A DNA stretch of 63,673 nucleotides, the filler included, from Octopus bimaculoides (Eukaryota), in assembly GCF_001194135.2 (NCBI RefSeq). It is 7 parts of 7 records of this genome, joined end to end, with 100 filler letters (N's around TTAATTAATTAA, not from the genome) between each part and the next. Parts side by side here need not be neighbours in the genome. Positions count along the whole stretch, not along the records: positions 33,696 to 44,955 come from NC_069003.1; 6 more parts are not named here. One strand, written 5' to 3'. Shown piece after piece: positions 1 to 63,673 of this stretch; the first letter of the stretch is position 1, and every line of letters begins with the position of its first letter. The notes beneath the pieces are model-generated. The model searched no databases. It was not told the DNA's origin and saw only the letters and a list, made by a program, of their open reading frames with translations. The translations under genes and the position numbers were made by a program.

Positions 1-12957: not shown

Positions 12958-14480
12958 GGCAGAGGTTTAAGGGCAGATAATACAATACGATGATATCTGA
13001 ATTGATGATGCAACACAATGAAATGAATATTATGTGGTAGTTACCTCACAGAGTTATAATTGGCACCTATTGTAATTTAAGTAGTAGCTATGATGGCGGC
13101 CTAGATCTAATGATCGGATGTCGCACCGAACAGTTACATACAACACCAGTTTCAATTAACCATTCTGACAGGCCAATTAACTACGTCTATTGATTTAGTA
13201 ATTAAGTTATTTTGTGTTGTTATGACGGTTTAGTCAATGTTCGAGCACAGCGTTAATGAAAGACGTTCCAGATGTAACCGTGGCATTCATATGTATATTT
13301 ATATAGCGGGGACTGTATTATCTGATATAAACTTTTTGCTACGAAAATGGCTTTAATGAAATGTCTACCCGATTATGGTTGATTGCTACAAAAAGAAAGC
13401 ACAATATTGTGGTGAACAAATTCAACAGTGTTTTCGCCATTTCTTTACGTGGCTTGGGGGAGGATATCAATATGTTTCATATATATATATATAATAATAT
13501 TAGGGACAAAATCCAAAATTACAGGTAAAAACTCAATTAAAATCAATTTATAAAAAATTAAAATTAAATTGAGCTTTATAGATAAAATATATATAAAATA
13601 TATAGTTTTAGGGATTATTTTTGATTAATAATATTTGATTAATAATTAATCTTTATTGTTTATAATATCGTTAAAGATTTTTTTTTTTAAATTAAAACTT
13701 TGTATATATATATATATAAAGTTTAATCTTTTATTCTTAATAATTTTTTCTTTCCTANNNNNNNNNNNNNNNNNNNNNNNNNNNNNNNNNNNNNNNNNNN
13801 NNNNNNNNNNNNNNNNNNNNNNNNNNNNNNNNNNNNNNNNNNNNNNNNNNNNNNNNNNNNNNNNNNNNNNNNNNNNNNNNNNNNNNNNNNNNNNNNNNNN
13901 NNNNNNNNNNNNNNNNNNNNNNNNNNNNNNNNNNNNNNNNNNNNNNNNNNNNNNNNNNNNNNNNNNNNNNNNNNNNNNNNNNNNNNNNNNNNNNNNNNNN
14001 NNNNNNNNNNNNNNNNNNNNNNNNNNNNNNNNNNNNNNNNNNNNNNNNNNNNNNNNNNNNNNNNNNNNNNNNNNNNNNNNNNNNNNNNNNNNNNNNNNNN
14101 NNNNNNNNNNNNNNNNNNNNNNNNNNNNNNNNNNNNNNNNNNNNNNNNNNNNNNNNNNNNNNNNNNNNNNNNNNNNNNNNNNNNNNNNNNNNNNNNNNNN
14201 NNNNNNNNNNNNNNNNNNNNNNNNNNNNNNNNNNNNNNNNNNNNNNNNNNNNNNNNNNNNNNNNNNNNNNNNNNNNNNNNNNNNNNNNNNNNNNNNNNNN
14301 NNNNNNNNNNNNNNNNNNNNNNNNNNNNNNNNNNNNNNNNNNNNNNNNNNNNNNNNNNNNNNNNNNNNNNNNNNNNNNNNNNNNNNNNNNNNNNNNNNNN
14401 NNNNNNNNNNNNNNNNNNNNNNNNNNNNNNNNNNNNNNNNNNNNNNNNNNNNNNNNNNNNNNNNNNNNNNTATATATATA

Positions 14481-14521
<41 letters not shown>

Positions 14522-14677
14522 ATAAACATAATTAAGGGATCAGCAACAGTTGCTTCACCACATACCGAAGTTCAGAAATAGCAGCTAAAATGCTGAAACT
14601 CCAACAGATAGCATTACCTGTAACTCACAAAGGCAAAACAAGAAGAAAAAAATAACGAACTAAACTAGTCATAGTTA

Positions 14678-14735
14678 ATCATATACATGTTTCTGGCTTA
14701 AAAGGAAAAACTCTTCATTACCTCATCAGTATGAT
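14678..14735 (-). ncRNA. Minimal type I hammerhead ribozyme motif (degenerate stem II), probably from a Penelope-like pseudo-LTR
   Basis: Minus strand ATCATA-CTGATGA-GGT...GCCA-GAAA-CATGTA-TATGAT: 6-bp stem I, palindromic ACATGT stem III, GUA triplet. Confidence 0.55.
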
Positions 14736-14781
14736 ATTCCAGTTGCAAATTCGACGATGCTAGCAATTGTGCATGTATGAC

Positions 14782-15655
14782 CGAGGTGGTATCGAAAAGT
14801 TCCCGGACTGGTTTTGCTTAATAAAATATAACTTATAATCCGTGTTTTAATATTATCTCCTTCGAAAAGATCACCTTGCCCAGCAATACACCAGTGTTCC
14901 TGCCACTTTTGGAATCCTACCTGCAAGTGGTTTTCTGTAAGAGAGTCGAGGACCTTCTGCGATTCTCTTTTGATCTCAACAACGGTGTTAAAATGGCGAC
15001 CTTTGAGCTCCATTTTCATCATGAGGAAGAGACGGAAGTACGCAGGGGCTAAATCTGGCAAATAAGGCGGGCACGGAAGCGATGACATTTTGTTTTTGGC
15101 GAGAAACTCACGAGTGAGGAGAGCTCGGTGACGCCCTATTTTCAATTCAGACGTTAGGATTGCCTGAACGGACCCATACGACAAACCAACAACATCAGCA
15201 ATGTCGTTGATTGTCTTCTGACGGTCGTCATGGACAAACATGCATTTTCTCCACATTTCCAGTGGTGGCGTTCGTGGCAGGTCTTCCAGATCGGTCATCA
15301 TCCTCCAAGGACGTTCTGCCGCTTTTGAAGCGCCCGTGCCACTCGAAACATTGCCTACTACTCATTGCCTCATCACCGTAAGCTTGTTGAGGCATGCCCA
15401 ATGTCTCTGTAGCAGACATCCCAAGTTTAACGCAAAATTTCAGGTTGTCTCTTTGTTCCAACTGCTGTCCATGACAAAAAATCGCAGACTACAGCATACA
15501 CGTGATCACAAAAGAATAAATTTCACAACACAGCGTTGTCACTCGGCACATTGTGTCATGAAGGTCACTGCTAACTATCACTGCGCAAACGCAACTGTGC
15601 TGCCATCTTTTGACGTGCTACAGAACTAGTTTGAGAACATTCTGATACCACCTCG
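14782..15655 (-). mobile_element. Internally deleted mariner transposon (874 bp), transposase pseudogene
   Basis: TIRs CGAGGTGGTATCGAAAAGTTCCC and GAGAACATTCTGATACCACCTCG; HTH domain MEQRDNLKFCVKLG...WHGRFKSGRTSLEDDDRSGRP; PYLPDLAP; C-terminal FQKWQEHW..GDLFEGD; frameshifted, with the central catalytic part missing. Confidence 0.93.
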
Positions 15656-16574
15656 CATATATATATATATATATATANNNNNNNNNNNNNNNNNNNNNNN
15701 NNNNNNNNNNNNNNNNNNNNNNNNNNNNNNNNNNNNNNNNNNNNNNNNNNNNNNNNNNNNNNNNNNNNNNNNNNNNNNNNNNNNNNNNNNNNNNNNNNNN
15801 NNNNNNNNNNNNNNNNNNNNNNNNNNNNNNNNNNNNNNNNNNNNNNNNNNNNNNNNNNNNNNNNNNNNNNNNNNNNNNNNNNNNNNNNNNNNNNNNNNNN
15901 NNNNNNNNNNNNNNNNNNNNNNNNNNNNNNNNNNNNNNNNNNNNNNNNNNNNNNNNNNNNNNNNNNNNNNNNNNNNNNNNNNNNNNNNNNNNNNNNNNNN
16001 NNNNNNNNNNNNNNNNNNNNNNNNNNNNNNNNNNNNNNNNNNNNNNNNNNNNNNNNNNNNNNNNNNNNNNNNNNNNNNNNNNNNNNNNNNNNNNNNNNNN
16101 NNNNNNNNNNNNNNNNNNNNNNNNNNNNNNNNNNNNNNNNNNNNNNNNNNNNNNNNNNNNNNNNNNNNNNNNNNNNNNNNNNNNNNNNNNNNNNNNNNNN
16201 NNNNNNNNNNNNNNNNNNNNNNNNNNNNNNNNNNNNNNNNNNNNNNNNNNNNNNNNNNNNNNNNNNNNNNNNNNNNNNNNNNNNNNNNNNNNNNNNNNNN
16301 NNNNNNNNNNNNNNNNNNNNNNNNNNNNNNNNNNNNNNNNNNNNNNNNNNNNNNNNNNNNNNNNNNNNNNNNNNNNNNNNNNNNNNNNNNNNNNNNNNNN
16401 NNNNNNNNNNNNNNNNNNNNNNNNNNNNNNNNNNNNNNNNNNNNNNNNNNNNNNNNNNNNNNNNNNNNNNNNNNNNNNNNNNNNNNNNNNNNNNNNNNNN
16501 NNNNNNNNNNNNNNNNNNNNNNNNNNNNNNNNNNNNNNNNNNNNNNNNNNNNNNNNNNNNNNNNNNNNNNNNNN

Positions 16575-16605
<31 letters not shown>

Positions 16606-17472
16606 GTACACACATATTTGTATGTGTGTCTGTGTGTTCAGGTAATTAATAAAATGTCAAGAATCACGTTGTGTTCAGAAAAGACCAGGCGTTTATGTTT
16701 AGTGTGTTATTATCTATCTGTATGTGTATCTATATTTGAGTAATTCCAGTGTCTTCGCATGGAATACTTTACAAATCTTCATTGTTTCTCTGTAGGTGGT
16801 ATTTCAACTATATCTTTCAGGTTATTCATTAATCGCTTTCTTACATATTTTCATTCGTTGTTGATCATAGATAGCCATGCTAAGTAATGTTCACTTCCTC
16901 TGTAGTATCGGAAATATATATTCTGGAACAGGTGACATCTATAAATCAGTATTTAGGCTACAATAACGTCCATCGGTTATTTAACTTTTGGTCAATGGAT
17001 CTGTAAACTTTTGCATGTGTTAACTGCTCTTCGAAACGAACAAGTCTGGAGAATCTAAATATCCCTTGTCTCTTCTTCCTTTCAGAAGTGCATAAATATA
17101 TATTAACGAATCTAAATTGCGGATAATGATAGACATGTAATTAACATATATTCAAGATACAATGCCGGCAGATAATAAACTAGATAATACAGATATTCTA
17201 CGTATTTACGAATTTGAAAATAAGTAGTAGTTATCGTCGAAGTTTCTCAACAGCGAAGGAAGGTTGGGTCTTGTTTTCTCATAATAGTATTTGATAAATA
17301 TTTTCACCGCGAGTTGTTTAGAATACCTTGCAAGTCCTCAAGAGTGTGTGCTACAAATACACAATCGTCTGCAAAGAGCAAACCTCGAACTAGTTTTTAC
17401 TTTGAAGCACTGTTGGTTGAACAAGCCACCACCGGTTCTGTATTCTAACTTTACTCCTTCTTTGACATATAT

Positions 17473-17475
<3 letters not shown>

Positions 17476-17537
<62 letters not shown>

Positions 17538-17630
17538 NNNNNNNNNNGGAGAGAGAAAGAGAGAAAGAGAGAGAGAGAGAGAAAGAGAAAGGGAGAGAGA
17601 TAGAGAGAGAAAGAGAGAGAGAGAAAGTGA
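17476..17630. repeat. (GA)n microsatellite
   Basis: Read directly; contains a short N gap. Confidence 0.95.
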
Positions 17631-19341
17631 GATACACGCACACACACGCATATTAATCTTTGTGTCCTAATTAACATAGATGAATTATAAGAAAATCGTA
17701 ATACTGAGTATCTGTGTTGAAAGAGCATCTCGTGTAGTTATTTACTGATTAAAGTACAGAAGTACCAGTAGCAGACGAAAATTGTCCAGCACGGATGGTG
17801 GTACTGCTAGATCATGGAATTTCAACGTGTTGTGCCTCATCAGCGGCAGATATCCATTATCACTGTTGTTATGAAACGTCGCCTCCTCTGATATACAGAA
17901 AACAGTGACTAATCAGGCTCTGTTGTCACAAATAGCTGGTTGGCCGATCAAAGATGAGAGATTATCGACACAGGCAGTATTATTTCCAAATAGCAACCTT
18001 TATATCTTACTCACCGTTGATATAAGAACGCTGTAACACTGTGGTATTCCTCTTGAGACGGCGTTTTGTGTAGACATTTAGTGCTTGAATGCTTAATTTA
18101 TTGACATTATTTCCGGTACCATAGAAGATAGAACAATCGGTAGATGGTAATTGGTACCTATTTAAAATGAGAAGAGCGGATTAGTCAAGAATCAAGAACT
18201 GAGATTGACATTTCTTTGAAGAAAAGTCAGCCTGATTGTCTGGAGACAAGAAAGCATCTGTGGACAAGTCTTTCTCCTTCAATAGATGCCATCAGCACAG
18301 CTGTTTCCCTTATTTATCTCCAAGAGAATGAAACAGGTAGACACAGGAGAAAAAAATCGTACAACACACTGATGGCGTAATTGATACAAATGAAGCAAAG
18401 ATGAGCAAGGGGGGATCTTTTTTTAAAACGAGGGCCACATTTTTCATTAATGTTTTACGTAGTGTTTTTGGTACCGAAAGACTTTCAAACTTCGTATACT
18501 TATCTATTTTGTGTTATAGAACAGAAAAATATTTTTGTATTCGAATTTATTTCATGTAAAAAAATTGTCTTATTTCGATAATTTCAACCAATCACTGACA
18601 AGTATTCAGTTGTTTGCATTTACTCCTTTGGCTGATTAAGCCATAGCTACGTTTTNNNNNNNNNNNNNNNNNNNNNNNNNNNNNNNNNNNNNNNNNNNNN
18701 NNNNNNNNNNNNNNNNNNNNNNNNNNNNNNNNNNNNNNNNNNNNNNNNNNNNNNNNNNNNNNNNNNNNNNNNNNNNNNNNNNNNNNNNNNNNNNNNNNNN
18801 NNNNNNNNNNNNNNNNNNNNNNNNNNNNNNNNNNNNNNNNNNNNNNNNNNNNNNNNNNNNNNNNNNNNNNNNNNNNNNNNNNNNNNNNNNNNNNNNNNNN
18901 NNNNNNNNNNNNNNNNNNNNNNNNNNNNNNNNNNNNNNNNNNNNNNNNNNNNNNNNNNNNNNNNNNNNNNNNNNNNNNNNNNNNNNNNNNNNNNNNNNNN
19001 NNNNNNNNNNNNNNNNNNNNNNNNNNNNNNNNNNNNNNNNNNNNNNNNNNNNNNNNNNNNNNNNNNNNNNNNNNNNNNNNNNNNNNNNNNNNNNNNNNNN
19101 NNNNNNNNNNNNNNNNNNNNNNNNNNNNNNNNNNNNNNNNNNNNNNNNNNNNNNNNNNNNNNNNNNNNNNNNNNNNNNNNNNNNNNNNNNNNNNNNNNNN
19201 NNNNNNNNNNNNNNNNNNNNNNNNNNNNNNNNNNNNNNNNNNNNNNNNNNNNNNNNNNNNNNNNNNNNNNNNNNNNNNNNNNNNNNNNNNNNNNNNNNNN
19301 NNNNNNNNNNNNNNNNNNNNNNNNNNNNNNNNNNNNNNNNN

Positions 19342-19860
19342 AGTACCAACACCACTGTCAACACCACCATCAAGAACTACAAGACAAACAAGATAAACAA
19401 CACCACAAACGCCACAAACAACATATCTGCCAGCATCACAAAAACAAATTTTGCCGATGCAACGAAAGAAAAAAGAACAATATAAACATTCACCCATAAA
19501 ACAAATCAATGACACAAAATCCTTTCTCACGAAAGAAGGCGACACTGTACAGATACACATACCAAAAGAAATCATCGAAAACACAAACAAGAAGCGCATA
19601 TCATACAGAATTATCAACAAGAAAACGAAGCGACCGGAGAATTTCTCCACCCAAAAAATTGAGATTTGTCTCAAACCGATATGGCCCTTTCAAAGTCATG
19701 TTACTTGGGGACGAAAATTTGCCACGGTCCTAGTACGCTTTAAGAGCGAAGAGTTAGCGAAGGAATTTTCGACACTCTCTCTCCACACAGATGACTTGGT
19801 GATGATACCGAGTTATCTTGGACAGAGAGTGACGAAGGTGACAGTAAAGAATGTCCCTTC
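19342..19860 (+). mobile_element. Probable ORF1 (RRM-like, gag-like) fragment of a non-LTR retrotransposon on a gap-bounded contig
   Basis: P/T/Q-rich leader with one stop, then FATVLVRFKSEELAKEF...PSYLGQRVTKVTVKNVP, an RRM-like pattern typical of LINE ORF1. Confidence 0.45.
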
Positions 19861-19904
19861 NNNNNNNNNNNNNNNNNNNNNNNNNNNNNNNNNNNNNNNN
19901 NNNN

Positions 19905-19916
19905 TTAATTAATTAA
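19905..19916. other. Artificial TTAATTAATTAA gap linker (also near 33640, 45000, 58030, 59890, 62488)
   Basis: Identical 12-mer with stops in all six frames, centred in similar-length N runs six times. Confidence 0.92.
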
Positions 19917-20290
19917 NNNNNNNNNNNNNNNNNNNNNNNNNNNNNNNNNNNNNNNNNNNNATGTTTGGGGTTCGTGCGCGAGTCGAAGAGGAAATGGTGG
20001 AAGTGGTGATTCAGAGAGAGAGAGAGATAGAATACAATAGGGAGGGAGAGGGAGAGGCAGCAGTACAACATGCTGGTCAAATTCGTTAGGTTTTAAGAAA
20101 AAAAAATATATATATATATATATATTATATGTATATATGACTTAGAGGTTAGACAACCATCTAAGGGATAATAAATATCCAATATACTACTGGATGTATA
20201 CCTATATATATCCAAATGCTTACTGTTGTAAGGCAATAGTGCAATTGAATAATAGGTATGTGTGGAGGTAAACAAAAGTTTAACCAGAAT

Positions 20291-20969
20291 TTATAAGGCA
20301 GGGAAGAAAATGGAGAAGATAATTAATTGACAAACATCAACTTACAAACATCAGCTAGATATATATATTAATTACAATCATATGAATAAATAACTAAATA
20401 AATAGAATAAATGATTGAATATAACTCTACTCTTACAGCTGTTTCTACTTAGGGGCTCCAGCATGCCAAAGTTGACACATCATGCCAAGATTATACAAAG
20501 ATTGTACAAAAATTGAACCCCAAAGCTTCATCAGAGAGTCCATAATGATAAGAATTAAACATGTAAAAAAGTCAAATAAAGTAATAAAAAATAGTAAAAA
20601 AGTAAATTCCAAAATAATATCCAGAGGTTGTGAGATCACATCTTATTTCAATCTAATGGGGGATATAGTAAAGATAAAATGTTATAGGGTGGGGTTAATA
20701 GGATGAGCCATATAACAGAGGTCATTAGTTAGAATCTAAAAACTATGCAATAGAATAGCAGTAAAATTGCTCTGGGGTTCAATTTTTGTACAATCTTTGT
20801 ATAATATTGGTATGATGTATCAACTTTGGCATGCTGGACCCCCACAGAAGAAACAGCTGTAAGAGCAGTGTTATATTCACTCATTTATTCTTATTTATTT
20901 ATTTATTCATATGAGTGTAATTAATAAATAGATCCAGTTGATGTTTGCCAATTATCTTCCTCCTTGCCT

Positions 20970-20973
<4 letters not shown>
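20291..20973. mobile_element. Foldback/MITE-like element with about 200-230 bp inverted arms
   Basis: TTACAGCTGTTTCT..CCAGCATGCCAAAGTTGA..TATACAAAGATTGTACAAAAATTGAACCCC is mirrored at 20774-20870; the arms extend to TATAAGGCA and TGCCTTATA. Confidence 0.8.
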
Positions 20974-21023
<50 letters not shown>

Positions 21024-21699
21024 GGATAAGATCGATATTTAAAATATTGATCCTATCAAGTGGTCAGCATGGGAATAANNNNNNNNNNNNNNNNNNNNNN
21101 NNNNNNNNNNNNNNNNNNNNNNNNNNNNNNNNNNNNNNNNNNNNNNNNNNNNNNNNNNNNNNNNNNNNNNNNNNNNNNNNNNNNNNNNNNNNNNNNNNNN
21201 NNNNNNNNNNNNNNNNNNNNNNNNNNNNNNNNNNNNNNNNNNNNNNNNNNNNNNNNNNNNNNNNNNNNNNNNNNNNNNNNNNNNNNNNNNNNNNNNNNNN
21301 NNNNNNNNNNNNNNNNNNNNNNNNNNNNNNNNNNNNNNNNNNNNNNNNNNNNNNNNNNNNNNNNNNNNNNNNNNNNNNNNNNNNNNNNNNNNNNNNNNNN
21401 NNNNNNNNNNNNNNNNNNNNNNNNNNNNNNNNNNNNNNNNNNNNNNNNNNNNNNNNNNNNNNNNNNNNNNNNNNNNNNNNNNNNNNNNNNNNNNNNNNNN
21501 NNNNNNNNNNNNNNNNNNNNNNNNNNNNNNNNNNNNNNNNNNNNNNNNNNNNNNNNNNNNNNNNNNNNNNNNNNNNNNNNNNNNNNNNNNNNNNNNNNNN
21601 NNNNNNNNNNNNNNNNNNNNNNNNNNNNNNNNNNNNNNNNNNNNNNNNNNNNNNNNNNNNNNNNNNNNNNNNNNNNNNNNNNNNNNNNNNATATATATA

Positions 21700-21936
21700 C
21701 ATACATATCTGTGTATGTGTGAGTTTGTGTGTCCGTGTTTGTCCCCCCCCCCCTACATCACTTGACGACTGATGCTGGTGTGCTTACATCCCCCATAACT
21801 TAGCAATTCAGAAAAAGAGACCGATAGAATAAGCACTAAGCTTACAAAGAATAAATCCTGGAGTTGATTTCTTCAACTAAAGGTGGTGCTCCGACATGGC
21901 CACACTCACATGACCGAAATAAGTAAAACAATAAAA
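21700..21936 (+). mobile_element. SINE family A 3' half
   Basis: Matches the 1780-1980 tail, with CpG decayed. Confidence 0.8.
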
Positions 21937-22129
21937 AAACTATGCCATTTTAATCCCATCAACACTGGGTTTCTCTGCTAGTTAACTATAAAATAACTAG
22001 GTTTTGACTGAGAATTTAATAATTTATTGAACTTTATATATATATCTTTTGTGTGTACATGCACATACTTTGTGTTCATACAGTCATCTATCTAAGAAGA
22101 TAACATAAGAAACTACTGAAATGTTTGAG

Positions 22130-22245
22130 CTGATAATTAGTTATAACTTAATTCTGATAATTAGTTATAATTATAACTAAACTGATAATTAGTTATAATT
22201 ATAACTGAACTGATAATTAGTTATAACTTAATATAACTTAATTTC
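22130..22245. repeat. AT-rich minisatellite, about 24-28 bp unit, containing the palindrome AGTTATAATTATAACT
   Basis: Four CTGATAATTAGTTATAA units. Confidence 0.85.
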
Positions 22246-22472
22246 TATGTTGTCTCACTCTCCTATAACTCTTGCTTCAGTCTATCACAGTTTAACAAAA
22301 GTAACCAATCTTATATTTAATTTTGAACAGTTAGTGCATCAAAAAGACATTCAATTATATAACATAGTGCATCACTCCTTCCTTTTGAAGGGCTATTGTT
22401 TAGTTCTGGTTTTATGGCAATTGAGAAATAAGTCTCTCCTTACTAGTATCCTGGTTTATGCTTTATTCTTCT

Positions 22473-25400
22473 ATCATCATCATCATTTAATGTCCATCTT
22501 CCATGCAAGGGTAGGATGGCAGACAGGAGCCTGCCAGGTAGAAAAACTGCCCGAGGCCACTGTGTCTGTTTTGGTAGGGATTTTATGGCTGAATGCCCTT
22601 CCTAACACCAACCACTCTGCAGAATGGACTCAGTGCTTTTTATATGACACAAGCAAAGTTAGTTTTGGCATGATTTTTACTGCTGGATGCCCTTCCAAAT
22701 GCCAATCATGTTACAGTGTGGACTGGATGCTTTTAATGTGGCACCAGCACTGGTAGGGTAACCAAGTAACTCACAAGACAAGTAATTATGAGAGGGGCAG
22801 GGCATTTGAGGAGGGGAACTTGTGTCAAATGATGAAAGGTTAGAGTGTGACAAAGAGACAGAGAAACAGAAGCAGGTGTCTTGCCACAACAGAGGAGGCA
22901 TTAGAGGAGATGATCTAGTATCAAATGATGAAAGGTTTGAGTCTAACAGAAAGCTAGAGAGGCAGAAATAGGTGTCTTGCTATAGAGGAGGTACATGGTT
23001 AGCCATTGAGAGAGAATGAGAGAGTGATACAAGAAAGAGGCCAGAAACAAGTGTGCTGATGTGAAGGAGATACTTGGTTACCTAGTCAGAGGAAAAACAA
23101 GAGAAGGGGTGAGAGAGTGACCAAAGGGAAAGAGAGAGAGAGTAGGTAATAGAAAAAGTGTAAGAAAGAGTAGAAGAGAGATGGTGTAATGCTAGGATAT
23201 ACTCACAAGTAACAAGAATATGAGTGTAGAACCAAGTTAGAAAAATAGGGTGTGGGTGTTGTGAGTGTGGGGAGCAACAATACAGTGAGCAGGGCAGTGA
23301 GGGAAAGAAAGGGGATTGGAAACGATTATAATTTATGAAGAGGACATGTGAGGAAGAGAAAGATGCAGTTAGAAGAGGAGTTGTAGTTCAATTTCTTAGG
23401 GTAGAGTGGGTGAAAAGTGTGTTGTTACATGTGGGAGGGACACAACTCTTCTAACACTCAGTTTCATGGATGGGTCTTCCCAAGGACCTCATATCACCAA
23501 ACATTTTGGTCGACTGTCATTTCTTCTGTGAGCCCCAACATCCTAAGATCAGTCCTTATCACTTCATCCTATGTCTTCCTGGGTCTCTCTCTTCCACAGG
23601 TACCATCCACTTTCAGAGACAGGCACTTCTGAATACAACTGTCTTCACTCATACGCATTACGTATCCAAACCAATGCATTCTCCTCTCTTGCATACCACA
23701 TTTAATCCCTCTTATGTCCAACTTTTCTCTCAATACAGTTGTTTTGTCGGTCATGCACTCTGATGTTGCAAATCCAACGAAGCATACTACCTTCATTCCT
23801 CTCCAGCCTAAACATGTCCTCTGCAGTCAGAGTCCATGTGTCACTACCATATAACATAGCCATTTTCACACAAGCATCATACAATGTACCTTTCACTCTG
23901 AGAGAGTGTCCTTTTGCTGCCAACAGAGGTAGTAGTTCTCTGAACTTCCTCCATTCTATTCTTATTCTAGAGCAATACTTTCAGAGCACCCACCACCATT
24001 ACTTATTTGGTCGCCTAAATAGCAGAAACTATCTACTACCTCACGGGAGCTTCCTGGGCATTTGAGAGAGTTTAGTCCCTCGTGCTCTTAATACTTACTG
24101 TCCCTGTGCATCTACCTCACACAAAAGCAGCCTTATCTGATAACCTTCCCACAGTTCAACTGCATCTCTTATGTGTTCATAGCTTACACTTGGTGCAGCA
24201 AATGGAATTACATCTCACTTTCTTCCTGCATATTGAACAGGGTCATTTGCCAGTCGGAATGAGAATCTTATCTCCTTTCTCACTATCAACAACTTCAGTC
24301 TTAGTGAAATTAACTTTAAGACCCTTTGATTCCAGGTTTTGCTTCCAAACCCAGAACTTCTTCCCCAATTCTGCTTCAGATTCTACAATAAGAGCAAGAT
24401 CATCAGCATATAGTAGTTCCCATGGGCATCCAGTTTTGAATTCATCTGTTATGGCCTGGAGAACTATGATGAATAAAAGTGGACTAAGAACTGATCCCTG
24501 GTGTACTCCAACTTGTGCATTAAAGTCATCACTGTATTCAAGGCTGACTCTCACCTTACTGACATCATTGCTGTACATGGCCTGAACTGCTCCAACAAGC
24601 TACTCCTCTATTCTTAGCTTCCTTAGAGACCACCAGCTCCCTGATACAATGCTTTGCTTCCACCATTTTCCCAGTCTTTCCAGGCCTGTCTCTTTGCTTT
24701 TATAGCACTGTCCACCTCCTTGTTCCACCACCAAGTCACCCTTGGCCTGGCTGGGACTTTGCATCAACCATAAATTTGGTCAGCAGCACCCAGTAAATTG
24801 TCCTGCAGGAACTTCCAGTTGTCCTCTAAGCTATATGTCCCTTCCTCCTCCTCTCTATCATCAGAGGCCTCTAGTAGAATGTCTCTAAACTTTTGTTGGT
24901 TTGCTAGGTTTTTGAGCTTCTATAATCTTTCAGTGTGGATTATGTCTTTGAGTCTCTCTAAGCCTAATTCTGAAGTCACTGACTAGTAGCCTATGTTGAG
25001 GTGTACACTCTTCACCTGGGAAAGACTTCACATTTGTTAGCATCTGCCTGTCTCCTTGCCTGGTGAGGAGAGAATCAACCTGGCTTATATTCCCACCAGA
25101 CTGATAAGTAATAGGTGGCTGGCTGGCTGGCTTTCTAAAGTTAGTGTTGCAGATCATAAGATCACAGAACTCAAGTAGCATTCTCAGCGCCAAAGCCATA
25201 ACCATCATGCACACCATGGAACCCATGGGTATGCTACCCAACATGTCCATTAAAGTTGCCAGCCACAATAACGGAGTCTCTGTCATTTGTCATTGAGGTA
25301 GTCTGCAAAAGGACCTTGTAACATCGGCCCTTCTGATCATCAGCTAGCCCAGCCTGTGGAGCATAGGCAGAGATAAATGTAATTGTTAATCAGCTTAATA

Positions 25401-25790
25401 ACCTTATCGCACACTCTGACTACCTCAGTTACCTTATCTACCCACTTTTCTGCTAAGAGTATGCCTACGCCACCCACTCCATCACTCCTGCCTATCCAGA
25501 ATTTAAACCTCTGTTTCTTACCTGTGAGGAATCTAGCTGAGGTTCCTTTCCATCTCACTTCTTGCACATCACATATCGACTTGACGACACTCTATCATTT
25601 CAGCAATCTCAACAGATTTCCCCTTCATTGTGCCAATGTTGATGTTTGCAGCCCTAAAATTGTATACTTGGGTGGGACAACAGGAAGGTAGTTGCTGAGG
25701 GGCTTTTGTTTGTTTTTGAAAAGATCTGTGTAAATGTTTGCCAGGTAGTGGAGTGTACATTGTGAATTTGATTCAATGAAGTATAATTTT
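22473..25790 (-). mobile_element. RTE-clade LINE, degraded and internally deleted (APE endonuclease, RT 3' half, PHD-like finger, long 3' UTR, (GAT)n tail)
   Basis: EN: NIGTMKG, QEVRWKG, GVGGVGILLAEKWVD, HRLLVSDF. RT: GVHQGSVLSPLLF, LLYADDL. C-terminal GRERPRKT. Many stops and frameshifts; the RT N-terminal subdomains are absent around 24640-24780. Confidence 0.93.
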
Positions 25791-26866
25791 TCTCCCTCTC
25801 ATATGGCATCCATATTAAGACCCAGTAAAGAGAGGGGTAAGAAGGGGATGAAAGTAGTCATATATGTCCATTTGTACATACCCAGTATTAACCTTATATG
25901 CTAATACACACATATATCGTATATGTGTACATTAGATTCATAATTCTCTATCATTTTACTTTGTGAAGATTGACACTGGAGATGAGCAGGAAATTACTGG
26001 TACACTACATATAGAAAGTTAGGACATATGATGGTGATCATGAATAAGCCCCGAAACTTGGTATTTGTTGACATAGAGAAGGGTTACACATTCTGTGATC
26101 TAAGTTTGAAATTGAGAAAAAATATTGACAGTTATTGCTTATCTCATTTTATGAATCATACATCTTATTCAAGATGCTTAAACATTGTTGTGGATTTTCA
26201 AAAGCCTTAAATACCTTTTAAAACTCTGCAATACATCATCATCATCATTTAACATCTGCCTTCCATGCTGGCAAGAATTTCTATGTTAAAGATGAAATAT
26301 GAAAGACATTTTGAGTCTTGTTAGAAACAATGAAATATGAAAAGCCTTGCAATTCTTGTGTATAATTTTAGGAAAGATATCCCAGGTAGTTTCTTTGGTA
26401 TCACATTATGTCACAAAAACTATCTTGTTGGGCAGCAAAATCAAGTAGAACATATCTGCACTACCAAAGTGCCAATCTATGTAATTAAACACTATGTGAT
26501 GGAGATAGAAAGATAAATAGGTATTTAGACAGACATGAATAACTATCCCTGATCTAAAATAAATTTTTAAAACAATAATAAATGGAAAATAAAAATGTTG
26601 TATGATACATGTTTTTCCATGGGACCATAGTAATATAAAACCCTGCAAAATCAGTTCACAAACAACTAAAACTATACAAGGATAGCTGCTATTTATGTGT
26701 GTTCATAAATGGCCTCACCAAAAGTCTATTCATACAGCCAAATTGTAATTATGTTTATTCTGAATCTGCTACAACACAGCACAACAGATGGACTAAAACA
26801 ACAACACAGCATTGTCTAAGATTAGCAAGAGTCACATATGCATGCACACACGCATGCACACACACA

Positions 26867-26904
<38 letters not shown>

Positions 26905-27241
26905 AATATATGTTCTTTAGTTCTCTAGTTTGTTTTAACTATTACAGCTAAAGGTTATGCCAAAGCATTTCCTTCATAATTAGATTTTCTGTCTCTTGTG
27001 CTGTCTTTGTGCATGTCCATGGGTCCACTGTTTTGGTTTAGTCACAATCCCATCTTTAAAAACCAACATAAAAACACAATTTAAACCTCCAGATCAGAAT
27101 GTGAATGAAAGATCCATTGTTTTTCTCTGTATACATTTCCTCACAGGTTCTTATTAGCTGACATTTGATTCTTACTACTGAGTATAAATTCTCCCTACCA
27201 CTAGTCTTGTTTCTTAATCTTCTATTTTAATTCCTTTTGCA

Positions 27242-27280
<39 letters not shown>

Positions 27281-28020
27281 CAGTGTTTTTCATAGAAGGA
27301 AAAGGGGGACCCGGTATGTTGTGAGGATTGTAATAAGAACAGACATTAAATTCTACTCTACTCATAGCAACTTAACTTATGGAACTCCCCTGTGGACAAA
27401 ATGTCGCTCATAGATTTGTGCCAGTTTTCCTGGATTCAGAGTTTACCCTCCAGAATGAGAGAATGTTTTCCCTTGGAAAGTATACATGTCTATTATAACC
27501 TCTTATATATTAGGGGAAATTTTCTAAGGAAAATTGCCCACCCATGAAGAAATCATTTTATATATTCACAAAATGAATTTAAACATGCAAAGAAAATATT
27601 TTTTTCAAAAATACAAAGATCTAATTATTTTGACAGATGGTAAACAACTGGTATTACAGCCTTTGTAATTTTAGAATCTGCATAATGTTTTTAACTGTAT
27701 CAAAAATTAATACTTGAAATAGAACATAAAACTGACTGTAAATATTTTTGGTAGAATTATGTAATTAAATTGTATAATAGCTTTAGAAATCATGCATGTT
27801 TTATGAATAGGTTGACAATAATTACTGTTACAGTGTAATACTGTAGAACTCCAGACTTAATGTCCTACAGTTTTATAGTTTTATTTTTAAGTGTTTCTCT
27901 CTCTTCAAATCCCATCATTTGGAGTTTGATTTTTATCCATCTTGGGTCTAGTGGATAAATGTCTGATACACTTCTTCCAACAATGTGTCAACGAATGCAG
28001 ACAATATTATTGTTGTTGTA

Positions 28021-28250
28021 AGGTAACAAGTTGGCAGAATTTTTAGCATGCTGGGCAAAATGCTTAGCGGCATTTTGTCTGTCTTTACATTTTGAGTTCA
28101 AATTCCACCAAGGTTGACTTCACCTTTCATCCTTTTGGGGTCGTTAAAATAAGTACCAGTGGAACCCTGGGATTGGTATAATCAAGTTATCCCCTCCTAA
28201 ATTTGCTGGCCTTGTGCTAAAATTTGAAACAAGTATTATTATTGTTGTTA
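28021..28250 (+). mobile_element. tRNA-derived SINE family B with Deu/Nin-like domain and (ATT)n tail
   Basis: GAGTTCAAATTCC B-box; CCAAGGTTGACTTCACCTTTCATCCTTTTGGGGTCGTTAAAATAAGTACCAG core. Confidence 0.8.
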
Positions 28251-28849
28251 ATGTGAACTTGTTATCATCGTATCCTCTCAACATACCTAACTACCTAAAC
28301 AACTGAACTAACCTAAATAAAAAAGATTTTTCTTTAATTTTTAGTTACCTATTATTTAGACTTGAAGTACATGAACAACCATTATTTACTATATTATGCA
28401 CTGAGTAAGGTGTAGATTATATGGGCAACAAAATCTAATTCGTCAAAAGAATAAATAAATAAACAGAATGCAATAGAAATATTGGAATGCATTGGCTACA
28501 GTAGAGTGTTTAATGTGGTTTTCCAACCTCATTAGACACTGTATAGTGTGTTAAATTGTGGCTACAAAAGACTGAACCTGATTCCTACAAAATATGTTAT
28601 CTTTAGAGACTGATGGTAAATAAAACAATTCTAACTTTTCTTTTTGGTTTTAAGAATTCTGTCCATTTATGTCAAAGTTTAAATCTTACTAGGGGTCAAC
28701 TTTGCTTTGCTTTCTTTTGTGAATGATAAACACTACTATTGGGATTATTCTCTTATTCTTTTATAGTTTTTTATATGTGTTTTTGTATGTACGTTATATG
28801 TTGATTAATCAACTACATCTTGCCTTAAAATTTGTGGCTTCATGTCAAA

Positions 28850-29780
28850 ATCATTATCATCATCTGTCTTCCATGCTGGCATGGGTTGGATAGTTTGACA
28901 GACACTGGCAAGTCAGAGAGCTTCACCAGGCTCCATTGTCCACTTTGGTATGGTTTCTATTGTTGGATGCCCTCCCTAATGCCAACCACTTTACAAAGTG
29001 TACTGGGTGTTTTTTATGTGGAACCACCACTGTTACTTTTTACATGGCCCAACACCAGTGGGGTCGCCAAGTAACTTGCAAGACAAAGACCTCTCATCTG
29101 GGAGAGGGAGTGGAACTAAGGGAAGTGGTTTGTGCCAAGTGAGCAATTAGAGTATAATAAAGGGATATATATAGGTGTCTTACTTTAGAGGAGATACATA
29201 GCTACTCCAGTAGGAAAACAGAGAAAGAGAAAAGAGAGATAGAGTGAAAGATAGAGAGACAGTCAGAATGAGGGAGAGAGAAACCTATGGTGTTGGAGAT
29301 GCATTGGAACCTACCCATGAATAGCTGTATAAGTGGTGCAGATGGGATAAAGAGGTATGTTCCATAAGAGTGTGAGGGGAGATGTTTAGAGATGATGGAA
29401 GAGGTGACTGCAGCAAGTGATGGTGAGACAAATTGGAGTGACTGGGATGAGAGGGCATGGAGAGTGAGTGTGTGGATATGAGGCAAAGTAGAGGGGTCTT
29501 CAATGTGCAATGATCAGGGTAGTGGGAAGATGGGTTGTGAGTGAGAGTTTTGACAGAAGACAGATTGGAGAGGAGTGGCATAGCCATAAAGGACATGTCT
29601 CTATGTATGTATGAATGGCCACAATTTTATTTAGCTTGCCATGTCTTCTCAAACACAGCATATCACCAGAAGTTTCAGTCCCTTGTCATCTCCTCTGTGA
29701 GGCTCAACATCTGAAAATCTTTTGTTATCCATTGCCCCACATCTTCCTGGATCTACCTCTTTCACAGGTTCCCAAGTGTT
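28850..29780 (-). mobile_element. RTE LINE 3' fragment (ORF end, 3' UTR and GAT tail)
   Basis: Shares the CCATGCTGGCATGGGTTGGA tail and GGATGCCCTCCCTAATGCCAACCAC with the other RTE copies. Confidence 0.75.
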
Positions 29781-30146
29781 TATGAAATTGTTTATCATCA
29801 GTTACTTATCCATTTCTAATCAATTAGTTGTTGCACACATCTAATATAAGTTTTCTTTTCGTTTTCATTTTTATTTATTTTCTGTTTTTTGTACATGAAA
29901 GGTAGAATGACACTTATATGCTATCAGATCTAATTTAAAAGCAATTATCATATTTATTTTCATTTTCACTCATGTATATACATACACATACATACAGTTT
30001 ACTTTTCCATTCAAGTAAGATCAACTTGTTTTGGCCATGTGCCCAGAGCCTAGAGATTACACTAGATGTGTTTTAAAAACCTGCTTAGATAAGATTTTCA
30101 ATGCATGAAACTATTAGTAGCTCATAGCTATGTACTGTATATATTA

Positions 30147-30218
<72 letters not shown>

Positions 30219-30327
30219 ATAAGGATAAAATCTATATAAGATTTTATCAAGTAGCCAGCGTGTAAACCAACTTTAGAGTCCCATTAAAGCATGTGGCTTT
30301 TACGCACAGTAATAGCCCTTGATATTA

Positions 30328-30373
<46 letters not shown>

Positions 30374-30638
30374 TTTTCCATACATATATTTCTGTTTTCT
30401 CCCCTCCAAACTTTTTTCCTGTACGTTTATAGACACATACCAGGAACTTTATATGTGCGCGCTTGTGAGTGTGCGCATGGATGTGTGCGTATGTAGATAT
30501 ATGCGCGCATATATAGAGATATGTGCGTGCGTATATGGATATATGCTTGCATGTGATAATATAGACGTGTTTTGACCTTGTCACTACACAGTAATTTCTC
30601 TTTGTTTTTAATGGTCATTTTTCATAGGAATTTTCAAT

Positions 30639-30712
30639 TGGCCGGATAACTGAAGAGATGTTGGTGTAGGCTCCCACCCTGGCATCCGAAACTCAGAGTT
30701 TTATCATGGCTA
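30639..30712 (+). ncRNA. Type I hammerhead ribozyme motif, near-intact
   Basis: Stem I TGGCCG-GATAA / TTATC-A-TGGCTA; core CTGAAGA (30650-56) and GAAA (30688-91); stem II GATGTTGG/CTGGCATC; stem III ACTC-A-GAGT; GUU triplet. Confidence 0.7.
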
Positions 30713-31830
30713 CTGAATAAGTGTCACATATTTTTACAGATATATATATATATATATTAATAGAGTAACTATTATACATTACAGGTGAACCAAAAGGCAA
30801 GAGAAAAGATTTACTACACCAAGAGGTAAGTTGAAATTTGTCTTCTAAGCTCAGCAGCAAAAATTGTTGTGTTGTTATTATTTAACACTAGGTCAGTACT
30901 AAGTGAGTAGATCTATGATCAAAACAATCTGAGACTATTCCATCTTTTTATGCTTCTAAGAATATATTGTCCATTGCCTTCTTTCATTTTTAAGTTAGTA
31001 GAGTGTGATATAAGAAAGATATCTGGCTACTTTTTCTGGCGAATCAAATAAACATGACTGCCTTGTCTCTCACTGTTGTATGTGTTATTTATGTGTTTGC
31101 TTATGTATGCATGTGTATGGTGTTATGTTGTGTATAGATAAACATATGTAGTATATTCTTCCTTAACTATAAGTATGTTTGCTGATGTGTACATATTCAG
31201 AAATTTAAGCTTTATGTGTGTGTATGTGTGCGCGCATGTGTGTGCTTATTTAAAAAATATAATGTACTCGTTTTTAATTATTGTGTGTTTTTGTGTGCCT
31301 GTGTTGATCTATATGTGTGTACATGTGAAATTTATGTAAAGTCCTCCTCCTTAACTCTAGTGTGTGCACGTCCACATGCATGCAAGTATGTGTGTGTTTG
31401 TGTGTGTGTGTCTGTGTTAATCTGTGTATTCATTAAAAAAATATTTTCCCTACCAGCTGACTAGTTTACTTACAAACATACTTCTGTTAATCATGGCTTA
31501 TCTGACAGTGAATAACCAATGCAGTTGCCTTTAAAATTTTCCTAAGGCATGTCTGCATGCACCAATAAAATTTATTATACAAACATAAATGACATTAGAT
31601 AAACAGAAATATAGTGTGGCATGTTTCTGTCATCTTCATCTGTTATATTTTTATTTGCTTTTATCTTAGGCATGTTTCTTAATATATCAAATGAAGGATA
31701 GGAGTCTACAAACCAGTGAGAGGAACCTATTTGCAGTCATTTAATTTGCTAAAAATATTAGTCAAATTTTCCTCAGCTGCTGCTATATAGAAGAAAGACC
31801 TGTTGGATAATGTAGTACTACATGCAGTAC

Positions 31831-32060
31831 CTTTTATCTTTTACTTGTTTCAGTCAAGAGACTGTGGCCATGCTGGGGCACCATCTTGAAGCATTTTAGT
31901 TGAACAAATTGACCCTAGTACTTATTATTTTAAGCCCAATACTTATTCTATCATCCCTTTTGCCAAACTGCTAAGTTATGGGGATATAAACGCACCAACA
32001 CCAGTTGTCATGTGGGGGTGGTAGTGGTGGTGGGTCAAATACAGACACAAAGACATGCAC
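31831..32060 (-). mobile_element. SINE family A 3' half
   Basis: Reverse complement of the family A tail. Confidence 0.8.
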
Positions 32061-32067
32061 ATATATA

Positions 32068-33212
32068 TACTAGCTGGTGTACCCGGTAATTCCCGCGGGT
32101 AAAAATGTTCTATTGAAATGACTTGTTGCTCTGATATAAGAAAGCAATTTCATTATAACTGCCACAAAAGGTGTATTTTCTGTCACGAAAATGTACAAAA
32201 AACTGTCAGCTGGAGGAGGGAGAGATTGTTGGAGGTTGGTGAGAGAGGTTGTCGGAGGTTGGTGAGAGACAAAGAAATTATTTTGCTTAGCAAAGGCATC
32301 TGGGAAATGGATAACTGCTGTCATTCACAGAAAAACTATTGTTTTACTGTGAGAAAAGCTCTGTTGAAGTGTTAAGTGAAATTTGGCAATTGAGGATCGA
32401 ATGCACGCTATGCCTGCATGAAGCCACAACAAATACGTTGTGGAATAAAAAAATTTATTTACCCTCATGGAGAAAGTGTAACTGTAAAAATGCAGAATTA
32501 TCGGAGTAATGGGCATTCAAAAACGCATGTATGTATAGAAATGTATGAATGAAGTCTTTAAGGTTTAAGATTCAAATTAAGAAAGTGCAATAATAATGTT
32601 TAGCAGTTCAAAACTGTAAGTAGTGAAATGCAGAATTAGGTCGGCTGATCGTGAGAATCAAATATTGATCACTTTGCTAACATCTGCAGGTGATATGGGT
32701 TATTTCCCTTGGGTTGTTTAAATAAAATATTAGTAATATGTAATAGACAGAAGGATCCATTGGAAGGGCAGTATTATCGATTTTTTTTCAACAATCTAAG
32801 TATGTCACGAGGTTTCCAGGCATGAGTTCATCTCACATGTCAAATAAAGTATAAAAGTGATATTGTCTGCAAAAATTAGAAATAGGACACACAAAAAAAT
32901 CAATATTCAAAGTAATCGAACATAAACAATGAAATGGGTTATTTCTATTGAGTGTTTAAAAAAAATATTGTACAGGGGCTATGGGTTATTTCCCTTAAGT
33001 GTTTAAAAAAATTAGTTATATGAGGTAGATATAAAGGTCCCTTCCAGGGGCTGCATTATCAATTTTTCCAACAATCTAAGTATGTCACAAGGTTTCCAGA
33101 CATGAGTTCTACTTACGTGTCAAGTTTCATCAAAATCAATAAACAATGTAGGAGGAGTTAGCTAACAATGCCACAAACAAACAGACACCGATTTTCCACA
33201 TAAGTAGTAGAT
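32068..33212 (+). mobile_element. Non-autonomous Helitron-type (Lep1-like) element
   Basis: 5' TACTAGCTGGTGTACCCGGTAATTCCCGCGGG hairpin start; 3' CAAGTTTCATCAAAATC...CAAACAAACAGACA...AGTAGTAGAT end; internal duplications; a second 5' end at 33231. Confidence 0.65.
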
Positions 33213-33695
33213 ATATACAAAAATATATAATACTAGCAGAAATACCCGGCTTTGCCCGGGGTAAACAGAATACTGAAATCTAAAAACGCCGTCTAGACTA
33301 CGCAACCCTCAACTGTTAGTAGCTACGATACCATATTTCTACATTAATAACTCTCCATTCCATGCCAGCATGGAACATAGACATGAAGTGGAATGCCAGT
33401 CTCTCATCTTGGAGGGCCTTGAAATCAATGTTACCAACTGGAGACTATGTGTGTCGTAGTGATAATAAAAAGACCCAAAGGAGGTCTGCAACGAAATAAT
33501 TTTACTCAACACTTTGCAAGTGAATCAGTGGAGGCAAAGATGCGTCTCATTTACTTGACAATTTATGCACCACATTGCAGAAATCACAATGAAAGNNNNN
33601 NNNNNNNNNNNNNNNNNNNNNNNNNNNNNNNNNNNNNNNTTAATTAATTAANNNNNNNNNNNNNNNNNNNNNNNNNNNNNNNNNNNNNNNNNNNN

Positions 33696-33738
<43 letters not shown>

Positions 33739-34732
33739 TGCACACAAAGATACATACATATTAGGAACGACTGATGCCATCATGGAATCTGGATATTAAA
33801 TGATGTTCATATATATATATATATATATGTGTGTGCATATATACATTTTGTATATATATTTATACAGTTATGCATGTATACACGCACATACATATGTATG
33901 TGTGTATATTGAGAGAGTGAGAGAGAGATACATATATACATATATGGAATATGTAATAATAAGCCTGTTTTGACAGATAAATACTTGTCTTGTACATTAT
34001 TTATCATGTTATCTGTTTGTAAATAGTCGAGAAAATAAAAAAAAAATGGAGGGGAGGCAGGAAAAAAACCCCAAAACAAAGAAACAAATGTAAGGAAAAA
34101 AACAACGAAATATATATAAATTCAAAGCAAAAATGATTTTAAAAAATGATAGTGTGTTTTGGAGAACAAGTTCTTTGGCGGGGCTGATAAACATCAGAAA
34201 CGGATTTCTGTGTGGTCCAAAGAAGGAAGAAGGCTGATATTTTTTTCATTTGTGTATCTCACCAATGAGTATGAAGGACTGAGATGCACTACTGATAAAA
34301 TCCACTTACGATGAAACTTTCAAAATCCGACACAGTGGGAGGGTGGGCTCTGGCTATTTTGTTTATTGTTGTGCTTGCTTTTCAAGTAGGCAGGAAGTAG
34401 CTTAAGAATAAGGGGGAAGAAAAGAAAAAAAAACCAACAAAAAAACGGAAGAAAACCTCCAGGAAGGGTTAAGGATTATAGGAAAAAATTTAAATTGCTT
34501 GTAAATAACATAAATATTTGGAAGGTGTTTTTTTTTTCTTTTTTTATTTAGATGAAGGGAGATAGAATATTGGTTGTGGGGCTGGGCCGTTGTTGCTGAT
34601 AAATTAAGAAAGGAAAAGTGGGGTTTTTGTAAACACAGAAATTGCAGGACTGCTTTTAGGATTTTTGTTGGAAACAGTTATTTGTTTTCTGTAAATGGGA
34701 TTTTAGTTTTATTCATAAAATGGTGAACGCAG

Positions 34733-34910
34733 GCCAGGCCAGGCATGGCTGTGTGGTTGAGAAATTTGCTTTGCAGCCGGATGGTATCAGGCTTGATTTC
34801 ACTCTATGGCACCTTGGGCAAGAGTCTTCTTCTTCTTCTTCTGTGGTCCTGGGTCAACCAGTGTCTCATGATTGAATTTGATTCATAGAAACTGAAAGAA
34901 GTTCATCGCG
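34733..34910 (+). mobile_element. SINE family A 5' half, degraded
   Basis: GGCATGGCTGTGTGG head and GGCACCTTGGGCAAG block. Confidence 0.7.
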
Positions 34911-34959
34911 TGTGTGTGTGGGGGGGGATATAGATTATCATGTGATCGTCCAGACCATC

Positions 34960-35126
34960 GAATTAATCAAGCATTGTCTCATATCTTTGAGATTTCAATG
35001 ATGTGGTTGTACATTTTTCAAATTACATTGTAAGATATGTGTGAGAGGCCTGATCTGGCCAGTTTGAACATAAAACAGGTAGAATATTTTGGCTGCATAT
35101 GGCCGGTTTAAATGCTAAAGGGTCAA
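34960..35126. mobile_element. piggyBac-like MITE fragment (second copy 37069-37280)
   Basis: End AATGCTAAAGGG-TCAA here and TTAA-CCCTTTAG at 37069; shared internal AAAACAGGTAG-ATATTTTGGCTG. Confidence 0.6.
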
Positions 35127-35230
35127 GATGTTTCTTGTACTTGTCATGCAAAATATCCTTTTTTTCTTTGTTCTTTTTTTTTGTATTTTTGTTTGTTTTG
35201 TTTTGTTACTTACTGTTCCACCTGGAATTA

Positions 35231-35267
35231 CACTAATTTAATTTTTTTTTTCTCATTTTAGGTAAGT
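35231..35267 (+). promoter_or_regulatory. Candidate recursive splice site (branch point, polypyrimidine tract, AG|GTAAGT)
   Basis: CACTAAT (35231-37), T-rich tract, TAG (35259-61) immediately followed by GTAAGT (35262-67); second donor GTG|GTAAGT at 35432. Confidence 0.6.
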
Positions 35268-36396
35268 TTACTTAAAGAGAACCAACCTTTTGAATTCCAC
35301 TTACTGTATCTGGTAAAAAAAACTGGGTGATGTATTCTGTTATAATTCAAATTTTGTACGGATCACCTACGCATACATACACAAATGCATGCACGCTAAC
35401 ATGTATCCAAATGCAAATGCACCCTGTGGTGGTAAGTTTTTTCCTGCTTTTATATTTTTTTTTGTGAAGTATTATATTATTTTTTAGTTTTCTGACCAGA
35501 GCTAATTACACATAATGCTATACGTTAGTATGTTGGTACAATACTGGGTACTTTGTCATGTATACATGAGCAGACTTGTGGTACCTCTGCTGGATCAACA
35601 GTCTAATGGTACCTAATGCTGGAACACTAGTCTTTTTTGTAAAAGAAGTGTCAAGTATTCATTTATTTGTGCTGTTGTTATTCGGCCTCAAGTCAGATGA
35701 CCAACAGCCTTCCAATTATGACCAGCCCTTCGTTTTGTATATCTGGTAGCTAATGCTACCAGTCATTGTATGATGACTGGAATAGCATAAGAGAGACAAT
35801 CTCTCTTGTCAACTCACAGCGCACTCTGTTCGGTTTCTGTGACCGAAGAGGAGATAACCATTCCGAAATGCTAGCATCTCACAGTCTGGATAGGTGGCAC
35901 TGCAAGCTGATTGAGATGTGATTACATCATTTGTCTACAGTGAGAGATTTTCTCCATGGCAAAACACAATAAATGGCTTCCTTACAGGTTTGAATGTGCC
36001 ACTGGCTTATTCAAACTGGTAATAACATTGTATCTTTAAACATCACTGCTTTGTGCGCCCACCCCAAAATTTGTCCACTGTATCTGTTGCTTTTCAAGAT
36101 AGATCGATCGATAGATAGATAATTTCTTTTTAAATGAAGGAAACGTTATGGACCCCAGATTAATGTAAGTTTTTTTTATACAAACTGCATCAAGAAGAGA
36201 AAGAAAGAGAGAGTGAGTGACAGAGAACAAGGGGAGAAAGAGGGTAAGACTGGATTGTCAAGGCTGGAACATTTTTGATCTTGTGTGTGTGTGTGTGTGT
36301 GTGTGTGTNNNNNNNNNNNNNNNNNNNNNNNNNNNNNNNNNNNNNNNNNNNNNNNNNNNNNNNNNNNNNNNNNNNNNNNNNNNNNNNNNNNNNNNN

Positions 36397-36705
36397 CTAT
36401 TATAACCTTGGGCTAACCAAAGCCTTGTAAGTAGATTTGGTAGACGGAAACTGAAAGAAGCCCATATATATATTTATGTATTTGTGTCTGTGTTTGTCCC
36501 CCCACCATTGCTTGACTGCCAATGTTGGCTTGTTTACATCCCTGTAACTTAGTGGTTTTGTTAAAAGAGACTGATAGAATAAGTACTTGGCTTACAAAGA
36601 GTAAGTCCTGTGGTCAATTTATTTAGCTAAAAATAACCCTTTATGGCGGTGCTCCAGCATGGCCACAGTCAAATGACGGAAACAAGTACAAGAATAAAAG
36701 AATAT
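36397..36705 (+). mobile_element. SINE family A, 5' end in gap
   Basis: Middle and tail match 1665-1980. Confidence 0.82.
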
Positions 36706-37280
36706 ATATATACTCAATCAGGGATGACCTGGGGGGAGGGGGAACTAAACTACAACAACGCCGCCACAGCCACCACCGCCAACAACATTTTGGAATCTTT
36801 GGAATTGACCAAAAATTACCGTCTACACTGAATAACACTTGGGCCCCTCCCCCATCATCATCATCATCATCATCACCGACAACACCAACACATTTCTGCA
36901 CTAAATACATCACATAACTTAGATAACAATCTACCCAAAGTTAGAATTTGTACAACTAAGCTATTTACATCTCAGCTGTTTTATATGTGTGCATACATGT
37001 GTGTGTGTGTGTGGGGGGGGGTATTTGTCTGTGTGCATACCAGACATTTTTTTTGCGATACAGAATGTTTAACCCTTTAGAATTCAGACTATCCTCCCGA
37101 ATGTAAAGCTTATCTATTCACACGATTTTAAATTAATCCAGCATTATTTCATGACTTTGAAATTCCAATGATGTGATGGTTTATTTATTAAAACTGTAGG
37201 GTAGCTATGAAAGACCATATATGACCAGTTCGAAGATAAAAACAGGTAGGATATTTTGGCTGGTTATAGCTGGTTGAAAC

Positions 37281-37530
37281 CAGGGCTGTGGAGTCGAAAC
37301 AAAGAACTTTGACTCGGAATCTTCTACTTTTGGTACCTACGATTCCTCTTTATGTAATTTAGTGGTTGTGGTCTCATAAAGCATATGCATACGCTGGTCT
37401 TTGAGTAGGCCTATATGTTATAACGGGTTTATATAAAAAAATAAAGATATTGCGAGTCAGTCAGTATAGTTTTACCGACTCTGACTCCAGTTACCCCTTA
37501 ATTGTTTCTGACTCCAGGACTCCGACTCCT
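37281..37530. mobile_element. Non-autonomous DNA transposon fragment with GGAGTC/GACTCC subterminal repeats
   Basis: Starts CAGGGCTGTGGAGTCG; GACTCC repeats at 37475-37530. Confidence 0.45.
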
Positions 37531-37591
37531 CTTCATGTAATTAAGTGGTTGTGGTCTACATATCTCATAAAGCATATGCATACACGCATAC

Positions 37592-38020
37592 ATTCCTTTA
37601 TTCCTGTATTTGCGTCAGTCATTTCACTGTGGCCATACTGGAGCACCAGCTTGAAGGGTTTTAATTGAACAAATCAACCCCAGGCCTTATATCTTAAGCC
37701 TAGTACTTATTCTATCGGGTACGTTTGCCGAACTACTAAGTTACTGGGATGTAAACACACCCACACCAGCAGTCAAACAGTAACGAGGGCCGGGGACAAA
37801 CATAGACACAAAGACACACACACACACACATAGATGTACACATATAAATATATATACAACGGGCTTCTTTCAGTTTCCATTTTACCAAATCCACTCACAC
37901 GGCTTTGATCGGCTTGAGGCTATAGTAGATGACACTTGCCCAAGATGCCACACAGTGGGACTGAACCCGGAACCATGTGGTTGGAAAGCAAGCTACCTAC
38001 CAGACAGCCACACCTGTGCC
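37592..38020 (-). mobile_element. Full-length SINE family A
   Basis: Reverse complement of head, core and tail; followed by an RTE-tail remnant (38033-38203) and another head (38203-38354). Confidence 0.87.
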
Positions 38021-38909
38021 TGTACATGTGTATCATCGTCATTTAATATCTGTTTTCTGTGCTGGTATGGGTTGGACAGTTTGACAGGGGCTGGTCTGCC
38101 AAAGAGTTGCCTAGGCCCCAGTTGTCTGTTTCAGCATAGTTTCTACAACTGGATGCCCTTCCCAATGCCAACCACTCCACAGAGTGTCCTGGGTGCTGTT
38201 TACAAGGCTTTACCAAATTCACTCACAAGGCTTTAGTCTACCTGGGTGGGTTATAATAGAAAACGGTTTCCCCCTGAGATGCTATACAGTGGGATCTGAA
38301 CCCAGATCCACGTGGTTGCAAAGCCAATTCCTTAACCACACAGCCACACTTGTGCCTATGATCTTCAGAAAGTCTACCAGATTGATTTCTTTTTTCCTTC
38401 TTCTTCTTCTTCTTCTTGTGTTCTTCATCATCTTTTTCCTTAGCTGTGACCTCCTTCTGCATATCATGAATTTTTCATAATGGCCAGACATCAACCCTGC
38501 CCCTTCCCTTTCTGTCAGTTTTATATAGTGCCATTACTTGCTTTACTCTCCTCCTCCTCCTCTTCCCCCTCCTTCCAGTATTTATTTTTTTGTTTCATTT
38601 TTGAAATTTCTACTAAACACTTTTTTTTTTGTTTTTTGTTTTTCTTTTTTGGTTTCTTGTTTTTGTTAGATCTTTCTTTAATTCTGTAAGGCTGTACGTT
38701 TTTCTTTTTTTATTTTTTGTTTGTATTTTTAAGTTCACGGTTTATGTGCAGAGTTTAAAGACTTTTCGTTTTTTTTTTTCATGTTTGTGTGTATGTATGT
38801 ATGTATGTATGTATGTATGTGTATGGGTGTTTTATGGGTTATAAGTTTGTGTACCTGTATGTGTTCGTGTATGTATGTGTTTGCATTTGTGTCTGTGTGT
38901 TAGTGTGAA

Positions 38910-38964
<55 letters not shown>

Positions 38965-39580
38965 TCATCATCATCATTTAATGTCCGTTTTATATATATA
39001 TATATATATATAATGCCAGTTTTTTGATGTGTGTGTTTGTGTGTGTATGTGTCTGTTGTATTTTTGAGTGCTTGTGTGAATGTATGCATGACTAAATGTC
39101 AGTGTGTATGCTTGCATGTGTATTTATGTATGTGTATGTGTATGTGTGTGCTTTTATGTGTTTACATCTGTATGATGATGTCTATGTTCATACATATACT
39201 TTAGTGTATATTTTAATGTGTGTATGTGTGCGTGTTTTTATATATGACCGCAGCCATATATATATATATGTGTGTGTGTGTGTATATACACACAGACACA
39301 CACAGAGTACAAAATGTTTAGCTCTTTTCAAGCAGGAAGGGTGAAGCCCACACTGTTTCAAGTGTCCTCTGAGACTAAAATGAGAGAAGAGGAAGGGCAG
39401 AACCCACGCCATATCTGCAAGCCCTCTGAGCTGGGTGTAAAACAGGATTTTAACTAGTTTAGGAAGAGCAAAGCCCACGCTGCTTAAACAGATCTTGCAG
39501 CTTAGAAAAAGTGTGAACCCCACACCATTCTATTACTGTTCTGAGAATGGTGGGAGTTTTAATGGAGGTTCTAATCAGAT

Positions 39581-40865
39581 GGTGAAGGTGCATGGCTCAG
39601 TGGTTAGAGCAGTGTTTCCCAACCATTTTACCCTTGTGTAACCCTTAAAATAATTACATGTCTCAAGGAACTCCTGCACAAAAAAAAAATTATATACCAT
39701 ATCTTTCTTATATTTTTTTTATTGTAGTTCACATGGTAAATATNNNNNNNNNNNNNNNNNNNNNNNNNNNNNNNNNNNNNNNNNNNNNNNNNNNNNNNNN
39801 NNNNNNNNNNNNNNNNNNNNNNNNNNNNNNNNNNNNNNNNNNNNNNNNNNNNNNNNNNNNNNNNNNNNNNNNNNNNNNNNNNNNNNNNNNNNNNNNNNNN
39901 NNNNNNNNNNNNNNNNNNNNNNNNNNNNNNNNNNNNNNNNNNNNNNNNNNNNNNNNNNNNNNNNNNNNNNNNNNNNNNNNNNNNNNNNNNNNNNNNNNNN
40001 NNNNNNNNNNNNNNNNNNNNNNNNNNNNNNNNNNNNNNNNNNNNNNNNNNNNNNNNNNNNNNNNNNNNNNNNNNNNNNNNNNNNNNNNNNNNNNNNNNNN
40101 NNNNNNNNNNNNNNNNNNNNNNNNNNNNNNNNNNNNNNNNNNNNNNNNNNNNNNNNNNNNNNNNNNNNNNNNNNNNNNNNNNNNNNNNNNNNNNNNNNNN
40201 NNNNNNNNNNNNNNNNNNNNNNNNNNNNNNNNNNNNNNNNNNNNNNNNTTCCTTGATTTGCATAATATTGAGGTCTCTTTCTTTCTTTTGTCCTTCCTGT
40301 CAAATATATATATATGTGTGTGTGTGTATGTAGGGTGTCCATAAATTACAGACATCACTAAATATATCTTCAATGGTTGTTATATTTTTTTGATAACATA
40401 ATAGGTTGGATTGGATGATGTCTATATTACAATAACCAACAATATGTTGTGCATGTATAGTAATATTACGATCATGAAATTAGCATTAGCCTATCTCACT
40501 CTTTCTCACGGAACCCCTAGGAACCTTTTGTGGAATCCTAGGGTTCCAGGGAATCCTGGTTGAGAGATGCTGGGTTAGAGCTTCAGGCTCACAATCATGA
40601 GGAAAATGAGTTCAATTCCCAGACTGGGCTGTGTGTTGTGTTCTTGAGTAAGACACTTTATTTCACGTTGCTCCAATTTATTCAGGTGTAGGAATGAGCT
40701 GCAGCATCCCTGGTGCCAAGCTGTATCAGCCCCTTTGCCTTTCGCTTGGATAACATCGATGGCATGGAGAGGAGGAGGCTGGTATGCATGGGCGACTGCA
40801 GGTCTTTCCACAAACAACCTTGCCTGGACTTGTGCCTTGTCGGGTAACTTTCTAAATTGCAACCC
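39581..40865 (+). mobile_element. tRNA-derived SINE (family C, Meta-like TTGAGTAAGACACTT block) split by a hAT insertion
   Basis: Head TGGCTCAGTGGTTAGAG continues after the insertion as CTTCAGGCTC...GAGTTCAATTCC. Confidence 0.72.
39610..40572. mobile_element. Non-autonomous hAT (Charlie-like) element with 8-bp TSD
   Basis: TIRs CAGTGTTTCCCAACC and GGTTGAGAGATGCTG; TSD GGTTAGAG at 39602-39609 and 40573-40580; contains an N gap. Confidence 0.85.
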
Positions 40866-41419
40866 CCTCAAAGTGGCGCCCAGGGCATGTCCCCTTCTTG
40901 CCCCACCCAAGCTACGCCCCTGCCTGCACCTAATGTACAGGCAGTATTTATAGGGATCAGCTCTCTCATAGATCTGAAACAAACACTATAATGTGGGTAC
41001 CAGTGTACTCCATCACCCCTTTCCTCCATAGCTTATGATACGCAATCAGTATTTCACAGATCAGGGGAAACCCCTCAGAGCTCACACGCAATCAGCACAG
41101 TGTTACTGCAGTTCTCAGAATCCTTCTTGCGTTGGTTGACTTAAATTTCTTGTTTATGAAAAGCAGAGTATTTTATTTTCGGATTTGCTGACAAGTCACT
41201 CTACATCTGAGCAAAATATGATCCTTCATTTCTTCATTCCGGAATAATTTTTAGAGGTTAATGTTTTTTATTTATTAATTTTTTTTTTTTTTCTTTCTGT
41301 TAAGAGCAAAAGGAAATGATACCAACTTGGTTGGTCTTTCTTCCCGATTGTAACTCATTCCATTTATAAATTTAGATATTTCTTTTATTTCATTTTGACA
41401 TCCCCACCCCACCACCATT

Positions 41420-41607
41420 ACCGTATCAGGGTAAAATGCATTGCAACATTTTGTCCATTTTCGTATTCCTGAGTTCAAATTCCACCAAGTTTGACTTTGC
41501 CTTTCATCCTTTCAGGGTCGATAATATTTAGTACCAGTTGAACACTGGGGTTTGATGTCACTTATCCTCTCCCTCAAAATTGCTGGCCTTGTGCCAAAAT
41601 TTGAAAC

Positions 41608-41653
<46 letters not shown>
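41420..41653 (+). mobile_element. SINE family B with long (ATT)n tail
   Basis: Same B-box and Deu/Nin-like core as 28021. Confidence 0.8.
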
Positions 41654-41754
41654 GGGTGAGAGAGCAGTGCATGCCATCAAAGTGACACAGCTGCAAAATA
41701 TACGAAGCCCAGTATACCCATCATGACTACCTGTCTGATTAGGGTACACCATTA

Positions 41755-41818
<64 letters not shown>

Positions 41819-42138
41819 GGCAGCAAGCAGGCAGTATCATGAGCATGCCAAACAAAATGATTAGAAGTGTTCTGTCCATCTTCATATTTTCAAGTTCTCC
41901 ATCCTGACTACAGCATCTCCCAGCAGGATAATGCTATCAATTGTATCTTCCCCCAAAGTGATTCATTCTTTATTTTACCAGCCTTGCAAAGACGAAAGGC
42001 AAAGTTTGTCCATAGCAGGATTAGAACTCAGAATCTCTAAATGTAAGAGTGTAGCTCTGCAAGGTTAAATTTGTTTTATTTGCTGCTCCACAAATTCTCT
42101 CCAATCCATCACACTACCCCTAGTAACCAAAACATCTT

Positions 42139-42181
<43 letters not shown>

Positions 42182-42703
42182 TCCTGTTATTGAAGAGGCA
42201 ACATTAGCTAATTAACTATATTAGCTCTCATTAAATTACTGGTGATTTTGTTAGGGTTTGCAGGGCCATAAAGCACCAGAGTTGAGTGAAGAATGAAGTG
42301 TGTTTTGCTGCCTCTTCTCATTCTGTTGACTGTTTCCATTTTTGATGAGAAAGAATGGGTTCTTTAACTGTTTATTGACAAGGACATTTGTGAAACGGGA
42401 GTCTACTGAGATGACAACAACGATGATAATGTTGTTAATAATAACCATAATAATAAGAAGAATAAGAAGAATAGCAATGATAATGATAAAAAATTAGTTC
42501 AAATTATACAACTATAGAAACTGGTTATATTTCATTTTCTGCCTATTTTCAAATTTACCATCTTTTTCTCTCTCTCTCTCTTCTTTCTCTTCCTTTCTCT
42601 CTCTGCCCTGTCCCCATCTCAAAACCTTAGAAAGAAAAAAGATATTACACAAATGCATACACAGACACACACATACACATGTTATTTCTTCATGATGAAA
42701 GAA

Positions 42704-42746
<43 letters not shown>

Positions 42747-42897
42747 AGAGAGAGATAGAGATGTGTATTTATGTATAGACATAGAAAGCTAGAGAAAAAG
42801 AAAGTGACAGATGTGTGTGTGTGTATACCATATATATAGTTATATATTAACATACACATTTATATATACACATCTGTACATACACATACATGTATGG

Positions 42898-42931
<34 letters not shown>

Positions 42932-43689
42932 GTATGTAATGTATATATGTATGAATGAGAGTTTGAGTTAGTGAAAGAAAGCTATTTTGTTCTGTTCCCC
43001 CCCTCTTCCGTCTCTTCCTCAGCAAAAGAAAATAATTAAATGAGTTATTTGCTTCTCAAACTATGTTTTGGTGTGAGTTGATAAAATCTTTAGATTGCAT
43101 TAGGAGGGCCCTGAGCAGCAAGAACAGCAGCAGCAAAGTTTCCTTTGCGAATCGGAACTTCAGTGGAAGAAACTCACTGGAAAAATAATAATACAATAGC
43201 TCATAATTTGATTTATATATAGAAATACGACCAGACAAGGGAACTTGTTCTCATTCACTTTGTATTCTAAACAATTTGGAATGTATTGTCATCTTTGATG
43301 TCAAAACATATTGTACGCACTGTTTTAACACAGCACTAAGATGTAACTTCCATTGGTTTGCATTTCTTCTGTGTTTGCTGCTAATTTATTAATGTACCGA
43401 CTGTATTTGTCTGCTGACCTGGAAACCTGTTGCATACACATCTGTGGTAGCCAGTTCCGATTTGTTTATGGCGAAACAAGGTCGAGGGTGAATTAAATTT
43501 AACAGACCAGAATATTTTCAGATTGTCAAAATACGGTTTACAGAGAATCATGACGAACTTGACCTCCGTCGTTTTTAAGTATTTGTTTTCAATTTGTACT
43601 GGAAATGAAAGTGATTCTATCCACCGGTCAGTGAGAATGGTAAATTGAATTACAGAATGTATGTATGACTACTGACCGAGACCTTTTGA

Positions 43690-44104
43690 AATGTGCTGTG
43701 CGTGAGAAGACCCGGCAAGTCAAGTGAGATCGTTGCCAGGGCCCCTGGACTGGCTCTTGTGCGGGTGGCACATAAGATGTACCATCCTCAGCGTGACTGT
43801 TGCCAGTACCGCCTGACTGGCTTTGTAGGGTTTTCGAGCGAGATCGTTGCCAATGCCCCTGGACTGGCTCTTGTGCGGGTGGCACATAAAAGACACCATT
43901 TCGAGCGTGGCCGTTTTCGTGCGGGTGACACGTAAAAGCACCCACTACACTCTCTGAGTGGTTGGCGTTAGGAAGGGCATCCAGCTGTAGAAACTCTGCC
44001 AAATCAGATTGGAGCCTGGTGTTGCCATCCGGTTTCACCAGTCCTCAGTCAAATCGTCCAACCCATGCCAGCATGGAAAGCGGACGTTAAACGATGATGA
44101 TGAT
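43690..44104 (+). mobile_element. Young RTE-tailed element (SINE or LINE 3' UTR) with a 114-bp internal duplication
   Basis: Ends CCAACCCATGCCAGCATGGAAAGCGGACGTTAAACGATGATGATGAT; GAGATCGTTGCC..CCCTGGACTGGCTCTTGTGCGGGTGGCACATAA occurs at 43726 and 43840. Confidence 0.75.
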
Positions 44105-45119
44105 GTAAATCAAGAAACTGTAATGAATATGTATAAGTTTAAAAAATTGCTGGCAATTTTACAGCTAACAATACCAGTGCAGATCTGTTGAAGAGATGAA
44201 TAGAGAAAATTGACTCAGTAAATGTCCTCTGCTGGGAATTAAAAGAAATTAGCTGTAAAAGTTACCAATTCTTTAGAAATAAGAGTAACCGGTGGGTCAG
44301 AGGTTCATATCTATGTCCTATTATTGTTGTATCACAGTGATTCTGAACAAGGTACTTCATTCTACCTACCTCATTTTATTGTCGTCCTACCAAACTCGCT
44401 AGTGCTGCTGTTACTATAAAATCCACCCATTAAATTGTGTGAAGTGGTTGGCGAATAAAGGTGGACAGTATAAGGAGAGAAAGGACTGTTTGGTCTTGCT
44501 TAGGACAAGGCAACCTCATTGGTGCTTGTGCCTTGAAAGATACAGTTGGTGGATTCTCTTGACCGTGGTTGGTATAGAAAACGGTAAACAGCTGTTCTAC
44601 ATAGGATCTAGAAATTTAAAAAAAAAAAACTACTTCATTCTTATGAAATGTATCCAGGGACTGTAAGAAAAGAGATTTAAATATGTCACTCAGATATAAT
44701 TTTAACATGTAACACTGCTTGGTTGTGTGGTCAAGAAGTTTGCTTCCCAATCTTGTAGTTATGGGTTCAGTCCCACTGTGCAGTGCTTTTTGGCATGTGT
44801 TTTCTACTATGACTATCTTTACTACCATCACTACCATCATCATCATCATCATCGTCATCGTCACTGTCATAATCATTAGTGCTGCCACCATCACCACCAC
44901 CATCACCGCCACCCTCATCATCATCATCATCATCATCGTTTAACGTCCGTTTTCCNNNNNNNNNNNNNNNNNNNNNNNNNNNNNNNNNNNNNNNNNNNNT
45001 TAATTAATTAANNNNNNNNNNNNNNNNNNNNNNNNNNNNNNNNNNNNNNNNNNNNAACCACTAGCTGGAATACACAGGTGCTTACAATTGTCAAGTATTA
45101 CCTCTAATTTTCAATTTAC

Positions 45120-45214
<95 letters not shown>

Positions 45215-46883
45215 GTGTCATACACTTGATTGAGTTTAAAAATGGAGTCTGCTGAAAAGTATGAAGATAATATAAAATAAATATTTGGTTTTTGAATATT
45301 CAGCTGTAGGTTAAGAAAAAAAATGTAGTTATGATCTTTTCAGATTATTCTGGACTGCTGAAGTTGACATAGTTGATGTTCAATATAGGGTGATGTTACT
45401 GTTTAGCCCTAGGTCAACCCTAGTAAAGCAGCTTTATGATCATAGAATTTTGTTTGTGGGTATCTAGATTTACTTTAGCTAATGTAAACCTTACTCTTTT
45501 AAGGTGGTGTGGTGTTAATTTAAGGGAAATTTGGCTGCTATTTTGAGTAGGTTGAAGGAACAAATAGAAGAGATAATGCCTCATACATATCTATTACTAG
45601 CTACATTATATTCCACCCACACTATCTCATTAGACTGCAGAATTCCCTTTGTGAGAAGCTTTAAAAAGTCTAGAAGATATAATAAACATACTAAAGTCTT
45701 CTCAAAACTAACAGAAACATTCAACTGCACTAACTGGAATGATAATTAATGATTTAGTTAGAAGAATAGATTACACAACAACAATATTACATTCACAACT
45801 TTGCATTTACAGGAATGTAATGAAATGTCTACAAGTCCTTGCTATATTGATTACAAATTACTCTTATTTAAACAATCTTCTATAAAATGGATTTGCTTGG
45901 TAAAATTGGTGGAATGCGATGTATTGGTTTTGATCTCCAATAGTTTCTTAAGTGTTAACAAGATTCTAGAAGAGAGTATTGAGAGATGCAATTCAATCAG
46001 TATTTAGTGTTGCAGGATTCAGCACTTGTGAGGAATCAGTCAAATTCAACTTCTCAGTTCTTTTTCTTTATTGAGAAGAATTATTGACAGATTTATTGAG
46101 GATGTCTATCAATGGGCTTACTGAACAATATAGAGATTTGAATTATATCAATTTTGATGCATTTATTGTAGTTAGATAAGATGAAGTCTTATAAGTTATG
46201 TCATATTGTTCAATAATAGATACACACACACATACACACACAAACAAACAAAAACACAAAAACAAAACAGCAGCTACAGGCAGAGTGAAATTACTGTTCA
46301 CTGTTCTAGTATTGATGGCCATTGGGAGGAATGGAGAAAACAACACTCATAAAACTTGGAAAAAGTTTCCTTCACCATTCAGTTACATAGCAATAGCTAT
46401 CACATATAAAAAGTAAAGTGAATGGATCTTGTTTAATGGTCAGCATTATTTTGCTTGTTTGATCTGTGTTACAGCTGCCTCTTCACTGACTGGTTCAATA
46501 TTCCATAAACATTTGTACTCTTAAAGAAATCATCAGGCAGAATTGGTGTAACAGAGTTGACTTTCTGTACTATATTCCAGATATAGTTTGACCAATATGT
46601 CTCTGCACAGTGTTTGACTACCCAATTTCCCTCACATGGCTTGGGTTGGTCCAAAATTATGGTAGTGGAATCTTTCCTAATGTGCTATGAAATGGGATCA
46701 CACCCAAAGTATTGTGATTGGAAAATAAAATTCCTGACCATTTAGCCACATCTGACAATCATGTGTGTGTATTTTGTGTGTGCATGTGCAAGTGTAAGTA
46801 TACATAATATGTGTGTGCATGTGTGTGTGCGTGTGTGTATGTGTGCATGTGTGTATGTGTGTATGTGTACATGTATATATATA

Positions 46884-47578
46884 TATAAACAAAATCGAAT
46901 GCACATACACAAGACGTGTCAACTGCATTTTAGGTATAAGAGAACATATTCTCAATGTGCCTGGTGTTAAAGCACCTGAAAGTAAGTCATAGGCAAGCTA
47001 GACAACTCACATCAGGTCCCTTTCCGGAGTGACAGACATTGATGTTTCATCATTGTTGTGACTTTTCAATACTGCATACTGAACAGGGCCCCACTGCATG
47101 CTATATTGTTGACTTTGACTATATGCTTAATGGTTTAAAAAACCATCTGCTGGTATGTTCCAAAGTTTCATGCCATAGAATAAAAAATTCAAACATGAAT
47201 TAGAAGTAGCTTGAAGTATATGAGTAGAATCAAACATGCATACATGAGGTATGTGTATAGTTAGCTCATGGGTTGGCTGCATTTAGACATAAGAGAATAT
47301 GTCCTTCATGCACCCGGTGCTAAAAACACCTGAAAGTAAGTCATACACAAGTGAAACAACTCACATCAAGTCCCTTTTTGGAGTGACAGACATCGCTGTT
47401 TCCTTGTTGTTGCTCCAAGAGGGGACCTGATGTGAGTTGCCTCTCTTGCCTATGACCTACTTTTAGATGTTTTTAATACCAGGTGCATTGAGAATATATT
47501 CTCTTATGCCTAAAATGCAGCTGACCCACAAAGTAACAACCCACATACCTTGTGTATATGTGTTCGATTTTGTTTATA
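46884..47578. mobile_element. Foldback element with about 150-bp arms plus an internal third arm copy
   Basis: TATAAACAAAATCGAA..CAACTCACATCAGGTCCC (46884-47030) is inverted at 47420-47578; a direct copy lies at 47270-47385. Confidence 0.8.
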
Positions 47579-47969
47579 AACCTCAGGCTGCTTCTAATTC
47601 ATATTTGAATATATATATATATANNNNNNNNNNNNNNNNNNNNNNNNNNNNNNNNNNNNNNNNNNNNNNNNNNNNNNNNNNNNNNNNNNNNNNNNNNNNN
47701 NNNNNNNNNNNNNNNNNNNNNNNNNNNNNNNNNNNNNNNNNNNNNNNNNNNNNNNNNNNNNNNNNNNNNNNNNNNNNNNNNNNNNNNNNNNNNNNNNNNN
47801 NNNNNNNNNNNNNNNNNNNNNNNNNNNNNNNNNNNNNNNNNNNNNNNNNNNNNNNNNNNNNNNNNNNNNNNNNNNNNNNNNNNNNNNNNNNNNNNNNNNN
47901 NNNNNNNNNNNNNNNNNNNNNNNNNNNNNNNNNNNNNNNNNNNNNNNNNNTATATATATATATATATAT

Positions 47970-48388
47970 GAGTGGCTGTGTGGTAAGTAGCTTGCTTACC
48001 AAACACATGGTTCCAAGTTCAATCCCACTGCATGGCACCTTGGGCAAGTGTCTTCAACTATAGCCTCAGGCCAACCAAAGCCTTGTGAGTGGATTTGGTA
48101 GATGAAAATTGAAAGAAGCCTGTCGTATATATATGTGTGTGTGTGTGTCTGTGTGTGTGTGTGTCTGTGTGTGTGTGTGTCTGCGTTTGTCCCCCCACCA
48201 TCACTTGACAACTGATGTCGGTATGTTCGCGTCCCTGTAACTTAGTGTTTTGGCAAAAGAGACTGATCAAATCAGTCCTAGGCTTACAAAGAATAAGTAC
48301 TGGGGTCGATTTGTTCAACTAAAGGCAGTGCTCCAGCATGGCTGCAGTCAAATGACTGAAACAAATAAAAGAATAAAGAATAAAAGAA
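47970..48388 (+). mobile_element. Full-length SINE family A
   Basis: Head, core, microsatellite and AATAAAAG tail. Confidence 0.87.
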
Positions 48389-48943
48389 TATACCTTGATA
48401 CTGTGTGGACTGAGATCTCTATTGACAGACTCCTGATATTAAGTAAAATGTTAAACACTTATACGTTATACAAATTAGTAACTCCAGTTTTCTATAGGTA
48501 TTGTAATTGTAGAATATATAAACAGATTTCTGGTTGTTTCTGTAGGATTGGTCACACTGATATAGATGCCTCTGCCAAGAATCCAATAATATTTGAAAAT
48601 TGATGAAAGTTGTTAATCCTTTTTCCAGTTTATGGAGAAATAACTAAATTAGCCCTGTTTACATATCTACCTTATAGGTTTACATATATTATTGTATCAT
48701 ACCTTGATACTGTGTAGACTGAGATCTCCTCTGATATTAAATAAGGTGCTAACACTTATGGTATGGTATGCAAATTAATAGTTCCAGTTCTCTGTAGCTA
48801 TTTATTGGCTGCTTAGCATTGATGTAGATGCCTTTGATGAGAATCCAATGAGATTTTTAAAATTGATTATGATTGCTTATCAGTTTTTGTATCTGCAGAG
48901 AAGCAACTAAATTAATCATGTTTATATCTACTATATAGGTTAC

Positions 48944-48945
<2 letters not shown>
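48389..48945. repeat. Degenerate tandem duplication, about 310-bp period
   Basis: ATACCTTGATACTGTGT-GACTGAGATCTC occurs near 48389 and 48699, followed by colinear similarity. Confidence 0.75.
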
Positions 48946-48990
<45 letters not shown>

Positions 48991-49029
48991 CACATAGAAA
49001 AAATATGTATATATATATANNNNNNNNNN

Positions 49030-49067
<38 letters not shown>

Positions 49068-49250
49068 CGGTGCAACTTCCTAGGGCTAAATAGCAGTAGT
49101 ATGATTTCCTTATTGAGACTGTCACGTTAAGTTGACAGCATACAACTACTTTATCGTATCATTTCTAATTTTTGTAATCAGTGAATGTGTTTCACTAGAA
49201 TATGTTTACGAGAGCTTGACAGGCATCTTCAGCCAGCAAGTCATGCTACT

Positions 49251-49291
49251 CCAGGCTGATGACGAGCAAAAACTCAGAAACATGTCCCTCG
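49251..49291 (+). ncRNA. Minimal type I hammerhead ribozyme motif on a long closing stem, inside a 306-nt partial tandem unit (49066-49467)
   Basis: CCAGG-CTGATGA-CGAG-CAAAAA-CTCA-GAAA-CATGTC-CCTCG; palindromic ACATGT stem III; GUC triplet; flanks pair from 49203 to 49337. Confidence 0.7.
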
Positions 49292-52200
49292 ATGCAGGCT
49301 TGGCTGGGTGAAGGTGCTTGTCTTCCCCTCGTAAACATAAGGACACAGGAAATGTGTTAAGGCCAACAGGAAGCGGTGCAGCTTCCTAGGGCTAAATAGC
49401 AGTAGTATGATTCTCTTATTGGGACTGTCACATTAAGTTGACAGCATACAATTACTTTATAGTATCACTACTGCTTAAGTCTCTCTGAGAGATTTAGAAA
49501 TGTATCATTTCTAATTTATATATATACACACATTTATGTATAACTAGTGGAAGCCATGAATATTTCACAGAATTAATGGTAAACCTTTTGGGTTATTTCT
49601 GAAAATTTTATACAAATTCCCTGAAAGCATAGCCTGTGTTATGTCTGAATGGAAAAGATAGTCACTCTTCTGCTACTCACTGAAAAGTGAAAGAAATTGG
49701 AATATGATAATTAATGCACTTTATATACTTTATGCACAATTTTATAAACTTAATACATAGCACTCATGAAATAAATATTCACTCTTATTTTTCCACTTTT
49801 CCCATAAAAAAAAAATTGCCATGCATATGATACAACCTGTAGTTAAATTGCATATATCTGCCATGTAAATAAGCTTGAATATTTCACAGAATTGCACTTA
49901 TCTGCATGCATTAAATGAGAGGTGATATAAAAAAACTTAGCTCAATTATAAAAAAATATACTTTTCACTGTCCACTCTCCACCACCAACACCACCACCAC
50001 CACCACCATCTCTCTATCTNNNNNNNNNNNNNNNNNNNNNNNNNNNNNNNTACATCACCCCTTTGCTAAAATTATATTTCTAACTCCATTTCTCCATATT
50101 ACTACCTTCAACTAACTTTTTTAACCATGTAATAAATATTACGTTCCCCCCTACCACACGTTATGGACACTTCTCTCTTTGTCTTTTCTCTCCCCTTTTT
50201 CTTTCTCCCTTTTTCTATCTCACTCTTAACCTTATCCTCTTGTTATCTCTCCATTTTCTTTCTCCCTCCTGTTCTCTCTTTCCTTTCAACTAACCACTTG
50301 AAAGCACTACGATTATGTTCTCTCTACCTCACATCATGGACACTTCTCTGTCCCCCTTTTTCTCTCTCCCATTTTTTCTCTCTCCCTCTTTTCTTTCTCC
50401 CTCTTTTTCTCTCGCTCTTCGCCTTTCCTTTCAACTAATCATGTGAACGCATTACACACAGGCTAAGTAATGGAGTGACAAGCAGGGTTATAAGATTGTA
50501 TTTGTAACTTTTCTAACAGTTACACATTTATTTTAACAACTTCCATCTTAACTGCTCTCTTTGTCTTCACAAAAGCTTTCCACAACCTCCTAGATCTCTT
50601 CTTCACTTAGCAATGCCCTTCTTCAGTCCACCTTTTGATTATGTTACTCATTTTTTTTTATAATTGATACATAAAAAGTTAATCTTTTTCTCAACTGGTC
50701 ATTCTGCGTAGCTATCAGCTCATGAGTTGCCTGCATTTAAATTCTTTGACATCTTTTTTCTTAATGGTTTCCATTGTTGTGTTTTATCAAATTAAAATTA
50801 CAATTAATTCTAAAATATAATTATATTCATAAGCACATATGAAGAAGAAAAAGCATATCTAGTTAGGAAAAAATGAAAACTTTACTCAATATGGTGGCTA
50901 AAATCTTCTTGCAGGTTATTATTTAGCTGAGAACAAATACAATTTTTTCAATGTCTTAATCATATTCACAGATATATTTAGTGAAAGATTGCTTCTCATT
51001 TAGTTTTCATCATAGCTAGATGACAGGAAACAATTTTTCATATCTATAAGTTGGTTGGATGTAATAAACTCTTCCATCTTCAAAAGAATCCAAATCATTA
51101 CAATATGGGTTTGACTGATAACCAATTATTATAACGTTCAGAATTTATGTTTAGGAGTTTTACTGGTTTTAGATATATTTGTGCAGATCATGCATGTCCT
51201 ATTCTGGTGGAAGCATTTACATCCAAAAAGAAATTGCAAGCAATTCCTTTTCACTTAGTTGATCTTCACTCTTTCAGGGTCTTGGATAAGCAGAATACAT
51301 TTTTGGAAAATGATTGTAACATTTTGGTAGATGTGGATAGATGAAATCTTTCAGTAACTAAAATTGCTGGAACTATTAAGTTATCCAATTCTGATTATAT
51401 CAACAAGACCAAGACATTGGGTATGGAAGATGTGAGGATGTTGGAGAGAAGTGAGGCAAGTGTTGCATGTGTAATGTCAATCTGTAATGAAGGCAGAACA
51501 CAAATGAAATGAAGGAGTGATTTGACATTAAAAGGATTTACCAATGCATGAAAGGAAGATGTCTGCACTGATATAGACATCTGATATCTGATCAGTGAGT
51601 GTAAAAGAGAAGTGATGTATGTTGCCAGAGAAAGGTGGAGAAAATCAAGTTGCCAGGGAATGGTAGGAGAAAATCAAGAAAAATGTGAGGAGTGGTAAGA
51701 TCTGATCTCAGGATATTGGGTTTCAAAACTGAGATGTCAAAAGGAAGCTAATGATATACTCTACTAACTCATGCCACTGTAAAACAGCTATTAAAATATT
51801 CCATGTATTCATAGAAAAGCTCAGATCAACCTTGACTGGGCAGACCTATGAATATATGAGTTCCCACCATCACATCCGTTTCTTTTGGACAGTGAATCCA
51901 GGTCTACATTATCCTGTACATGATGAAGTTTGATTTAAATGTGACTTCGCTGCTTGTTTTGGTTCATTGACTTGAACTATACTAAATTATAATCAACAGG
52001 TATTGTTCTAAAACTAAAAAACTGTACTGTAAATTATTTTCATCAAACCTAAACATTTTATAAATGAAATAACATTCTGGCTTGCAATTCATCTTTACTG
52101 TTTCCTTCCATTTAAATTTGAAATGTCATTTAATCCCATTTGAGTAAAAATATTTTTTTGTTTCATATAGTAGATTAGGTAAGTACAATTACATAAAATA

Positions 52201-52331
52201 AAGTACATGCCAAGTAGTGGCTTTATTTCTGTCTGCAACTTTGCTCTAAGATGTGTCCTTGATATTGATTACATATTTATTATGATGTATAAAGTAAGTA
52301 TAATACTGAATTCTTTTTTTTTTTTTTACAG

Positions 52332-52508
52332 TTTTGATGTGGAAAATGGTCAAGCACCAGGCCGTAGTCCCTTGGAAATGAGTCCTTCATCAGGATTAAT
52401 ATTACAAAATTTACCTCAGCGACGAGAATCATTTCTTTATAGATCAGATAGTGACTATGAACTGTCTCCAAAATCAAATTCAAGAAACTCCTCTATAGCC
52501 AGTGAATT
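52332..52508 (+). CDS. PDE4: Internal coding exon of cAMP-specific phosphodiesterase 4 (PDE4/dunce), UCR1 region; phase 2 at both ends
   Basis: Translates (S)[58 protein letters not shown](L), the PDE4 UCR1 signature with the RRESF PKA site. Poly-T tract plus CAG acceptor at 52329-52331 and TT|GTAAGT donor at 52509. The next exon (HGEDLIVTPFAQ-type) was not found in the window. Confidence 0.96.
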
Positions 52509-52694
52509 GTAAGTAAATCTATTAAAGAACTTTATTGTCTTTCACTGTTTTAAACGTCCAATCAATTTCAGTTTTTTATCAATATTTCTTATAAAAGTTG
52601 AACATATAGTATGTACATACCAATTTAGTAAATTGCATATAGTATGTACACTATTATTATTGTCATTGCCTTTGTGGTTAATAAAAGAAATCAT

Positions 52695-52729
<35 letters not shown>

Positions 52730-52807
52730 ATTATTATTATTAATAATAATAGTAATAATAATAATAATGGATTGGTGGCTTCTGCCAATCTATTGCCATA
52801 AAAATGT

Positions 52808-53030
52808 TGTTGGATTGGCAGAATAATTAGTGTGCCAGGCAAAATGCTTTCTAGTATTTGTTCTGCATCTTTCCATTCTGAGTTCAGATCTTTCTTAAGC
52901 CAACTTTGCTTTTCATCCTTCTGGGGTCCATAAATTGAAATACCAGTCAAAGACTGGTACGAAGGCTGGGCTTGGTAGTATTGACTAAACCGCTTCTCTC
53001 AAAATTGCTGACCTTGTGCCTAAATCAGCA
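52808..53030 (+). mobile_element. SINE family B
   Basis: CTGAGTTCAGAT B-box and GCCAACTTTGCTTTTCATCCTTCTGGGGTC core. Confidence 0.75.
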
Positions 53031-54987
53031 ACAATTTTTTTCAATATAAATCACATATCACATGTATGCTAATTATCATTGTGAACTCAACCCCCCCCCC
53101 AAAAAAAAACAAAAAAAAACAAGAGAGTGAATGTTATTTGATGGGACTCCCAATTTTCAGCAGACTGCAGCAGGCAAGTGCTATCCAATTCCAATATATC
53201 TGTGTGGACTTTCATTGACACTTTGCTAAACTGTTCATGTGGAATAATGAACTGGAGGTGGTGAACTTAAATGTTTATGAAGACAATCTATTGTTTCTAG
53301 TTCATTTCTAGTTATTTCTAATTATTTCTCTTCTGTATGTTCTATTTCTCATTGTCTCTTTATGTATCTTTTGTGTTGAACCCTTTTATTTGATGTAGAT
53401 CCCCTACCATTTCTTTCAATTTATTGGTCACATGATTTCTAGTCCTTGTGGTCACTAAAATATTTTTTTATTATTCAGATTTCTTTTTTAATACTTTCAC
53501 TACCCTCCCGAGTAAAGCTTGTATGCTTAGGATATGTGCTGTGTTTGTCTTATTGTTTTGATCATCCACATAATATGGGTGAAATGCTCTGTAATGCTAC
53601 CCTCGAAATGTTTGGCGTATTTTAAAATCCTTTTATTACTGTTGTTGTTTATATTATTATGAATTACATAAAAAAAGATATATTATTATTATGACTCTCA
53701 TGGTGTGAAGACATGTTTCTTCTCTCTCAGATATTCTTGGCAAACTCAGTTTACACATGTTTTTGCCACATTTTCACATTCAAAATGGCTCAGATAGAAA
53801 CATTGTACAAGACAGAATATTGCAACAGCAAATGATGTGGAAAAGACAAAAAAGAAAAAAGATACAAATTACACAATGAAATAAACAAAAAGAAGAAAAA
53901 AAATTAGCATTTTATTGAACAATTCATTGAAAAAATTGATTTGTGAATCAGATAGTCTCAAAGACGGCTATAATAACAACAACAACAGCAACACTCACAC
54001 AGTGGATATATTACACAAATAGAATGCATAGATTTATCACAGGTCCAAAAAGAAGTAAAGAGAATTTTGTAAAACTAGATACTTTCTTTGCTACAAGATG
54101 TGACCTGAGAAAGATCAAAGAAAAAATTATACATGTGTTCTAGAAAGAATGTTTCTGAATTAGAATTACCATTGAAGTGAAAATTACAATAAGTATTTGA
54201 TGATATCTTAGGATAAATTATCTCAATCAAAAGGGTATAGTATTGTTTGTTGCATATTTAAAACCAAAGACTCAGCTAAAACAAAACCTTATACTTGTTC
54301 CCCAGTGTATGGAACAAACAAATACATAAGTGATTATAAGAGGCATTGAAAACAGTGTTGATCTGTGGTTGATTGTTAACTCTACTTCTGCAGTATGGAC
54401 AGGAGAGTTAACAAGGAGCAATATGTGGTGAGAACTTTGAAAGACTAGGCCAGAAGACAAGAAAGTAAAGCAACATCAACTAGCTGAGGCAGCAACAAGA
54501 ACATCAAGCTCTAGTTTTCCAAGCATCATCAGTCTCACTTCAGAAGCCTTGGAAAATACCACCCTCTCCTGATTGAGTGACTGTACCACAGACTCTTGAC
54601 CTCTGTCCATTCAGCCTTATTATGTATGGCTTTACAGTCAAAGGAGACATAACTCTAATTCCCCCATTTTTCTTTTCTTTTGTCTTTTTTTCCTTTTCCT
54701 TTCATTTTCCAGTGTTTTCACCCTCCCACTTTTTACATCTACCTTCTTGCTTTTTCTCATATTTTCTCTTATTCTACTATTCCGCTTTAGCTTGTATATA
54801 CCATGTGAGCACAGCCTGCGGATTGCCTGAAGGCACCAGGGATATAAAATGTCTGTTGTTTTTATTGNNNNNNNNNNNNNNNNNNNNNNNNNNNNNNNNN
54901 NNNNNNNNNNNNNNNNNNNNNNNNNNNNNNNNNNNNNNNNNNNNNNNNNNNNNNNNNNNNNNNNNNNNNNNNNNNNNNNNNNNNNNN

Positions 54988-55021
<34 letters not shown>

Positions 55022-55364
55022 GACGAATATTTCTGAGATACAACAAAAATGCATTTTGATGCTAAGAGTTTACTAGAGTGCTTTATGTGTTTAGAATCAA
55101 ATCTCTTACACAAAAAATATATGCGTCAGTATTATTTCCATCAGCAGGAAGAAAGGAACTGAATTTGAGATTCACTTATTGATATTCACCCATTGTTGCA
55201 AGACTAAAATGGATGTGTGACATAAAACAAGTTGAAATGTCGTAATTTCAAATGTCATTCTATTTTTGCGTAAATTCTTACACAAAAGTGTTCTATGTAG
55301 CCAAATTTAAAATTTAAAAAATAGAAAGGTTCATCATGATGATAAATATTACACAAACACATAT

Positions 55365-56056
55365 ATCATCATCATCGTTTAACATCCATCTTCCATGCAT
55401 ACATGGGTAGGGCGGTTGACAGGACCTGGCCAGGTAGAAAATCTACCCAAGGTTATTGTGTCTGTTTTGACAGGGATATTATGGCTGAATGCCCTTCCTA
55501 ACACCAACCACTCCACATAGTAGTCTCAGTGATTTTAACATGGCACTAACACAGGCGAAGTTAGTTTTGGCAAGATTTTTACAGCTGGATGCCTTTCCAG
55601 ATGCCAACCATGTTACAGTGTGGACTGGTTGCTTTTAACGTGGCACCAGCACTGGCAGGGTAACCAAGTAACTCACAAGACAAAGAATTATGAGAAGGGC
55701 AGGGCATTTGTGCCAGAGGATGAAAGTTAGAGTGCGACAAAGAGACAGAGAGACAGAAGCAGGTGTCTTGCCACAGCAGAAGGGGGCATTAGAGGAGGTT
55801 ATCCAGTATCAAATGATGAAAAATTAGAGTATAACAGAGAAATAGAGAGAGGCAGAAATAGGTGTCTTGCTATAGAGGAGGTACATAGTTACCCAGTGAA
55901 AGAGAGAGACAGACAGACAGGGACAGAGAGAGGGGATAGAGAGTGAGAGAGAGGTACAGAAAGAAACCAGAAACAAGTGTGCTGATGTAGAGGTGATACT
56001 TGGTTACCTAGTCAGAGGAAAAACAAGAGAAGGAGAGAGAGAGTGACCAGGGGGAA

Positions 56057-56116
<60 letters not shown>

Positions 56117-57210
56117 TAGGAAACAGCAAAAGTATCAGAGAGAGCAGTAGAGAGGTGATGTAGTGCTAAGGTATGAGAATAGAACCTGGTTAGAAAAATA
56201 GGGAGTAGGTGTGCATGGTGGGAGTTAGCGGGGGAGCAGTGATACAGTGAACACAGCAGTAGGGGCAAGAAAGGGGACTGGAAAACAGTCATGAGGAGGA
56301 AATGTGAGGAAGAGAAAGATGCAATTAAAAGAGGAGTTGTAGTTTGATTTCTCAGGGTAGAGCTTGTGAAAAGTGTATTGTTACATATGGATGCAACACA
56401 ACTTTTCTAGCTCTCAGTTTTGTGGACGGGTTTTCCCTAGGACCTCATATTACCAAACATCTCAATCTACTATCATTTCCTCTGTGAGCCCCAACATCCT
56501 AGGATCAGTCCTCATCACTTCATCCCATGTCTTCTTGGGTCTCCCTCTTCCACAGGTACTATCCACTTTCGGCAACAAGCACTTCTGTATACAGCTGTCT
56601 TTACTCATATACATCACATGTCCAAACCAACGCAGTTTCCTCTCCTGTATACCACATTCAATCCCTCTTGTGCTTAAGTTTTCTCTTAACACAGATGTGC
56701 TCTGTTGGTCATGCACACTGATGTTGCAAATCCAATGGAGCATACTACCTTCATTCCTCTCCAGCCTATGCATGTCCTCTGCAGCCAGAGCCCATGTAAC
56801 ATAGCTGTTCTCACACAAGCATCATACAACCCCACTTTCACTCTGAGAGAGAGTACTTTTGCTACCAACAGAGGTAGTAATTCTCTGAACTTCCTCCATC
56901 CTGTTCTTATTCGAGAAACAATACTTTCAAAGCATCTACCTCCATTACTAATTTGGTCACCTAAATAGCAGAAACTATCAACTACCTCAAGAGAGCTTCC
57001 TGGGCATTTGAGAGAGTTTAAGCCTGTTGTGCTCTTAGTACTTACTGTTCCTGTCCATCTGCCACACATGAAAATAACTTTATCTGATAATCTTCCCATG
57101 ATTCCACTACATCTTTTATGCATCCGTAGGTTACACTTGGTGCAGCGAATGGAATTACATCCCACTTCTTTCCTGCATATTGAACAGGGCCATTTGCCAG
57201 CTGGAATGAA
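55365..57210 (-). mobile_element. 5'-truncated RTE LINE, same family as 22473-25790
   Basis: PHD-like finger, SFCYLGDQIS, RIRTGWRKFRELLPLL, KVGLYDACVRTAMLHG, GRGRPKKTWDEV, shared 3' UTR and GAT tail. Confidence 0.92.
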
Positions 57211-57341
57211 AGTCTTATTTATATAAACACATATATAGAAAATTAAGAAATTATATAGATATTCATGTTAGCATTTGTATGTATATATGTGTGTGTGTAC
57301 ACACGCACACATACACACGCACGCACGCACACACACACACA

Positions 57342-57710
57342 TTTTCTTTTATCTCTTACTTGTTTCAGTCATTAGACTGCAGCTATGCTGAGATATCACC
57401 TTGAAGTGTTATTGATTTACCCCCAGTACTTATTGTTTTAAAATCTGGTACTTAGTCCGATGTAAACAAATGAACCCTGATTGTCAAATGGTTGGTGAAG
57501 AAACACAGACACATACACACACATATATATATAAATATGTATGATGTGCTTCTTTCAGTTTTCATCTACTAAATCCTATCACAAGGCTTTAGTTGGCCTG
57601 AGGATTTAGTAGAAGACACTTACCCATTGTGCCATGCAATGGGATTGAACCCAGAACTATATAGTTGGGAAGCAAACTTCTTACCCAACTGCACAGCCAT
57701 GCCTGCACCT
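57342..57710 (-). mobile_element. Full-length SINE family A, degraded
   Basis: Reverse complement of head, core and tail. Confidence 0.8.
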
Positions 57711-57766
57711 ATATATGTGTGTATGCATATATGTATGTGTGTATGCATATATGTATGCATATATCA

Positions 57767-57801
<35 letters not shown>

Positions 57802-57806
<5 letters not shown>

Positions 57807-58005
57807 CAATTAAGAGTATGAAGACCGGGAAAGCCCCCGGCCCATCAGGAATCAATGCAGAGATGCTCAAAATATCTGGCAGTGTTGGCTATAGCCTAGT
57901 CACCCGTATTACGAACCAGGTGATACACGAAGGAGTCATACCCAATGACTGGTGTAGCAGCATCATAGTCAACTGCTACAAAGGTAAAGGTGACGCTTTA
58001 GATAC
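57802..58005 (+). mobile_element. RTE reverse transcriptase N-terminal fragment (intact frame, cut by gap)
   Basis: KAIKSMKTGKAPGPSGINAEMLK...IPNDWCSSIIVNCYKGKGDALD corresponds to RT subdomains 0-1. Confidence 0.88.
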
Positions 58006-59020
58006 NNNNNNNNNNNNNNNNNNNNNNNNNNNNNNNNNNNNNNNNNNNNTTAATTAATTAANNNNNNNNNNNNNNNNNNNNNNNNNNNNNNNNNNNNNNN
58101 NNNNNTAAATAGATAAATAAATAGATAGATAAATAAGTAGAACTCCCAAAGGGGGGGGGCTTCGAAAAAGGAAAGGTTACATGTGGAAAACCCCACAAAA
58201 CCACGGGAGCCTGGTCAGAAAAATAAGAATGGTGGCTGGACGTGTTCTTCTCTGCTCTGACCATTCAGTAGCCGAAATCCATAGAAACACGGGGAAAAAT
58301 AACTCTCAAAGACTGGAATATCTACAAAATCCCGTGAGTATTTAAAATTCCCTTCAAAATAAGTGAAGAAATGTACAAATATACAAATTTACATATCTAC
58401 AGTTATCAAACACACAAACTTTAATATCCACAACTGTTGTGAATACTCATCCCTACCTCTATCCCTGAGTATTCGAAAAAGTAAACATCCTTCTTTTTTT
58501 ATTCTAAAAACATTATAGTTTTCTCTGTGTGGACATACAAAAAAAAAACAACTTTGGTGAATCTTAAAAGTCTCTGTGAAAATTTGACTCTTCTTGTCTT
58601 TTCTTTCCTTTCTCTCTGAGTATTCAAAAATGTAAGCATCCCTTTTATTGCAAAAACACAATCGTTTTCTCTAACTGGAGATACAAACGAACATCTCTAG
58701 AAAAGTCAACTTTAATTTCTACAATATTACCTTTATTTTCTCCCTGAGTACCCGAAATATGCAAACATACCTTTTATTGTAATAACAGAAATGCACGTGG
58801 AAAAAAAAGGATAATAAAAATAATAAATAATAAATTCTCTCTGGTCGAACACAACTTCTCTATTCAGAAATAATACAGAACAGAGTAAGTCGGTCCTTAC
58901 TTAGTTTTTCTTAAGGTCAAGGTCACTGTTGCAGTTGTTCGCTGCTAGTTGTAGATATTTGAACTCTTTTTGACCGATCGGTCCCATCCCACTACAAAAA
59001 AATAGATTACATGAGCCACT

Positions 59021-59063
<43 letters not shown>

Positions 59064-59224
59064 GCTGCTGTTGCTGCTACCACTGCTGCTGCTACCACTG
59101 CTGCTGAAGTCACAACTACTACTANNNNNNNNNNCCACTGCTGCTGCTACCACTGCTGCTGAAGTCACAACTACTACTACTATTACCACTGCCGCTGCTG
59201 CTGCTGCTGCTGCTAATGATGATA

Positions 59225-59845
59225 AATGCGGCCCCTGTGTGAAGATTAGTGATTTAACAAATAAATAAATGTATAAAAAATAAATCAATAAAAATATTTT
59301 TAAAAATTGAAAATTTAATAATTATTTAACTTTACTTAAAAAAGAAAAGACAATTTCAAACAGTACACCGAATCGCTTGTCCAATGTTTATTCTGGAAGC
59401 GCGCCTATCAGCAGCCTGTCAGCCTGACGACGAAAAAATTTCAGATGGCAGAATATCTTCCCCGAATACGAACCTGGAAGGTAACTTAAACGGGATTCGT
59501 CCCAAATTAAGCCCCCAAATTTCACCACCACAACGACCACAAAATCAAAAATGTAAAAGAACTAAAAGGAACCGGGAAGAATATAAAGAAGTAATATACG
59601 CTGATTACTTTGCATTAAGTAGGCCAGCCCAAGAGAAACACACCGCAAACTCCTACAGAATTTGGAGGAGCCGCAATCCAGCTAGCAGACCAAATCTAGA
59701 TGAAAACAGATTAGCAAATGTTAGAAGAGATATCTTCAGAAATACCAGACTCACAAATGCAGAATTGACCTCTATTAAAAAAGCGGTAGAGAATAACCTA
59801 AATATAAGTCAGGAAAGAAATAATGAAGCAGAGGAGAGGAACGTT
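59225..59845 (+). mobile_element. 5' part of a probable R4/Dong-clade non-LTR retrotransposon
   Basis: ORF 59384 contains KRTKRNREEYKEVIYADY...YRIWRSRNP...NRLANVRRDI...LTNAEL, resembling the R4/Dong N-terminal domain; it starts after a trinucleotide microsatellite and is cut by a gap. Confidence 0.55.
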
Positions 59846-60945
59846 NNNNNNNNNNNNNNNNNNNNNNNNNNNNNNNNNNNNNNNNNNNNTTAATTAATTA
59901 ANNNNNNNNNNNNNNNNNNNNNNNNNNNNNNNNNNNNNNNNNNNNTTTCAGCCCAAAGGATGTGGACATGCTGAGGCACCGCCAGTACATGTAAATATAT
60001 ATTTATCTAAGTATATGTATGTGTATATGTATTTATATTTATATATATATATACACATCCACAATCACACAATATCAATATATAATACACACGTACAGAT
60101 ATATATGGTCTGACGGACACTAGTGAGCCGAAAGTTGTTTTATAACTGCCCAAGTTTAGTACTACGGGATGAATCAATTGTATCATATATTTTCCCGTTG
60201 TTTTCGAATTTTTACTTGTTTCCATAGTCGTGTAATACGCTGTTTTACCTTTCTTACGTACTCATTCGCCCTCCATGTTTATGATCTTTTACAAATATTT
60301 TGCCGCATATTAATTGAACAGTGATTATGGATAATTAATCAGATACTTATGTATAAAATATTTTCGCATATTTTTGCAAGAGTTGGGTGATATGTGTTTT
60401 AAAATAATAATATTTCGTTTGAATTGAATGATAATCCTCGTATACAGCAAAAACAGAAAAATTAAAATAAATAAATGAAATAAAGAAGAAGTAACGAAAT
60501 GTCAAAACGATTTACACATATGTCCAAATTTAGCAAACTAAAGCAAATTGAAACGTCAGGAAATTAAAATATATCGACAAAGATAATTTAGAATAAGTAT
60601 GAAAAAAAAAAAAGACAACATATAGAAGACAAAACAAAAAAACAAAACAAAACAACATATAAAAGCCAAAAACAAAAAAAACAAAAATACATTGTAACAA
60701 CGAGTTGAAATACTTTCTCAATGTCGTATGCGCTGTTTTGAAATTACGAGGATGATAAAAAATATTTCATAAAAAAATGCAGAAAAGACAAACGGACAAT
60801 TGTCCACACCTCCGATCCAGTATGTGCGTTGACGCGTGAGTGGTATGTAGGTATGTATGTCTTTCCCCCTCTGCCTCACTTTCCCCCCTCTCCTTCAGTC
60901 TCCCCCTCTCATACTCCATTCCCCCTCTCTCTCTCTCTCTATCTA

Positions 60946-61003
<58 letters not shown>

Positions 61004-61004
61004 C

Positions 61005-61357
61005 TTTATCTTTCATCTTATACTAGTTTCAGTCAGGCCGTCTTAAAGAACTTTTAGTCGAATATATGGACCCCAGTACTTATTTTTTAAAGCCTGATAT
61101 TTATTCTATCGCTCCCTTTGTCGAACTGCTATATTACATGGATGTAAACCCACCAGCGTCGGGGGTAAACACAAACATAAAGACACACACACGCACACAT
61201 ACATATATACGACGGACTTCTTTGAGTCTCCATCTTACAAATCCACTCACAAAGCTTTGGTCGGCGCGGGGCTATAGTTGAAGACATTTGCCCAAGGTGC
61301 CACGCAGTGGGACTGAACCCGGAACCACGTGGTTGGGAAGCAAGCTTCTTACCACAC
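61005..61357 (-). mobile_element. SINE family A, CpG largely retained
   Basis: Reverse complement of head and core with a shortened tail. Confidence 0.82.
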
Positions 61358-61361
61358 CTAC

Positions 61362-61431
<70 letters not shown>

Positions 61432-62869
61432 ATACCAGCAGGATGGCGAGATGACATGAAATTTCTATTTCATTTGACCAGTTTTTCGTTTCTTTGAAGA
61501 AACCGGAAAATTTCCTACTGTATAGTTTCAAAATATACCCAACTTAAGTAATGCGAGATGGAATTCTCGAGCAATACTAGTTCTTTTGGCATTTACTCTT
61601 CTACCAGAATTAAGATTTTTGCTTCTCAATGTTTGCCGACTCACCTCTTATAACTGGGATGATTTTTGGATTACTGACCAAATATTCAATGTACATGATT
61701 ATCAGAAGTTATGTGAGTCGAGAACCGTCAAAACTGAAAATTCCCAGAACAAATCAGAGTTTAGAACGGGCAATCAAGTGCCTTCAAGATCATTATGATG
61801 GTTGTAAAAAGAAAGAGAAACTTTAGCTTCGATTTATTTTATCTAACAAAACATATAGATTCTTTATGTTTAAAAATTTGCTAACATTCAGCTCCCTTTT
61901 TCCTATACAGGTATTTAAAATTGGAATTAAACCTATAAAGTTAAAAATATGTATTGTTTTCAATTTTGTATGTCATCGGATGCTTGTAGTGGCCTCTGTC
62001 TTAAAATAGCCCTAGTTTTGAACCTTTGCATAAAGCAATTTCAATTCAGTAGTCTTGAAAATGTATAAATAAAGTTTTATTCCACATCTCTCTTGCATTT
62101 ACAAGGATTTAGGCAGCGGAAATACTGAAGTGTGAATCTAGTGCCACCTAGTGATTATAGTTTAAAAAGCCCATAACTCCGAAACTACTTCAACTAGAAA
62201 GCTGAAATTTCAGATATACTATTTCTGTTTGTATTGAGCCAGCACACCAGGTTTGGTAAAATTCGAGCAGGCATTATGAAATCCCTAGAATTTTGCATGA
62301 TTTGGGTCAAAAATGGTCATTAATTTCTTAAGTTGGGGGTAACATTTTCTTCAAAATAAAGTATAAAGTGTTAGTTTTCTGACTTTTCATAAAATTATTC
62401 ATCGAATAACAGTAGAGGGTTATTAGGTTGTGAAAAGTCATAANNNNNNNNNNNNNNNNNNNNNNNNNNNNNNNNNNNNNNNNNNNNTTAATTAATTAAN
62501 NNNNNNNNNNNNNNNNNNNNNNNNNNNNNNNNNNNNNNNNNNNTCTTCAATGAGAATATTGACCAAGGTTACCGTGGTCTTTTCCGTGGGCTTTTCCTTC
62601 CACGGCTAAACCTAAACTGTCCTCCCCTCTTTTTACACGAGAACATTACTGTGTGATACACGATCCCTATTGACCGGCCTTTCCTTTTCTTTTTTTTTCG
62701 ATCCCTTTTGATCGAACTGCCCCTTTTTCCCTTCCTACGATCCCTTTTGATCGACACCACCAATTTTTTTTTTTTTTTTTTTCCTTCCTTCCCCCTCCCA
62801 AAAAGAAAAGCTCTACATTGTATTTGTCCCATCTTCGTTGAGCCCTGTGTGGCTAATAAAAGAAATGTA

Positions 62870-62900
<31 letters not shown>

Positions 62901-63266
62901 CAGTCTTTCAACATTACATACATACGCACACGCACCACACATATACTATAATGCTTATCAGAAATTGATAATAGAATGAAGCAAGGAGACTTCAGTACTT
63001 ATATAGAGTGAATACGTGTATTTATACAGTACAGAATGGCCTTATTATTCACTATTGCCAGTTTAACGACTGAATTACTAATTCTATTAATCAATGAGAT
63101 TGATATTCTTAAATTCAAAGATATTTCAGGCGAAATGCCAATTTGGACAATTTATAAACAGCCATGTTTGAATGATTCATGCGCCAAAACATGATGGTAT
63201 GTGAAAGCTGATATCTTGATTTTATCTTATGGCTTATGAATGATAGGTTCAATGTGACAAGACGGA

Positions 63267-63483
63267 CGAGAGGGTGCTGAAAATTTCCTAGCTTTGGGTA
63301 AAAGAAAATACCGGAGGATCAGTTAATTATGATTTTATTCAACATATTCCCCTCTCAGGTTCCCATACCTATTGCAGTGGTCCTTCAATTTTTCTAAGCC
63401 CTGTAAAAGAACTCGGAAGGTTGGACCTCCAGCCAGGCTTTTCGAGACATCCATAAAGGCAGAAACTTTTCAGCACCCCCTGG
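63267..63483. mobile_element. Mariner-derived MITE (217 bp)
   Basis: TIRs CGAGAGGGTGCTGAAAATTTCCT and GGCAGAAACTTTTCAGCACCCCCTGG, followed by TA. Confidence 0.75.
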
Positions 63484-63673
63484 TATATGCTAATTTAAAG
63501 ATTTCACTCTTAGACATTTTCCATTTAGTAAACATCTGAGCATTTGTGCAAATAGGAAATTTTGAATATTCCCCTTTAAAAAAAAATAAAAGACGAAAAT
63601 GATCCAACATGAAAAGCAAAAGAAGAATACTTCATAAGAATACTAAATGCGAAACTAAACAGGAAGCAATCAA

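What the first reader, a model, noticed from the sequence alone, without database searches (positions are those of the whole stretch)
35231..35437. Textbook recursive-splice (ratchet) site with a 170-nt RS-exon in the PDE4 intron
Seen: branch point CACTAAT, U-rich tract and UAG fused directly to a perfect GTAAGT, with a second G|GTAAGT donor 170 nt later (RS-exon 35262-35431, stops in all three frames). It lies about 17 kb upstream of UCR1 on the same strand. Established: AG|GT ratchet points remove long introns stepwise in Drosophila and vertebrates and are defined through a downstream RS-exon; from memory, human PDE4D is among the few reported recursive-splicing genes (Sibley et al. and Duff et al. 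2015; verify). Inference: recursive splicing in a cephalopod PDE4, conserved or convergent; I know of no report in molluscs. Inclusion of the RS-exon would be a poison or 5' UTR switch.
Basis: partly seen in the sequence, partly recalled or inferred. Interest (0 to 1): 0.85.

Follow-up and report, generated by a model that had tools for sequence, protein, structure and literature searches.

The report
Orphan recursive-splice-like motif in octopus DNA

Summary
CACTAAT lies at 35231-35237, followed by an 18-nt U-rich tract, TAG|GTAAGT at 35259-61|35262-67 and G|GTAAGT at 35431|35432-37. The interval is 170 nt with stops in all three frames. It is the best AG|GT site and the best exon-like unit in the piece. 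A composite this good is expected about 1e-4 times per 11-kb piece, but still tens of times per 2.7-Gb genome.

This piece contains no PDE4 coding sequence, no Pfam domain and no Rfam family. It holds only cephalopod SINEs, a MITE-like repeat, microsatellites and assembly gaps.

No cephalopod genome, transcript or orthologue could be reached, so host gene, strand, conservation and junction reads are all untested. In humans, motif-plus-conservation prediction gave 36,870 sites, of which 342 had junction reads.

My estimates:
- Fortuitous pseudo-exon: about 0.6.
- Genuine recursive site in an unidentified long intron: about 0.25.
- Ordinary non-coding exon: about 0.1.

Interest is low until the piece is placed on a chromosome assembly and checked against RNA-seq.

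The parts
35158..35259 (+). T-rich low-complexity tract that supplies the pyrimidine tract. The tract proper is 35242-35259, with 16/17 pyrimidines at -20..-4.
   Evidence: TRF 35159-35204. Similar T-rich tracts occur elsewhere in the piece: 38580-38780, 41265-41300 and 42138-42190.
35231..35237 (+). Branch-point-like CACTAAT, which fits yUnAy. The putative branch A is at 35236, 25 nt upstream of the acceptor, with no intervening AG.
   Evidence: motif only. No lariat data are available.
35260..35267 (+). AG|GTAAGT: an acceptor AG (35260-61) fused to a consensus donor (35262-67). This is the putative ratchet point.
   Evidence: unique in the window; best of 44 AGGT sites; donor rank 1 of 735, acceptor rank 4 of 571.
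35262..35431 (+). 170-nt exon-like interval (putative RS-exon). It is 36.5% GC, has stops in all three frames and a degenerate CA-rich 3' half.
   Evidence: None of its translations matches any protein among 5.8 billion clusters.
35431..35437 (+). Second donor G|GTAAGT (GTG|GTAAGT), which would define the 3' end of the exon-like interval.
   Evidence: and (donor rank 3 of 735).
35313..35318 (+). Weak alternative donor CTG|GTAAAA. It would give a 51-nt cryptic exon (35262-35312), close to the roughly 50-nt size typical of Drosophila RS-exons.
   Evidence: Read. I calculated about 4.3 bits by hand with the matrix. The size comparison comes from PMC8605326.
34961..35123 (+). MITE-like repeat copy immediately upstream. 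It is context only and does not overlap the site.
   Evidence: 75% identical to 37131-37279.

Best explanation
The most likely reading is a fortuitous pseudo-exon. One of the many T-rich low-complexity tracts of this repeat-rich, AT-rich octopus sequence happens to end in TAG next to a GTAAGT, and a second GGTAAGT lies 170 nt downstream. The unit looks exactly like a recursive splice site with an RS-exon, but nothing shows that it lies in a gene, and certainly not in PDE4. That link arose from joining unrelated assembly pieces. By inference, if the + strand is transcribed as part of a long intron, the spliceosome would probably recognise the unit. It would define 35262-35431 by exon definition, splice the upstream exon to 35262, and then choose between the regenerated GTAAGT donor (recursion, exon lost) and the 35432 donor (a 170-nt stop-laden exon included). 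That would be opportunistic use of a chance site, not an evolved element. The sequence anatomy is shown. The absence of any gene evidence in the piece is shown. Everything about usage is inferred.
For: There is no exon, domain or RNA family in the piece. The ORF lists show only repeat or low-complexity ORFs, Pfam gives nothing, and Rfam gives only sub-threshold microsatellite 'miRNA' hits. There are no tRNAs and no PDE4-like coding sequence. The piece is a mosaic of SINE copies, a MITE-like repeat, microsatellites and N gaps. The only protein matches are to a high-copy repeat at 43631-44044 that has been swept into 13 unrelated O. bimaculoides gene models. T-rich tracts are common on this strand: 4.8% of + strand positions have at least 14/17 pyrimidines, so the tract is explained by local composition. 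Chance still yields tens of such composites per 2.7-Gb genome. The semi-empirical figure is about 20-70; the Markov figure is about 0-15. The genome size comes from my own knowledge of Albertin et al. 2015. In humans, motif plus conservation gave 36,870 putative sites, of which only 342 had junction reads and 16 a saw-tooth pattern. Only nine fully suppressed intronic ratchet points are considered definitive in mammals. Motif-only prediction therefore has low yield in large genomes.
Against: The composite is rare. It is expected about 6e-5 to 3e-4 times per piece. It is the best acceptor-donor unit on either strand. It carries the features that distinguish true Drosophila ratchet points, namely a prominent pyrimidine tract and TT at -5/-6 (99.5% of ratchet points against 44% of ordinary introns). 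It also has a well-placed branch motif and a downstream donor. If cephalopods have several hundred ratchet points, as flies do (more than 500), true sites of this quality would be about as numerous as chance ones.
Confidence: 0.58

Rival explanations
1. This is a genuine, evolved recursive splice site (ratchet point) with a cryptic RS-exon, inside a long intron of an unidentified gene transcribed on the + strand. The unit 35262-35431 (or 35262-35312) is exon-defined and the upstream exon is ligated to 35262. The regenerated NNN|GTAAGT donor then outcompetes GTG|GTAAGT, so the RS-exon and the rest of the intron are removed in a second step.
For: All sequence-definable criteria are met: AG|GTAAGT, 16/17 pyrimidines, TT at -5/-6, a yUnAy branch motif 25 nt upstream, an AG-free zone and a strong downstream donor. 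The composite is about 1e-4 per piece by chance. Stop codons in every frame fit a cryptic exon that must be skipped, although this is also the default for 170 nt of AT-rich DNA.
Against: There is no evidence that the piece is genic, transcribed or in the right orientation. Base skews are small and heterogeneous. Conservation and junction reads are untestable here. At 170 nt the exon is much longer than the roughly 50-nt fly RS-exons. The two donors have identical intronic halves, so the advantage of the recursive donor depends on an unknown upstream exon. Motif-only prediction has low yield in vertebrate-sized genomes.
Confidence: 0.25
2. This is an ordinary expressed non-coding exon (a 5' UTR, lncRNA or poison-cassette exon) spanning 35262-35431. 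It happens to begin with GTAAGT, which would make it an 'expressed RS-exon' whose inclusion is the normal outcome.
For: A strong acceptor and a strong donor lie 170 nt apart, a typical internal-exon size. The exon is slightly more GC-rich (36.5%) than its flanks (28.5% upstream, 33.5% downstream). Mammals may have thousands of expressed RS-exons protected by the exon junction complex (PMC6224609, listed, abstract only).
Against: No annotated O. bimaculoides protein or any other database protein contains its translation. It has stops in all frames. Its 3' half is degenerate CA-rich microsatellite-like sequence. My rough count gives fewer than about 3 real exons genome-wide that would combine all these features by accident (inference).
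Confidence: 0.1
3. This is a transposon-derived motif. The 100-nt T-rich tract would be the antisense A-rich tail of a retroposon whose body extends rightwards. The acceptor-like site would then be a by-product carried by a whole repeat family, as with antisense Alu exonisation in primates.
For: On the minus strand, 35260-35140 reads as an A-rich, AAAC-type tail. The site lies between a MITE-like repeat (34961-35123) and sequence with a weak match to a repeat-laden gene model (P0008 residues 193-227 against 35934-35830, 49% identity). Most of the piece is transposon sequence.
Against: There is no second copy of 35124-36308 in the piece. No target-site duplication was found. The high-copy repeat at 43631-44044 recovered 13 octopus gene models, whereas ORFs from 35112-35934 recovered none. 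That argues against a very high-copy family, though only weakly.
Confidence: 0.07

Closest known systems
Drosophila intronic ratchet points with cryptic RS-exons (Ubx, kuz, Bx; Burnette 2005, Duff 2015, Joseph 2018, Pai 2018)
   Same: It has a juxtaposed acceptor and consensus donor (Y-tract, AG|GTAAGT), a prominent pyrimidine tract with TT at -5/-6, a branch motif 20-50 nt upstream and a downstream donor defining a non-coding cryptic exon.
   Different: Fly RS-exons are about 50 nt long, whereas this one is 170 nt (a weak donor would give 51 nt). Fly sites are ultraconserved, lie in introns mostly longer than 40 kb, and are supported by junction reads, lariats and a saw-tooth pattern. None of that is known here.
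Vertebrate recursive splice sites with RS-exons (Sibley 2015; human PDE4D RS1-RS3, CADM1, ANK3, MAGI1)
   Same: The RS-exon architecture is the same, with competition between the regenerated donor and the RS-exon donor. The exon length falls in the vertebrate range. Human PDE4D is indeed recursively spliced.
   Different: No PDE4 sequence is contiguous with this site (and the program note). Human sites are defined by conservation (PhastCons >= 0.5) and junction reads. Here there is only the motif.
Intronic or intergenic pseudo-exons (for example DMD pseudo-exons, PMC7175933, listed)
   Same: It is a good acceptor and a good donor at exon-like spacing in non-coding, repeat-rich DNA with no coding capacity. 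Three weaker such pairs occur in the same 11 kb.
   Different: This one is unusually perfect and begins with a full donor consensus, which ordinary pseudo-exons do not need.
Antisense-retroposon (Alu-type) exonisation (recalled from memory: Lev-Maor 2003, Sorek 2002)
   Same: A long poly-U tract, possibly an antisense A-rich tail, creates a strong acceptor next to an AG.
   Different: No repeat family membership could be shown for 35124-36308.

Membership tests
Recursive splice site / ratchet point with RS-exon | Juxtaposed 3' splice site AG and 5' splice site GT (AG|GTRAGT) | tested here: met
   AG|GTAAGT lies at 35260-35267 and is unique in the window.
Recursive splice site / ratchet point with RS-exon | A strong acceptor: a prominent pyrimidine tract, with TT at -5/-6 in flies | tested here: met
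   There are 16/17 pyrimidines at -20..-4 and T at -5 and -6. It is the best of 44 AGGT sites and the acceptor ranks 4 of 571.
Recursive splice site / ratchet point with RS-exon | A branch point 20-50 nt upstream that is used in lariats | tested here: inconclusive
   The CACTAAT motif is present 25 nt upstream with an AG-free zone. Lariat use cannot be tested.
Recursive splice site / ratchet point with RS-exon | A downstream 5' splice site defining a cryptic RS-exon | tested here: met
   GTG|GTAAGT at 35432 gives a 170-nt exon, and a weak CTG|GTAAAA at 35313 gives a 51-nt exon. This is met at motif level only.
Recursive splice site / ratchet point with RS-exon | Location in a long intron, on the sense strand of an expressed gene | not testable with these tools
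   The piece contains no exon. No octopus genome or annotation could be reached. Strand skews are uninformative.
Recursive splice site / ratchet point with RS-exon | Evolutionary conservation of the AG|GT core relative to its flanks | not testable with these tools
   No orthologous cephalopod DNA was retrievable.
Recursive splice site / ratchet point with RS-exon | Splicing intermediates: upstream-exon-to-RS junction reads, RS lariats and saw-tooth coverage | not testable with these tools
   No RNA-seq access.
PDE4 (cAMP phosphodiesterase 4) locus | PDE4 exons (UCR1, UCR2, catalytic) contiguous with the site on the same strand | tested here: not met
A tblastn search with a human PDE4D UCR1-to-catalytic sequence, recalled from memory, gives only noise (best E 0.55 over 14 aa). 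There is no Pfam PDEase or UCR hit in the 10 longest ORFs. Intron membership itself is not excluded.

The most novel reading that the evidence does not exclude
The site is a genuine, evolved ratchet point with a cryptic RS-exon in a long intron of an octopus gene. That would be the first recursive splice site described in a mollusc or lophotrochozoan, and it would suggest that exon-defined recursive splicing dates back to the bilaterian ancestor. In the held literature, no paper joins recursive splicing with octopus, and the three that mention it alongside cephalopods or molluscs contain each term only once.
Probability: 0.25. Interest if true: 0.5.

Novelty: not a real feature. Interest (0 to 1): 0.2.

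Why it matters
If it were real, it would extend recursive splicing from flies and vertebrates (fruit flies, mice, humans and lungfish) to a third major animal lineage with very long introns. It would also give a concrete site on which to test whether the RS-exon mechanism is ancestral. As it stands, the value of this check is negative. The attractive parallel with human PDE4D came from concatenating unrelated assembly pieces. A motif alone, however perfect, does not establish recursive splicing in a 2.7-Gb repeat-rich genome, where tens of equally good sites are expected by chance.

Tried and rejected
1. **Orthologous or transcript sequence through proteins.** A chimeric query of all ORF segments from 35112-35934, both strands, against 5.8 billion proteins gave no hit. 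A second query with the other ORFs of the piece hit only O. bimaculoides gene models through one high-copy repeat. The database therefore holds annotated octopus proteins but no ORFs from octopus non-coding DNA.

2. **Octopus genomic DNA for an empirical background and a repeat check.** The look-up of encoding contigs failed for a window ORF and for two octopus proteins. Metagenome scans for the junction 24-mer and for the SINE core 25-mer found nothing.

3. **Repeat membership of the site.** There is no second copy in the piece, and no target-site duplication or tandem structure.

4. **Other explanations for the locus.**
   - No Rfam family reaches its gathering score; all hits are microsatellite-driven miRNA models.
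   - There are no tRNAs and no Pfam domains.
   - The reverse complement ACTTACCT resembles the U1 snRNA 5' end, but Rfam finds no U1 match, so it is not a U1 gene or pseudogene.

5. **Transcription-strand inference from T/A and G/C skews.** The skews are small and change sign from one kb to the next, so they are uninformative.

6. **Third protein search for octopus PDE4.** The protein could not have been placed relative to this piece, and a tblastn search with human PDE4D was already negative.

Full report
**What is in the sequence**

- CACTAAT occupies 35231-35237. It fits the metazoan yUnAy branch consensus, and the putative branch A at 35236 lies 25 nt before the acceptor.
- There is no AG between the branch and the acceptor.
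- Positions 35242-35259 are 17 pyrimidines and one A, giving 16/17 pyrimidines at -20..-4, with T at -5 and -6.
- TAG (35259-35261) abuts GTAAGT (35262-35267).
- A second donor, GTG|GTAAGT, has its exon-side G at 35431.
- The interval 35262-35431 is 170 nt, 36.5% GC, with stops in all three frames.
- A weak third donor, CTG|GTAAAA at 35313, would give a 51-nt unit.

**Is it more than chance?**

Taken singly, the motifs are unremarkable.

- AGGTAAGT occurs once, against 0.34 expected; 29 of 100 shuffles have at least one.
- GGTAAGT occurs twice, against 1.38 expected.
- GTAAGT occurs 5 and 3 times on the two strands. My base-composition estimate is about 3.6 per strand.

The combination is unusual.

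- Of 44 AGGT sites on both strands, this is far the best on pyrimidine tract plus donor.
- I scored splice sites with approximate position weight matrices recalled from memory, not MaxEntScan. On those, the two donors rank 1 and 3 of 735 and the acceptor 4 of 571 on the + strand. The pair is the strongest of only four exon-like units in the piece.
- I simulated 360 Mb of 4th-order Markov sequence, trained on the piece with the site removed. AGGTAAGT with a 14/17 or better tract occurs 2e-3 times per piece. With a strong donor 30-300 nt downstream it occurs 6e-5 times or fewer, about 0-15 per 2.7 Gb.
- T-rich tracts are commoner in the real sequence than in the model: 3-5% of positions have at least 14/17 pyrimidines. 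The semi-empirical estimate is therefore higher, about 3e-4 per piece and 20-70 per genome.

The unit is thus improbable at any given place. It is nonetheless expected tens of times in an octopus-sized genome, and the p-values are post hoc.

**What surrounds it**

The piece is non-coding, repeat-rich cephalopod DNA with two assembly gaps (36309-36396 and 39744-40248).

- tRNA-derived SINE copies lie at about 34735-34905 (+), 36397-36707 (+, cut by the gap), 37588-38022 (-), 38277-38346 (-) and about 44706 onwards (+).
- A MITE-like repeat lies at 34961-35112, with a second copy at 37131-37279. It ends about 100 nt before the site.
- Another repeat at 43631-44105 has a partial inverted copy at 38032-38203.
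- Many microsatellites are present.
- No ORF has a Pfam domain, no Rfam family reaches its gathering score and there is no tRNA.
- The only protein-database matches are 13 Octopus bimaculoides gene models of unrelated families, all through the 43631-44044 repeat. This identifies the organism but not a gene at this locus.
- The site itself (35124-36308) has no second copy in the piece.

**The PDE4 premise**

That exon lies beyond 44955, and the scan program states that the window was joined from unrelated short pieces.

Inside the piece, a tblastn search with a human PDE4D UCR1-to-catalytic sequence (recalled from memory) gives only noise, with a best E-value of 0.55 over 14 residues. The recollection about human PDE4D is right: three recursive sites, two of them from Sibley et al. 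(PMC6110456). With no demonstrated link between this piece and PDE4, however, the 'conserved or convergent' inference falls.

**Could function be tested?**

It could not be tested with the collections available.

- ORF-based searches around the site found nothing.
- Exact-protein look-ups for a window ORF and for octopus proteins found no contigs.
- Metagenome scans for the junction 24-mer and for the octopus SINE core found no octopus DNA.
- Strand skews that might hint at transcription direction are small and inconsistent.

Host gene, strand, intron length, conservation and junction reads are the criteria that actually define recursive sites. All of them remain open.

**Weighing the readings**

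What separates true ratchet points from look-alikes in the literature is conservation and splicing intermediates.

- In human cells, AGGT plus a strong acceptor plus PhastCons >= 0.5 gave 36,870 putative sites. Of these, 342 had junction reads and 16 a saw-tooth pattern.
- Mammals have nine definitive, fully suppressed intronic ratchet points, while flies have more than 500.

I compared rough genome-wide counts for a composite as strict as this one. These are inference, not computed results.

- Chance gives about 5-70 sites.
- True ratchet points give about 0.03 x N. That is about 1-13 for N between 30 and 500.
- Ordinary expressed exons that happen to start with GTAAGT give fewer than about 3.

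This puts a fortuitous pseudo-exon near 0.6, which includes a transposon-derived origin at about 0.07. A genuine recursive site comes out near 0.25 and an ordinary non-coding exon near 0.1. The main uncertainty is how many ratchet points cephalopods have, which nobody has measured. In the held literature, no paper joins recursive splicing with octopus. The one paper that holds 'cephalopod' and the two that hold 'mollus*' alongside it contain each term only once.

**How it would work if transcribed**

This is inference from the fly and vertebrate models.

1. U2AF and U2 bind the long U-tract and the 35236 branch, and U1 binds the 35432 donor. Together they define 35262-35431 as an exon.
2. The upstream exon is ligated to 35262, which regenerates NNN|GTAAGT.
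3. That donor then competes with GTG|GTAAGT. The intronic halves of the two donors are identical, so the last three bases of the unknown upstream exon decide the outcome.
4. An upstream exon ending in AG would favour recursion and loss of the RS-exon. Otherwise a 170-nt exon with stops in every frame would be included.

**Verdict**

The PDE4 attribution is an artefact of concatenation. The recursive-splicing reading is a legitimate but untested candidate that meets every sequence criterion and none of the functional ones. Interest is low until the piece is placed on a chromosome assembly and checked against RNA-seq and sister-species genomes.

Noticed in passing
43631-44105 (-); partial inverted copy 38032-38203; fragments 38963-38991 and 44925-44955: A high-copy octopus repeat with an internal 82-nt direct duplication (43720-43801 against 43834-43915, 83% identical). 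Its translation matches 13 O. bimaculoides predicted proteins of unrelated families, including RWD, kinases, THOC5, GALNT, RB-like, PARN, TBC1D15 and VPS41. Several of them match a segment at 100% identity. This points either to widespread exonisation of the repeat or to repeat contamination of the gene models.
   Followed up: partly
34961-35123 and 37060-37279: Two copies, 75% identical, of a short MITE-like element. Copy B begins GTTTAACCCTTTAGAATTC and copy A ends GCTAAAGGGTCAAG. These could be terminal inverted repeats, reminiscent from memory of the piggyBac TTAA/CCCT ends. I did not verify this against any repeat library.
   Followed up: partly
36397-36707 (+) and 37588-37928 (-): Two copies of a longer SINE-like element in inverted orientation, about 880 nt apart and 70% identical over about 350 nt. 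The first copy is truncated by the N gap at 36309-36396. On a transcript they could form a long hairpin, the kind of substrate associated with heavy A-to-I editing in cephalopods (from my own knowledge).
   Followed up: no
39585-39640 and 40500-40700: tRNA-like SINE head sequences (GGTGCATGGCTCAGTGGTTAGAGC... and ...GAGTTCAATTCCCAG...) on either side of the 505-nt N gap at 39744-40248. They resemble the cephalopod 'Ceph-SINE' type (from memory). ARAGORN calls no tRNA here.
   Followed up: no
33696-33960, 38800-39320 and 42640-42950: All Rfam matches with E <= 1 fall far below their gathering scores. Nearly all are miRNA models (mir-297, mir-466, mir-3149 and others) landing on (TA)n/(TG)n microsatellites, and the remaining few (sno_ZL1, SCARNA7, CrcZ) are weak noise. 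I read them all as false positives.
   Followed up: yes
35432-35487: Right after the second donor there is another T-rich tract ending in TTTTTTAG (35480-35487). GTAAGT...TTTTTTAG therefore forms a 56-nt mini-intron-like unit. In sequence this AT-rich and low in complexity, this is probably another chance pattern.
   Followed up: no
35579-35633: A 29-nt tandem duplication (TGGTACCT.TGCTGGA.CA.CAGTCTAA, 1.9 copies, 81% matches) lies 150 nt downstream of the second donor. Its significance is unknown.
   Followed up: no
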